Shown: one piece after another, positions 1 to 41,003 of the stretch
How positions within the stretch are numbered: position 1 is the stretch's first letter
How the letters are laid out: every line of letters starts with the position of its first letter
Virus record (IMG/VR): IMGVR_UViG_3300045988_002471
Location: 1-41,003 of that record
Direction: 5' to 3' (one strand)
Source: a virus
Lineage: Duplodnaviria; Heunggongvirae; Uroviricota; Caudoviricetes
DNA length: 41,003 nucleotides
The notes under the pieces: generated by a model
What the model saw: only the letters and a program-made list of their open reading frames with translations
Told to the model about the DNA's origin: nothing
Database searches by the model: none
Made by a program: the position numbers and the translations under genes

Positions 1-55
1 ATGCGCCGCGCGTACAAAGACGGTTAATTCTGTACTGGCGGAAGAACTTGAAGAC
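1..55. repeat. 55-bp direct duplication of window end (identical to 40949..41003); circular closure / terminal redundancy
   Basis: Bases 1..55 are identical to 40949..41003 by direct reading; an ORF reads through the junction in frame. Confidence 0.9.
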
Positions 56-436
56 GACTTTGTGCTGGAACTGACGACGGAGCAACTCGTAGTTGAGTAT
101 GAGAAGTTGCCGCTGTTACGCCAGCACATCGACAAGGTTGAGAAAGCGATGTCCGCCGCATTGCATTCCGGTAAGAAAGTGCCAGGGTACAAACTGGTAG
201 AAGGTCGCCCGGGTAATCGTGCGTGGAAAGATGCCGATGCGATTGAAGTGTCACACGGCGACATTCTCAAAAAAGAGGTATTGATGTCCCCTACGGAGGC
301 AGCAAAAGTTCTTTCTGCGGATGAGATGGCAGCGCTTGAGCCGTTTATTACCCGTAAGCCAGGTGCACCATGTGTCGCAACGGCAGACGACAAACGTCCT
401 GAGTGGAATCAGGTTAGTGAAGAAGATTTGGAATAA
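1..436 (+). CDS. C-terminal part of the Cas4-like exonuclease that starts at 40101 (partial in this window)
   Basis: Frame continues from 41003 through the duplicated 55 bp into track ORF 62..436; stop at 434..436. Confidence 0.6.
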   Translation, partial: CAARTKTVNSVLAEELEDDFVLELTTEQLVVEYEKLPLLRQHIDKVEKAMSAALHSGKKVPGYKLVEGRPGNRAWKDADAIEVSHGDILKKEVLMSPTEAAKVLSADEMAALEPFITRKPGAPCVATADDKRPEWNQVSEEDLE

Positions 437-441
437 AGTGT

Positions 442-470
442 TGACACCCGAATAGTTAGCTATTATAGTT
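442..470 (+). promoter_or_regulatory. Sigma70-like promoter TTGACA-N17-TATAGT with embedded operator GAATAGTTAGCTATTA (451..466)
   Basis: -35 at 442..447, -10 at 465..470; near-identical to promoter/operator at 39210..39238. Confidence 0.6.
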
Positions 471-522
471 CTAATCACTGGCCGGGCAGTTCCCGGAGTA
501 AACTGAAAAGCGAGAAATCACG

Positions 523-1149
523 ATGGGTATTAAACTGAATCTGCGTAAAGTAAACACTGCATGGGTTAACGTATTCGAACGCGAAAAAGACCGTGAAAAC
601 GATGATGGCTCAATCACTAAAGGCCAGTACAGCGCGACTATCATCCTGCCGTCTGACCACGCACAAATCGACGCGCTCTACGACACCGTTTACGCTGTGG
701 TTGAAGAAGCGTTGGGCGCAGCTGCCGCTGAGAAGTGGATGAAGTCCAACTATGGCGAAGGTAAGCACATGGATAAATGTGCGATTAAAGACATTACCGA
801 GCGCGACAATCCGTTTGAAGACTTCCCGGAAGGCTTCTACTTCAAGGCGAAGGCACAGAAACAGCCACTGATTGTAACCTCTAAAAAAGGCGAGACTCAG
901 GTAGAACAGGACTTCAATGTAGACGGCGAACAGATTGAAGGTGAACAGGTTTACAGCGGCTGCGTCGCTAACGTAAGCGTTGAAATCTGGTTCAGCCAGA
1001 AATATAAAGTTCTCGGGGTTAACCTGCTGGCGATTAAATACGTAGGCGAAGGTAAAGCGTTCGGTGGTTCTAAAGTCGCTGCAAGCGTCGATGACCTTGA
1101 AGACGATGAAGAGGATGAAGCACCGCGCCGCGAACGTCGTCGCCGTTAA
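523..1149 (+). CDS. Phage single-strand DNA-binding protein-like (DUF2815-like), acidic C-terminal tail
   Basis: 208-aa ORF next to the DUF2800-like exonuclease; MGIKL start and DDLEDDEEDE tail; family assignment from memory. Confidence 0.5.
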   Translation: MGIKLNLRKVNTAWVNVFEREKDRENDDGSITKGQYSATIILPSDHAQIDALYDTVYAVVEEALGAAAAEKWMKSNYGEGKHMDKCAIKDITERDNPFEDFPEGFYFKAKAQKQPLIVTSKKGETQVEQDFNVDGEQIEGEQVYSGCVANVSVEIWFSQKYKVLGVNLLAIKYVGEGKAFGGSKVAASVDDLEDDEEDEAPRRERRRR

Positions 1150-1168
1150 TATCTGAATCAATTTAACT

Positions 1169-1192
1169 AAGGCCCTTCATTGGGCCTTTTTA
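1169..1192 (+). terminator. Rho-independent terminator hairpin (AAGGCCC-ttcatt-GGGCCTT + T-run)
   Basis: GC stem followed by TTTTTA directly after the SSB-like gene. Confidence 0.6.
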
Positions 1193-1203
1193 CCGGAGTC
1201 AGA

Positions 1204-1677
1204 ATGGAACATATAAAAGATTTTCTAAGCTACGACCGAGAAACCGGGGTATTCACGTGGATACAGCCTACTTACCGTCGAGGGCGACCGGGAGACATCG
1301 CGGGGTGCATCAATAGTAGTGGATACTGGCGAATTCCGTACATGGGTCGATATTACATGGCGCACAGGCTGGCGTGGTTTTTCGAGTATGGTGAATGGCC
1401 CGAAGGTCCTCTTGATCATATAAACCGTGACAGGTTAGACAATAGGATTTCTAACCTAAGGAAAGCAACAACCGCCGATAATGTGCGAAACGCTAAAAAT
1501 AAGGGAGCTAGAACAGGAGTAAAGGGAGTAGTTAAAAACGGCAACCGATTTTACGGGCGTGTGCATTTTAACTACAAAAGTTATAACGCCGGTAGCTACG
1601 GAACTCTTGAAGAAGCAGAAAGCGCTGTAAAGAAATTAAGAGAAAAACTGCACAAGGAATTTTATTGCCATGACTAG
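1204..1677 (+). CDS. HNH homing endonuclease with C-terminal AP2 domain
   Basis: DHINRDRLDNRISNL HNH motif and GVKGV...GRVHFNYKSYNAGSYGTLEEA AP2-like region; start moved to ATG 1204 after RBS GGAG because the track start lies in the terminator. Confidence 0.75.
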   Translation: MEHIKDFLSYDRETGVFTWIQPTYRRGRPGDIAGCINSSGYWRIPYMGRYYMAHRLAWFFEYGEWPEGPLDHINRDRLDNRISNLRKATTADNVRNAKNKGARTGVKGVVKNGNRFYGRVHFNYKSYNAGSYGTLEEAESAVKKLREKLHKEFYCHD

Positions 1678-3847
1678 TTTATTATACCTGGATACCGAGA
1701 CGTTCTCTGGAGCGGACTTAAAGAAAGTCGGGTCGTATGCGTACGCGGAGCACCCGACGACAGAGGTTATAATTTGCACATATGCCGTTGATGATGGTCC
1801 TGTAGAAGTATGGGATTGCACTTCCGAAACAGTAATGCCAATAAGCCTCCGTGTTGCGCTCCGTAATGTTATGCGCGGACGTATGAAAATCGTGGGCCAT
1901 AACTTTTTAATGTTCGACCGTCTCATCATGAAGCACTGCTGGGGTTTTGATATTCCCGTAAGCAACACCATTGATACGATGATTTGGGCGTTTCGTCACG
2001 CGCTGCCGGGTTCACTCGACGCATTGTGCGAAGTGCTTGGCGTGTCTGCAGACAACGCGAAAGACAAACGAGGCAAAGCGCTTATTCAGCGTTTCTCTAA
2101 ACCGACGCCGAAGAACTACAAAATTCGCCGCTACACTGCTGAAACGCACCCGGATGAGTGGGCGCTGTTCATCAAGTACGCCGTTAGCGACATCACCGCG
2201 ATGCGTGAGGTCTTCCATAAGTTGCCGCGTTGGGGTAACTCAGAGTTTGAAGACCGTGTACTGGAACTGGACCAGTTAATTAACGACCGCGGGTTTAAGG
2301 TCGACGTTGCGCTGGCGGAAGCCGCAATTGAAGCTGTGGAGAAACACAAGGCACAGTTACAGGAAGAAGCCCAACGTAAATACGGCGGCTCGCTTACAGG
2401 TAAGGACTTCCTGCCGATTCTGCGTGAACTGGCGCCTGCGCATCGCATCCACAACGCGCAGAAGTCTACGCTTAACGACCTGCTTGCTGACGATGATTTA
2501 CCGGACGACGCCCGCACGATTATAGAAATGCGCCTCGGGGCGGCATCCACTGCGTCAACGAAATATAACCCGCTGCTGTTAGGCCGCTCGTCTGACGACC
2601 GCCGTCGCGGTTGCATCCAGTATGGTGGAGCTAAACGTACGTTACGATTTGCTGGTAAAGGCTTCCAGCCGCAGAACCTGGCGCGTGGGTACTATCACGA
2701 TGATGAACTGGATAAAGGTATTTCAGCATTACTTAAGGGCCGAGCACATCGCCGTTTTGATGTAGCCAAGCTAACGGCATCTACGGTTCGCAGCTGCATT
2801 ATCCCGGAAGCCGGACATAAGTTTGTCGTCGCCGACTACTCGAACGTTGAAGGCCGCGGGCTTGCGTGGCTGGCGGGGGAAGAAACCGCGCTAGATACGT
2901 TCCGTGCCGGACTGGATATTTACTGCGTAACCGCGGGTAAGATGTTCGGTATGGAGCCGGATTACATTAAGAAAGAACGTAAAGATTTGCGCCAGATTGG
3001 TAAGGCCTGCGAACTTGGGCTTGGCTATGCGGGCGGTGTCGGCGCATTCGTACAGTTCGCCAAGAACCTTGGCCTTGACCTGGTTGATATGGCAAAAACA
3101 ATGGATGGGACTTTCCCCGACCACATCTGGGCCGCTACCTCACGTGGATATGAGTGGGCGCGTATTCAGGAAGCCAAGCGACCACCACGTCCAGGTGAAA
3201 AGGATGACCGACCATCATATATTCTTGATAAGAAAGTGTGGCGTACCTGTGACGCTATCAAGCGTATGTGGCGTGAGTCACACCCGGAAACAGTAGCTTT
3301 CTGGCGGGATATTGAAGACGCAGCTATGGCAGCTATCCGCAATCCGGGCAAAGAGTTCACCGCAGGGCCGCGGGGAGTTAAGTTTTCGCGCAACGTAGAA
3401 ACGGACAACAACGGCAACAAAGTCGCCGGTTGGTGGTTGCGGATGACGTTGCCGTCGGGCCGCGTTATGTCTTATCCGGGTGTTGGGCTAAGCGTGTCGA
3501 AAGAGACAGACGAAGACGGGAAGGTGTCTACCAACGTGCGCATCAAGTACCAGGGCGAAAACCAGTTAACCCGTCAGTGGGGCTTCCAGTACACCTACTC
3601 TGGTAAACTGGTGGAAAACTGCACTCAGGCGCTGTGCCGTGATTTGTTGGCTAATGCACTGCTGAACGTCGAAGCAAACGGCTACCCGATTGTGCTTCAT
3701 GTTCACGATGAGATTATCTGCGAGACACCAGATTTACCAGAATACAATGTCGCAGAACTGGAACGATTGATGTGCGAATTACCAGAGTGGGCCGAGGGGT
3801 TCCCTCTTGTAGCAGAAGGCGCGGAGATGAAGCGTTATGCCAAGTAA
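1670..3847 (+). CDS. DNA polymerase, family A (Pol I-like) with 3'-5' exonuclease domain
   Basis: 725 aa; N-terminal LYLDTETF Exo I motif; C-terminal polymerase region with HVHDEI; start overlaps HNH stop. Confidence 0.85.
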   Translation: MTSLLYLDTETFSGADLKKVGSYAYAEHPTTEVIICTYAVDDGPVEVWDCTSETVMPISLRVALRNVMRGRMKIVGHNFLMFDRLIMKHCWGFDIPVSNTIDTMIWAFRHALPGSLDALCEVLGVSADNAKDKRGKALIQRFSKPTPKNYKIRRYTAETHPDEWALFIKYAVSDITAMREVFHKLPRWGNSEFEDRVLELDQLINDRGFKVDVALAEAAIEAVEKHKAQLQEEAQRKYGGSLTGKDFLPILRELAPAHRIHNAQKSTLNDLLADDDLPDDARTIIEMRLGAASTASTKYNPLLLGRSSDDRRRGCIQYGGAKRTLRFAGKGFQPQNLARGYYHDDELDKGISALLKGRAHRRFDVAKLTASTVRSCIIPEAGHKFVVADYSNVEGRGLAWLAGEETALDTFRAGLDIYCVTAGKMFGMEPDYIKKERKDLRQIGKACELGLGYAGGVGAFVQFAKNLGLDLVDMAKTMDGTFPDHIWAATSRGYEWARIQEAKRPPRPGEKDDRPSYILDKKVWRTCDAIKRMWRESHPETVAFWRDIEDAAMAAIRNPGKEFTAGPRGVKFSRNVETDNNGNKVAGWWLRMTLPSGRVMSYPGVGLSVSKETDEDGKVSTNVRIKYQGENQLTRQWGFQYTYSGKLVENCTQALCRDLLANALLNVEANGYPIVLHVHDEIICETPDLPEYNVAELERLMCELPEWAEGFPLVAEGAEMKRYAK

Positions 3848-3968
3848 ACTGATTATCGCGGTACTGGCGGGATTTGCTGCCGGTGTCTACTGTCACGAGG
3901 GTCAATACGGCATGATGGTTGCTATATTGGGTATGTTCATCGCAATTTATCTGTGGGTGCTGGAATGA
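3837..3968 (+). CDS. Small hydrophobic protein (43 aa), putative membrane peptide
   Basis: Own translation MPSKLIIAVLAGFAAGVYCHEGQYGMMVAILGMFIAIYLWVLE; below the ORF-track size cutoff. Confidence 0.3.
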   Translation: MPSKLIIAVLAGFAAGVYCHEGQYGMMVAILGMFIAIYLWVLE

Positions 3969-4063
3969 AAATCTACTGGTTTTATGAAGAAGACTGTCGA
4001 ATCTGTCCGCGCTGCGGTATTGAACATACGAAACGTGAGGGGTGTATAGATGAGTACGCCTGA
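3965..4063 (+). CDS. Small CxxC...CxxC zinc-ribbon-like peptide (32 aa)
   Basis: Own translation MKIYWFYEEDCRICPRCGIEHTKREGCIDEYA; ATGA overlap with upstream stop; overlaps VRR-NUC start. Confidence 0.25.
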   Translation: MKIYWFYEEDCRICPRCGIEHTKREGCIDEYA

Positions 4064-4355
4064 GGGGCGCATCCAGAAATACGCAAAAGAGCGATTCGAG
4101 GCCCTCGGTGGCCTCGTTCGAAAGCTGTCTTATGAGGGGCGCTCAGGCGCCCCCGACCTGCTGGTAATTCTTCCCGGCGGCATCGTCTGGTTCGTCGAGG
4201 TTAAGAAAGACGAAAACACGAAGCCAGACCCGCACCAGATACGTGAGCACGAGCGGATGCGTAAACGCGGTGCAAATGTTTTTGTAGTTGGTTCGCTCAA
4301 ACAGGTTGACGACCTAATAGCAAACTATTATAGTAGTCATACACCAACAATATAA
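4050..4355 (+). CDS. VRR-NUC domain nuclease (PD-(D/E)XK)
   Basis: 101 aa with GAPDLLVI...VWFVEVKK (D...E-V-K) core; RBS GAGGGG upstream. Confidence 0.7.
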   Translation: MSTPEGRIQKYAKERFEALGGLVRKLSYEGRSGAPDLLVILPGGIVWFVEVKKDENTKPDPHQIREHERMRKRGANVFVVGSLKQVDDLIANYYSSHTPTI

Positions 4356-4366
4356 GGAATTGAGAA

Positions 4367-4561
4367 ATGAAACACGAATACGACCGCAAACCAGCACGTG
4401 ACATCGTACCTGGCGACATGATTTTCAACGTTAAGACCCGTCGCCCTGTTGCCGTTGATACGGTGTTCGTCGAGTCGAACGGTAAACTGGTTATCGAAGA
4501 TGTAACGGGCAACGTTACCGCGTTCGGGCGTAAAGAGCTGGTACTCTACGTTAAGGATTGA
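4367..4561 (+). CDS. Hypothetical protein (64 aa)
   Basis: ORF with RBS AAGGA; between VRR-NUC and helicase. Confidence 0.45.
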   Translation: MKHEYDRKPARDIVPGDMIFNVKTRRPVAVDTVFVESNGKLVIEDVTGNVTAFGRKELVLYVKD

Positions 4562-4563
4562 GC

Positions 4564-5988
4564 ATGTCTAAATTTATCCGTCGAGAGTACCAGAAGCTCA
4601 TGACTTCGTTCATGTTGCAACACCCTCGCTGTAATATCTGGTGCGGCATGGGAGGGGGTAAAACCTCCTCTACTATGTGGGTGCTAAATCGACTGTTCCG
4701 TAATGGGCAACTTAATGACGACGACCGAGTGTTAATTCTGGCCCCTTTACGTGTTGCGTCCGGTACGTGGCCCGCAGAACAAGAGAAATGGAACTTCCCT
4801 TGTCTGCGTGTCGTCGATGCGACCGGTTCAGAGAAGCGCCGCATCGCGGCGCTGGAGTCAGATGCTAACGTGGTGTGCACAAACTACGAAGTTATCGAGT
4901 GGCTGATTGACTACTACGGCAAAGACGACTGGCCTTTTACGGTTATCGTTGCTGATGAGAGCACGAAGCTGAAATCTTTCCGTAGCCGTTCTGGAGGAAG
5001 CAAACGGGCTAAGGCGCTAAGCAAAGTGGCGTTCGGAAAGGTTAAGCGTTTCATTAACCTGACAGGCACACCGTCGCCGAACGGCCTCAAGGACTTGTGG
5101 GGGCAGAACTGGTTTATCGACGCTGGCGAGCGCCTTGGTTCTTCGTACACGGCATTCACCGACCGCTGGTTTAACTCAGTACAGAAAGGCAAGTCGGCGA
5201 TGGCGCGGGAGTACCACGCACGCCCGGGCGCGGATAATGAAATTCACCAGAAGATGAAAGACATAAGCCTCACTATTGACGCCGCTGAGTGGTTCGGGTG
5301 TGAAGCGCCGATTATTGTTCCGGTTGAAATCGACCTGCCGAAGAAAGCACGTCAGGCGTACATCGATATGGAGGAGAAGTTATTCGCGGAACTTGAGAGC
5401 GGGGAAGTGGAAGCTGCTAACGCTGCTGCGAAGACGTCGAAGTGCTTGCAAATTGCATCCGGTGCCGTATATGTATCGGGGCCAGACGGCGAAGCAACCA
5501 AAGAATGGGAGAAAGTGCACGACACGAAACTGGACGCGCTTGAGTCGATTGTGGAGGAGTTACAGGGTGCGCCGCTGCTTGTGGCCTATCAGTTCAAGCA
5601 CGAACTGGAGCGTATCCTTAAGCGATTCCCACAAGCACAGGCGTTTGCCAAAGGAGCGAAGGGTAATAAGCAGATGGAAGCGTGGAATCGTGGAGAAATC
5701 GAAATCTTATGCGTACATCCTGCGTCAGCGGGCCACGGCATATCGCTACAAGACGGCGGCCATCATATGGCGTTTTTCAGTCAGGGATGGAACCTCGAAC
5801 ACTATTTGCAGGTTATCGAGCGTATAGGTCCAACACGGCAAAAGCAATCTGGGTACAATCGCACCGTTTTTATCTACAAGATTATCGCTAAAGATACGTT
5901 GGATGAAGTAGTTGCGGCTCGTACCGACGAGAAAAAACAAGTACAAGACATACTACTAGAGTATATGAAGCGCAGAGGTAAAAAATGA
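4564..5988 (+). CDS. SNF2/DEAD-like superfamily 2 DNA helicase
   Basis: GMGGGKT Walker A-like, VIVADESTKLK DExx box, LTGTPSPN motif; start set to ATG 4564 after RBS AAGGA. Confidence 0.8.
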   Translation: MSKFIRREYQKLMTSFMLQHPRCNIWCGMGGGKTSSTMWVLNRLFRNGQLNDDDRVLILAPLRVASGTWPAEQEKWNFPCLRVVDATGSEKRRIAALESDANVVCTNYEVIEWLIDYYGKDDWPFTVIVADESTKLKSFRSRSGGSKRAKALSKVAFGKVKRFINLTGTPSPNGLKDLWGQNWFIDAGERLGSSYTAFTDRWFNSVQKGKSAMAREYHARPGADNEIHQKMKDISLTIDAAEWFGCEAPIIVPVEIDLPKKARQAYIDMEEKLFAELESGEVEAANAAAKTSKCLQIASGAVYVSGPDGEATKEWEKVHDTKLDALESIVEELQGAPLLVAYQFKHELERILKRFPQAQAFAKGAKGNKQMEAWNRGEIEILCVHPASAGHGISLQDGGHHMAFFSQGWNLEHYLQVIERIGPTRQKQSGYNRTVFIYKIIAKDTLDEVVAARTDEKKQVQDILLEYMKRRGKK

Positions 5989-6482
5989 CCTATTGGAATG
6001 AGCTTTTTAATTACGACCCTAATACCGGGGTACTATCATGGAAAAAGTGGCGTAGGGGTGCAAAAAGAAGTTTAGTAGCGGGCACAAAGGAGCGTGACGG
6101 GTATGTGCGTGTGAAACATAAAAACAAGCATATCCCCGTTCACAGAATAATTTGGGATATGTGCAACCCTAATGATGTTCTGACTCCCGGATTCGAGATA
6201 GACCATATAAATCACATAAGGGATGACAATAGAATATTAAACTTGAGAAAAGTAGTTAAGATTGATAACAACCGCAACACGACAAGAAACAAGGCTAATA
6301 CTTCTGGGGTTGTAGGTGTACATTTTAACCGTTCGAGAGGTAAATGGGTCGCCGTTATCTACGACAATCGTAAGCTCGTTTTCTTGGGGCACTTCTCTGA
6401 TTTCAAAGACGCTGTTGCTGTCAGGAAAGCAGCGGAAATAAAATACAATTACCACGAAAACCACGGGTCAGAAAAACCATGA
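5985..6482 (+). CDS. HNH homing endonuclease with AP2 domain (paralog of 1204..1677)
   Basis: IDHINHIRDDNRILNL HNH motif plus SGVVGVHFNRSRGKWVAVI AP2-like region. Confidence 0.75.
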   Translation: MTYWNELFNYDPNTGVLSWKKWRRGAKRSLVAGTKERDGYVRVKHKNKHIPVHRIIWDMCNPNDVLTPGFEIDHINHIRDDNRILNLRKVVKIDNNRNTTRNKANTSGVVGVHFNRSRGKWVAVIYDNRKLVFLGHFSDFKDAVAVRKAAEIKYNYHENHGSEKP

Positions 6483-6616
6483 ACATCATAGCCCCGATTC
6501 CGGCATTGCAAAAACGTATCAAGGAACTCGAAGAAGAGGTTCTACGACTACGGCAGCAAAGAGACGCCGCTAATGCACAACTGGCGTTCATACTGGAGAA
6601 GTTATCTGAAGGGTAG
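6479..6616 (+). CDS. Small coiled-coil protein (45 aa)
   Basis: Own translation MNIIAPIPALQKRIKELEEEVLRLRQQRDAANAQLAFILEKLSEG; ATGA coupling to HNH stop. Confidence 0.3.
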   Translation: MNIIAPIPALQKRIKELEEEVLRLRQQRDAANAQLAFILEKLSEG

Positions 6617-6620
6617 AGAA

Positions 6621-6648
6621 AAGGCCCCGTTTGGGGCCTTAGTTTTAT
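6621..6648 (+). terminator. Rho-independent terminator (AAGGCCCC-gttt-GGGGCCTT + T-run) ending the plus-strand early operon; convergent with tailspike 3' end
   Basis: Perfect 8-bp GC stem then AGTTTTATTT. Confidence 0.7.
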
Positions 6649-9599
6649 TTATCTTCTAGTGCTGCCAGCCTCTTCTCGAACTCGCGCATCTTCTTACGCT
6701 GATAGGCAATCTCTATGAAGAACATCTGGTCCGCCCTAACCCCCCATCTGCCGCCGGGAGGGGATACTTGTACAGTCTGGCCCTCTTCATCAATATCATA
6801 CGCAGCTTCAATTGGGTCGTAGCACAAGAAAGCATATTTACAATCGGTAGAATCTTTCTCCATAAGCCCATGGTTGACCAAGATGTCTCGCACATCTTGG
6901 GCTATCACACCGAAGTGTATCCTTGCAGTGTCACCCTTGATTGCTAGGCTTTCAAGCCACTTAAAAGATATTACATGTATATCTTCCCATGCGGTAAGGA
7001 GTTGTCCCTCAATTTCCTCTTTATTCGTCTTAAGTGTACCATCAGACGTGTTTATCGTACCGGTGGTCGCGTACACCGTAGTCCACCTGTTACCTGCCGA
7101 ACCTAAAGGCACTTGCGAGTCTAAGTAAGGAAGGAAATTGTTGTATGAGTAGAAGCCTCCTGACGCATACATAATAGCCCTGTTAGGCGTTGCATGGTTT
7201 GCCCCGTACAGTTGCAGCAACGCACCATCGGAACTGGATGCGCCATCACCACCGCTAACTATCAGTCTTTGAACCGATGGGGTTTTAGTGGGGACTGTTT
7301 TTGAAATCAGCCCGTAATCACCATCAAACCGTGCGCGCACGGCAGACTGTTGTGTACCATCGTATTCCAGCCCCGTTACATGCAGGGAGTACACGCTTAC
7401 ATCATTGTCAAACGTTAAAGGTGCTTCTACATGGCGTACACCATCTACCCCCATGGCGACAGGTATTGTACGGTTAGGAGTTGCTCCGTATTTGAAATCA
7501 CGTGATACGTACGGGTGGTCTTCAATCTTTATCCGGTAGCTATATAAGTCAGCCGGATGCCCATCATGTTTGTACCATAACTTCGCACTGTTATCCCCTA
7601 TGCTCCAGGGAGAGAAGAAGTCTTCCCCACCAAAGATATAGTACAACCAGCCATCTTTAACACAGACCGAGCCGACGCCGACAGCAGAGTTAACGATATG
7701 ACCCTGGTATATTTGGTCGGTAATATTAAACCACTGAACATCATCTAAAGATGAAGGCCAGGACGACACATTGACTTTGCACATAAAGGTCCGTGGATAC
7801 GAACCTTCATAGCGGCTGTCCGGCTCGCCTCCTTCCCACTCGCCAAAGGCACGCTCTGTACCAAAGATGTAGAGATAGTCACCTACTTTAGCGAACGGAA
7901 GATTGGAGTGATGTACATTGTTCGGAAATCGCAAGTAGCTCCAGTTTTGCCCAGAATCGGTGCTCATCGCCAGTGTAGAGCCAGGGGAAGTAGGTAATGT
8001 GCCGCGTGTGGTAAGGTAGAGCACCCCACCATAACTTTTCACGCACGGCTCAGAAGCGTTATCAGCGTATGCCTGAGCGACAGTGCGACGAACGAATACG
8101 CCTGGATTGTCATACACGTTACTAAAATACAAGACGCCAAGACGACGAGGGGACACATCGCCGTTGTGGTAGCCGACAGCGATAGTGTAGTTAACATCAT
8201 CTATAACCGCAAAACTATGTGTCTCCGTGACACACAAATCAGCGTTAGTGGAGTATGCTACCCCAGGCAATTCGGTAATTTCCCACGGGCTGTCCCAGAA
8301 TCGCGTTGCGAAGTTCCAGGTAACACCCGCATTGTTTATGGTGGAACTCGCCGGGGTTGAGAGCGTAACAGTGAACGTATTTCGGTTAATTATAGACGAA
8401 ACCGTCATATTACCCGATACGCCAGTTGCCGATGTATTAGAGAAGTTAACCGCATCTCCTGCTTTTAGACCATGATTTTCTATAACAATGGTAGCAGTAG
8501 TGGAGCCAGAACTAATAGTTATTCCGCCGGTTGGGTGTCTAAAATACGGCATTGGGCGTGACCAAAGTTCTGCCTTCTTCATCCGCATATTAGATAAGTA
8601 GCGGGTTTCTATAACTGCATATAATCGGTTGCCGCACGTACCCATGCTCATGCAGTGGTAGTTAACTCTGTCCGAGGAAACACTAGCATTATAGTCAGCA
8701 TGGATCGGGGTCAACCACTCAGGCATTGACCAAGTCTGCCCGTCGTCACCAGAGCGAACCCAAGCTACATGTAAGTTTTGAACGCCATGTCGTTCGCCTG
8801 CCATAAACGGAGCGTAAATAACATTGTCGTAGACGAAAGTTTTATCCTGCGTCCATGCGTTGTAGAACGGGGTATCCGTCACCTTAGTTAGTGAGCCGTT
8901 AAAGAAGCCATCAGCTACATAAGTAAGCGGTTGCCCAGCTACGCGCTCGTAAACGAATGCAGCATTCTTAAATTTACTAATGTCAGGTAATTGGGAAACT
9001 TTATAAGTCAAACCCCTGCCGTCTATAATCCAATTGTTGGGGGAAGCTGCTAATACATTAAAAATAGATTGAGTATCATCAGTTACGCCGTCGCCCACGG
9101 CGCCCCATGCGCGCAGGTCGTATTCGTCCTTCCATCGCGCCACATGTAAATCTGGGTACAGAATTGCACCGTTTACATCAGATATTTGATGCCGCAGTAT
9201 GACCGACCCGACGGGCTGCCATGCCCCATCTGCCACGCCACCGGTGGACTGCGGAGAGGATGACGCTGGGATAATTTTTGGCAGAGCACCCAACCAATAG
9301 TACCAGTCCCCGTCACCGCCAGAGGACGACGGCCACAAAACTGCGGTGTTTCGGTCGTTAGCGGATAGTGTACCGCCTGACGTGAAATCAAAATCTGCCA
9401 GTTTAAAACCTGCGTCACGCAACACAGCCGGCAGTGTCTTCTGTGTCTGCCCTGTAACTGCGTTGGTCGCGTAATCGATATCAGAGCCACCAGCAACGCC
9501 GCCGGATTTACCAGTGATAACCTCGGCTTCGAAAATCTGGTGTTTCGTGGCGGTCTGTAAATCCGCCAGGCTTAAAACGTCACCGCATCCGCTTGACAT
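6645..9599 (-). CDS. Tailspike, sialidase-like (Asp-box/BNR) with C-terminal intramolecular chaperone (peptidase S74-like) domain; possible endosialidase
   Basis: 984 aa; Asp-boxes SGDDGQTW and STDSGQNW; GAVGDGVTDDT motif; C-terminal ...HFGVIAQDVRDIL...AALEDK autoproteolytic chaperone signature. Confidence 0.8.
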   Translation of the reverse strand: MSSGCGDVLSLADLQTATKHQIFEAEVITGKSGGVAGGSDIDYATNAVTGQTQKTLPAVLRDAGFKLADFDFTSGGTLSANDRNTAVLWPSSSGGDGDWYYWLGALPKIIPASSSPQSTGGVADGAWQPVGSVILRHQISDVNGAILYPDLHVARWKDEYDLRAWGAVGDGVTDDTQSIFNVLAASPNNWIIDGRGLTYKVSQLPDISKFKNAAFVYERVAGQPLTYVADGFFNGSLTKVTDTPFYNAWTQDKTFVYDNVIYAPFMAGERHGVQNLHVAWVRSGDDGQTWSMPEWLTPIHADYNASVSSDRVNYHCMSMGTCGNRLYAVIETRYLSNMRMKKAELWSRPMPYFRHPTGGITISSGSTTATIVIENHGLKAGDAVNFSNTSATGVSGNMTVSSIINRNTFTVTLSTPASSTINNAGVTWNFATRFWDSPWEITELPGVAYSTNADLCVTETHSFAVIDDVNYTIAVGYHNGDVSPRRLGVLYFSNVYDNPGVFVRRTVAQAYADNASEPCVKSYGGVLYLTTRGTLPTSPGSTLAMSTDSGQNWSYLRFPNNVHHSNLPFAKVGDYLYIFGTERAFGEWEGGEPDSRYEGSYPRTFMCKVNVSSWPSSLDDVQWFNITDQIYQGHIVNSAVGVGSVCVKDGWLYYIFGGEDFFSPWSIGDNSAKLWYKHDGHPADLYSYRIKIEDHPYVSRDFKYGATPNRTIPVAMGVDGVRHVEAPLTFDNDVSVYSLHVTGLEYDGTQQSAVRARFDGDYGLISKTVPTKTPSVQRLIVSGGDGASSSDGALLQLYGANHATPNRAIMYASGGFYSYNNFLPYLDSQVPLGSAGNRWTTVYATTGTINTSDGTLKTNKEEIEGQLLTAWEDIHVISFKWLESLAIKGDTARIHFGVIAQDVRDILVNHGLMEKDSTDCKYAFLCYDPIEAAYDIDEEGQTVQVSPPGGRWGVRADQMFFIEIAYQRKKMREFEKRLAALEDK

Positions 9600-9611
9600 A
9601 TAGAGTCCTCT

Positions 9612-12167
9612 TTAATTAAAACCATCGCTGAATCCGTCGGAGAAACCGCTGCCGTATGGCGCGACGCCGTCGTATTTATAGAAACCTTCATCATAGTTGT
9701 AGCCAGTAATCTTGACCGTGCGGTCGTCGCCCGGGTCGATTGAAGAAACAACTATCTTCTGTGCATTATGCCTTGCTTCGTTGCCGAATGAAAACTCAGT
9801 TTTTAGTGCGCTATTCCCTGTGTAGATTGCTTCCTCCGGCGCCGATAGCATAATCACCTCGCGGTCGTGGCTTCCTTGAATAACGGAGATACTCTGCACT
9901 GAGCCGTCGCGCTTCTTAAGAATGATGGAGTGGTCATCGCCCGCGGTAAACGTAACAGGCTGCGACAGCGTCAGCGTAAGCCCATTAACGGCAACAACAT
10001 AGCCGTCTTGTGGCGCAATACGCGAGCCTTTAACCACGCTGATTACGCCGCCGGGAGTAGCGAGCGCACCTTCTTCAGTAGCTTCGAACTCTACGACAAC
10101 TTTACTTAACGCATTGCGCTGATATCGACGCCACGCAAGCCAGTACGCCTGCTGGTAGTTGCGCACGCCCTTCGATTCGTATTCCTCAGTGTTTGCGCCG
10201 AGTTCTTCCGGGATATAAATAGTTTCCCGTACGTTAGTATCTGGGTCGATGTACGAGAACGAAAGGCTATCGTAGGTAGTCGAATCGTTGAACGTGCGGG
10301 TCCATTTCTCTGTACCGGTAGTTTTGCTGCGGTGGGTGAACACCATTTCAGGCCCCGCAACCGGACGGTCGAATCGCAACATAATATCCGCACCTTTACG
10401 GTACGCAGTACAGAAAACGGCTTCCGCTATGGTCTGAACAATGTCCTGCATCGTGGTGTCGTAGTCGTCGAACGTGTAGCAGAATTGTCCGGCTAATTCG
10501 CTGCCAAAATAGGACTCAATTTCTTCCTGCACAGCGAGTAACTTATCCATATTTGCCGTTGTCAGTTCCAGATTACCCACCGCCGGGTCTCGAGCCAGTC
10601 TGATTAGAGATTGCACGGCCTGAGTATTTGGGGTCATTACAGTATCGAACGTCCCATTGCCGAGGTATTTGTAGCACATCTCGGTCGCAATCATGCGCAG
10701 TTCCGGGTTGTCTATACTCGCCGCCCGCGGGGTCTGTTTACGGGCGCAATGTACGGTAGTTCGGTTGCCGTAGTGCGGTGTGGGGTCCAGAGACTGACCG
10801 TACAGGTTGATGAAGGTTATCTCGTCACTTACCGTGCCGTTGTAGTCTTTATCGAAATTCGTTATACGGCGCATGCGGGCGCGGAAACGCGATGCGGTTG
10901 GCAACTGCCCATAAATGGACGTGCCGACGTAATCCGTGCTATTACCAGTAATCGTAGCCTGTACCGTGTAAATATCGCTCAACGGGTTGCGTTGAGAATC
11001 AATCATCTGGTACTGGAGTTCTACGGTTACGCTGGTGCGGTTATAGCCGCCGTCGTATTTGTAGAGGCCGTTCTGCCCGGCAACGTTAGCAAGTACCCGG
11101 TCAACCTCTCCGCGCACCATGTAATACCAGTCCGTAAGAGATACGTCATAGGTGTTGCTTGGGCCTATAAACGTATCCGAACGCTCTGTAAGTGCGTAAG
11201 TCTCCCCGTTATTAAGGTTACCCCAGTTACCTATATCCCCGACGTACAACCGAACCTCAAAGTCGTCGACGTATAAAACTTCAAACGAGCCGTTTAGGTT
11301 AGTGACGTCCTTAACGTCGAAATTGCTCAACACTGCGACATCACCAACACTAAGAAACTCAGAAAAAGCAGAGTCACCCGACGGGTCATATAGGTAGCCG
11401 GTGGTCGAAATACGTTTGGCGGTTCCACCGGAGCTTGGGTTAGCTCCAATGTCGTTTGGCGCTTTCAGTACAATACCGTCAACGTCGTCGTTAGAGTACG
11501 TCACATAGAGTTTCTGGTCGATGACGTCGCCGATTTGTAGTTGCGGCGATGTGGTGTTGTTCGGTGACGTATACGGCGCGTATACGGCAACAGAGGAACC
11601 TGTGATGTCGCTTATCAGGGTGTCACCTTCCGTGACGCCATCCGCCTCAATATGCAGATGTCCGCGCCCGGCGTCGTAGTACGAATACTCCAGCAAAGCA
11701 CCAGTGGAGTTGAACGCCTTATACGTCTGCATCATGTCGTTAGGGATTGTCTGCACAGTCCCGCAGATGTCATAAGAGCGCTCGTAAGGGCGCGGCTTGT
11801 TTGAGCGGTCGGTAAGGCTGTTATTTGGCGATGTTGTCTGGTTATTAGTCGCCGTGTAGTTGGCGTTTGCAGACATGTTCAGGCCGAGCAACTTAGCGAT
11901 TGGCTTAAGGATAAAACCAAACACCTTACTAACGGCACCAAGCGCCCCGCTACCAGCGCCCTCAATAATGTGGTATACCGCGTCTTCATCTTTAAGCGCG
12001 TCGAAGTCGTCGGTGACATCAGTATCGTCACCAATCTCACCGAGGTAGACGCGCACCGGCACACCGTCCGGGATACGGTTAACGACAAACTCCATCGGCA
12101 TCCCGACGTGTTTTGTACGGTCGAAAGCGCCATCAGCGTTTCGCGTGTAGTGCAGGATTATCGCCAA
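9612..12167 (-). CDS. Large distal tail protein (tail tip / host-specificity J-like)
   Basis: 851 aa, between minor tail genes and tailspike. Confidence 0.5.
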   Translation of the reverse strand: MAIILHYTRNADGAFDRTKHVGMPMEFVVNRIPDGVPVRVYLGEIGDDTDVTDDFDALKDEDAVYHIIEGAGSGALGAVSKVFGFILKPIAKLLGLNMSANANYTATNNQTTSPNNSLTDRSNKPRPYERSYDICGTVQTIPNDMMQTYKAFNSTGALLEYSYYDAGRGHLHIEADGVTEGDTLISDITGSSVAVYAPYTSPNNTTSPQLQIGDVIDQKLYVTYSNDDVDGIVLKAPNDIGANPSSGGTAKRISTTGYLYDPSGDSAFSEFLSVGDVAVLSNFDVKDVTNLNGSFEVLYVDDFEVRLYVGDIGNWGNLNNGETYALTERSDTFIGPSNTYDVSLTDWYYMVRGEVDRVLANVAGQNGLYKYDGGYNRTSVTVELQYQMIDSQRNPLSDIYTVQATITGNSTDYVGTSIYGQLPTASRFRARMRRITNFDKDYNGTVSDEITFINLYGQSLDPTPHYGNRTTVHCARKQTPRAASIDNPELRMIATEMCYKYLGNGTFDTVMTPNTQAVQSLIRLARDPAVGNLELTTANMDKLLAVQEEIESYFGSELAGQFCYTFDDYDTTMQDIVQTIAEAVFCTAYRKGADIMLRFDRPVAGPEMVFTHRSKTTGTEKWTRTFNDSTTYDSLSFSYIDPDTNVRETIYIPEELGANTEEYESKGVRNYQQAYWLAWRRYQRNALSKVVVEFEATEEGALATPGGVISVVKGSRIAPQDGYVVAVNGLTLTLSQPVTFTAGDDHSIILKKRDGSVQSISVIQGSHDREVIMLSAPEEAIYTGNSALKTEFSFGNEARHNAQKIVVSSIDPGDDRTVKITGYNYDEGFYKYDGVAPYGSGFSDGFSDGFN

Positions 12168-12523
12168 AATTCAATCTCCGTGTACGTGTCTCTGAGGTCC
12201 GCCAGCCTGTCAAGCCGTACCTGGCGGGATGCAAGCTCGCAATGGCTGACCATCCCGTCGAAGTAAACTCCCGCATGCCACACGATACGACCCCCGCGGC
12301 GATAACCCATAAGCACCGCGCAGAAGTTTTCAGGCTTATCAATTTTTGTAAGCCCCTTCGTGTTGCGATGTCCTTCGTCGAACGCTTCATTAATTGCCGT
12401 TGGGCTTGTGACGTCGAACGCCGGGGTTTCTAACCCGGCATCCGCGCGGACAATGCGCACGTGATGCCAGCAATTGCGTTTGCGAAAGTCGTAAGGTATG
12501 CCCGTGTAGTCGTTAATATTCAT
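12158..12523 (-). CDS. Minor tail / tail assembly protein (possible Cys-His-His NlpC/P60-like motif)
   Basis: 121 aa; position in tail module; ATGA coupling. Confidence 0.4.
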   Translation of the reverse strand: MNINDYTGIPYDFRKRNCWHHVRIVRADAGLETPAFDVTSPTAINEAFDEGHRNTKGLTKIDKPENFCAVLMGYRRGGRIVWHAGVYFDGMVSHCELASRQVRLDRLADLRDTYTEIEFWR

Positions 12524-13035
12524 GTCGTCAACAGGCCGCGCAATAACGGTATCTCTTTAGGTGTCATCAGTATACCAGTGCTTCGTTGGTTCAGCATAGG
12601 TGTACCAACATCCGCGGAGAACTCACCCTTCTCCTGGTTGATGGCCTGCAACTCGTACACGACGGGGCCGTCAGCCGGGTAAGACAGGTCGGTGCTGACG
12701 TAACGGCGAAATACGAACTTCGGCAACTCAGTATTGCTCATAGGGATTTTATCCATCTCATCATCAAGTTGATCGAGAATATCCGGTAAAGTAAACGTAG
12801 TCGTCTGGTCCATATCGCTATTATTAGCAGCCCCTGACGCTTCCATCGGGGTGGGTTCGAACGTGACTGTTTCACCTGTCTCTAGTGTTGCCGTAAGTTC
12901 CTGTAACCCGCGCACAAGGTAATACGTCTTCGACAGCAACGGGTGGCTTATTTGCAGAGTGATATAGTCCATCTCACCGTCGGGATTTGAGGCCAGCTTA
13001 CGGCGATAGGCGGCTTCTACTGATTCCTGACTCAT
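12520..13035 (-). CDS. Minor tail protein
   Basis: Track ORF; start set to ATG 13035 (ATGA overlap with upstream stop). Confidence 0.45.
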   Translation of the reverse strand: MSQESVEAAYRRKLASNPDGEMDYITLQISHPLLSKTYYLVRGLQELTATLETGETVTFEPTPMEASGAANNSDMDQTTTFTLPDILDQLDDEMDKIPMSNTELPKFVFRRYVSTDLSYPADGPVVYELQAINQEKGEFSADVGTPMLNQRSTGILMTPKEIPLLRGLLTT

Positions 13036-13532
13036 TGCATAGGGTCCCAAATTCGTGGAAACGTTGATTGTGCGGTTCCGTAGGCTTTAAGGAAACACCC
13101 CAGCCCATCACCATAGCAGCCGTACAAATCGGGCAGATTGTTAATCAGGCACTGGTTCTCAAGGTCCTGGAACGGTGATTTCTCGGCGGTTGCCGTGAAG
13201 GTGATTGTCCAGTTAATCCCGTCTTCGGTGGACTCGGCGATAGTGGACGTAATGGTTACCTGATAATCTTCGATGCCCATGCCGAAGTCGTGCGCCATCC
13301 AGAAACTTGACGCACCACCGTCTACTTTTTCGAGGAACGACAGAAACGCCTGCCGTCCCAGTGCCGATGTAATCAGGGTTACGCTAACAGGGAACACGTC
13401 GTAATACGTGTCACGGCCCTGACGCACCCCGCCACCGGCTAAATCTACACTCCAGACGTTGTTACGTCTGGTCATTGAGTAGCCTTTCGATACAATTGGC
13501 TTAAGGCTACGTGGGAAATATAAGTCGCTCAT
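13032..13532 (-). CDS. Minor tail protein (distal tail, downstream of tape measure)
   Basis: 166 aa; start overlaps tape-measure stop. Confidence 0.45.
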   Translation of the reverse strand: MSDLYFPRSLKPIVSKGYSMTRRNNVWSVDLAGGGVRQGRDTYYDVFPVSVTLITSALGRQAFLSFLEKVDGGASSFWMAHDFGMGIEDYQVTITSTIAESTEDGINWTITFTATAEKSPFQDLENQCLINNLPDLYGCYGDGLGCFLKAYGTAQSTFPRIWDPMQ

Positions 13533-15805
13533 TATTTAAACCCCGGCGCATTTCTTGTGGCTTTGCGGGCCTTGCTAATCTTACTGTTGCTGTTCTGCAA
13601 AGATGCAGCAACTTGCTCTTCTATGATGATACGCAGACGGCCTTCATCATCTTGCTCAGTAGATACGTTGCCAATTTGAGAACTCGTGTTGTTTACGATA
13701 GTAACATTAGACGGGCCGGAAGAAGACCCGTTTTGCCCCATAATTTCTTTCATCTGCTGCGCGGTGCGAACACGCGATGCACCCGCGGGCATGATAACTT
13801 CTGGTTTACCGCGTTCAGCGATAGTAGAAGCCTGCCCGGCGGATAACTGCCCACCCTGTTCACGCGCAGACCTGATAGCGGAAACCTGCGCCATACCCGC
13901 CCCAACGGCAGCGGCGGCCGCTACAGGCGCTAAGAACGGGCCGACTACAGGGATAGCCGCCGTTGACTTATACGCCTCAATAGCCGCGGTGTACGTGGCG
14001 ATGGTGGCCTGTACGATAGCGAATGCCTTGTACGCACCAGAAGCCTCCCCCAACGCAGACCCGATGTTTGAGGCCATGTTACCAAAGGCGGTTGCCGTTG
14101 CGTCGGCGCGCTTCGTAGCATACTGCTCGTTGATGGCGTTAAGCGCGGCCTGGTACTGTTTCTCATTAATAAGCCCCTGCTCACGGTACTTATCCGCTAC
14201 CGCCAGTTTCTGCTGTTCCTGGATGTCGAGAAGCTCAAGCTCAGTAGCGTTCTGACCCATAATCTGAGCCATGAAGTCGTCACCTTTCTGCTGCTTTTCC
14301 TGGGCTTCTTTCTGGCGTTTATCCAGTTCATCTTGCCGTTTTTGCCCGGCTTCGAGGACGATAGCTGTTTTAGCCTGTTCGTATTCTTTCAGCGACAGCG
14401 CGCCCTGGCTGTAGAACTCTTTTGCCTTAGCCAGTTTCTGCTGTTCCTGCGCGTCGATAGCCTTTAACTCATCGTTGTTCTGGCGAGCCAAAGTGTCGAG
14501 GTAATCCTGCGCCTGATTCCGCAATTGTTCTGCTTTCTTGGCGGCGGCTTTTGCTGCTTTATCGTCGGTGTTTCCTGCCCCGCCAGTTCCGCCCTTTTTA
14601 TTAACAAGACTGGCTAAGTCAATTTCTTGCTTCTTGCGCTCGTCGTACTGCTTGCGCTGTTCCTCAATTTCTTTCTTACGCTGCTTAGACCTGTTGGTAA
14701 TGGCCTGTGATTCTGCCTCAGCGCGTTTTATGCTAGCGGCGTACGCGGCGTCGGCCTCTGCGGTCAGGTTTTTAAATGTTAGCGCCGCCGTTTTGCTCGG
14801 GTCAAACACGTCGGCAAGGGTCTGCCCTAACGCTACAGCGTAATCGTCGATGCGCTGGAACCACGCAATAACCTCGTGAAATGTCTGCTGGATGTCCGGC
14901 AACCACTCACGGATGGCATCCGGTATAGTCCCCAGCGAGTCAGACATATCAACGGATTTGTCATCGGTATCGAATGCCAGGTCATTCAAGGCGTCGGAAA
15001 TAAACTTGAATGACTCATTGAACAGCGCCACCCAATCCTGGAGCGTGGCGGCTATCTCATTAGACGCGATGGCGTCGGTAAGCGCCGTGATAGCGTCTTC
15101 CGCTGTGGCCGCTTGCTCACCTACGGCGCCGCCAAAACCAGACCGCGCCACCGCAAGAACAAGACCGTCGAAGGAGTCGGCGAGGCTCGATAACTGGCCG
15201 TCTAGCGTCTTAGAGCGCGTCTCCATCGCCCCGGCAAAATCGGTGTTGCCGATATTCAGGAGGTATTTCTGAATCTCTTCGGAGTTCTTCTTAACCGTGG
15301 TCGTTACGCCGCGGAACGTGAACGAAACTGTATCTGCCTGTTGCGACGACTTGATGCCGAACTCTTTTAAGCGCTCAAATTCAAATGTACTGGCGTCGGC
15401 AACTGCCTCAATCATCTGATTAAGGTCTTTACCCATAGCCGCCGCGGTGTTGCCGTAGGAGATTAATGCCTCTTTGCTGGGGTTCAGACCGAGCGCAACG
15501 AGCTTGGTAAACCCCTCTACCGCCTGATTGAGACCGTACGGGGTCTCTTTTGCGAACTGTTGCAGGACGCTGAAAGCCTTAGCCGCGTTCTCGGCGCTCC
15601 CGGTCATCGTGATGAGGCTGGAGTTCAGCTTATCGAAGTTTCGCTGGGAATCCACCAGCGCGCTGAACACCTGCTTAGCGGTTTCCAGACTGACAACGGC
15701 GGCGGCGGCGGCCCCCGCCGCCTTGGTAAGCCCGTTCAGTTGTGATGTGGTTTTATCGACGCCGGTCGATGATACTCGTACTATCAAGCTAGCGGTATCA
15801 GCCAT
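13532..15805 (-). CDS. Tail tape measure protein
   Basis: About 757 aa, Ala/Gln-rich coiled-coil composition; follows chaperone pair; start set to ATG 15805 after RBS GAAGG (track start is TTG). Confidence 0.8.
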   Translation of the reverse strand: MADTASLIVRVSSTGVDKTTSQLNGLTKAAGAAAAAVVSLETAKQVFSALVDSQRNFDKLNSSLITMTGSAENAAKAFSVLQQFAKETPYGLNQAVEGFTKLVALGLNPSKEALISYGNTAAAMGKDLNQMIEAVADASTFEFERLKEFGIKSSQQADTVSFTFRGVTTTVKKNSEEIQKYLLNIGNTDFAGAMETRSKTLDGQLSSLADSFDGLVLAVARSGFGGAVGEQAATAEDAITALTDAIASNEIAATLQDWVALFNESFKFISDALNDLAFDTDDKSVDMSDSLGTIPDAIREWLPDIQQTFHEVIAWFQRIDDYAVALGQTLADVFDPSKTAALTFKNLTAEADAAYAASIKRAEAESQAITNRSKQRKKEIEEQRKQYDERKKQEIDLASLVNKKGGTGGAGNTDDKAAKAAAKKAEQLRNQAQDYLDTLARQNNDELKAIDAQEQQKLAKAKEFYSQGALSLKEYEQAKTAIVLEAGQKRQDELDKRQKEAQEKQQKGDDFMAQIMGQNATELELLDIQEQQKLAVADKYREQGLINEKQYQAALNAINEQYATKRADATATAFGNMASNIGSALGEASGAYKAFAIVQATIATYTAAIEAYKSTAAIPVVGPFLAPVAAAAAVGAGMAQVSAIRSAREQGGQLSAGQASTIAERGKPEVIMPAGASRVRTAQQMKEIMGQNGSSSGPSNVTIVNNTSSQIGNVSTEQDDEGRLRIIIEEQVAASLQNSNSKISKARKATRNAPGFK

Positions 15806-16130
15806 GATTTCTACCTTCAAAGATTGCTTCTAAGCCCATGATAATGTCTATCTCGAACAGGCTAAGCTGTTTTTGCGTAACATCGAGATAGGCTTTCAGG
15901 TCTTGCCACGTAACAGATTCTCTTGCAAACAATACTACAGCGTCCTCGCGCACGTGTCGCGTAAACTTAATGTCGCAATACGTCTCAAAGGTGGATATAA
16001 AAAGGGGCGGGCATTCTGGCCCGCCCCGTCGCGCTGCACGTTTTTTCTTATCGATTACACCCATCGCGATAAGCGCCTGTTCGTGTCCGTCGGCGATAGA
16101 ATCAAACTCTCTGATTTTATGCTTATCCAC
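15798..16130 (-). CDS. Tail assembly chaperone T-like frame, probably expressed as a G-T fusion by -1 frameshift
   Basis: Frame is open from 16181 with no ATG; -1 relative to the upstream gene; GGAAAAG at 16166..16172. Confidence 0.45.
   Translation of the reverse strand: MDKHKIREFDSIADGHEQALIAMGVIDKKKRAARRGGPECPPLFISTFETYCDIKFTRHVREDAVVLFARESVTWQDLKAYLDVTQKQLSLFEIDIIMGLEAIFEGRNHG
16004..16035 (-). terminator. Intragenic terminator-like hairpin (GGGGCGGGC-N6-GCCCGCCCC then TTTTTATAT on minus strand) inside the T-like frame
   Basis: Perfect 9-bp GC stem at 16004..16027 with a U-run on the coding strand. Confidence 0.45.
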
Positions 16131-16162
16131 AAACTCGTAGGTGGCGAACCTGTACAGCGCGT

Positions 16163-16579
16163 CTACTTTTCCTGTAATACTTTACGCTCGGCGTTATGGA
16201 ACGCCGCCACCTGTGTGCCTAATGCCTTGAACTGGTCCAGCAATTTGTTAAATGCTTCTTTAGAGAAAGGCTCATCAAAGCTCCAGCCGTTTACGACTTC
16301 TGCCGCGAGTTGCCGGTTGAGGTCTTCCGCCAGTTCGTTAATAGCCAGGTTATATTCAGTATAGTCGCCGGATTCTTTGGCGGCTTTTTCCAGTTCTTCG
16401 AAACGCGCCAACCCGCGACGGTACGCAATAATGAAAGCACGCCCCGCTTTAACGGCGACATCCGCATCGGGACTTACAACGTTAAGCCATTCACCGGAGT
16501 CTTCGCCGTTTGGCAGGAGAATCGGCATCTTCTTGCCCGCCAGTGCTTTCTCTTCGAAATAAAAATCAGAAAGTTTCAT
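16163..16579 (-). CDS. Tail assembly chaperone (lambda G-like)
   Basis: 138 aa, acidic; directly upstream of T-like frame and tape measure. Confidence 0.55.
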   Translation of the reverse strand: MKLSDFYFEEKALAGKKMPILLPNGEDSGEWLNVVSPDADVAVKAGRAFIIAYRRGLARFEELEKAAKESGDYTEYNLAINELAEDLNRQLAAEVVNGWSFDEPFSKEAFNKLLDQFKALGTQVAAFHNAERKVLQEK

Positions 16580-16687
16580 TCTTTAATCCTTTGGTTAAGA
16601 GGTTACAGGTTAACGATAAATGCGCCAGACGGGAACCACCCGCTTTTCGTGTGCGACACTAGGCGCAAACTTATTCTATCACATTAC

Positions 16688-16716
16688 TTGCACACCCCAA
16701 TATAATAGGGTACTAT
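16688..16716 (+). promoter_or_regulatory. Promoter TTGCAC-N17-TACTAT with operator-like palindrome (16703..16720) driving the plus-strand island
   Basis: -35 at 16688..16693, -10 at 16711..16716; the ~38-bp block recurs at 34662..34700 and 35663..35700. Confidence 0.55.
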
Positions 16717-16746
16717 TCACTTACACCAACAATGAAGGGGTTTAAA

Positions 16747-16938
16747 ATGTCCAGTTTACCAGTTTCCTTAATTCTGTTTGCACTGCTCGCTTATTTCGCG
16801 CCTTTCCTGGTTGCGTACTTCCGTAACCATAAAGCGAAGTTAGCGATATTCATGGCTAATCTGTTTCTTGGTTGGGTTCTGCTGCCGTGGGTATTTATTT
16901 TAATCTGGGCTTGCAACTCGAATGTCAAAGAGAAGTGA
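16747..16938 (+). CDS. Small two-TM membrane protein, superinfection-immunity (Imm)-like
   Basis: MSSLPVSLILFALLAYFAPFLVAYF...NLFLGWVLLPWVFILIWACN; start at ATG 16747 after RBS AAGGGG; Imm assignment is from memory of the family motif. Confidence 0.45.
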   Translation: MSSLPVSLILFALLAYFAPFLVAYFRNHKAKLAIFMANLFLGWVLLPWVFILIWACNSNVKEK

Positions 16939-16976
16939 GCTAGTATAGGACAAATCCTAAACACGAGGAAATAGGC

Positions 16977-18107
16977 ATGGCCCAGAAGAAAATAACCGAC
17001 GAACAGTTACAGGAAGAATTGAACGCTGGGATGAAGAATATCGACATTGCTCGTAAATACGGCATCTCAGACCGCGTAATTCGTATCCGTAAAGCGAAGC
17101 TGGCTAAGAAAGGCGTAGGTCACGGGCGCGACGTTAGTCACCTTGTGCCGGACGGCTACAAGATTAAAGGAACGTCGTCACTGGTGGACGAGTTCGGCAA
17201 CACTAAGTTGCAATGGGTTAAAACCGACACTGACGCCGAACGTCAGGTTGAGTTGATGAAGGCCGTAATCGAGGGCATGAAGTCGGAGATTACCCCCGTT
17301 GCTCCTGTTAAAGCCGTTCGCGCCAAACGAGACGACAAGCTACTCAACCTTTACACTGTGTCTGATTTCCATCTCGGTATGCTGGCCTGGGCTGACGAGA
17401 GCGGCGACGACTGGGACATGAAGATTGCGGAAGACCTGTTCTCCCGCTGGTTCGACGCAGCGTTCCAGAAAGCACCGGATGCAGGAACAGGAGTTATTAA
17501 TCTGCTGGGCGACCTTGCGCATTTTGATAGTCTGGACGCCGTTACACCTGCCAGTGGTCATGTTCTTGACGCTGACACCCGCTATCAGAAACTTGTACGC
17601 TACATGATTCGTATGGTCCGCCGTGTCATTGATATGGCTCTCGTTAAACATAAAAATGTTCGCTTGCTTATCGTGCAAGGTAACCACGACGAAAGCGGAA
17701 TGATTTGGTTGGCTGAGATGTTCAGTACGCTATACGACAACGAGCCGCGTGTGTTCGTCGATACGTCGCCGGATGTTTACAAGATGGTGCAACACGGCAA
17801 AACTACGCTGTTCTTTCACCACGGCCATAAAGCACGATTCGATGCTATCGAACCAGTTATGATCGCCAAGTTCCGCAAAGCGTTCGGCGAGAGTGTTTAC
17901 AGCTACGCCCATATAGGACACCTGCACCATCAGAAGATTGTAGAAAGCCGTAACATGATTGTTGAACAACACCGCACCCTGGCGGCTAAAGACGCCTACG
18001 CCTCGCGCGGCGGATGGATGTCGGGCCGCAGTGCAAACGTAATTACTTATAGTGCCGAATATGGCGAGGTCGCACGTTTAACTATTTCACCGGAGATGCT
18101 TGGATGA
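16977..18107 (+). CDS. Calcineurin-like metallophosphoesterase with N-terminal HTH-like domain
   Basis: Phosphoesterase motifs DFHLG, GDLAHFD, GNHDE, HHGH, GHLHH; N-terminal about 60 aa resemble a small HTH. Confidence 0.7.
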   Translation: MAQKKITDEQLQEELNAGMKNIDIARKYGISDRVIRIRKAKLAKKGVGHGRDVSHLVPDGYKIKGTSSLVDEFGNTKLQWVKTDTDAERQVELMKAVIEGMKSEITPVAPVKAVRAKRDDKLLNLYTVSDFHLGMLAWADESGDDWDMKIAEDLFSRWFDAAFQKAPDAGTGVINLLGDLAHFDSLDAVTPASGHVLDADTRYQKLVRYMIRMVRRVIDMALVKHKNVRLLIVQGNHDESGMIWLAEMFSTLYDNEPRVFVDTSPDVYKMVQHGKTTLFFHHGHKARFDAIEPVMIAKFRKAFGESVYSYAHIGHLHHQKIVESRNMIVEQHRTLAAKDAYASRGGWMSGRSANVITYSAEYGEVARLTISPEMLG

Positions 18108-18589
18108 AAGATATTGTGATTTTCGATTTAGACGGGACATTGGCAGATGGTACTCATCGTTTACACCTGCTGCCGAAAGATAACTACGGCGAAACCTGGG
18201 CGTGGAAACCATTTAACATGGCGTGCAAAGACGATGCACCCATTAAAGATAACATCGAACTGTGTAACGCCATTAATCGTCGCTATGCCGTTATTATCTT
18301 AACAGGCCGTAGTGATGACGCGGAAAAAGAAACCAGAATGTGGTTGCAGCGCCACCGCGTCGAATTTTATCAGTTAATCATGCGCAGCAAACACGACAAC
18401 AGAAAAGACATCGTAATTAAAGAAGAGGTGTTGCGTGCTATTGGGCCGGAGAGAATCTTGTGTGCATTCGACGACTCTCCAGCGGTAATAAAGCATTTCC
18501 GCGAACTCGGCATAACCACTCACGCAGTTACTGAATACGACTGTAACGGGAACTCTACACACTTAAAACCACATGGGAGTGATAAATAA
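18104..18589 (+). CDS. HAD-family phosphatase, T4 polynucleotide kinase 3'-phosphatase-domain-like
   Basis: VIFDLDGTLA (DxDGT), IILTGRS, K, AFDDSP motifs; resemblance to T4 Pnk phosphatase domain recalled from memory. Confidence 0.65.
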   Translation: MKDIVIFDLDGTLADGTHRLHLLPKDNYGETWAWKPFNMACKDDAPIKDNIELCNAINRRYAVIILTGRSDDAEKETRMWLQRHRVEFYQLIMRSKHDNRKDIVIKEEVLRAIGPERILCAFDDSPAVIKHFRELGITTHAVTEYDCNGNSTHLKPHGSDK

Positions 18590-19143
18590 TGGCTAAGGTA
18601 ATTATTCTTAATGGTCCTGCGGGCTGCGGGAAAGACACACTTGCTAGGGCGCTGGTAGAAATGGGCTTTGCGAAGGGTGTCGCCAGTTTCAAGAATCCGA
18701 TGTTCAATATTGCTATGGCTGCGTTAGGCCAGGATGCTTACCGCGAGTTTCTCGACGGCTACGACGACCGGGCGCGGAAAGAAAAGCCAGAGGGTTTCCT
18801 TAACGGGTTGTCTCGGCGTCAGTTCATGATTGCCATTTCCGAGCAATTCATTAAACCGGTATTCGGTGATGATTATTTCGGCAAGTATCTTGCCGGAAAC
18901 TTGCCCGACGGCAACGAAGTTTTTGTAGTGTCCGACGGTGGATTCGCCAGCGAAGTAGCCCCTATCGTTGCCGCGGGGCATGATGTGAGAATCGTCCGCT
19001 TGCACAGAGACGGCCATACGTTTGAAGGGGACAGCCGCGGTTACCTGTACGATATTGATGGTGTAAAAGATTACGACACCTACATCATACCGGGTGACGT
19101 TAAATCGAACGTTATAGACATTGCTTTAAAATTAGGTTTGTAA
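18589..19143 (+). CDS. P-loop kinase (dNMP-kinase-like or polynucleotide-kinase-like)
   Basis: Walker A GPAGCGKDT; about 184 aa; start overlaps upstream stop. Confidence 0.6.
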   Translation: MAKVIILNGPAGCGKDTLARALVEMGFAKGVASFKNPMFNIAMAALGQDAYREFLDGYDDRARKEKPEGFLNGLSRRQFMIAISEQFIKPVFGDDYFGKYLAGNLPDGNEVFVVSDGGFASEVAPIVAAGHDVRIVRLHRDGHTFEGDSRGYLYDIDGVKDYDTYIIPGDVKSNVIDIALKLGL

Positions 19144-19180
19144 GAAAAAAAAAAAGGCCCCGAAAGGGGCCTTAGTTTTA
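19144..19180. terminator. Bidirectional rho-independent terminator (A-run, AAGGCCCC-gaaa-GGGGCCTT, T-run)
   Basis: Perfect stem flanked by A12 and T-run between convergent genes. Confidence 0.75.
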
Positions 19181-20350
19181 TGCGTAGGTGATACGTTGAA
19201 TTACGATAGACGACTGGTACTGATTGCCGGTAGCCTGGCCTTCAATGGACTGAGTGATTGACTCAGGCCCACCAATCTCAGGTGTAACCGCCGTAAGCTC
19301 TGCACGTTTCAAACTGAAAGACATAGCCCCGTTTACCCCTGCCAGAATAGAGTTAATCTCTACCTGCTGCTCGTTGATAAACTTCTGAATCATCGCCATG
19401 TCGTACAGCTTGCCAGAGATAGAGAATGTGTTAGCTGCGCGTCCACGTTCGACGAACGCCACGCTACTGTTACCGAGTTCGAACTGCGCGGAAGCTCCGT
19501 TGTCGTTGGTGATGGTGAGAGTATCGCAACGCAACGGCGTGGAGCCATCGAACACCGACACATCTACCGACGAGAACGGCTCATCGGTGAACGTAACCTG
19601 AGAGAAATCAGAGCCAGACGGCGACGCGGTAAGAATCTCCTGACTCAGGCCGATGAACGGGAAGCTGCCGGTGACCATGGCGTTAACCGCCTGCTCTACG
19701 GTAAAGCCAGAGATTTCCACACCTTTGGTCAGCATGTACGCGTCCGGGGTACCACACTGGCCCTTGAACCACGTCAGGATGGAGAACGTCTTACACGCGT
19801 TACCGGTTTCCAGCTTGTCGCCAGTTTTTGCGTCAGTGGTTACTGTCTCTGCTGTCAGCGTGTGCTGAATACCTGCGCCCGTAACTACCAGAGCGGAAAC
19901 CGCGGTCACGATAAACGGTTTTGCGTTGTCGCCGGTTAAGTCGGTGAACGCAATCAGGTCGCCAACTTCAACGCCGTCGGTAATAAAGCTGCCATCGGCA
20001 CGGGTGAACGTCTTGCCTGCGGGTGCAACGGTAATCGATAACCCTGACAGAGAAACCCCGGACTGCCACGTAGAGCCTAAAGCGCCCGCCAGCCAGTCGT
20101 CCTGGCTTTTCGAGCTAAGCTCAATTGCGTACTCCCCGCTAACCTGTTTGTTGCCGGTGCGGATGGAGGTAGTTTCACGGCTGCCGTCCAGTTCGTTGGA
20201 TGTCAGTGTGTCGCGGGTAATGGCAGGAACGCCACCCGTGTTACGCAACGGCGACCATACCGGGTTAGTCGGTGTTACACCCGGGGTCGCTTCCGCCACA
20301 TAGAATTGCGCCGTATTCGCGCCCTTAAAAGGAGTTGTAGCCATATTCAC
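19178..20350 (-). CDS. Major tail protein (putative)
   Basis: 390 aa; directly downstream of tail-completion genes; ATGA coupling. Confidence 0.55.
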   Translation of the reverse strand: MNMATTPFKGANTAQFYVAEATPGVTPTNPVWSPLRNTGGVPAITRDTLTSNELDGSRETTSIRTGNKQVSGEYAIELSSKSQDDWLAGALGSTWQSGVSLSGLSITVAPAGKTFTRADGSFITDGVEVGDLIAFTDLTGDNAKPFIVTAVSALVVTGAGIQHTLTAETVTTDAKTGDKLETGNACKTFSILTWFKGQCGTPDAYMLTKGVEISGFTVEQAVNAMVTGSFPFIGLSQEILTASPSGSDFSQVTFTDEPFSSVDVSVFDGSTPLRCDTLTITNDNGASAQFELGNSSVAFVERGRAANTFSISGKLYDMAMIQKFINEQQVEINSILAGVNGAMSFSLKRAELTAVTPEIGGPESITQSIEGQATGNQYQSSIVIQRITYA

Positions 20351-20760
20351 AGCCTCTTGGTGAATGCAATAAAGTTAATTGACAATGGTCGTTTGGCCCA
20401 TCCGTTTTCTACAATCAGCGGCCCCAGGCTAACCGATTGAACCTCGGCGCAGATGTCGTTACGTGAAAATGACTTACCTGCTTTAAACGCCGTGTTAAGT
20501 AAGTCTGCCATTTTATTGATCGGCGCGCTACCTTTCACCGATGCGTAGTTAATGTTGACCTGATAGATGCCCGCGCGTTGTTCCGTGAAGAACAAATCTG
20601 CTTGCTCCGTATCCGCCAGCAACATGTAACTTGCCAGATACGGCGTATCGGTTGACGTCGGCGCGTCGATGTTTTCAAGCGCGACCTTAATGCCGTTGGT
20701 GGTTCCGAAGGCTACCAGCGGCACATCGAACGCTTTCGTTAAGTCCTCAAAGTAGCCCAT
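20347..20760 (-). CDS. Tail terminator / tail completion protein (putative)
   Basis: 137 aa; position just upstream of the major tail gene. Confidence 0.45.
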   Translation of the reverse strand: MGYFEDLTKAFDVPLVAFGTTNGIKVALENIDAPTSTDTPYLASYMLLADTEQADLFFTEQRAGIYQVNINYASVKGSAPINKMADLLNTAFKAGKSFSRNDICAEVQSVSLGPLIVENGWAKRPLSINFIAFTKRL

Positions 20761-21155
20761 TATTTCACCTTGTTGGCTTCTTCGTTAATGAGTTGCTGGA
20801 AACGCGATATATTAGTTCTTACCATACCTTGTGGTGCCTGTCGCGACCAGCCATACTCCAGCCGTTGTGCATACGGCAGATTATTTGTCAGCGTGAACTC
20901 GCGCCAGTCTGTAGCTTTAAGCACGAAACTTGTAGCGTTTCCGGTTGCCGTGTTTCCTGATTTATCCGTAGCGTCTGTAATTCCGGAAGCGGGAGTGCCG
21001 CCAGACGCCATCCAGTTCATACGAAAGCGACCTGTATCTACCGGACTTGCCTTTATGATAGCGGAAAACAGTTTGATAGACACCTGACGCATCACCTTCT
21101 CGGGGTTCTTCTTCGCCTTTTCCACGAACTTAGAGACATCAAGCGCGAAACTCAT
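20760..21155 (-). CDS. Head-tail joining protein, HK97 gp10-like (putative)
   Basis: 131 aa with PVDTGRFRMNW motif recalled for this family. Confidence 0.45.
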   Translation of the reverse strand: MSFALDVSKFVEKAKKNPEKVMRQVSIKLFSAIIKASPVDTGRFRMNWMASGGTPASGITDATDKSGNTATGNATSFVLKATDWREFTLTNNLPYAQRLEYGWSRQAPQGMVRTNISRFQQLINEEANKVK

Positions 21156-21511
21156 TTTCTCACCTGAATAAAATACGCCACGACATCATCGTTAACCATC
21201 TTCTTCTCGATAGCTACGACAGACCATTGCTCGCCGCCGAATTGTACCTTGTCTTCCATTTTTGGCACGACACTGCAATCCGCTTTAACAACCATGTCGC
21301 CAGCCTGAATCGTCGTACCATTAACCAGTCCCACGTTAACCGGAACCGGAACGGCCTTCAACGGCAGCACTTCATCGTCAGGCCATACGTACTCACCGAG
21401 AACTTCATCCCACACTTTCGATCCAGCACGAACCAGAGATACCGTGCTCCCGAATTTGGTTAGCAGTCGTGTACCAACGCCTTGCATACGTTTACTGAAA
21501 GCAGTGCTCAT
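21152..21511 (-). CDS. Head-tail adaptor/connector protein (putative)
   Basis: Start set to MSTAFSK (ATG 21511, ATGA overlap with upstream stop). Confidence 0.45.
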   Translation of the reverse strand: MSTAFSKRMQGVGTRLLTKFGSTVSLVRAGSKVWDEVLGEYVWPDDEVLPLKAVPVPVNVGLVNGTTIQAGDMVVKADCSVVPKMEDKVQFGGEQWSVVAIEKKMVNDDVVAYFIQVRK

Positions 21512-22125
21512 CTGGCGGCCTCCAGTCTCGAAATAACCAGTAGCGCGGACGGTGCTGTGCCCCATGCGGTTACGGTAGCGACTTGTGGGTACACGCCGCC
21601 GAAGTTAGTTCCGGCGCTATCCCGCATAATCTGTATAGCCAGCGTCTGACCGGCAGCAGGGTTAACAACTACACGCGATTCGATCGGGATTGTTACGTCG
21701 GCGCTTACCAGTTTAGTTGCTGCGGGAGAACCGTACTGAGCACCATTAAGAAGAATGCGCGATAACAGGATTGACGTTCCGCTAGCGCCCGTGCGCCCGG
21801 CCTGTAACTTGATGCGAACGGCATAGTTTACGGGGGTGTTGAACGTAACCAGCCCCGCAGCATTAATCATTACCGGGTCGGATGCGCTACCCTGAGCAGA
21901 GCCGAAAGTTAACTGCAACGCCGTGTCTACTGCGGTAGGCGCTTGAGCTACAGTAACCGCAGCACGGAGAACTTCAACTTCTTTAACGCCTGGAGTGGCG
22001 TAAATAGGAGAGTCCGCCATCTGTGTCATTACTTCGCGTAACTTCGCGGGGGTGATAAGCCCGGTGGTGTTGTCGGGAAGATTCGCACCGATAAGGGTGA
22101 ACATCTCTGTTTTAGTTTTCACCAT
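21508..22125 (-). CDS. Virion structural protein (hypothetical, 205 aa)
   Basis: Track ORF within the structural block. Confidence 0.45.
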   Translation of the reverse strand: MVKTKTEMFTLIGANLPDNTTGLITPAKLREVMTQMADSPIYATPGVKEVEVLRAAVTVAQAPTAVDTALQLTFGSAQGSASDPVMINAAGLVTFNTPVNYAVRIKLQAGRTGASGTSILLSRILLNGAQYGSPAATKLVSADVTIPIESRVVVNPAAGQTLAIQIMRDSAGTNFGGVYPQVATVTAWGTAPSALLVISRLEAAR

Positions 22126-22127
22126 TT

Positions 22128-22640
22128 TTAACCCCGGTACACGTTAAACGAGAAGCCATTGTTAAGACCGCCGCACAGTAACGGGCGTAATGCGTCGTCA
22201 GCAGCGGTAATCGCGGTTGTAGCTCCACTGCTGCCGTTGTTGAAGTAGGTTACAGTCACCGCACCCTCGACACGCTCAGTCTGCACGGAACGACCGTCTG
22301 AGTTGGCCCGCACCTCAGTACCCGCACCATATGTAGCGGCAGCGATTACCTGCGCAAGAATCACCTGCTTCGGAATGGTATTGTTAGCTACCGAGAAGCC
22401 ATTCAACGTTACCCCAGTGCGGGGGTACGCCAGCGACTGTTCAGCGGATACACGGCTACCGCACATCTGAGGTTCTGCAAGCCCAACATAAGTAGCACCG
22501 TTGCGCAGGGCCACCTCTGCGGCGGTATCGTCTGCTGGTAACCCAAGACCGTAATTAGCCGCTAACGCGCGGGCGTCGGCCAGACTAACGTAACTGTCGG
22601 CATCAGGTACTATCGACCCATCTTCCACGATTAGCGGCAT
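22128..22640 (-). CDS. Virion structural protein (hypothetical, 170 aa)
   Basis: Track ORF within the structural block. Confidence 0.45.
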   Translation of the reverse strand: MPLIVEDGSIVPDADSYVSLADARALAANYGLGLPADDTAAEVALRNGATYVGLAEPQMCGSRVSAEQSLAYPRTGVTLNGFSVANNTIPKQVILAQVIAAATYGAGTEVRANSDGRSVQTERVEGAVTVTYFNNGSSGATTAITAADDALRPLLCGGLNNGFSFNVYRG

Positions 22641-22643
22641 AAA

Positions 22644-22811
22644 TTATTCCTCTGATTTAGCCCGACGCTGGCGGCGCGGTGTCTCTTCTTTAGCCGATTC
22701 TACCACGGTGCCTTCTGGTGCGAAACGAGCATCTACCACACGGAACCCCTGGCGGTTATACTCGCGCTTCTGCTCGATGGTAATCGGCATTGGTACATAT
22801 TTAATTTCCAC
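22644..22811 (-). CDS. Small basic protein (55 aa, GTG start)
   Basis: Own translation VEIKYVPMPITIEQKREYNRQGFRVVDARF...; RBS AGGAG 9 nt upstream. Confidence 0.3.
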   Translation of the reverse strand: MEIKYVPMPITIEQKREYNRQGFRVVDARFAPEGTVVESAKEETPRRQRRAKSEE

Positions 22812-22828
22812 TTTAATTTCTCCTAGTA

Positions 22829-22858
22829 AAAAGGGGCCGTAGCCCCTTTGTTTTTACC
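22829..22858 (-). terminator. Terminator-like hairpin after the capsid gene (AGGGGC-tacg-GCCCCT + T-run on minus strand)
   Basis: GC stem plus TTTTTAC just 3' of the capsid stop. Confidence 0.5.
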
Positions 22859-22868
22859 ACTAACTGTA

Positions 22869-23837
22869 TCACTTGTCCGCGTCGGCGATTGCCAGAGTAC
22901 CGAGGGTGTGTTTGTTCTCGGCAACAGCTTTGCCCCAGTTGGCCTCGGTGAACAGTTCTTCGTCCAGCGGAGATTTACCGCCGTTGGTGACATCCCAGCT
23001 ATAGCCTTTCAGTTTCAGGCCGAAGCTGTAATCCGCCTGCCAGGTGGTCTGGATGCGGGTGTTACCGTTGCTGGTATCAATGTTGCTGATAATATCAGAA
23101 GCATTATCAACGATGATGCCGTTGGCAACTACGGACAGGACCTTAGTCTTGTTCGGAGTACCGGCCTCGTACAGCGCAGGAATGTCAGAGATTACGTAAC
23201 GCTTGCCGAGAACATCGACAACCATAACGTTACCAGCAACGAACAGCTGGTTTGCGTTAGTCAGCGCTTTATCTACCAGCGTGTGGTAAGCAGCACCGGT
23301 CATGATGTCGGTAATCAGCAGCTGAGACTGGTCGCCGAATTTAGCGTGGCTGTTGTTCAGCACGTTCAGGGACAGACCCACGGTTGTAGATACATCGTTA
23401 ACCAGCGCGGCCTGACCAGATACCGCCGCAACAGCTGCACCAACAGCGGTGTTGAGCTGGTCTGCTAACAGTGCATCGGAGAAGCCTTCGGAAATAGCAC
23501 GAATCGCGCTTGCTGGGTCTTCGTTAAGCCAGGTCATTTGCGCAGGCTCGAACAGTACCGGTCCGAAGCCGCCAGCGACTTTAACGCCCACATGCTCGCC
23601 CTGAGTCAGCGCGGTAGCTGCCTGAGACTCGATAGTGGCGTAACGGTCAACGCGGCGTTTAGCGGAGGCAATCTGGTTAAAGAAAGACTCACGGGAGAAG
23701 TCACCGCGCCATGAAGCGGTAGACAGTACAATTGCGCCGCCGGAGGCTGCGTTAAACTGGTCAGTTTTCTGACCAAGCAGTTCGATAGTGGTACCGACGA
23801 TATCGTCGTTATAAACCTTCATATCTGACAGAGACAT
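22869..23837 (-). CDS. Major capsid protein
   Basis: 322 aa; follows scaffold; terminator downstream. Confidence 0.75.
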   Translation of the reverse strand: MSLSDMKVYNDDIVGTTIELLGQKTDQFNAASGGAIVLSTASWRGDFSRESFFNQIASAKRRVDRYATIESQAATALTQGEHVGVKVAGGFGPVLFEPAQMTWLNEDPASAIRAISEGFSDALLADQLNTAVGAAVAAVSGQAALVNDVSTTVGLSLNVLNNSHAKFGDQSQLLITDIMTGAAYHTLVDKALTNANQLFVAGNVMVVDVLGKRYVISDIPALYEAGTPNKTKVLSVVANGIIVDNASDIISNIDTSNGNTRIQTTWQADYSFGLKLKGYSWDVTNGGKSPLDEELFTEANWGKAVAENKHTLGTLAIADADK

Positions 23838-23843
23838 ATTCTG

Positions 23844-24470
23844 TTATCCTCGTTTGCCGTATTTGGCGTTAAGTTTTTGCTGAATTACGTCAGTACCACC
23901 GGCCCCGCCAGTAGAATTTTTGTTACCGGAAGCCCCGCCGCCGGTTGCTGCATCTGCTTTAATCAGATGCGAAAATGCTTTGTGCTCACGCAGATACTTT
24001 TTAAATTGCTCTGCGTCGGTGGTGATGACATTACCGTCTGCACCAGTGAACTTGGTAACAACGTCATCGCCGTCGAACTCGGTCTTGACCATCATAGCGA
24101 TGATATCCGCTGCGCTCTCATCAATCAACATGCCAGACAACTGGCTGATAACTGATTTACGTTCCGCGCCGAGGATACGCTCAGCCATTTTGCTAATCTT
24201 ACCGTCTTTCTCGGCGAGTACTGGCTCATACTGACTGCGCAACGTTTTCTCGAATGCCTCAAGTTCGCCGTTCTGTTTTGCGCGTTCCTGTTCGGCTTTC
24301 AGCTTCGCATCTGCGGCTTCTTTAGCGGCAGCGGCAGCAGCTTTCTTTTCAGACAAGAGTTTCTCGTTGTTAGCTTTAAGACCTGATACCAGCGCGTCAA
24401 CTTCTTCTTTGGTAAACGTGGTCTTAGTCTCTTGTTGTTCGATAGTTTCGTCTTTCACTTCTTCGCTCAT
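23844..24470 (-). CDS. Scaffolding protein
   Basis: Acidic, Ala/Lys/Glu-rich coiled-coil upstream of capsid; start set to MSEEVK (ATG 24470) after RBS. Confidence 0.55.
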   Translation of the reverse strand: MSEEVKDETIEQQETKTTFTKEEVDALVSGLKANNEKLLSEKKAAAAAAKEAADAKLKAEQERAKQNGELEAFEKTLRSQYEPVLAEKDGKISKMAERILGAERKSVISQLSGMLIDESAADIIAMMVKTEFDGDDVVTKFTGADGNVITTDAEQFKKYLREHKAFSHLIKADAATGGGASGNKNSTGGAGGTDVIQQKLNAKYGKRG

Positions 24471-24549
24471 CAGTATGTCCCCTGGACGTTGGAATCCGGG
24501 CCTCCCGGATTTACATGTCAAGAATAAATTATTCCAACATACAAGGCAA

Positions 24550-24813
24550 CTATTCCAGAATATTCCTCACATAATCCTGCAACATGAACACTTTCAGTCT
24601 CAACTGCCGTACACATTCGGCGTTCTGAACGTCGATAGCTAAATCCTCGTCAGAGTCGCTACTTGGCGCCGCCAGTTTGCACGGCGGCTGCATCATCGTC
24701 GTATCCGGGGATGGAATTGGCGTTTGCGACGGCGCGGGACTTGAGCAGGACGCGAGCATCATCGAAAGTGCACACGCTGCGACCCGGCGTTTTAATGTAC
24801 TTAACGACTTCAC
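24550..24813 (-). CDS. o-spanin (Rz1-like outer-membrane lipoprotein), overlapped with i-spanin
   Basis: Lipobox-like MMLASC then Pro-rich periplasmic region; starts inside i-spanin in a different frame. Confidence 0.55.
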   Translation of the reverse strand: MKSLSTLKRRVAACALSMMLASCSSPAPSQTPIPSPDTTMMQPPCKLAAPSSDSDEDLAIDVQNAECVRQLRLKVFMLQDYVRNILE

Positions 24814-25045
24814 GGGTGATTACCTCTGATTTCGTCTTGCCTTCGTTATCAGCGGCGGCGGCCTTTGATTCATCCTGCTGCTGCCGTTGTGTTTTCTTCG
24901 CTAACTCAGCCTGTGCTTCCTGCTGTTGCTGCGAAACGAGATTCGCCCGGCCTTCGTTCCAGCCGCTGTGATACTGGTAGATGCCGTGGGCATAAGTCAG
25001 GATGATAAAACATGCCCCCGCTACGACAGTTGCTTTAAGATTCAT
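24659..25045 (-). CDS. i-spanin (Rz-like)
   Basis: N-terminal TM helix ATVVAGACFIILTYAHGIY then Gln/Ala-rich coiled coil. Confidence 0.6.
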   Translation of the reverse strand: MNLKATVVAGACFIILTYAHGIYQYHSGWNEGRANLVSQQQQEAQAELAKKTQRQQQDESKAAAADNEGKTKSEVITREVVKYIKTPGRSVCTFDDARVLLKSRAVANANSIPGYDDDAAAVQTGGAK

Positions 25046-25071
25046 GTTTCCCCTTTCTCGATAAGTAAAGC

Positions 25072-25096
25072 CCCGCCTTAAAGCGGGGCGCTAGTC
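25072..25096 (-). terminator. Terminator-like hairpin (GCCCCGC-N6-GCGGGGC + U-rich tail) in the leader just upstream of the spanin RBS
   Basis: 7-bp GC stem then TTTACTTAT on the minus strand. Confidence 0.45.
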
Positions 25097-25168
25097 CTTA
25101 TCATTTAAACATAGAAACGGCGTAATCTCAGTAAACCAGTTACTTTTTACACAAGCAATAGAGTATGG

Positions 25169-25263
25169 CCCTTCCGAACGCGTCAGCGTAACTACACTCA
25201 GGACTTACGTCCCGCTCCGTTACCTGCCCGCGCCGCGGTCGCTTGTTCATACTTCACAAGCTC
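25169..25263 (-). ncRNA. Candidate structured leader RNA / cis-regulatory element, copy A
   Basis: Conserved blocks shared with 35876..35971; two hairpins at matching positions with different sequences; dedicated upstream promoter. Confidence 0.4.
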
Positions 25264-25269
25264 AGGTGG

Positions 25270-25298
25270 AGCTTAGCACATTTTCAGTGAAAAGTCAA
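25270..25298 (-). promoter_or_regulatory. Promoter TTGACT-N14-TGc-TAAGCT (extended -10) for element copy A
   Basis: -35 at 25298..25293, -10 at 25275..25270; same promoter at 35978..36006. Confidence 0.45.
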
Positions 25299-25361
25299 CT
25301 ATTCGAATAGTTTATTCCAACATTTACAATTATGTGGAATAACTGGAATAATCACAGGCGC

Positions 25362-25385
25362 TAAAAAGCCCCTTTCGGGGCTTAA
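25362..25385 (-). terminator. Rho-independent terminator after the Ig-like gene
   Basis: AAGCCCC-tttc-GGGGCTT with T-run on the minus strand. Confidence 0.6.
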
Positions 25386-25387
25386 GT

Positions 25388-25849
25388 TTATTCTGGCTTC
25401 GTAGCCTTCGCAGCTTTACTCACCGCCTCAACTCCAGTGGCATCAGTAACTTTAACGAAGTATTCACCCACCGCGTTAACCGTCAGAGACAAAGCCTCTT
25501 CCGGGGCGTTTACCACTTCCTTGCCGTCTTTGTACCAGGTCAGAGTATACGGCGCTTTACCTGCCTTAACTTCGACGGTGATGGTGGCGCTACCGTCGAC
25601 CAGCTCGGTGTCTTTCGGTTGCACCGAGAAATACACGTCACCTGCATCCGCCAGATACGGAATCTCGTAAAGCATACCCGCCGCGGGCAACGCAATGCCC
25701 GTTTTATCTGCAAACGGCATATCGTCTACAGGGGTACCCAGTACACTTTCATCATCAATAAACACCACGTTCTCACCAGAGCCAGACACGCGGGCGTACT
25801 GGACTACGCGACGTGACGGTACATCAGTTACTTTGAAAAAGCCCATCAT
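25388..25849 (-). CDS. Ig-like domain structural protein (possible head decoration)
   Basis: C-terminal TITVEVKAGKAPYTLTWYKDGKEV...EYFVKVTDATG; start overlaps upstream stop. Confidence 0.5.
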   Translation of the reverse strand: MMGFFKVTDVPSRRVVQYARVSGSGENVVFIDDESVLGTPVDDMPFADKTGIALPAAGMLYEIPYLADAGDVYFSVQPKDTELVDGSATITVEVKAGKAPYTLTWYKDGKEVVNAPEEALSLTVNAVGEYFVKVTDATGVEAVSKAAKATKPE

Positions 25850-26892
25850 TAATCCCCTTTCAGATAATCAGCAACACGTTTATCGAGTTCCGCCATCTGC
25901 TTAAGCGTGAGCGGATTCCCGAAACCATCTACAGATATTACGCGAAACTCTTCCGGAGATATACCGCTGTTACGGAAAATCTTACCGCGAACAGGGCCGA
26001 GGGCCTGTTCCTGGAACCACGCCGGTTGTTGCTTCAGGAACTCGTAGTAAGTGGTGTCTGCGCTTACCTGAGTACCACCATCTGCGCCTTTAGCCGCTCG
26101 TTTTGCGCCCTTATCGAGGAAGTCGAACTCCGAGCTAATTACCGGCGCAGTGGTACTTCGGCAATTCGGATGCGCCGGCGGCATCGGCCCCTTACCGATT
26201 TCCCACGTCATCCCGTCCCGGGCCCTGCAAATCGTACTGGTACGGCTGTCAAGCGTTGACACCCACTCATATTTCTCGATGATGTCGTCGTTCTGGCGGT
26301 ACGTCTCGTTACGGGCTTCGTTGGATACGTGAGACAGCGCAGTGCGGGTTACCGTCGCGGCGTTACGCTCAGAGATGTCCGCCAGCCCACCAGCGCCAAC
26401 AACATTCTTAACAATCTGCCGTGTTGTCTGACCTTGTACAAAGCCCATCTTAACGCCGGTTACAAGACGTGCTACTTCCGTTTCACCCCAACCTGACATC
26501 AGTTTAGTGAAATCAACGGGCTTGTCGCTTAACGATAATGGCTGAAACTCAGCAGCGGCCCATACCTGTTCCGCGGTAGGTGTAACAAATTCTGCGTTAA
26601 CGTTGGCAGTCAGCGTTTTTACGTTCCACTCAGCCTCATACGCCGCCAGTTCCTTGAGGTCTTCTGTCAGCTTTGTTTGCCAGTCACCTGTAATCCCTGT
26701 CAGTGCTTCTTCAAGGTCGCGTAACAATTTATTCAGTCGCGCGGTGCTGCGACCGTCGTCGCCGAATAGCAACACCTGCCGTTTGATTTCGTCCCGCATC
26801 TCCTGAATGAACGGCGCAAGGTCTTTCACTTCGCCGGATGCGGTGCGTTGCAGCCATATCTGGTGGCTGATTAGGGATGTCAGTAAGCTCAT
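25849..26892 (-). CDS. Head morphogenesis protein (Mu F / SPP1 gp7-like, putative)
   Basis: 347 aa; located downstream of portal; RBS AGGAGG. Confidence 0.6.
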   Translation of the reverse strand: MSLLTSLISHQIWLQRTASGEVKDLAPFIQEMRDEIKRQVLLFGDDGRSTARLNKLLRDLEEALTGITGDWQTKLTEDLKELAAYEAEWNVKTLTANVNAEFVTPTAEQVWAAAEFQPLSLSDKPVDFTKLMSGWGETEVARLVTGVKMGFVQGQTTRQIVKNVVGAGGLADISERNAATVTRTALSHVSNEARNETYRQNDDIIEKYEWVSTLDSRTSTICRARDGMTWEIGKGPMPPAHPNCRSTTAPVISSEFDFLDKGAKRAAKGADGGTQVSADTTYYEFLKQQPAWFQEQALGPVRGKIFRNSGISPEEFRVISVDGFGNPLTLKQMAELDKRVADYLKGD

Positions 26893-26973
26893 ATACCCTC
26901 CTGTTTCGATATGACAATCATATCAGTCGGTAACGTATTGGCATAATCATACGCATTTAAGGTTAAAAAGAGC

Positions 26974-27007
26974 TTGATTAAATTCTACATTCAAATGTAG
27001 AATTTAA
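26974..27007 (+). promoter_or_regulatory. Promoter TTGATT-N18-TAGAAT overlapped by a 13-bp-arm inverted repeat (26978..27007)
   Basis: TTAAATTCTACAT-tcaa-ATGTAGAATTTAA spans the spacer and -10 upstream of the KilA-N gene. Confidence 0.55.
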
Positions 27008-27034
27008 ACGTACACTTAAACAGGAGAAATACGC

Positions 27035-27688
27035 ATGAAACTGCAAACATTAGAGTTCCCTTATGGAGAAATCACTTTTGACCGTGAAAACTTTATTAAC
27101 GTAAACGAGCTGGTTGACCAGATGAACCGTTGGCGTTTAGACAACGGCATGGGGACAAGAGAGCTTCGCCAGGTCATGGCAACGGATGGCTTCAAGATTT
27201 TCAAGGAGGAATGCGAAAAACAACTCGGAATCGAGAATGCCATAAGGGCGACGAAAGGCCGAAACGGTCGCACCTTTGCATGTCTCCATCTGGCAGTATA
27301 TATTGCTGAGCAATACAGCGCCTATTTCCATTTCCTCGTTATCGACCGCTTTATCACACAACGGCAGGTAGAACTACGAAACATTGGCGCGGTGAGCTTT
27401 GTCGAGCTTAACGCTGCCGTTAGTCGAATGATTGAGCGCACGGAGGGAAGAATTGGCCACAGTGGACACTTCATACAGGTGGCTAAAGCGGTAAAGGAAT
27501 CCGTAGATATCCGCGACGTAACGGGTTTCGATACATGGGACTCTCAGGATGCGAAGACCAATCAGTTGCGAAGTGACATCCAGAAAGCTCTGGTGACACT
27601 TCTTGACATGGAGGCCGTTAATACATGGGGTGAACTGAAAGAGGCGATACCCCGGGTTGTGCGTAAATGTGCGGCTAATATACGTTAA
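27035..27688 (+). CDS. KilA-N domain protein
   Basis: N-terminal ...INVNELVDQ...GRNGRTFACLHLAVYIAEQYSAYFHFLVIDRF matches KilA-N/APSES pattern from memory; only plus-strand gene inside the head module. Confidence 0.6.
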   Translation: MKLQTLEFPYGEITFDRENFINVNELVDQMNRWRLDNGMGTRELRQVMATDGFKIFKEECEKQLGIENAIRATKGRNGRTFACLHLAVYIAEQYSAYFHFLVIDRFITQRQVELRNIGAVSFVELNAAVSRMIERTEGRIGHSGHFIQVAKAVKESVDIRDVTGFDTWDSQDAKTNQLRSDIQKALVTLLDMEAVNTWGELKEAIPRVVRKCAANIR

Positions 27689-27692
27689 AGCT

Positions 27693-27720
27693 AAGGCCCC
27701 TAGCGGGGCCTTTCTATTTA
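27693..27720 (+). terminator. Rho-independent terminator (AAGGCCCC-tagc-GGGGCCTT + T-rich) between KilA-N gene and portal 3' end
   Basis: Perfect 8-bp stem then TCTATTTA. Confidence 0.6.
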
Positions 27721-29199
27721 CTCCTGCTGTTGCGCCGACTGCGGAATCTCGCCAGTTACCTGAGTAACAGCGCCTAACGGCACAGGTGCATCCTCAATAG
27801 CCGTTGTAATCTCCTCGTCAGTCCAGTCAGTTACCCCAGCCTTACGCAACGCGGCGTAGTAAGCAGTTGCCGGTAGTAAACCGGCATTAATGTCTGCCAT
27901 CCACTGCGCACGGTCCTGAGCGGTCATTGGTTGCAGGAAGAACTCCATGTTCAGTTTGAACTCAATTTCAGTGCTGTCGCTAATCCCAAGCATACCCGCG
28001 ACCCAGCGCAACGCATCGGTATACGCCATGCTTACGTTACGTGCGATTGTTGCCATAACGGACGTATCAGCGCCGCGTTGCAGACGCGCCGATTCAGCAG
28101 TGATTTGCTGCGTCGGGGTAATAAGCTGTGCACCAATCTGGATAGCCTGATTCTCTTTATCCAGCATGTTCTGTTTGGCGAGGTTGTTCTCTCCTGCCTG
28201 AACCAGAAACGCATTGCCGCCGTAACCGATGTTATGGCCTGAACGCGACCCCATGCGCACGCCGTGAGGGTTAGCTTCTTTCCACTGCGCCATGCTCATA
28301 TTCTCACCGGGGGCGATGAACAGAGTAGGCTGGCCTACGACGAAGCTGGACTCCTCATTGTCCGCGCTGTTGCGGAAGTGCCCGATATTAAGTTCAGCCA
28401 ACGGCAGCAAAGGTGCATCGTCAGGGGTTGGGTCGTTATTTCCCGCGCCGATGAACGTGAACGGAATCACCCCGACCGGAATATTACCGAGTTTCGGGAA
28501 TATTTCGATATAGCCACCTTCCATCAGTGCACCTTTCTGGTTAAAGCGGTACAGACGCTGGCGATACTGGCCTTCGAAAATATCAAGGACGCGGTATTGC
28601 TCGCCGTAGTTGGGGCTGAACTCATCCGCGCCATCGGTGTACTCGTATTCCTCACGCAATACAACCATAACCACACGATTAACAGACCCGACGCGCTGGA
28701 GACGCCAGTTGATGATGTTCTCTGCGGTGTAGAAAGCGATTGTTGGGTTTAGTAAACCCTCGTTTTGCTCTGCCATGGTAGCTACTTCTACCGCGGGGGC
28801 GTCAACCAGCAAACCACCGCGACCAACAGCATCAATCTCATACAGAGTATCCTGTGCGTGCTGCCACAGGCCAACGCCCGACCCGTCACAGTTAGTGGTC
28901 AGGTATTCCATCTGAGACGGAATAATCATCTCGGGGTCTTTGCGCATTACGCTGCCGACCATGCCTGAAAGCGTTCGCTTGGTGAAGTTGTAGCAAATTG
29001 CCCCCGCTTCGTATTCAGCCTGACGCTGGCGACCGTAAACCGGGTCCGGCTCGTTCTTACTGACGTCACGTAGATACGATGTCAGGTCGCCAGAAAGCGC
29101 ATGTCGCACCTTCTGCCACTTAGGGAAATACTCTTCGTACTGGCGGTGGCGGGTTTTAACGTTCTGCCCTTGCCCTGCGTTAATGTTTGCGGAAACCAT
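27718..29199 (-). CDS. Portal protein
   Basis: 493 aa directly downstream of terminase large subunit. Confidence 0.75.
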   Translation of the reverse strand: MVSANINAGQGQNVKTRHRQYEEYFPKWQKVRHALSGDLTSYLRDVSKNEPDPVYGRQRQAEYEAGAICYNFTKRTLSGMVGSVMRKDPEMIIPSQMEYLTTNCDGSGVGLWQHAQDTLYEIDAVGRGGLLVDAPAVEVATMAEQNEGLLNPTIAFYTAENIINWRLQRVGSVNRVVMVVLREEYEYTDGADEFSPNYGEQYRVLDIFEGQYRQRLYRFNQKGALMEGGYIEIFPKLGNIPVGVIPFTFIGAGNNDPTPDDAPLLPLAELNIGHFRNSADNEESSFVVGQPTLFIAPGENMSMAQWKEANPHGVRMGSRSGHNIGYGGNAFLVQAGENNLAKQNMLDKENQAIQIGAQLITPTQQITAESARLQRGADTSVMATIARNVSMAYTDALRWVAGMLGISDSTEIEFKLNMEFFLQPMTAQDRAQWMADINAGLLPATAYYAALRKAGVTDWTDEEITTAIEDAPVPLGAVTQVTGEIPQSAQQQE

Positions 29200-29210
29200 T
29201 TGTTGTCCTC

Positions 29211-30461
29211 TTAAAGTGCGAAAGTCACAGGGATGTTGATTACTGGTTTAACCACCGGCATCTCGTAAACTACAGGATAGCCGAGAGCATCCGCCATATG
29301 GTCAATGATGCCGTCTTTAGCTGGCTCTCCGTTATCGTCGTATGCCTGCTGCTCCAGCGTCTTCGCTATCTCAGGGCATAAGTGGTCGTTAATCCACAGT
29401 TTACCTTTTTCCAGTGCGGTATTCACGGCTAAAACACGGTCTTTAACCGGAGGGTTGGCGGATTTAGCGCGAACATCGAAACCTGCCTGCTGGAGTAACG
29501 CAATATCTGAGATTGACGCCGAGTTGGTCTTGCGGTTCTTGCCGCTGGCGTCCGGGTAAACGACTATGCGGTGGCCCTGCGACTTCCACTTCTCAGTAAT
29601 TACGCGCACGGTATCCGGTGTATCGAACAGGCCTTTCAGTTCTGCTACCGCGTGCCAGCCGTCTTTACGTTGCACATACACGGCGCTTGCGTTCTTCGTA
29701 ACGTTGAAGTCCTGCCCGATGTACAACGTGTCACCCGGTTGAATTACCTCTTTGCTGCGGTGCTTACGGCGGTCATATGCGTAATACACGCTGCCGGAGG
29801 TAAGGTTGACGAACTCACCATTCAGATACGCGTTAATCAACTGCGCCGGATAAGTCTCGGTCAGCGAACTAATGTAGTCAGGCGGCAGGAATCGCGCGTT
29901 CTCGTGTGTAGAAGCCTGCACCATCGAGTAACTCGGCGTCGGGTTCTCTTTGAACTTGGCGTAGACGAACTTGAACCCTTCCGGTGTCGTGGTGACAGAG
30001 ATGTGGTTAATTACACCAGGAATAACAAGACGCATACGGGCGACAATTTTGTTCCACGCCAGCTCAGCTTTCTCACGGCTCAATACATCAAGCTCATCCA
30101 CGACCGCAGCGGCGATTTTGAAGCCGACTATCGAGCCTGGGTTATCCATAGAACGGCAGATAACTGTACCGAGCACCGTCTTACCGCGAGTAACCACGAC
30201 TTCTTTGTCGCCAGATTTAACCAGCACATCGAGGCCGAGCAGGTTAGCGGCTTCCTCAAATGTCGGGTAGAAGATGTCACGGATAGCCGGGTATGTCGGG
30301 CCGAAGTAACCCAGGCGCGTACCTGGATGCTTGAGCATAAACGTAAGCAGGTCAAGGCAGCCAACAAATGTCTTGCCACTGCCGAAGCCGCCGACGTAGG
30401 CCTTGTATTTATTATCGCAATTCAGGAACAGCGCCTGAGGGGCGGATAGCTGAATACTCAT
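29211..30461 (-). CDS. Terminase large subunit
   Basis: Walker A GGFGSGKT near N-terminus; 416 aa; ATGA coupling to upstream small subunit. Confidence 0.85.
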   Translation of the reverse strand: MSIQLSAPQALFLNCDNKYKAYVGGFGSGKTFVGCLDLLTFMLKHPGTRLGYFGPTYPAIRDIFYPTFEEAANLLGLDVLVKSGDKEVVVTRGKTVLGTVICRSMDNPGSIVGFKIAAAVVDELDVLSREKAELAWNKIVARMRLVIPGVINHISVTTTPEGFKFVYAKFKENPTPSYSMVQASTHENARFLPPDYISSLTETYPAQLINAYLNGEFVNLTSGSVYYAYDRRKHRSKEVIQPGDTLYIGQDFNVTKNASAVYVQRKDGWHAVAELKGLFDTPDTVRVITEKWKSQGHRIVVYPDASGKNRKTNSASISDIALLQQAGFDVRAKSANPPVKDRVLAVNTALEKGKLWINDHLCPEIAKTLEQQAYDDNGEPAKDGIIDHMADALGYPVVYEMPVVKPVINIPVTFAL

Positions 30462-31003
30462 TCCTCTACCTCGCCCATGTTTGTGGTAACTATTTTGCCT
30501 ACGGGCTCCGCAACACTGAAAATAATCTCAGTCGGTGCCGTTTCTTCGGTGGATTCGACCGGTTTCTCTTTGCTAAGGCCTAGCTTCGCGGCAGCAAATG
30601 TAGCCGAGATGCCCGCGGCCCCGGTCTCGGTGAAGTATGCCTCTTCCAGTGCCTGTGCAGTTTCATAGGCTTCTGCAAATGCGGGAATCTCGCGCAGCCA
30701 CAGCTTAATAATCGGGATAGTGACGCCGATGTGCAGGGCGAAGCGGGCCAGTGATGGGGGTTTATCCTGAATCAGCGGGCGCTCTTCACCCTTGGACGTA
30801 GGCACAAGTTCCCATGACGTGCGGTCGAAGAACTCGATTAGCGCGTCGCAATAATCCGGGTCCCACAGCGCGGCGGAATTACGGGATGATTGATAAAGGC
30901 TCTGTTTACCGCGCGGTCGTTTACGTCGGCGGTTTGCGCTAACAGCTTCTTCATGTGCAGCTTGCACCACCTCTGGCGATGGCTGCTTGAGTTTCAGCTT
31001 CAT
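30458..31003 (-). CDS. Terminase small subunit (putative)
   Basis: Immediately upstream of and overlapping the large subunit; start set to ATG 31003 after RBS AAGGGGA. Confidence 0.5.
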   Translation of the reverse strand: MKLKLKQPSPEVVQAAHEEAVSANRRRKRPRGKQSLYQSSRNSAALWDPDYCDALIEFFDRTSWELVPTSKGEERPLIQDKPPSLARFALHIGVTIPIIKLWLREIPAFAEAYETAQALEEAYFTETGAAGISATFAAAKLGLSKEKPVESTEETAPTEIIFSVAEPVGKIVTTNMGEVEE

Positions 31004-31095
31004 ATAATCCCCTTGCATATGCGTCTGACCATCAGAGCGCACCAGACGCGCCCTACGCGTCTAAAGGGATTATATAAGGGGATTGGGCGGGATGT

Positions 31096-31121
31096 ACAGA
31101 AAAGCCCTCGGTAGAGGGCTT
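31096..31121 (-). terminator. Terminator-like hairpin (AAGCCCTC-ggta-GAGGGCTT) ending the small-ORF operon
   Basis: 8-bp stem plus T-rich tail on the minus strand. Confidence 0.45.
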
Positions 31122-31124
31122 GTA

Positions 31125-31226
31125 TCAGTTGTATAGGCCGTGGCGTGGTGCTCTTTTACCGTCGCCGCCGTAATGGTCGTTAGCTACGGGAATGGCCCAG
31201 GCGTTAGGGATGATTAGTAGTCTCAT
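31125..31226 (-). CDS. Tiny ORF (33 aa)
   Basis: Own translation; ATGA coupling to upstream ORF. Confidence 0.2.
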   Translation of the reverse strand: MRLLIIPNAWAIPVANDHYGGDGKRAPRHGLYN

Positions 31227-31381
31227 TTGAAGAAACCATCCTCGACAAGCTGACGGTATAGTTTAGCTGCGTAACGCTCTGCCTGGCCTTTGCGCCGAAA
31301 TATTTTCCCATTAACTGAATACTTATTTAACTCTGGCTCGTACCAAACTTGGTTGTCGATGAACTCCAGAATACTAATCAT
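31223..31381 (-). CDS. Small ORF (52 aa)
   Basis: Own translation MISILEFIDNQVWYEPELNKYSVNGKIF...; ATGA coupling. Confidence 0.3.
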   Translation of the reverse strand: MISILEFIDNQVWYEPELNKYSVNGKIFRRKGQAERYAAKLYRQLVEDGFFK

Positions 31382-31614
31382 TCCCCACTCTCCTCTTTAG
31401 CAATACGTTGCTCAGTTTTAGTGATACCCCGGCGCGTGAATAACACCGGGCTTGTCTTAACGTGCGTCATCAGACGGTTGTTATAAATTACATGGCGCTC
31501 GCAGTTAACGTCTTTGCTGTACTTGGCAATCGTCATTTCGTTGATGCCGGTTTGTCGGCATGTCTCAGCCATCGTGCCGTATTCTTTAATCAGGTTCGGA
31601 ATGCTGGTAATCAT
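31378..31614 (-). CDS. Small protein with possible HTH (78 aa)
   Basis: Track ORF trimmed to MITSIPNLIKEYGTMAETCRQTGINEMTIAKYSKD... (ATGA coupling). Confidence 0.4.
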   Translation of the reverse strand: MITSIPNLIKEYGTMAETCRQTGINEMTIAKYSKDVNCERHVIYNNRLMTHVKTSPVLFTRRGITKTEQRIAKEESGE

Positions 31615-31781
31615 CCTAAGAAATTCCTCGTTGTCCACATCGCATTCGGATATTTGTTATCGCGGTCCCGCACTACGGCAACCATGTTACCGCGTTGCAC
31701 CAGGCAAAAGTGCCGTTGTTGCTCGCCGTTGTAACGACGCCAGATTGCCTCTTCGATTGCTGCGTTAATGTCACTGAACAC
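31611..31781 (-). CDS. Small ORF (about 56 aa, GTG start)
   Basis: Track ORF has TTG start; GTG with RBS chosen instead. Confidence 0.3.
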   Translation of the reverse strand: MFSDINAAIEEAIWRRYNGEQQRHFCLVQRGNMVAVVRDRDNKYPNAMWTTRNFLG

Positions 31782-31866
31782 TGCCTCTACCCCACATAAA
31801 CCCAATCAACACGCCGATGAAATAACCGGCCGCCACAAGACCGATAACCACTTCAAGGCTCATACA

Positions 31867-32058
31867 TTACCCCACTATCTCATCACCGAGCCACGCCGTT
31901 TCTCGTATATCGTCGACCACACAAGCGGCGTGCTCACGGCTAATTGCAAAAATGTAGAAGCTGAACTTCTTCCCGTCGGCGTCGATGTGGTTAACCGAGT
32001 ATGGTTTCCACAGGACGCCATCGATAACTACGGGTTCAGGCGCTTTCATACCCATCAC
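31867..32058 (-). CDS. Small hypothetical protein (63 aa)
   Basis: Track ORF in the coupled small-ORF operon. Confidence 0.4.
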   Translation of the reverse strand: MMGMKAPEPVVIDGVLWKPYSVNHIDADGKKFSFYIFAISREHAACVVDDIRETAWLGDEIVG

Positions 32059-32233
32059 CCCGGGATTTGTTCAGGTTGAAGCGGTTAATCAGTTCACGGC
32101 GTGTCTCATAAAGCGACTCCACCATTTGCTCGGCTACCGCGATTTTAGTATTCAGGACGCGCATCACGTGGCTGATGTCTACGCCGCCGTTAACGGCCTC
32201 TACCATCATCTTTTCGTATTCACGGTCGGTCAT
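32036..32233 (-). CDS. Small hypothetical protein (65 aa)
   Basis: Start set to MTDREYEK (ATGA coupling, RBS GGGGAGAG). Confidence 0.4.
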   Translation of the reverse strand: MTDREYEKMMVEAVNGGVDISHVMRVLNTKIAVAEQMVESLYETRRELINRFNLNKSRGDGYESA

Positions 32234-32385
32234 TTTTTCTCTCCCCACATGCGATTGAGATACTTGTTCTTGTCCGGCCCCGGGAAACTGTTACGTTTCA
32301 TCAGTTCCTCGCGTGACGGGAACGGGACGTGACTGACTTTACGGCCTACTCGTAACGGCTGGCTTACTGGGCCTTGTTCGCTCAT
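32230..32385 (-). CDS. Small ORF (51 aa)
   Basis: Own translation MSEQGPVSQPLRVGRKVSHVPFPSREELMKRNSFPGPDKNKYLNRMWGEKK; RBS AGGAGA. Confidence 0.35.
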   Translation of the reverse strand: MSEQGPVSQPLRVGRKVSHVPFPSREELMKRNSFPGPDKNKYLNRMWGEKK

Positions 32386-32531
32386 TTCTTCTCTCCTGCA
32401 TAAGCTGCTTTAAGTGTCTGCATCGCGGCGAACCAGAACGCGTCCGCTGGAATGCTGTTGCTCAGGTTACTAATGGCGATGCGCGCCATCAGTTGTGCGT
32501 CTTTGAATGCTTCGGTATCTGTGATTTTCAT
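32382..32531 (-). CDS. Small ORF (49 aa)
   Basis: Own translation MKITDTEAFKDAQLMARIAISNLSNSIPADAFWFAAMQTLKAAYAGEKK; ATGA coupling both ends. Confidence 0.35.
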   Translation of the reverse strand: MKITDTEAFKDAQLMARIAISNLSNSIPADAFWFAAMQTLKAAYAGEKK

Positions 32532-32719
32532 TTATCATCTCCGTAAAAAGCTGCCACTTGCCCAACAATAATCATAAAATCATCCAGGCTCACATTAACA
32601 TTAGCTAATTCGTCACTATCTCCGTCGGTGCAAGTTATAAGTAATGAACCATCCCTGCACTTCTCTATCTCCAGGAAATCGCCCCAGTTATCGGTATGCT
32701 TAATCTTAGTAATTTTCAT
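32528..32719 (-). CDS. Small acidic hypothetical protein (63 aa), first gene of the operon
   Basis: Track ORF about 30 nt downstream of promoter 32753..32781. Confidence 0.45.
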   Translation of the reverse strand: MKITKIKHTDNWGDFLEIEKCRDGSLLITCTDGDSDELANVNVSLDDFMIIVGQVAAFYGDDK

Positions 32720-32752
32720 CTTCTCTACTCCGTTCTCGTTGTCGATGGAGTA

Positions 32753-32781
32753 AATATAATAGGGTCGATGGTAATAGTCAA
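32753..32781 (-). promoter_or_regulatory. Sigma70-like promoter TTGACT-N17-TATATT for the small-ORF operon
   Basis: -35 at 32781..32776, -10 at 32758..32753 on the minus strand. Confidence 0.55.
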
Positions 32782-32802
32782 CTAGTCATTACAGAAAATA
32801 GA

Positions 32803-32836
32803 TAAAAAAAATCCCGGCTGGGTCAGGGCCGGGATA
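32803..32836 (-). terminator. Rho-independent terminator after the endolysin gene
   Basis: ATCCCGGC...GCCGGGAT stem then T8 on the minus strand. Confidence 0.7.
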
Positions 32837-32899
32837 AAACTGGAGAGCAGAGGGATGGAGCAGGAGGTGATTTAAGTATCGTCGGATTAGTCTCAGGTG

Positions 32900-33403
32900 T
32901 CAACCTTTCACCGCGCGCCCAATAGCCTCAGCCTCTTGCCACGGTTTACCGTCGAACAGCGCCAGACGCCCGGCTGTACGGCGACGCAGGCCAAGTAGTG
33001 GTTTGCCGTTCTGGTTGATGAACAGCGCCAGCTTAGCCCGCAGTGTTGCAGTATCACCAGAACGCAGTGCCTTGCCTGTGCCCGTAGTAGACGCAATCAC
33101 GCCAGCACCTGCGTTATACACCAGGTCACACACCGCATCGAACTGTGCCTGTGTAAGCGAATGGTGTGCTGCTGCGTCAACCGCAGCTACAGCCTTAGCC
33201 ATATCGCGATTCAGTAACAGTAAGCCCTGTCCTGGTGTGATGGTCTTACCTGGTGTTACGTCCGGCCCGTAGTGACCATAACCAATAGTCAGGTACTTCT
33301 CGTTCGGCGTAGCGCGATATGCAGTACCGCGGAACCCCTCGAACGCGGCGGTAAAATGCAATCCATTATCTGAAATATTTCGAGACACGCTTATGTCCTC
33401 CAT
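32900..33403 (-). CDS. Endolysin, lysozyme-like (GH24-type)
   Basis: FTAAFEGFRGTAY...TIGYGH lysozyme signature; start set to MEDISV (ATG 33403). Confidence 0.7.
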   Translation of the reverse strand: MEDISVSRNISDNGLHFTAAFEGFRGTAYRATPNEKYLTIGYGHYGPDVTPGKTITPGQGLLLLNRDMAKAVAAVDAAAHHSLTQAQFDAVCDLVYNAGAGVIASTTGTGKALRSGDTATLRAKLALFINQNGKPLLGLRRRTAGRLALFDGKPWQEAEAIGRAVKG

Positions 33404-33638
33404 ACGACAGCCACGCCTGGCGAATCTGACGCAGTGCAACTAAAGTGATTAATGTCTCAGGCAGCGTAGGCGACATGCTGCCCTGTAACAGGTGAATACA
33501 TCCGGCGGCGCAGACAATAGCGGTCAGGATATAGAGCACCCGGCCAAATAATCCGTCGTCCACGCTGGGATGATATACATTAAACAGCGATGCGCCACCG
33601 ATTGCCAGCATACCGCCGAACCAGAATAGCTCATTCAT
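33366..33638 (-). CDS. Small two-TM membrane protein (holin/antiholin-like)
   Basis: Two hydrophobic segments; start set to MNELFWFGG; overlaps endolysin start. Confidence 0.4.
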   Translation of the reverse strand: MNELFWFGGMLAIGGASLFNVYHPSVDDGLFGRVLYILTAIVCAAGCIHLLQGSMSPTLPETLITLVALRQIRQAWLSYGGHKRVSKYFR

Positions 33639-33939
33639 CAGGGCCTCCTCGACGTGCAATGTATTCTCCGGCGACGATACCGGAGAGGCGGGAATAGAGG
33701 GGCATCCAGAGAATAGCAATGATGAACCCAAGGCCCGCTATTTCGCGTTCACCTGTGATACCGAACCATTGTGCTGCGAGAGGCGCACCAAATACGGCGC
33801 AGGTGAAGCCAGTTGCAATAAAGCAGAAGCCGTCAATAGGGCCAGAAATAACGGACTTATGTTGCCTTAGTCCGATTACCCCACCAGCTAGTGCGGCGGC
33901 GAGAAGCCACCCCGTCACTGTTTCAGTAAATTTATCCAA
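33631..33939 (-). CDS. Holin (three predicted TM segments), TTG start
   Basis: 102 aa, hydrophobic segments, charged C-terminus; RBS GGAGGA 6 nt before TTG. Confidence 0.55.
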   Translation of the reverse strand: MDKFTETVTGWLLAAALAGGVIGLRQHKSVISGPIDGFCFIATGFTCAVFGAPLAAQWFGITGEREIAGLGFIIAILWMPLYSRLSGIVAGEYIARRGGPDE

Positions 33940-34014
33940 GATGAATCCTCCAGGTGCGTATTAAGTATGCAGTAACTGGAGGATACCACGGGTAGGAATT
34001 ATCCTAATAACGGT

Positions 34015-34308
34015 TTATTTATGTCTCCAGATGTATTGGCGTCTCTGCGGTTTCGTCGGAATATCATCGTATCCCAACGATTTCCAGTAATTAAATAGCC
34101 GATTAGCGATTGCTGCGCGTTCCTGTGTTTTAAACTCACCGAGATTCACAGCCTTCCCGTTCTGGAATCCACAGGCGCGTACCGCTTTGCGTCTGGCCTG
34201 AATCTCGGGGTACAGTGCATTACGGCGGCGCTTGTGTATACGCGTATTCGCTCTCGGCGACAGCGGCGCAAGGCCGCTTCGTTTCAGGATGTCAGTTGCT
34301 AACGACAT
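34015..34308 (-). CDS. Hypothetical basic protein (97 aa)
   Basis: Track ORF coupled to upstream gene. Confidence 0.4.
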   Translation of the reverse strand: MSLATDILKRSGLAPLSPRANTRIHKRRRNALYPEIQARRKAVRACGFQNGKAVNLGEFKTQERAAIANRLFNYWKSLGYDDIPTKPQRRQYIWRHK

Positions 34309-34637
34309 TATTTCTCCTGTTTACCAAGTCGCTTAGGTGAGCAGATAGCGCGTACCTCCGAACCGTACGCACCTTTGCGGATAAGTTTGTATGCCTCCAC
34401 GTCACCAGTAGCCTCGGCCAATGCCAGATGCAACTCCTTAACTTGCCCTGTCAGGTGCGATATGTGCTCAGATTTCTTAATGTTGTCTTCCCGCAACTCC
34501 TTAATCTGCGCCGACGCATCACGTAACTGATTCTTAAGTGACTGCACCTCATGCGCCAGGTCTTCGCTCCGGCTGTTATTTACCTGCTGCCGTAGCTGGT
34601 CGATCAGGTACTCGAATATTTCGTTTTTGTTACTCAT
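34308..34637 (-). CDS. Hypothetical coiled-coil protein (about 109 aa)
   Basis: Start set to MSNKNEIF after RBS GAGGGGA. Confidence 0.4.
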   Translation of the reverse strand: MSNKNEIFEYLIDQLRQQVNNSRSEDLAHEVQSLKNQLRDASAQIKELREDNIKKSEHISHLTGQVKELHLALAEATGDVEAYKLIRKGAYGSEVRAICSPKRLGKQEK

Positions 34638-34661
34638 CTCTGTCTCCCCTCTCATTTGTGT

Positions 34662-34700
34662 AAATGAATAGTAGCCTATTCTATCTTAGTGTGCAAGTAA
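34662..34700 (-). promoter_or_regulatory. Promoter TTGCAC-N17-TACTAT with palindromic operator GAATAGTAGCCTATTC (34666..34681)
   Basis: Perfect 6-bp half-site inverted repeat overlapping the -10. Confidence 0.55.
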
Positions 34701-34703
34701 ATT

Positions 34704-34877
34704 TTATTGGTGTGTTATAGAGTCGATGAACGCCAGTAACTCCCTTTCCGCTTCTGCTTCTCTTTCTTCAAGCGACCAGGTAGCGGATTCCTCTGTTGCC
34801 GTTGCTAAATCGGTTTTTACGTCAATCATCGTGTCGATTAACGTGATTAGTCGTTCAGCCTGTTCTTTAGTAATCAT
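34704..34877 (-). CDS. Small acidic ORF (57 aa)
   Basis: Own translation MITKEQAERLITLIDTMIDVKTDLATATEESATWSLEEREAEAERELLAFIDSITHQ. Confidence 0.3.
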   Translation of the reverse strand: MITKEQAERLITLIDTMIDVKTDLATATEESATWSLEEREAEAERELLAFIDSITHQ

Positions 34878-35001
34878 TGTTGCATCTCCTGCAATAGTCG
34901 CTTCGATTGTTGCGTTTGATGAAAGTGTCGCCTTTTGACGACACTAAGTTAAAGTTGTACGCTGCTGTGTAGCAGCGTAAGTCATTAAGCCAAATAGTAA
35001 G

Positions 35002-35163
35002 CTATTGACCTGTTACACCACCTGTTACACCGGCACGATATTGCACACCAGCTTTCCACGCCCGCCACGCAAGACGCGTCTTAACGTTCAGGTACTCTTT
35101 CTTCGAACCCTTGTTAACTGGCAGACCCTCGACGACGGCCCACCGCTCAAATGCTTCTCTCAT
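35002..35163 (-). CDS. Small ORF (53 aa)
   Basis: Own translation MREAFERWAVVEGLPVNKGSKKEYLNVKTRLAWRAWKAGVQYRAGVTGGVTGQ; RBS GGAGGA. Confidence 0.3.
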   Translation of the reverse strand: MREAFERWAVVEGLPVNKGSKKEYLNVKTRLAWRAWKAGVQYRAGVTGGVTGQ

Positions 35164-35166
35164 AAC

Positions 35167-35367
35167 TTAGTCCTCCAGAACTTCGCATTCACTTGCATAC
35201 ACAACTACATACCCCGCGTCACGTTCAATAATGAACATAGCGGAACCGGCGTGTGTAACCTCAAACTCATCTCCTACTGCAACGCCCCAGTAACTAAGCG
35301 GCAAATCGTCACCATCGCGCGGGTCCACATAATCAATATCAGTTATACGAATTCTTATTAACGGCAA
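35167..35367 (-). CDS. Small acidic hypothetical protein (66 aa)
   Basis: Track ORF in minus-strand early operon. Confidence 0.4.
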   Translation of the reverse strand: MPLIRIRITDIDYVDPRDGDDLPLSYWGVAVGDEFEVTHAGSAMFIIERDAGYVVVYASECEVLED

Positions 35368-35415
35368 CCTCCATCAGAGTCGTCGGCACTGGCGCCATGA
35401 TTCGGCGCCGTGGGT

Positions 35416-35634
35416 TTATTTAAAGTAGATAGCGAATTTCTTGTAACCCGCGGGCTCATTACGAAGCCCCTTACCGATAGCGAAACGTTGTACGTTGTTA
35501 AAATCGTTTCCATCCATACCGTCGGTGCCGAACGTAAAGAAGTTGCGTTTGTTCCCGATAATTACGCGCTCTGAAATATCGATGCCGTAAACTTGTTTGA
35601 TTGCGGAAACTACGCTTGCGGTCGCTTTGTTCAT
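35416..35634 (-). CDS. Hypothetical protein (72 aa)
   Basis: Track ORF just downstream of promoter 35663..35700. Confidence 0.45.
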   Translation of the reverse strand: MNKATASVVSAIKQVYGIDISERVIIGNKRNFFTFGTDGMDGNDFNNVQRFAIGKGLRNEPAGYKKFAIYFK

Positions 35635-35662
35635 TTCTAAATTCCTTATGTCTCGTTTCGAT

Positions 35663-35700
35663 AAGTGAATAGTAACCTATTATGTTGGGGTGTGCAAGAT
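35663..35700 (-). promoter_or_regulatory. Promoter TTGCAC-N18-TACTAT with operator GAATAGTAACCTATTA (35667..35682)
   Basis: About 38-bp block nearly identical to the reverse complement of 16688..16725. Confidence 0.55.
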
Positions 35701-35875
35701 AATAGTTACGTTGCCGTTGTGATTCTTTCGTTTCTTAAAAGAGTACGCAACGCAGTGGGTGGGCGTTAGCCCACCCCAGCGGAGTGAAGTACTCTCTACC
35801 TTGCTCACGGCAACTATAGAAACTTTTAATTATCAGTGACTTGGATATTTAGGCGGGATTAACAATAGACTTTGA

Positions 35876-35971
35876 CCCTTCCGAAAGCGTCAGCGGAACT
35901 ACACTCAAGTGCCTAATGGCACGCGTTGCGTTCCCTGCCGCTCCGCGGTCGCTTGCGATATCTCACAAGCT
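35876..35971 (-). ncRNA. Candidate structured leader RNA / cis-regulatory element, copy B
   Basis: Shares conserved blocks with 25169..25263; hairpin GTGCC-atta-GGCAC at 35909..35922 replaces GGAC-ttac-GTCC of copy A. Confidence 0.4.
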
Positions 35972-35977
35972 CAGTGA

Positions 35978-36006
35978 AGCTTAGCATATTTTCAAGTAAA
36001 AGTCAA
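35978..36006 (-). promoter_or_regulatory. Promoter TTGACT-N14-TGc-TAAGCT for element copy B
   Basis: -35 at 36006..36001, -10 at 35983..35978; conserved with copy A. Confidence 0.45.
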
Positions 36007-36053
36007 TACCAGTAGCATCTTTTGTATTTTAGTAACTTTGCGTGGTGTTTTGG

Positions 36054-36082
36054 TTGCTTTTACAAAGTTACCGCCTTATACT
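36054..36082 (+). promoter_or_regulatory. Sigma70-like promoter TTGCTT-N17-TATACT for the plus-strand early operon
   Basis: Motifs about 30 nt upstream of the AlpA-like gene RBS. Confidence 0.45.
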
Positions 36083-36111
36083 TCGATACATATTACACAG
36101 GAGAGCGCGAG

Positions 36112-36282
36112 ATGACTATCAATGAAGTTGCAGAATTAATCGGCGTCACCCGCCAGACGATCAATAACTGGATTAAGAGTGGAAAGTTTCCTGATTGCAG
36201 CGTTAAAGTAATGGGGCGCCGTTTACCAGGAACATTTGACCGTAATAAAGTTGAAGCGTGGATTAAGGAGAACGTGAAATGA
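36112..36282 (+). CDS. AlpA-family HTH DNA-binding protein (Xis/AlpA-like)
   Basis: MTINEVAELIGVTRQTINNWIKSGKFPD...; start set to ATG 36112 after RBS CAGGAGAG. Confidence 0.6.
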   Translation: MTINEVAELIGVTRQTINNWIKSGKFPDCSVKVMGRRLPGTFDRNKVEAWIKENVK

Positions 36283-36569
36283 AAGGTGTAATTTTCCACG
36301 ATAAAGAAAATGACAGTGCTTATATGGTCTATTTAGTGCAAGGTGAGTATGCGTTGTGTTTTAACGTTTCCTGTAAACTGGACTCATATTTGCCGTTTTG
36401 CGTTACAGAAGAATTGCAGTTGATTAGTCTAAGAAGACTCAGCACAATGTCGGCTTCCATCGATGTCTCCGACCACCTATCCTACGTTTATCAGTATTTC
36501 GGGGATGAGATTGTCGCAGATTATTACCGTAAGTACGCGCATTTGATGGAATGTCTGGCTAATAGATAA
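36279..36569 (+). CDS. Hypothetical protein (96 aa)
   Basis: ATGA coupling to AlpA-like gene. Confidence 0.4.
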   Translation: MKGVIFHDKENDSAYMVYLVQGEYALCFNVSCKLDSYLPFCVTEELQLISLRRLSTMSASIDVSDHLSYVYQYFGDEIVADYYRKYAHLMECLANR

Positions 36570-36626
36570 AAGAAGGCCCCAGCGTTAGAGCGCCGAGGCC
36601 AAATTACTTGCTGAAGGAAATACAAC

Positions 36627-38912
36627 ATGTCCGATGTAATTTTATCCTACTCGTGGTCACGCCGCAACGCGCGGGCGGGAAAAAAGGATATAAATGTCAG
36701 AACCGCACACACGGCAACACTGGACGACCTGAAAGAGTTAATCCAGCCGCTCGATGCCGTTCGCGACGGGATTAACCCTAAGACCGCGCCCGGTTATATC
36801 ACCGCCGCGTGCGACTCAACGCACAGCACCGTAAAAGACCCGGAAACTGGAGACTTTAAGCAAGCGCGTAAAGGTTTTTTCTACCGCTGCGATGCGTCTG
36901 TAAGCAAATCGTCGCTGGCCTATCTGGATTTCGACAGCACAACACCGGAAGAGTATCAGGAAGCGGTGCGCCTGGTTAAGCGCAGCCGCTGGGCCATGTG
37001 CCTCTATACCACGGCATCACATACTGATGAGTCACCGCGCTTTCGCGTCGTAATGCCACTGGCCCGTCCGGTGGAGGGTGGTGACATCATCCGTGTTCGT
37101 CATGGGTTGCTGGAGCACTTCTTCAAAGGCATGGGTGCGGACCGCAGCGGGTTCACTCTGTCGCAGCCGATGTACCTGCCGCCGGTTGGCTCTACCGTTA
37201 TCTGGTCGCGCCGTAACGACCTGATTGACCCGGACGAATTACTGGAAGGCGTACCGGATTACGAGGTGAGCAGCGCCTCGGATTACCAGATACCGGAAGA
37301 ACTGCGCACTGCGTTTACTGATGCGTTCGAGGCACTGGCGTTTGAGTACGGTGGCGTCATGACGCCTCGTGGCCTTAAAATGCCCGCTACGCCAGAACAC
37401 GCGGAGAACTACAGCGACCCGACGCCGCGCCCGGACGACTTCCTGCTGTGTTTCCCGCGCGAGGGATATGAAGCGCCTAACGTAACAATGATTCACGACA
37501 CCGACATTACGGCGACCGAAGGCATGTCACCGAAAGAGGTGTGGAAGTACGCGTGCGATGCGACCGGGCTGCCGTTCAGTGAAGTCGCAGAGGCCATCGG
37601 TTGGGGGGCGCGTGAATCTGTCTCATGCAGCCTCGACGACCTGGAAGACGACGAGGACTCAGAGGAGGACGAGTTACCAGAACCGGTAAAGGCTGATTTC
37701 GTCGTTGAGGGGTACATGCCGTCGGATTGTATCTGGGATATTGTCGGGGAATCCGGCACGTACAAATCATTCTATACGCTGGGGATGATGTACCTGAGCG
37801 CCGCCGGGTACCGGTTTGCGGGGGCTGACACCCAACGTTGCCACCATTTCTATATTGACGGCGAGGGTGGTGCAGCTACACGAACACGTATTGATGCACT
37901 CGCGGCTAAATATGGCGAGGAAGGTAAAGATTATGTACATGTCATCGATATGGGCGAAATACTCGCTACGCATGGTGATAAAAAAATTCCAGCTCTAATC
38001 CGCAGGATGCGCGAAACCGCAGGGGATGAACCTATTGGCATGGTTGCCTTCGACACCCTTAACCAGACGCTGGCCCTGACGATTGATAAGTTCGACGAGA
38101 ATAGTTCATCAACAGCAATCGGCATGGGTAAAGTTATCGCCATTCTGAAAGAAGTACGCGATGCAACTAAAGCCGCAGTAGGCGTTGTCCACCATACGCC
38201 GAAGGGTGGAAAGAAAGCACGCGGCAGTGGGGCGCTGTATGCGGGTGTTGACGTGGAACTGACAATCGAACGTGCAACCGACCGTCAGATAAACGTATAT
38301 CACTCGAAATTCAAGCACGGGCCTCAGCAGAAGACGGTTGGCATGGTGCTGGAGTCGGTACAGTTCCGTGAAGCGCCGCCGCCTAAAGAATACCGAGCGG
38401 TTGAGTTCCTGGGTAGCACAGAGGAATACGGCACAATCGTAAACCTGGACCTGCCTGAACCACACAAGGCGCTTGTGTTGATGCCGTGGGGTTTCGAGCC
38501 GTTCAAAACTGACGAGGAGAAAGAGCGGGAAGAAGGGTTGACGAAAGAAGGTAAAGAAAATGTACGTAAAACCGTAGAGAACGCCGTCAACAGTTCGGAG
38601 GCCACGATACTCGCGGCGTTTGAACTGGCGGAAGGAACCTACAACGGCAACGAGGGCATCACGGTATCCGCAGCGAATAAGCTCGCGCAGTCTGACCCCA
38701 ACGCAAAGGCGTTTAACTCCAAAGAAGCCATAGAACGCGGGAAGATTAAGAAAATGGTTGAGGCTGGGTATCTTGTTCCGGGTACTGACGAAAACAATCA
38801 GATAATCACAGGCCGTTACAGGCTGAATACCCGGATAACGGATAACAAGATTCCGAAGACACTATACGAACCGAATGAAATGCTGGTGGTGACCGAGGAT
38901 GATTTGGAATAA
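36627..38912 (+). CDS. Replication protein: primase-like N-terminal region fused to RecA-like ATPase/helicase
   Basis: 761 aa; Walker A GESGTYKS and Walker B-like VAFDTLN in the C-terminal half; N-terminal primase assignment is inferred. Confidence 0.6.
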   Translation: MSDVILSYSWSRRNARAGKKDINVRTAHTATLDDLKELIQPLDAVRDGINPKTAPGYITAACDSTHSTVKDPETGDFKQARKGFFYRCDASVSKSSLAYLDFDSTTPEEYQEAVRLVKRSRWAMCLYTTASHTDESPRFRVVMPLARPVEGGDIIRVRHGLLEHFFKGMGADRSGFTLSQPMYLPPVGSTVIWSRRNDLIDPDELLEGVPDYEVSSASDYQIPEELRTAFTDAFEALAFEYGGVMTPRGLKMPATPEHAENYSDPTPRPDDFLLCFPREGYEAPNVTMIHDTDITATEGMSPKEVWKYACDATGLPFSEVAEAIGWGARESVSCSLDDLEDDEDSEEDELPEPVKADFVVEGYMPSDCIWDIVGESGTYKSFYTLGMMYLSAAGYRFAGADTQRCHHFYIDGEGGAATRTRIDALAAKYGEEGKDYVHVIDMGEILATHGDKKIPALIRRMRETAGDEPIGMVAFDTLNQTLALTIDKFDENSSSTAIGMGKVIAILKEVRDATKAAVGVVHHTPKGGKKARGSGALYAGVDVELTIERATDRQINVYHSKFKHGPQQKTVGMVLESVQFREAPPPKEYRAVEFLGSTEEYGTIVNLDLPEPHKALVLMPWGFEPFKTDEEKEREEGLTKEGKENVRKTVENAVNSSEATILAAFELAEGTYNGNEGITVSAANKLAQSDPNAKAFNSKEAIERGKIKKMVEAGYLVPGTDENNQIITGRYRLNTRITDNKIPKTLYEPNEMLVVTEDDLE

Positions 38913-38920
38913 GTAAAAAG

Positions 38921-38940
38921 AAAGGGGCATTAAGCCCCTT
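38921..38940 (-). terminator. Terminator-like hairpin (GGGGC-attaa-GCCCC) with T-rich tail on the minus strand, overlapping the repressor stop
   Basis: Short GC stem followed by TTTCTTTTTAC on the minus strand. Confidence 0.4.
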
Positions 38941-39145
38941 CACCGAACGCCAGCCACTTGGCGTCTACTTGTAGCACTTCCGCCAGCTTGAACAGCGTCG
39001 CCGGCCGGACGTCCTGAGTTACCCCGAGCGCAAGCTGGTTAATCGCGCCCTGGGAAACGCCAGCCAGGACCGCCAGACGGCGCTGGGAGATGCCGAGTTC
39101 TTTACGGCGTTGTTCTACGCGGATACCTAGTTCAGATGGTTGCAT
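38930..39145 (-). CDS. XRE-family HTH transcriptional regulator (Cro/CI-like)
   Basis: LGISQRRLAVLAGVSQGAINQLALG helix-turn-helix; 71 aa; divergent from operator-bearing promoter. Confidence 0.8.
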   Translation of the reverse strand: MQPSELGIRVEQRRKELGISQRRLAVLAGVSQGAINQLALGVTQDVRPATLFKLAEVLQVDAKWLAFGEGA

Positions 39146-39172
39146 GTCAATTATTCCTTAGTCAGTTGATAT

Positions 39173-39190
39173 GTGAATAGTACCATATTA
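39173..39190. promoter_or_regulatory. Operator-like site GTGAATAGTACCATATTA upstream of the repressor gene
   Basis: GAATAG half-site shared with five other sites. Confidence 0.45.
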
Positions 39191-39209
39191 ATTATTTTAG
39201 AAAAGCCCA

Positions 39210-39238
39210 TTGACACGTGAATAGTTCGCTATTATAGT
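39210..39238 (+). promoter_or_regulatory. Promoter TTGACA-N17-TATAGT with embedded operator GAATAGTTCGCTATTA (39219..39234)
   Basis: Consensus -35 and near-consensus -10; operator occupies the spacer. Confidence 0.65.
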
Positions 39239-39269
39239 TAACCCATACCAAACGAGAGGAGAGAAACAA

Positions 39270-39788
39270 ATGTTAGAACAATTCTTAAAATTACTGGAAC
39301 GTTTCGTAGTTGCACATGAACTGATTGCTGCGAACAGTGCACGCCGTACTGAACTGCCGAAGGCTATCACGGCGCCATATGGTAAAGACGTCGACAGTGG
39401 TGTAGCAGAAACTGCAACAATCACGCCTACTGTTGTGAAAGAAGAAACAAAAGAAATCCCGGTTGAAGGTGAAGACGTAGTTGACACCAAACCGGCGGAG
39501 GAAGAGAAGCCAAAACGCAAGCCGCGTAAAGCTAAAGTAGAGGAACCTGCGCCAGAACCGGAAGAAGATAAAGAAGAAGTCGATTACCAGTCTCTTCGTG
39601 ACCAGATTCAGGCTATCGACGATGCAATTAACGAAGGTCCTAGCGATGCCGCTTGCGATGATTCTGATGAACTGCTGGAAGAGTTCACGGGTAAGAAAAT
39701 GAAGATTGCTGCGATTAAAGACGAAGACCTGGCTGAGTATCTGGAGCGCCTGACGGCAATCAAGAACAAGTATTTCGAAGAAGAATAA
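39270..39788 (+). CDS. Highly acidic protein (172 aa), first gene of the operator-controlled plus operon
   Basis: Roughly 50 Asp/Glu versus about 25 Lys/Arg by eye; low-complexity Glu/Pro/Lys-rich centre. Confidence 0.5.
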   Translation: MLEQFLKLLERFVVAHELIAANSARRTELPKAITAPYGKDVDSGVAETATITPTVVKEETKEIPVEGEDVVDTKPAEEEKPKRKPRKAKVEEPAPEPEEDKEEVDYQSLRDQIQAIDDAINEGPSDAACDDSDELLEEFTGKKMKIAAIKDEDLAEYLERLTAIKNKYFEEE

Positions 39789-39794
39789 CTATCC

Positions 39795-39815
39795 CGCGGC
39801 CTTCGGGCCGCTTTA
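39795..39815 (+). terminator. Terminator-like hairpin GCGGCC-ttcg-GGCCGC + TTTAAC
   Basis: 6-bp GC stem with tetraloop after the acidic-protein gene. Confidence 0.45.
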
Positions 39816-39831
39816 ACTGAGGGTCGGAATT

Positions 39832-40104
39832 ATGATTTACCAACTCTACCGCGCCGTAGACAGGCGGGACAACACAGAGGCGCTATGGCTGTTGCGCGCG
39901 CCGTCCGGTGCGCACCAGATGGAAGAGATGGCGTACTTAGGCAAAGTGCCGCGACCTAAAGACATAGGCCGTCACGTGTCGCAGATTAAGCGCACGACTT
40001 TCGCCAAACCTGACTTTTATGTCTTCGAGTCGATGTATGGGTGGGCTATGCACTGCCAGCACCAGACCAGGCATTTAATCGACCAGTGGGAGAACAGGGT
40101 ATGA
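39832..40104 (+). CDS. Hypothetical protein (90 aa)
   Basis: Track ORF; stop overlaps exonuclease start. Confidence 0.45.
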   Translation: MIYQLYRAVDRRDNTEALWLLRAPSGAHQMEEMAYLGKVPRPKDIGRHVSQIKRTTFAKPDFYVFESMYGWAMHCQHQTRHLIDQWENRV

Positions 40105-41003
40105 TTCTTAAAGAACGCGGTGGAAATAACGATGTTCACGCATTACTGTCGCCGTCTGGGGCTAAAAAGTGGCTAAGCTGTGCCGCATCACTGGCCTGTG
40201 AGAAAGATATTCCTAACTCGTCCGGCAAAGCTGCCGTATTAGGTACAGCAATGCACACCATAGCAGAGATGCATCTTAACCAGTACATCAAAGGCACTGC
40301 GCTGCCGTTAGAGCGCGAAGTCGGGGCTTACGTGCTGGATGAAGGTAAAGGCCAGATTAAGGCTCTAATCAGCCCGATGAAAGGCGCGGTACTTATTACG
40401 GCGGACATGATTGAACAGGTGCGCAAGTACACCGACTACTGCAAAGCGATTATAGACGTAGCTACTTACGCTAAGCTGGAAATGCGCGTCAATCTTACAC
40501 AGATTCTACACCCCGGGTACAAAGTACCCGTTGAAGGTGAAGAAGGCGAGGAAGATGATTTAGAGACGTTCGGAACGGCTGACCTTGTTGCCGTTCAGGA
40601 ACTGGCTAACACCGACGAGTACATGCTCATTATTGGCGACCTTAAAACGGGTCGGCATCGTGTCGAAGCGAAAGAAAACAAGCAGCTTATGCTTTACGCT
40701 CTCGGTGTTTATCGCAGACTCAAGAGACGTTATAACATCACCGTTGTCCGTCTGGTTATCTTCCAGCCGTACGCGGGCGGTGCGTCGGAGTGGGACATCT
40801 CGGTTGAGGGACTTGAACTGTTCGCTAAGTTCGCACAGAAACGGGCGCTGTTGGCCCTTGATGCCTATTTCCGTGGTAAGAAGAACCTGAAAGCGTCGGA
40901 CTTCAAGCCATCAGCCGATGGTTGCCAGTGGTGCCGGTTCTCTGAACAATGCGCCGCGCGTACAAAGACGGTTAATTCTGTACTGGCGGAAGAACTTGAA
41001 GAC
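40101..41003 (+). CDS. PD-(D/E)XK exonuclease, Cas4-like / DUF2800-like, N-terminal part (continues as 1..436 across the junction)
   Basis: Own translation from ATG 40101 (ATGA overlap with upstream stop): GTADLV...IGDLKTG nuclease motifs, QLMLYALG (QxxxY) motif, N-terminal C..C and C-terminal CQWCRFSEQC cysteine cluster; no stop before window end. Confidence 0.7.
   Translation, partial: MILKERGGNNDVHALLSPSGAKKWLSCAASLACEKDIPNSSGKAAVLGTAMHTIAEMHLNQYIKGTALPLEREVGAYVLDEGKGQIKALISPMKGAVLITADMIEQVRKYTDYCKAIIDVATYAKLEMRVNLTQILHPGYKVPVEGEEGEEDDLETFGTADLVAVQELANTDEYMLIIGDLKTGRHRVEAKENKQLMLYALGVYRRLKRRYNITVVRLVIFQPYAGGASEWDISVEGLELFAKFAQKRALLALDAYFRGKKNLKASDFKPSADGCQWCRFSEQCAARTKTVNSVLAEELED
40949..41003. 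repeat. Second copy of the 55-bp junction duplication
   Basis: Identical to 1..55. Confidence 0.9.

Follow-up and report, generated by a model that had tools for sequence, protein, structure and literature searches.

The window, by which we mean the whole 41,003-nt stretch of DNA analyzed here, was placed by megablast in Kagunavirus (Guernseyvirinae) as a K1G-like lytic coliphage, with ~95% identity to phiEc4, K1G, K1ind, and fTaEco01 in the matched segments. Its open reading frames (ORFs) of at least 700 aa encode a DNA polymerase, an endosialidase tailspike, a tail protein, a tape measure protein, and a helicase-primase; none of these ORFs contains an RNA polymerase domain, and the annotations of five relatives (K1G, SE2, RP180, SP-031, and St162) list no gene for such an enzyme. 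Because the 984-aa tail protein is an endosialidase, we consider the phage to be a K1-capsule-specific lytic siphophage. No gene for cI, an S24 peptidase, or an integrase was found in the window or in annotated relatives, and an Rfam scan of the entire window returned no known RNA family.

A four-gene module interrupts the tail gene block in reverse orientation (Table 1). Its gene content is different in SE2 and reduced to one small gene in Cornellviruses, with the position of its promoter retained. Borders between oppositely oriented gene blocks are marked by a bidirectional terminator hairpin, AAGGCCCC-N4-GGGGCCTT, which occurs in three copies (6621-6640, 19154-19173, and 27693-27712, with a related hairpin at 22830-22849) and whose stems are the next most enriched dyads genome-wide after the palindrome described below. 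Between the head-decoration and spanin genes, ~340 nt (25046-25387) have no ORF of at least 40 aa on the coding strand; this gap holds a promoter (class III, defined below) and two terminator-like hairpins (25070-25089 and 25366-25383), has no Rfam match, and has an equivalent in K1G (4319-4663). A second gap, of ~400 nt (35700-36110), extends from the cassette that we call copy C to a gene for an HTH_17 protein and contains a GC-rich hairpin at ~35757-35783 (GGGTGGGC...GCCCACCC). A search of this second gap for a promoter that could drive the HTH_17/helicase-primase operon rightward gave no sigma-70 match that we find convincing.

The feature at the center of this analysis is a short promoter cassette. 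The pattern TTGCACACNNNNANANAATAGGNTACTATTCA (32 nt, 25 specified bases) matches the window exactly three times, at 16688-16719 (+), 34665-34696 (-), and 35666-35697 (-), and has no match in 100 dinucleotide-preserving shuffles of the window (0 expected). The initial annotation had reported a unit of ~38 bp in three copies, which these matches bear out, and had placed it at coordinates that are 1 to 4 nt off the strings it quoted (e.g., the third copy, GTGAATAG, starts at 35665, not 35663). When the copies are lined up in the direction of the promoters, their similarity spans ~38 nt, beginning with the C in front of TTGCAC and reaching ~8 nt past TACTAT; the similarity ends abruptly at these edges, and the flanks of the three are unrelated. 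Copies A and C differ at 2/32 positions, a divergence similar to that between the same two copies in K1G, which gives little reason to invoke concerted evolution between copies, and copy B deviates chiefly at spacer positions 9-12.

All three copies read TTGCAC-N17-TACTAT, so that the spacer, previously given as 17 or 18 nt, is 17 nt throughout and never 18. This spacing falls within the 16 to 18 nt expected of sigma-70 promoters, and the -10 has the expected A at its second and T at its sixth position. Co-oriented start codons lie 25 to 45 nt downstream of the -10, behind GA-rich Shine-Dalgarno sequences, and a 14-bp palindrome, AATAG-N4-CTATT, is superimposed on the -10 in such a way that the -10 box makes up its right half. 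The ideal spacing, the start codons, and the palindrome over the -10 support the earlier description of the unit as a promoter-operator cassette; that it heads three operons was too loose a statement, as copy B lies inside the leftward gene string headed by copy C. The hexamers match the sigma-70 consensus at 3/6 and 4/6 positions (7/12 in all, at the ideal spacing of 17 nt), and copy A contains a perfect TATAAT (16701-16706), 7 nt upstream of TACTAT; our choice of the -10 in these promoters is tentative for these two reasons. A promoter scan pairs this TATAAT with ATCACA at 16678, and the matching hexamers are CATAAT in copy C and TAGAAT in copy B. It is a possibility that cassettes A and C are bidirectional, via TATTAT on the opposite strand. 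Some leader sequences are also shared between promoters: an 11-mer, ACACCAACAAT, is common to the leaders of copy A (16723-16733) and of the promoter at 4306 (4343-4353), and AAACGAGA is common to those of copy C and the promoter at 39210.

Table 1. Positions, strands, and makeup of the cassettes, dyad sites, and genes discussed in the text
Feature	Position	Strand	Description
Promoter, class II	441..469	+	TTGACA-N17-TATAGT (11/12 to consensus); dyad AATAGTTAGCTATT at 451-464 in spacer; upstream of DUF2815 and DNA polymerase genes
Promoter, class II	4306..4334	+	TTGACG-N17-TATAGT; dyad AATAGCAAACTATT at 4316-4329 in spacer; upstream of 64-aa ORF and SNF2-type helicase
Tailspike endosialidase gene	6645-9599	-	Complete: End_N_terminal, beta-propeller, beta-barrel, tail-spike, and S74 chaperone domains
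Promoter, class I, copy A	16687..16724	+	-35 TTGCAC 16688-16693; -10 TACTAT 16711-16716; dyad AATAGGGTACTATT at 16704-16717; heads the four-gene module
Four-gene module, copy A driven	16747-19143	+	Superinfection-immunity protein (imm), metallophosphoesterase, PNK-type phosphatase, P-loop ATPase
Promoter, class III	25270..25303	-	TTGACT-N17-TAAGCT; -35 25298..25293; -10 25275..25270; -35 embedded in one-mismatch dyad AATAGTTGACTTTT at 25290-25303; upstream of spanin and head genes; evidence includes HP1 of fBC-Eco01
Promoter, class III	32753..32786	-	TTGACT-N17-TATATT (32781..32753); -35 embedded in one-mismatch dyad ACTAGTTGACTATT at 32773-32786; downstream of endolysin gene, upstream of small genes and terminase
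Promoter, class I, copy B	34662..34697	-	-35 34696..34691; -10 34673..34668; dyad at 34667-34680; within leftward early gene string, upstream of 115-aa ORF 34655..34308
Exact dyad	34993..35006	-	AATAGCTTACTATT; contains TACTAT; between ORFs 35163..35002 and 34877..34704; conserved in RP180
Promoter, class I, copy C	35663..35698	-	-35 35697..35692; -10 35674..35669; dyad at 35668-35681; heads leftward early gene string, first ORF 35634..35416
HTH_17 protein gene (56 aa)	36112..36282	+	Excisionase/MerR-like; rival candidate binder; about 400 bp from cassette C
HTH_3 protein gene (71 aa)	38930..39145	-	Proposed repressor; closest solved relative is phage 434 Cro
Dyad O1	39176..39189	-	AATATGGTACTATT, one mismatch; overlaps presumed -10 TACTAT (39182..39177) of cro-like gene
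Promoter, class II	39210..39238	+	TTGACA-N17-TATAGT; dyad O2 AATAGTTCGCTATT at 39220-39233 in spacer; divergent from cro-like gene; heads rightward operon starting at 39270

The palindrome is not confined to the three cassettes. In an exhaustive count of every palindrome with 5-bp arms and gaps of 0 to 10 nt, AATAG-N4-CTATT is the top-ranked dyad of the window (7 exact copies versus 0.03 expected, p about 1e-15). It heads the ranking in K1G (6 copies) and RP180 (8 copies) as well, and in the Jerseyvirus SE2 its enrichment is significant; the other top-ranked dyads are GC-rich terminator stems. Allowing one mismatch adds 3 sites in promoter regions, for a total of 10. A further one-mismatch dyad, at 10508, lies inside a tail-protein gene and was taken as chance. 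Eight of the 10 sites fall entirely within the noncoding part of the window, which amounts to ~9% by a crude ORF model; one overlaps the end of an ORF by 2 bases, and another is found within the final 40 nt of an ORF.

Relative to the promoter hexamers, the dyad takes three registers. It lies over the -10 in class I (about -19 to -6), in the spacer of the near-consensus promoters of class II (about -25 to -12), where its orientation relative to the hexamers is opposite to that in class I, and over the -35 in class III, where its center and one arm form the -35. The exact dyad at 34993 to 35006 has no recognizable -35; adjoining it, at the 3' end of ORF 35163..35002, a 12-mer (ACCTGTTACACC) is perfectly duplicated in tandem (35008-35031), an arrangement also present in RP180 that could be another protein-binding site. 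The occurrence of one dyad in three registers and both orientations would be expected of an independent binding site rather than of a part of the recognition sequence of the polymerase.

The selective constraint on class I points in the same direction. We collected 39 unique promoters from 36 Kagunavirus sequences, picked only by TTGCAC-N17-TACTAT, so that the invariance of the hexamers holds by construction of the set. Within this set, the bases of AATAG (spacer positions 17-21) are conserved in 38 to 39 of the 39 promoters, and TCA behind the -10 and an A 7 nt downstream of it show likewise little or no change, whereas positions 9-12, 14, and 16 and the dyad center (22-23) vary freely. In the Jerseyvirus counterpart, the -35 drifts to TTGACG or TTGTGT, like a normal -35. 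It might be argued that the copies are merely related sigma-70 promoters, with the extra shared bases reflecting promoter quality or ancestry and no repressor involved, given that both dyad arms resemble -10 hexamers (TATAAT-AG and TACTAT-T) and that the copies could be paralogues. We consider this unlikely, as the same palindrome occupies different registers and orientations with respect to the -35 and -10, its arms are invariant next to variable spacer bases, the similarity of the flanks stops abruptly at the cassette edges, and both half-sites have changed symmetrically at orthologous Cornellvirus promoters, which are used by the same host polymerase (see below).

Among the small proteins encoded in the window, the best candidate for a ligand is one of 71 aa with a Pfam HTH_3 domain (E 1e-12). 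Its top PDB sequence match (phmmer) is the Cro protein of phage 434 (E 5e-7 over residues 6-68; profile E 1e-21), and its single-sequence AlphaFold model (five helices, pLDDT 84) has 2cro as the top Foldseek match (TM 0.72 to 0.78). The 434 Cro protein, also of 71 aa, binds as a dimer to 14-bp operators (ACAA-N6-TTGT), the outer bases of which are contacted and conserved and the center of which is variable. Two of the dyads, O1 and O2, lie 44 bp apart within the 124-bp divergent region between 39145 and 39270, O1 over the presumed -10 of the promoter of the cro-like gene, where its mismatch creates a TGn extended -10, and O2 in the spacer of the divergent rightward class II promoter. Because the cro-like gene is situated between two operators, it would regulate itself. 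We also compared the 140 nt upstream of this gene among loci chosen by protein, not by DNA (34 unique Kagunavirus sequences). The arms of O2 never change in these 34 control regions and three of its four central bases do; O1 is invariant except for two single-base variants. The initial annotation had left room for a likeness limited to generic promoter hexamers; with the AATAG arms and TCA conserved and the O2 arms fixed in loci selected by protein, the shared sequence goes beyond this.

If the 71-aa protein is the ligand, then the dyad should vary with it among relatives. We repeated the dyad count on each of 80 loci retrieved through their similarity to the protein. In most lambdoid loci whose Cro is of the 434 type, the two highest-ranking dyads include the known 434 operator, TACAA-N6-TTGTA, which sits at -62 and -35 of cro, and we conclude from its return beside 434-type cro genes that the count recovers a real operator. 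In 35/35 Kagunavirus loci AATAG-N4-CTATT is the top AT-rich dyad, and in 11/11 Jerseyvirus loci (counting L167) it is among the two top AT-rich dyads; it is absent from the count for L135, which has a non-Jersey Cro (51% identity). The Cornellviruses SP-031 and St162, whose Cro proteins are 39 to 42% identical, have no AATAG-N4-CTATT. They carry instead TATTA-N6-TAATA, at 9 and 8 sites with at most one mismatch (1.0 expected; maximum of 5 in 200 shuffles), including promoters orthologous to the class II promoter at 441, the class III site at 32773, and copy A. In its 16-mer form the dyad goes from TAATAGnnnnCTATTA to TATTAGnnnnnTAATA in Cornellvirus, a symmetric change of both half-sites, and since the host polymerase is the same in all clades compared, the change tracks a phage factor.

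In a further clade (L137), AATAC-N4-GTATT is found in two promoters. Operator and Cro appear to covary across a few independent clades, with AATAG in Kagunavirus and Jerseyvirus, TATTA..TAATA in Cornellvirus, AATAC in L137, and ACAA in the 434 type; because the phages compared are related, part of the invariance is shared ancestry. The recognition helices of the Kagunavirus and Jerseyvirus Cro proteins differ at 4/7 positions (SQGAINQ versus SQSLITH), yet the core dyad is the same, which weakens the case for Cro as its binder. Other dyads are enriched in other Cro clades (TAAGA-N4-TCTTA, several sites of which look intragenic, TAATA-N8-TATTA, and TTACC-N7-GGTAA). The last of these, which is unrelated to AATAG-N4-CTATT, is present in 4 to 5 copies per locus in several of the lambdoid prophage loci L148-L152.

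A second regulator has to be considered. The dyad could be an operator that is bound not by the Cro-like protein but by the 56-aa HTH_17 (excisionase/Cox/MerR-like) protein, the gene for which lies about 400 bp from cassette C. Homologues of this protein were detected only in Kagunavirus and Jerseyvirus, exactly the two genera with AATAG-N4-CTATT, so that co-occurrence alone cannot separate the two candidates; the HTH region of the Jerseyvirus allele is almost the same as that of some Kagunavirus alleles, and the HTH_17 protein of the Jerseyvirus SGP-C has been speculated to be cI-like (PMC8790156). Nevertheless, we judge this assignment to be quite improbable. Cornellviruses and other clades without a detectable HTH_17 protein still carry 14- to 16-bp dyads in orthologous promoters, no dyad lies beside the HTH_17 gene whereas two flank cro, and the recognition region of HTH_17 takes several forms in Kagunavirus (VTRQTINNW, VTRRTLNNW, and VSPMTLNRW) while the dyad stays constant. 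It also counts against this protein that HTH_17/excisionase-type proteins, where characterized, usually bind direct repeats, not 14-bp dyads.

We consider it probable, reading binding from sequence and predicted structure, that the three repeats are host sigma-70 promoters with an embedded operator for the 434-Cro-like protein of the phage. The model that we infer, in its start sites and binding as in the sign and timing of regulation, is as follows. Each copy would serve as a promoter for the host sigma-70 RNA polymerase, with TTGCAC as the -35, the 17-nt spacer, and TACTAT as the -10, and the invariant A that follows the -10 by 7 nt would probably be the transcription start. The built-in 14-bp operator would be one of about ten, all in promoter regions, and its binder most likely a dimer of the 71-aa protein. 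Rising levels of the protein would occlude RNA polymerase, which would be blocked from each of the three registers, and expression would fall for the early genes read leftward from copies C and B, for the imm/exonuclease/PNK module behind copy A, for the replication operons, and for the cro-like gene itself. The class III dyads, with their promoters embedded in the late gene string, are not explained by an early shut-off alone. Our literature search on the Guernseyvirinae found no transcription-start, transcriptome, or binding data.

The cassettes also coincide with junctions of a mosaic. Compared with phiEc4, the homology of the window breaks 13 nt upstream of cassette B and inside the leader of cassette C, and the genes just downstream of both cassettes have been replaced. 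The 97 distinct class I sites that we compared fall into 12 clusters by upstream sequence and 32 by downstream sequence, recombined in many combinations. From these breakpoints, a role of the cassettes in recombination is suggested. One could go further and regard the 38-bp cassette as primarily a homology patch for the shuffling of early-gene modules between phages, with regulation being secondary, and the T4-type PeSL cassettes provide a precedent (PMC2839356). We give little credence to this stronger form, because 38 bp is short for homologous exchange, because fixed arms and hexamers among otherwise free bases are what protein binding, not recombination, predicts, and because junctions at promoters are expected anyway, intergenic breakpoints being those that survive selection.

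K1G and RP180 carry all ten dyad sites at orthologous positions, and SE2 carries most of them, and therefore the cassettes are ancestral in the subfamily rather than marks of recent insertion. This bears on the earlier suggestion of a modular, co-regulated acquisition. Co-regulation is plausible, though of a larger set than the three copies, since the same palindrome occurs at 10 promoter-region sites. Acquisition finds no support, as orthologues of all three copies exist in both K1G and RP180 and one of copy A, at the least, exists in SE2. The modular aspect, with cassettes at module boundaries, agrees with the breaks in phiEc4 homology at cassette edges and the 12 versus 32 contexts, but not in the sense of recent insertion of the cassettes, which are ancestral.

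It is possible, although we offer this only as a tentative extension of the Cro-operator model, that transcription in this lytic subfamily is mostly run by one orphan Cro, without a cI, acting on ~10 operators placed in the -35, spacer, or -10, and that the 38-bp units double as portable junctions that prewire swapped-in early genes. If this is true, homologous genomes that enter the cell could likewise be repressed by the orphan Cro, a possible explanation for the carrier-state immunity that has been reported in SGP-C.

The repeat itself is already known. Seven sites in fBC-Eco01 (PP1-PP7) are labeled "Phage RNAP promoter" in PHIRE output, with the consensus tgAATAGTa-ccTATTat-T (PMC9825357, Suppl. 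Table S2), seven PHIRE "conserved promoter sequences," including TAATAGGGTACTATTCATTA, are given for VB_EcoS-Golestan (PMC7203180), and the PHIRE motif TAATAGTACCCTATTATGTT is given for the Jerseyvirus SGP-C (PMC8790156). These 20-mers are the same element as the dyad studied here. The three papers list promoters only and mention neither the palindrome, the sigma-70 hexamers, and the registers nor a link to Cro (PMC9825357, PMC7203180, PMC8790156); within the literature searched, the operator reading is new, and the mechanism that it invokes is a textbook one. The fBC-Eco01 annotation, by which a phage-encoded RNA polymerase would use these 20-mers as its promoters, has next to no likelihood, given that no such gene is present among window ORFs of at least 700 aa or annotated in the five relatives, that the palindromic motif is found in either orientation with respect to the genes that follow it, and that it is embedded between good sigma-70 hexamers. 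As the phage has no RNA polymerase gene, this annotation (PMC9825357) looks wrong, and we regard it as untenable. In SGP-C, two HTH proteins were speculated to form a Cro/cI pair (PMC8790156), and a temperate lifestyle inferred in part from the Cro-like "repressor" gene (PMC8790156) likewise looks wrong.

Members of Kagunavirus and Jerseyvirus are widely put forward as therapeutic phages against K1 E. coli and Salmonella. The Cro-operator reading would give a testable regulatory map, consisting of ten sites and one small protein, and would offer a compact set of repressible promoters for the engineering of these phages. It would also mean that a "repressor" gene need not indicate a temperate phage, which is relevant to the assessment of safety in therapy.

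Three known systems bear comparison with the arrangement in this phage. Like the PeSLs of T4-type phages (PMC2839356, PMC4122927), the cassettes are short repeated early-promoter units that flank variable small early genes at mosaic junctions, and as in those phages the repeated promoter lies where variable modules meet. A PeSL combines a promoter with a terminator stem-loop and has no repressor operator, whereas the unit here combines a promoter with a palindromic operator; no stem-loop lies within the 38 bp, the flanks of the copies are unrelated, and the composite structure of a PeSL is not present. The C proteins and C-boxes of restriction-modification systems likewise pair a small XRE-type HTH dimer with inverted repeats over its own promoter, and C.AhdI and C.BclI are among the fold and profile matches of the 71-aa protein, although these are weaker than the match to 434 Cro. 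Unlike C-boxes, which act at a single promoter as an activate-then-repress timing switch, nothing here indicates activation.

The third is phage 434 itself, from which the system differs in several respects. The phage studied here is lytic and lacks a cI partner, an integrase, and a lysogeny module; its operators number about ten, spread over the genome in three registers, rather than forming two tripartite clusters; the half-site is AATAG rather than ACAA; and two operators 44 bp apart, at which binding is predicted, flank cro in place of three adjacent ones. In other respects the two agree. The regulator is a small 71-aa five-helix HTH_3 protein with 434 Cro as its best match in both sequence and fold, the operator is a 14-bp dyad with conserved outer bases and a variable center, the operators overlap core promoter elements as at 434 OR and OL, and some of them lie in a divergent control region beside cro, which implies autoregulation. 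Given the lack of cI, an S24 peptidase, and an integrase, we conclude that the arrangement resembles repression through Cro operators but is not a lambdoid immunity region.

Follow-up and report, generated by a model that had tools for sequence, protein, structure and literature searches.

A promoter-linked two-hairpin RNA element, present in two copies in a Kagunavirus genome, and its possible role as a read-through leader of phage late genes

The stretch of DNA analyzed here, referred to as the window, has a length of 41,003 nt. Its bases 1-55 are repeated exactly at 40949-41003, indicating that it represents a complete, circularly permuted genome of 40,948 bp. The 99% identity to Escherichia phage vB_EcoS-phiEc4 in the region of the second element copy places the window in the genus Kagunavirus of the subfamily Guernseyvirinae, and its source is a virulent, non-lambdoid phage of E. 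coli. The subfamily includes K1-capsule-specific coliphages and the Salmonella Jersey-like phages, both of which are widely used in therapy and biocontrol studies. Two copies of a non-coding element are found on the minus strand. Copy A is located between a Hoc-like head-decoration gene, with its terminator at 25383-25366, and an operon encoding an Rz-like spanin, the scaffold, the major capsid protein and the tail tube. It consists of the following parts:

25154-25298, minus strand: whole element of copy A (promoter, two-hairpin RNA and tail)
25299..25351, minus strand: putative regulator-binding sites upstream of the promoter, comprising the palindrome AACTATTCGAATAGTT and three GGAATAA/TTATTCC repeats
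25270..25298, minus strand: promoter P_A, with -35 TTGACT at 25298..25293 and extended -10 TGcTAAGCT at 25278..25270 (hexamer at 25275..25270)
G25263 or A25262, minus strand: start of the P_A transcript, predicted from the position of the promoter
25156..25261, minus strand: 5' domain, with P1 at 25241-25261, a GA linker, P2 at 25174-25238 and the tail at 25156-25173 (145 bits with the covariance model)
25199-25214, minus strand: apical hairpin CGGGAC-GUAA-GUCCUG at the tip of P2
25070..25155, minus strand: spacer and intrinsic terminator t_A (t_A at 25089..25070)

Copy B lies in the divergent early control region, upstream of the early-left operon, which extends into the holin, endolysin, terminase and portal genes. 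A previous reading of the sequence alone (hereafter the sequence-only reading) had measured the intergenic gap around it as 387 bp. This value holds if the plus-strand neighbor starts at TTG 36022, but an ATG at 36112 with a GGAGAG Shine-Dalgarno sequence is more plausible and brings the gap to 477 bp. Moreover, the neighbor described as AlpA-like proved to be only a 56-aa HTH_17/excisionase-type protein (PF12728) and not a Q-like AlpA antiterminator. The parts of copy B and its surroundings are as follows:

35861-36006, minus strand: whole element of copy B (promoter, two-hairpin RNA and tail)
35978..36006, minus strand: promoter P_B as read from the sequence, with -35 TTGACT at 36006..36001, a 17-nt spacer and extended -10 TGcTAAGCT at 35986..35978
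35983..35978, minus strand: -10 hexamer TAAGCT of P_B, with the TG at 35986..35985
A35971 or G35972, minus strand: start of the P_B transcript, predicted from the position of the promoter
35951..35970, minus strand: P1, an 8-bp hairpin (GCUUGUGA-GAUA-UCGCAAGC) starting at +2/+3, from minimum free energy (MFE) folds
35881..35948, minus strand: P2, a long rod following the GA linker, from MFE folds and covariation
35909-35922, minus strand: apical hairpin GUGCC-AUUA-GGCAC at the tip of P2
35863..35880, minus strand: conserved, single-stranded tail AAGGGUCAAAGUCUAUUG (GGAAGGG ... AGUCUAUUG)
35730..35862, minus strand: spacer and GC hairpin (35757-35777), the latter having no adjacent U tract
35668..35697, minus strand: operator-bearing early-left promoter TTGCAC-17-TACTAT, with -35 at 35697..35692 and -10 at 35674..35669 (repeat family D1)
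35668-35681: palindrome AATAGTAACCTATT within the early-left promoter (repeat family D1)

In both copies a TTGACT-17-TGnTAAGCT promoter is fused to an RNA made of P1, the long rod P2 and the conserved tail. The copies align over ~200 nt with a mean column identity of 82%, and the 32-nt motif TGAGTGTAGTTNCGCTGACGCNTTCGGAAGGG occurs in the window only at 25169-25200 and 35876-35907, where shuffled sequences would be expected to yield 0.00 occurrences. The duplication and the shared minus-strand promoter claimed in the sequence-only reading are thus confirmed, and the promoter, the apical hairpin, the GC hairpin (~35757-35777) and the operator promoter were all found at the coordinates it had given. 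Only the extent of the element needed revision, since the matches to a covariance model span 35861-35979 in copy B and 25154-25270 in copy A, making the RNA element ~15 nt longer on its 3' side than the lower boundary previously drawn. From its base upward, P2 of copy B is composed of CCG/CGG plus GGAGCG/CGCUUU, a CAGGGAAC/GUUCC.CUG helix, a purine-rich internal loop and the apical hairpin.

Homologues were retrieved from annotated phage genomes, IMG/VR and metagenomes, giving ~30 distinct sequences, which can be grouped as a single copy-A type plus four or five copy-B types. The promoter was found in every copy and variant, and the RNA structure begins at +2/+3 of this near-consensus extended -10 promoter. 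All of the ~20 distinct variants that were folded singly adopted P1, GA linker and P2 as their MFE structure, though the sequence of the apical hairpin differs from type to type. This agrees with the earlier claim that the second hairpin changes in sequence while keeping its pairing, as five to six P2 types converge on a single architecture. A covariance model (R1) was built from the homologues. In its alignment of 62 matches (34 distinct), which was fitted to the model and whose variants represent only ~5 lineages, 95.3% of the cells in paired columns hold standard pairs, vs 30-43% when the partners are slid by 1-3 columns. Changes on both sides were observed in seven pairs (60 cells). The basal P2 pair 39-106 is seen as C-G, U-A and A-U; U-A, G-C and A-U all occur in the middle helix of P2; and both sides have changed in four of the six pairs of the apical hairpin. 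Compensatory changes are accordingly present in P2a, P2b and the apical hairpin. The 5' arm of P1 never varies and its 3' arm shows only U-A to U-G changes, so P1 is supported by conservation and folding energy and not by covariation. Covariation of the stems across homologues was therefore borne out for P2 and the apical hairpin (the seven pairs changing on both sides), while the near-invariant P1 shows none.

Two G-U pairs in basal P2 are invariant and additional ones occur elsewhere, and it is owing to such pairs that the minus-sense strand is the more stable. The mean folding energy is -39.5 kcal/mol for the sense and -27.9 kcal/mol for the antisense strand, and the minus sense is better by ~11-11.5 kcal/mol in every variant. 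This strand specificity points to an RNA of minus polarity, not to a DNA cruciform. Along with the compensatory changes, it also upholds the view expressed in the sequence-only reading that RNA structure is under selection. The P1-P2 junction (CAAGC-GA-CCGCGG), the GGCAGG bulge, the internal loop and the tail remain invariant across the diverged copies, and this pattern of sequence conservation suggests contact with a conserved partner, e.g., RNA polymerase or a Nus-type factor. The tail (GGAAGGG ... AGUCUAUUG) is near-invariant across the homologue alignments (A3, A4), with related motifs in the leaders of Cornellvirus phages.

Several other interpretations of the same sequence were considered and rejected. 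A closing helix P0 (CCU/AGG) is not compatible with the predicted start site, which lies 3' of the 5' arm of P0. A pseudoknot joining the loop of P1 (AGUAUG) to the tail (CAUACU) was dismissed, as all four bases occur at the partner position in the tail without any change in the loop, and copy B has no such loop. A small ORF is contradicted by indels of 1, 2 and 4 nt between the copies, and the reading frame from the sole UUG with Shine-Dalgarno spacing is three codons long in copy A and 11 codons long in copy B. A riboswitch using t_A as its expression platform was discarded because no alternative pairing was found (P2 and t_A both persist in the MFE structure) and copy B is without a terminator, and a hammerhead-like CUGA junction because its topology is wrong and Rfam gives no match. 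Hypothetical proteins of 30-40 aa have been annotated over the element (the equivalent of 35926-36015) in PQ435593 (CDS0032), OR594183, PQ384582 and MK931441; given the 1-4-nt indels between variants, they are unlikely to be real genes.

Downstream of copy A, the intrinsic terminator t_A (GCCCCGCU-UUAA-GGCGGGGC followed by UUUACUUAU) has an 8-bp stem and a folding energy of -17.2 kcal/mol, and in some relatives its stem carries a compensatory C-to-T and G-to-A change that keeps the pairing. Only 24 nt separate the end of t_A from the spanin ATG (25045). There is no room for a promoter in this interval, and expression of the capsid operon thus requires read-through of t_A. A further intrinsic terminator follows the capsid gene (22849-22830). 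Conservation extends from ~-75 to the spanin start codon in the 29 distinct copy-A sequences. The non-coding module 25047-25346 is 95-100% identical to that of the Salmonella Jerseyvirus SETP13, vs 48-90% for the neighboring coding sequence, and the stretch of spacer and t_A (25070..25155) shares 98% identity with the same phage. Upstream of P_A, AACTATTCGAATAGTT is a perfect 16-bp palindrome centered near -41.5, and its half-sites are those of the early operators in opposite order. Within the genome the GGAATAA/TTATTCC repeats cluster at P_A only, and they are also found upstream of the late promoters of FSL SP-031 (Cornellvirus), phiEap-2 and TS33. The repeats and the palindrome probably serve to bind a late activator or switch protein. 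Neither is found upstream of P_B.

The unit delimited by P_A and t_A, ~197 nt long and near-invariant throughout, including its A/U-rich spacer, could be taken for an abundant, discrete trans-acting small RNA, comparable to lambda 6S RNA or StxS, that targets host or phage mRNAs or sequesters a host protein, with copy B as its paralogue. A precedent exists, as a functional small RNA is known to arise from early termination at a phage late promoter (PMC7547250). We consider this explanation unlikely. A canonical terminator is missing from copy B and from the Cornellvirus-type leaders, which have only GC hairpins without U tracts, and the U tract of t_A itself (UUUACUUAU) is poor for Hfq binding. 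In a crude duplex screen against the translation-initiation regions of the phage the best value was -39.9 kcal/mol, vs a shuffle mean of -39.4 kcal/mol. Furthermore, with no promoter between t_A and the capsid operon, the same transcript would have to double as an mRNA leader.

The arrangement downstream of copy B is different. The GC hairpin without a U tract (folding energy of the segment -22.6 kcal/mol, tail ACUGCGUUGCG) is followed by the operator-bearing early promoter and then by the early-left operon, so transcripts from P_B would run into the operator-bearing promoter. Intrinsic terminators do occur within the early-left operon, at ~32830-32800 (after the endolysin gene and followed by U8) and at ~31125-31100. 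Since copy B has no canonical terminator and is aimed into the early-left operon, it behaves as a leader and not as a separate gene. On the question of whether the element acts in cis or as a small RNA, the evidence from copy B and from the Cornellvirus relatives, both without a canonical terminator, leans toward a cis-acting leader.

The spacer of copy B has some features of its own. At 35730-35744 (minus strand), 12 nt past the GC hairpin, ACUCUUUUAAGAAAC resembles the rrn boxA (UGCUCUUUAACAA) with one gap, and another subtype of the spacer has CGCUCGCUA in its place. A spacer subtype present in phage Golestan (L009, ~1560-1600, minus strand) and in L004-L007 and L144 contains a (CTCA)n microsatellite of variable repeat number, with ~6.5 repeats in Golestan and ~3.5 in most other phages of that subtype. 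The tract is C-rich and G-poor, like a Rho utilization (rut) site, and lies just before a UUCG-capped hairpin.

As regards other control signals of the genome, the palindrome AATAG-N4-CTATT is present in seven exact copies (451-464, 4316-4329, 16704-16717, 34667-34680, 34993-35006, 35668-35681 and 39220-39233), and 11 matches are found with one mismatch allowed, vs 0.87 expected. At 441, 4306, 16704, 35668 and 39210 the palindrome falls in the interval between, or overlaps, the -35 and -10 elements of sigma-70-like promoters. By its sequence and placement the set looks like an operator regulon of early promoters, for which the 56-aa HTH_17 protein (36112-36282) is a candidate regulator. In addition, a very strong terminator-like hairpin (GGGGCGGGC-CAGAAU-GCCCGCCCC followed by UUUUUAU) is found at 16004-16027 (minus strand) inside ORF 15798..16130, which from its position upstream of the tape-measure gene we take to be the frameshifted part of the tail-assembly-chaperone gene. 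This hairpin may be a terminator or a frameshift stimulator.

The two copies differ in their distribution. Comparison of the homologous sequences indicates that copy A is the widespread, near-invariant form, shared by phages of E. coli and Salmonella, and it is probably the original. Copy B appears from the same comparison to be a lineage-restricted duplicate confined to part of Kagunavirus; it is absent from K1G and SETP13, which carry a different sequence at that position. In K1G (L002) the position of copy B in the early divergent region is occupied at 36775-36802 by an inverted copy of t_A with 96% identity to 25066-25093 of the window, which suggests that control-region modules have been shuffled between sites. 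A metagenomic phage (L041, 2213-2330) carries a copy-B-type P2 within a copy-A-type module upstream of the spanin gene, and the early region on the same IMG/VR contig (L042, 9589-9707) has a different copy-B type. This mosaic leader indicates that P2 variants are interchangeable between the two sites, and at the sequence level it points to recombination or gene conversion, either between copies or between phages. No match was obtained by blastn in 5,426 complete E. coli genomes, and hence no host-derived copy was found. Two looser pattern scans, one of IMG/VR and one of JGI/ENA metagenomes, both filtered with the model, added no sequence type to the five to six already known, which again lay on contigs of phage size (~41-45 kb), and otherwise gave chance matches.

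R1 gave no match in the Cornellvirus FSL SP-031. At the same locus FSL SP-031, phiEap-2, TS33 and Shemara have a differently folded leader of ~230-300 nt with several hairpins, the first at +1 and the last a GC hairpin that is not followed by a U tract. The motif GACCGCG..CGGAAGGG is common to the element and this type of leader, as is AUAGUCUAUU in Shemara. It follows that a structured late-operon leader is common across the subfamily, and that the Kagunavirus/Jerseyvirus branch is characterized by the P1-P2 fold and the canonical t_A.

That all the Guernseyvirinae leaders examined, including the Cornellvirus type, start with a stable +1 hairpin and end with a GC hairpin immediately ahead of the Shine-Dalgarno sequence of the spanin gene is what would be expected of a 5' UTR stabilizer or processing element. 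P1, P2 and the Shine-Dalgarno-like GGAAGGG would then protect the abundant late mRNA from RNase E, RppH or Rho, or direct its processing, leaving elongation unaffected, and the P2 rod would be long enough to serve as an RNase III substrate. A hairpin at +2/+3 is a geometry established to stabilize E. coli mRNAs, and this is precisely where P1 begins; a leader without a terminator, as in copy B, fits as well. However, a stabilizer requires structure and not sequence, yet the junction, bulge, internal loop and tail are invariant, and phages of different genera have almost the same copy A module throughout. Nor does it account for a well-formed, stem-compensated terminator between the copy A leader and the genes. 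On balance we place this explanation on the unlikely side.

The position of copy B might also bear on replication. It lies in a divergent region beside the primase-helicase operon, at the minimum of the cumulative GC skew, and an AT-rich spacer follows both copies. Transcripts that form R-loops or primers are known from the T7, T4 and ColE1 origins, and the structured RNA with its AT-rich stretch might similarly provide an R-loop or primer for a T7-like replisome. This is very improbable, as the GC skew merely follows gene orientation, the universal copy A sits among head genes and ends in a terminator, and K1G and SETP13 do without copy B.

Taking the above into account, we tentatively favor, at rather less than an even chance, a cis-acting leader of late transcription units that promotes terminator read-through. 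The element would constitute the 5' domain of a sigma-70-driven, untranslated leader RNA of Guernseyvirinae, in whose examined records no phage-encoded RNA polymerase was found. Copy A would lead the late spanin-scaffold-capsid-tail operon. Copy B would be a duplicated cassette comprising the promoter, P1, P2, the tail and part of the spacer, placed upstream of the early-left unit, and through this duplication a further group of late-function genes would have come to be controlled in the same way. The RNA would exert its effect in cis, within the transcription unit to which it belongs: both hairpins would fold on emerging from RNA polymerase and, either alone (cf. HK022 put) or with a host or phage factor (cf. 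nut/N), convert it into a termination-resistant elongation complex that then passes t_A and later terminators. The transcription of the element, its cis action and antitermination are all steps that we infer. The read-through leader is favored because the element directly follows a strong promoter, the capsid operon can be expressed only by read-through of t_A, and more terminators lie downstream of both copies. It is further favored because the duplicated unit is a promoter-plus-leader cassette aimed at an operon with distal late-function genes, and because the junctions, loops and tail are invariant in sequence. In addition, a -10-like GAGCTT (nAnnnT) at about +1 to +6 of the transcript could, by analogy with the proposal for putL, cause a sigma-dependent pause.

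Certain observations speak against read-through. A promoter of its own serves the tail operon (16579 leftwards), where the element is not found. The element does not resemble put, neither leader contains a boxA, and none of ten early ORFs was recognized as encoding an antiterminator-like protein. A hairpin at the extreme 5' end fits an mRNA stabilizer equally well, and the near-invariant ~100-nt spacer of copy A is left unexplained by a put-like model. Moreover, as the last hairpin of the Cornellvirus leaders has no U tract, reading through an immediately downstream terminator cannot be a function common to the whole subfamily.

The promoters, the conserved and covarying minus-strand structure, the terminator positions and the phage distribution are directly supported, and a conserved, covarying RNA motif heads the late genes of a well-sampled phage subfamily. 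The copy A module is the most conserved non-coding DNA that we found at the head of the Guernseyvirinae capsid operon, and no Rfam family matched it. No description of late-gene switching in Guernseyvirinae was found in the literature searched, nor any description of the element in the literature on RNA and transcription in Guernseyvirinae, Jerseyvirus and Kagunavirus. If read-through is true, the element would be a new and compact means of reprogramming the host RNA polymerase, and a portable read-through part for synthetic biology may become possible. Even as a mere stabilizer or small RNA, the element marks the late control region and provides a target for engineering or attenuating these phages.

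Comparison with known RNA families and control systems gave only partial likenesses. Rfam 15 returned no match at gathering thresholds over the whole window and none at E<=10 for 35600-36100, and ARAGORN detected no tRNA or tmRNA in the window. With respect to nut-type signals, an ungapped scan of both leaders for the rrn boxA (UGCUCUUUAACAA) with <=3 mismatches was negative, reading both leaders for the lambda-type boxA CGCUCUUA gave nothing either, and a gapped resemblance (ACUCUUUUAAGAA) is confined to 35744..35732, outside the element. Stabilizers such as the ompA 5' UTR share with the element a hairpin that lies no more than 2-3 nt from the 5' terminus of a strongly expressed mRNA; the element differs from them in its extensive sequence invariance and in the terminator between leader and genes. 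StxS is a small RNA generated by early termination at P_R' of Shiga-toxin phages (PMC7547250). Like copy A, it is the short terminated transcript of a phage late promoter with a potential function in trans (PMC7547250), but the two have no homology, and no target or Hfq-type features were identified for the element.

The layout of copy A recalls that of the lambdoid P_R'-6S RNA-t_R' and P. aeruginosa PalpB-tB systems, in which a strong promoter is followed by a non-coding transcript of ~195 nt, an intrinsic terminator and then lysis and head genes, and in which a -10-like sequence opens the transcript (PMC9371919). Accordingly, the locus might be a DNA loading site of the Q/AlpA type, where an element between -35 and -10 and a -10-like pause element at about -1 to +6 load a phage antiterminator and the RNA fold is secondary. 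The arrangement fits both lambda P_R'-t_R' and PalpB-tB (PMC9371919): the promoter is strong, its spacer is conserved in part (TTT.ACT.A.AAAT.TG), TGAGCT/GAGCTT follows directly on the -10 and, in copy A, a terminator lies ~175-195 nt downstream ahead of lysis and head genes. Unlike in these systems, no Q-like or AlpA-like protein was found (no antiterminator PHROG among the ten early ORFs scanned, and a 56-aa HTH_17 protein as the neighbor), selection acts on the RNA structure itself, and copy B lacks a terminator. Since the compensatory changes in P2 and the strand specificity conferred by the G-U pairs would be left unexplained, we regard such a loading site as improbable.

The put RNAs of phage HK022 bind the zinc-binding domain of the RNA polymerase beta' subunit and suppress termination without a protein factor, and rpoC mutations in this domain block them. 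They are two diverged two-stem-loop RNAs, located downstream of P_L and P_R, that render RNA polymerase terminator-resistant (PMC9378689). As with put (PMC9378689), the element occurs as two diverged copies per genome with two stem-loops each, placed near a sigma-70 start at the head of long, terminator-containing operons and with no dedicated protein recognized. By analogy, put would be its closest functional counterpart, but membership in this class fails on both sequence and structure. A covariance model (R2) built from putL and putR recovered its own put sites with 95 and 94 bits and found neither copy at E<=10, and R1 gave no match in HK022. The element measures ~92 nt and combines one short hairpin with one long rod, whereas put measures ~73 nt and adopts a V shape with a triplex; in contrast to put, the element resides in a virulent, non-lambdoid phage and its activity is a prediction only. 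It may even be that the P1-P2 RNA represents a second, unrelated class of RNA that binds the E. coli RNA polymerase and renders it resistant to terminators with no help from a protein factor, which we hold to be rather unlikely. Such a class would be put-like in function, would have evolved within the virulent Guernseyvirinae and would be movable as a promoter-plus-leader cassette.

Follow-up and report, generated by a model that had tools for sequence, protein, structure and literature searches.

The XRE gene and its divergent control region

The locus studied here contains a small XRE-family gene on the minus strand, which is transcribed divergently from a plus-strand gene for a 172-aa phrog_3127 protein. 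It lies in the window, by which we mean the whole stretch of 41,003 nt that was analysed. The intergenic region holds two palindromic sites that bracket the promoter of the XRE gene, and the features are as follows:

38930-39145, minus strand: XRE/HTH_3 protein of 71 aa, 434-Cro-like, the proposed repressor
39175-39190: O-left, GAATAGTACCATATTA, imperfect palindrome overlapping the -10 of the XRE promoter
39182-39177 (-10, TACTAT) and 39205-39200 (-35, CTTTTC, weak), minus strand: promoter of the XRE gene
39210-39238, plus strand: promoter P4, TTGACA-cgtg-AATAGTTCGCTATT-ATAGT, with O-right in its spacer; leads to the phrog_3127 gene and a PD-(D/E)XK/DUF2800 exonuclease operon

The first-pass annotation had placed two related palindromes in this region, GTGAATAGTACCATATTA at 39173-39190 and GAATAGTTCGCTATTA at 39219-39234, and had set the second of them inside a consensus promoter. 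Both sequences were found at these positions, and the promoter hexamers TTGACA (39210-39215) and TATAGT (39233-39238) are separated by 17 bp as described.

The first 55 bp of the window (1-55) are repeated exactly at its other end (40949-41003), and the window is therefore a circular assembly with a true genome length of 40,948 bp. The repeat is the assembly overlap of a circular or circularly permuted genome, and the exonuclease gene and the P4 operon span the junction. At the nucleotide level the sequence is 88-93% identical to Escherichia phages of the genus Kagunavirus, subfamily Guernseyvirinae, such as vB_EcoS-phiEc3. Its gene set is that of a small virulent siphovirus (tailspike, tail proteins, tape measure, portal, terminase, capsid, holin and endolysin), together with genes for a DNA polymerase, two helicases, a Gp2.5-like SSB, exonucleases and HNH endonucleases. 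No integrase gene was found in the window or among the annotations of its relatives, and no antiterminator module of the Q or N type was identified in the window. Similarly, a phage RNA polymerase gene is absent: every ORF of at least 390 aa encodes a tail, head, packaging or replication protein, and the annotations of the relatives list none. The window is a complete, obligately lytic Kagunavirus-type genome without an RNA polymerase of its own.

An inverted repeat is enriched at promoters of non-structural genes

A genome-wide motif search, which the first-pass annotation had proposed, gave seven exact copies of the dyad AATAG-N4-CTATT against 0.05 expected, and none of 100 dinucleotide-preserving shuffles reached seven. 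When one mismatch was allowed, 11 sites were obtained in the genome against 0.87 expected. An unbiased tally of every inverted repeat with 5- or 6-nt arms, at gaps from 0 to 8 nt, ranked this dyad first in the window, ahead of the terminator stems. The occurrence of the dyad is real and highly non-random. The four central nucleotides differ from site to site (TTAG, CAAA, GGTA, TAGC, TAAG, TAAC, TTCG and TACC). Of the four sites with one mismatch, we regard two as meaningful, namely O-left (39176-39189) and the one at 32773-32786, which covers the -35 of a promoter on the minus strand, while the one at 10508, inside a tail gene, is probably due to chance and the one at 25290, within an unrelated repeat, is doubtful.

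The four further promoter/operator units that had been listed by the first-pass annotation (P5, P7, P2 and P1 below) are all present, and the search added three sites to them: the P6 unit, the exact palindrome at 34993-35006 and the site at 32773-32786. The units had been called near-identical. Repeated promoter/operator units do exist, but they fall into three architectures rather than one, all with spacers of 17 bp. In class A, a TTGAC(A/G) hexamer is followed by 4 nt and then by the dyad, which lies in the spacer, and TATAGT begins at the last T of the dyad; the three class A promoters (P4, P5 and P6) are all on the plus strand. In class B (TTGCAC-N17-TACTAT), to which the XRE promoter also belongs, the dyad spans the last 6-7 bases of the spacer and the whole -10. 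In class C (TTGACT-N17-TATATT), an imperfect dyad supplies the -35 from its centre and its right half. Away from the XRE locus, the sites are distributed as follows:

441-469, plus strand: P5, class A, TTGACA-N17-TATAGT with AATAGTTAGCTATT (451-464) in the spacer; leads to the Gp2.5-like SSB, an HNH endonuclease and the DNA polymerase
4306-4334, plus strand: P6, class A, TTGACG-N17-TATAGT with AATAGCAAACTATT (4316-4329); leads to phrog_4879, an SNF2-type DNA helicase and an HNH endonuclease
16688-16717, plus strand: P7, class B, TTGCAC (16688-16693)-N17-TACTAT (16711-16716) with AATAGGGTACTATT (16704-16717) over the -10; leads to a superinfection-immunity protein, a DNA repair exonuclease, a polynucleotide kinase and a dNMP kinase, a plus-strand island among tail genes
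32753-32786, minus strand: class C, TTGACT (32781-32776)-N17-TATATT (32758-32753) with the one-mismatch site AATAGTCAACTAGT (32773-32786) over the -35; has a terminator on its upstream side and leads to DUF2737, NinH-like and terminase genes
34667-34696, minus strand: P2, class B, -35 at 34696-34691, -10 TACTAT at 34673-34668, palindrome at 34667-34680; leads to small ORFs and then to holin and endolysin
34993-35006, minus strand: exact palindrome AATAGTAAGCTATT between two small ORFs, with a -10-like TACTAT and no recognisable -35
35668-35697, minus strand: P1, class B, -35 at 35697-35692, -10 at 35674-35669, palindrome at 35668-35681; leads to a series of small early ORFs

The palindrome at 34993-35006, whose conservation in the relatives is lower, may serve as an internal operator or else be a weak promoter. 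The mismatch of the class C site, in turn, is kept in the Jerseyvirus phage SETP3 (at 40840) and in the Kagunavirus relatives. Two groups of operons lack the dyad. The promoter of the helicase-primase operon, whose first gene encodes an HTH_17 protein, has TTGCTT (36054) and TATACT (36082) at a 17-bp distance and carries no dyad, and in the structural operons strong consensus promoters are missing as well as the dyad. We also considered whether the dyad might act as an RNA hairpin. This reading was rejected because the stem would have only five A/T-rich pairs and because the class A sites lie upstream of the transcription start; an Rfam scan of the window gave no matches.

P7 and P1 are 95% identical over 37 nt (16687-16723 against 35662-35698), from the -35 to about +6, which is more than the hexamers and the dyad need. 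This similarity suggests that the unit was copied recently or that the spacer (ACCCCAA) is under some additional constraint.

The XRE protein resembles 434 Cro

The XRE protein matched Pfam HTH_3 with 48.1 bits (cutoff 23) over residues 11-65, and it is the only HTH_3 gene found in the window; its divergent neighbour, the phrog_3127 protein, has no Pfam HTH domain. The best sequence match in the PDB was 434 Cro, which is also 71 aa long (E 4.9e-7, residues 6-68 against 4-64, about 38-41% identity). An AF2 model (pLDDT 78) contains five helices, at 5-17, 21-28, 32-39, 48-57 and 62-66, and Foldseek placed the 434 repressor DNA-binding domain and 434 Cro (1pra, 2cro and 3cro) at the top of the matches, with TM scores of about 0.73-0.79. 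As modelled, the chain adopts the five-helix HTH_3 fold, in which helices 2 and 3 would form the HTH. It is a single domain of Cro size, without a C-terminal oligomerisation or peptidase domain.

The operators of phage 434 are 14-bp dyads of even length that lie inside promoters; their outer bases are contacted and the central four are not, and Gln28 of 434 Cro reads the outermost adenine. The dyad described here likewise has 14 bp, an even length and a 5+4+5 layout. The Gln that aligns with Gln28 is invariant in the XRE proteins of Kagunavirus, Jerseyvirus and Cornellvirus; in each of the three, the dyad has A as its outermost base. The half-site differs, being AATAG here and ACAA in 434. A dimer of this protein would be predicted to bind a two-fold symmetric operator, and a dyad of fitting geometry is present and enriched.

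The dyad follows the phage lineage

We compared the locus in related phages. AATAG-N4-CTATT occurs in 37 of 37 Kagunavirus loci, where the XRE protein is 77-100% identical to that of the window, and in 13 of 13 Jerseyvirus loci, where the identity is 44-52%. The genome of Jerseyvirus SETP3 holds five copies against 0.03 expected. In contrast, the dyad is absent from Cornellvirus, with no copy in 41.6 kb and none in five Cornellvirus-type loci (XRE identity 39-41%). Cornellvirus instead carries dyads of the type TATTA-N6-TAATA, with the half-site (C/G)TA(A/T)TA (seven against 0.86 expected); they occupy the corresponding places in the promoters, and two of them lie upstream of the XRE gene. In a distant fourth lineage (L073, XRE identity 42%), TAATAG-N4-(A/G)TATTA was found at the orthologous promoters. 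The XRE gene is present in every lineage, and two sites always lie in its upstream region, in Cornellvirus and L073 as well. O-left is imperfect in every lineage examined, and the same imperfect half is kept in the Kagunavirus relatives. The orthologous XRE gene of SETP3 has a promoter that clearly reads TTGCAC-N17-TACTAT, and here too the site overlies the -10.

The two Salmonella genera, Jerseyvirus and Cornellvirus, share a host and have different dyads, whereas Kagunavirus (E. coli) and Jerseyvirus differ in host and have the same dyad. The dyad thus tracks the phage lineage and not the host, which argues that the protein binding it is phage-encoded. Most transcription factors are common to E. 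coli and Salmonella, and a host factor through which the phage couples early transcription to host physiology could in principle account for a dyad shared by Kagunavirus and Jerseyvirus, but we consider this very improbable, given that Cornellvirus infects Salmonella like Jerseyvirus and carries a different dyad, and we know of no enterobacterial factor with the consensus AATAG-N4-CTATT.

Within the phage, co-variation does not by itself single out the XRE protein, because the differences in its recognition helix do not map simply onto those in the dyad. The XRE proteins of Kagunavirus and Jerseyvirus are 51% identical and differ at four of eight positions of the recognition helix (SQGAINQL and SQSLITHL), and their dyad is the same; the Cornellvirus helix (TQSAISHL) is nearer to that of Jerseyvirus, yet its dyad differs. 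With only three or four independent lineages, such a comparison has little power. A search for intermediate XRE variants gave only proteins of 77-99% identity with recognition helix and dyad unchanged, which agree with the XRE protein as binder but do not discriminate, and further scans for new XRE lineages found none. Kagunavirus has the two sites next to the XRE gene 44 bp apart, Jerseyvirus 55 bp and Cornellvirus about 63 bp; since this spacing is not conserved, we make no claim of cooperativity from helical phasing.

In Cornellvirus vB_CECAV_044 (locus L003, 10664-11340) and in L073 (4700-5400), the XRE gene is co-directional with the helicase-primase gene and lies directly upstream of it, whereas in Kagunavirus and Jerseyvirus the two are convergent. 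The operator pair stays with the XRE gene despite this difference in gene orientation.

A scan of one genome per species across about 185,000 species found no close prophage copy. A 19-kb scaffold labelled Taishania pollutisoli (NZ_JACVEL010000022.1, a Flavobacteriia-type assembly) carries a Jerseyvirus-type XRE gene, 51% identical to that of the window at the protein level, together with the same dyads. This scaffold is probably a phage contamination of the assembly and not a prophage.

Other phage proteins as candidate binders

Two further HTH proteins are encoded in the window, a NinH-like protein (31378-31638, minus strand) and the HTH_17/excisionase-like protein (36112-36282, plus strand), and either could be the protein for which the dyads are operators. 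We regard this as unlikely, although it is the alternative that fared best. In favour of HTH_17, its Kagunavirus and Jerseyvirus versions are 77% identical, in line with the dyad that these two genera share, and no HTH_17 was found in Cornellvirus, where the dyad is another one. However, Cornellvirus and L073 retain the whole promoter-operator architecture where HTH_17 was not found (none in five Cornellvirus-type loci). Moreover, in one Kagunavirus genome (L029, IMGVR_UViG_3300045988_014597) HTH_17 has been replaced, and an XRE protein of 98.6% identity and eight sites with at most one mismatch persist. Within Kagunavirus the identity of HTH_17 ranges from 64 to 100% with no change in the motif, and the promoter of its own operon lacks the dyad. 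To our knowledge, proteins of the HTH_17/Xis type do not bind 14-bp dyads as dimers. In the genomes compared, HTH_17 is dispensable for the sites. A MerR-type regulator that binds the promoter spacer was also considered and rejected: the spacers are 17 bp and not 19-20 bp, and the HTH_17 protein has 56 aa, consisting of the domain only without a coiled-coil helix.

The NinH-like protein is harder to set aside on its distribution. It occurs in all three genera and in 22 of 22 loci that cover its position, so that presence or absence does not discriminate against it, and its own operon has the class C site at the promoter. Its divergence does not match the change of the dyad, though, with 69% identity between Kagunavirus and Cornellvirus, whose dyads differ, and 64% between Kagunavirus and Jerseyvirus, whose dyads are the same. 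Its Pfam score is below the threshold, and lambda NinH is a Fis-like protein of low sequence specificity. Finally, neither of the two genes adjoins the paired sites.

In L029, the replaced segment (12559-13144) comprises HTH_17 and the next ORF of 96 aa, which are swapped for ORFs of 47 aa (with two CxxC pairs) and 149 aa; neither of the new ORFs has a Pfam match. For the KilA-N-like amidase protein, no homologue was found in Cornellvirus.

The dyad is separable from the promoter hexamers

The repeat could also be a conserved promoter consensus without any repressor, either a phage-specific promoter or a sequence favoured by the host RNA polymerase. This has a published precedent, since the same motif, as a PHIRE consensus (tgAATAGTa-ccTATTat-T) in seven copies, was attributed to a phage-encoded RNA polymerase in the Kagunavirus fBC-Eco01 (PMC9825357); seven PHIRE promoters were likewise reported in the Golestan paper (PMC7203180), and the GenBank record of SETP3 annotates two of the sites simply as promoters. 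In addition, the right half-site overlaps a -10-like hexamer (TATAGT, TATTAT or TACTAT) at every site. The assignment to a phage polymerase is contradicted by the absence of such a gene here and in the annotated relatives.

As to the host polymerase, the distance of the dyad from the -35 argues against a fixed promoter element, which would keep a single register. The dyad is offset from the -35 by 4, 7 or 11-12 nt or, in class C, covers it, next to good sigma-70 hexamers; the distance of 7 nt is a fourth register that is seen in SETP3. Because it occupies several registers relative to the hexamers, the dyad is separable from them. We then examined a conservation footprint in orthologous regions that were picked by flanking homology only, each represented by 27-41 distinct sequences. 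Conservation covers the two hexamers and both half-sites, and variation is seen in the central 4 nt and in the stretch that separates the -35 from the dyad. In the same footprint, the spacer of the operator-free helicase-primase promoter is variable. Sigma-70 reads no bases in the promoter spacer, yet the left half-site of class A lies in the spacer and is conserved, and sigma-70 recognition offers no explanation for this dyad-symmetric half-site. Near-consensus hexamers (11 of 12 matches) need no additional element, and the helicase-primase promoter indicates that these phages also use plain sigma-70-type promoters. Judged by its several registers, its left half-site in the spacer and the footprint, the dyad is more than a part of the promoter, and we consider a bare promoter consensus improbable, slightly more so than binding by another phage protein.

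A proposed Cro-like regulon in a virulent phage

We propose that the XRE protein is a Cro-like, autoregulated repressor that acts through the dyads on a regulon of promoters in a virulent phage. We put the probability of this full statement, which includes the XRE protein as the binder, repression as the effect and the timing, at about 0.65. The reading is the best supported one for several reasons: the dyad occurs in three registers, its half-sites are conserved around a variable centre of 4 nt, it tracks the phage lineage, two of its sites bracket the XRE promoter, the protein is 434-Cro-like and fits the 14-bp 5+4+5 geometry, and HTH_17 is dispensable. We are more confident that the dyads are protein-binding operators than we are of the regulon as a whole, and less confident of the exact temporal role of the XRE protein. 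The single XRE regulon over the early and replication promoters, as first suggested from the window alone, therefore holds up as the preferred explanation after the comparative analysis, but it does not cover the helicase-primase operon.

According to this model, the host sigma-70 RNA polymerase would start, on entry of the phage, at about eight strong near-consensus promoters for non-structural genes, each of which carries one 14-bp dyad between the -35 and +1. The XRE protein would accumulate from its own weaker promoter and would then occupy the consensus dyads, its dimer placing one recognition helix on each 5-bp half-site and making no contact with the central 4 bp. With every site situated between the -35 and +1, bound XRE would occlude RNA polymerase. 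The operons that would be turned down are those of the SSB and DNA polymerase, the helicase and the exonuclease, the superinfection-immunity and nucleotide-kinase island, and two operons of small genes, one of which leads to the lysis genes. As O-left is imperfect, autorepression of the XRE gene might set in only at higher protein levels.

The lysis cassette sits downstream of a dyad-bearing promoter, and the position of holin and endolysin under P2, a promoter that is proposed to be shut off, speaks against a simple switch of early genes. Together with the exemption of the helicase-primase operon, this suggests that the programme is not a simple early shut-off. A bolder extension is that the XRE protein is the master timer of the non-structural programme and perhaps also a determinant of immunity at the level of transcription, silencing the early promoters of a superinfecting relative; we consider this rather doubtful. 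If it were true, Kagunavirus and Jerseyvirus would form one homoimmune group despite the 51% identity of their repressors, and Cornellvirus would be heteroimmune. XRE protein supplied in trans would then block these therapeutic phages, and edits of the operators would retime them.

Relation to known systems

The model shares several traits with phage 434, as set out above, but differs in that no partner CI repressor, tripartite OR, integrase or lysogeny is present, and in that the 9-10 sites are dispersed over the genome and not confined to one immunity region. Lambdoid Cro turns down PL and PR in lytic growth. The XRE protein would resemble it as a small single-domain HTH repressor, produced early and encoded beside divergent promoters, with operators over core promoters and one of them for autoregulation. 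Unlike lambdoid Cro, it would be the only repressor of a virulent phage and serve about eight promoters, with no CI and no identified Q/N module. A lambdoid immunity region with a CI/Cro switch was not recognised at the locus, where we found no divergent CI-type gene, no integrase or lysogeny module and no prophage relatives.

Many operators for one repressor, scattered at or near promoters, are known for P1 C1 and for gp71 of mycobacteriophage L5 (stoperators). The dispersed copies of the dyad are similar in this respect, but P1 C1 and L5 gp71 serve to maintain lysogeny, their sites are asymmetric and they come from other protein families. The controller (C) proteins of restriction-modification systems, such as C.AhdI and C.BclI, are also comparable, as they are small dimers of the XRE fold (to which the fold search gave matches) with dyads in their own promoter and a delay by autoregulation. 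They differ in that they activate and then repress from paired C-boxes and in their sites, and the window has no restriction-modification genes.

Phage therapy and biocontrol of E. coli and Salmonella draw on Guernseyvirinae (Kagunavirus, Jerseyvirus and Cornellvirus), which count among the siphoviruses isolated most frequently for these purposes and also serve as small engineering chassis; their transcription programme is essentially undescribed. The literature has treated the group as lacking a repressor and has misread the motif as a promoter that serves a non-existent phage polymerase. For instance, SETP3-like phages are given as "Repressor type: None" in the Anderson typing-phage paper (PMC10307801), and our literature search found no paper that reads the motif as the operator of an XRE protein. 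In coarse RNA-seq of the Kagunavirus K1B4, an HTH gene (K1B4_008), a candidate orthologue of the XRE gene, was among the four earliest-peaking genes (PMC12645636). A defined operator with a candidate repressor provides a testable model of early and middle gene control, yields strong, repressible sigma-70 promoters for engineering, and offers a possible explanation for interference among related phages in cocktails. The type of switch is familiar, and the group that would use it is usually described as having no repressor. Since the concept is that of the familiar Cro/operator system, the advance lies in the annotation and understanding of this group and not in a new principle.

Additional sequence features

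The exact palindrome at 34993-35006 directly adjoins a tandem direct repeat, two copies of ACCTGTTACACC (GGTGTAACAGGT on the minus strand) at about 35008-35031, which may be the binding site for another factor.

HNH endonuclease paralogues are encoded at 1180-1677 and 5985-6482, one in each of two replication operons. Both are of phrog_99 and 165 aa long and are likely homing endonucleases, and the number of HNH endonuclease genes differs between relatives.

In the unrelated Klebsiella phage klb_E (locus L004, 34260-34380), two divergent XRE genes flank an ACAAAC-TT-GTTTGT dyad in the classical CI/Cro-type arrangement. Its XRE protein is 45% identical to that of the window and its operator is very different.

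A second repeat family, which is unrelated to the dyad, consists of an intergenic element of 150-180 nt at about 25130-25310 and about 35830-36015, on the same strand and about 85% identical in its core. It has no Rfam match. On the plus strand, a promoter-like site comes 50-70 nt after each copy, at 25323-25352 for the first and at 36054-36082, the helicase-primase promoter, for the second; this second copy is strongly conserved in the relatives. Candidate roles of the element are those of an origin, a region for activator binding or an element of late control. Within the first copy, CTATTCGAATAG at 25299-25310 presents two operator half-sites that face outward, and it adjoins the one-mismatch dyad at 25290-25303.
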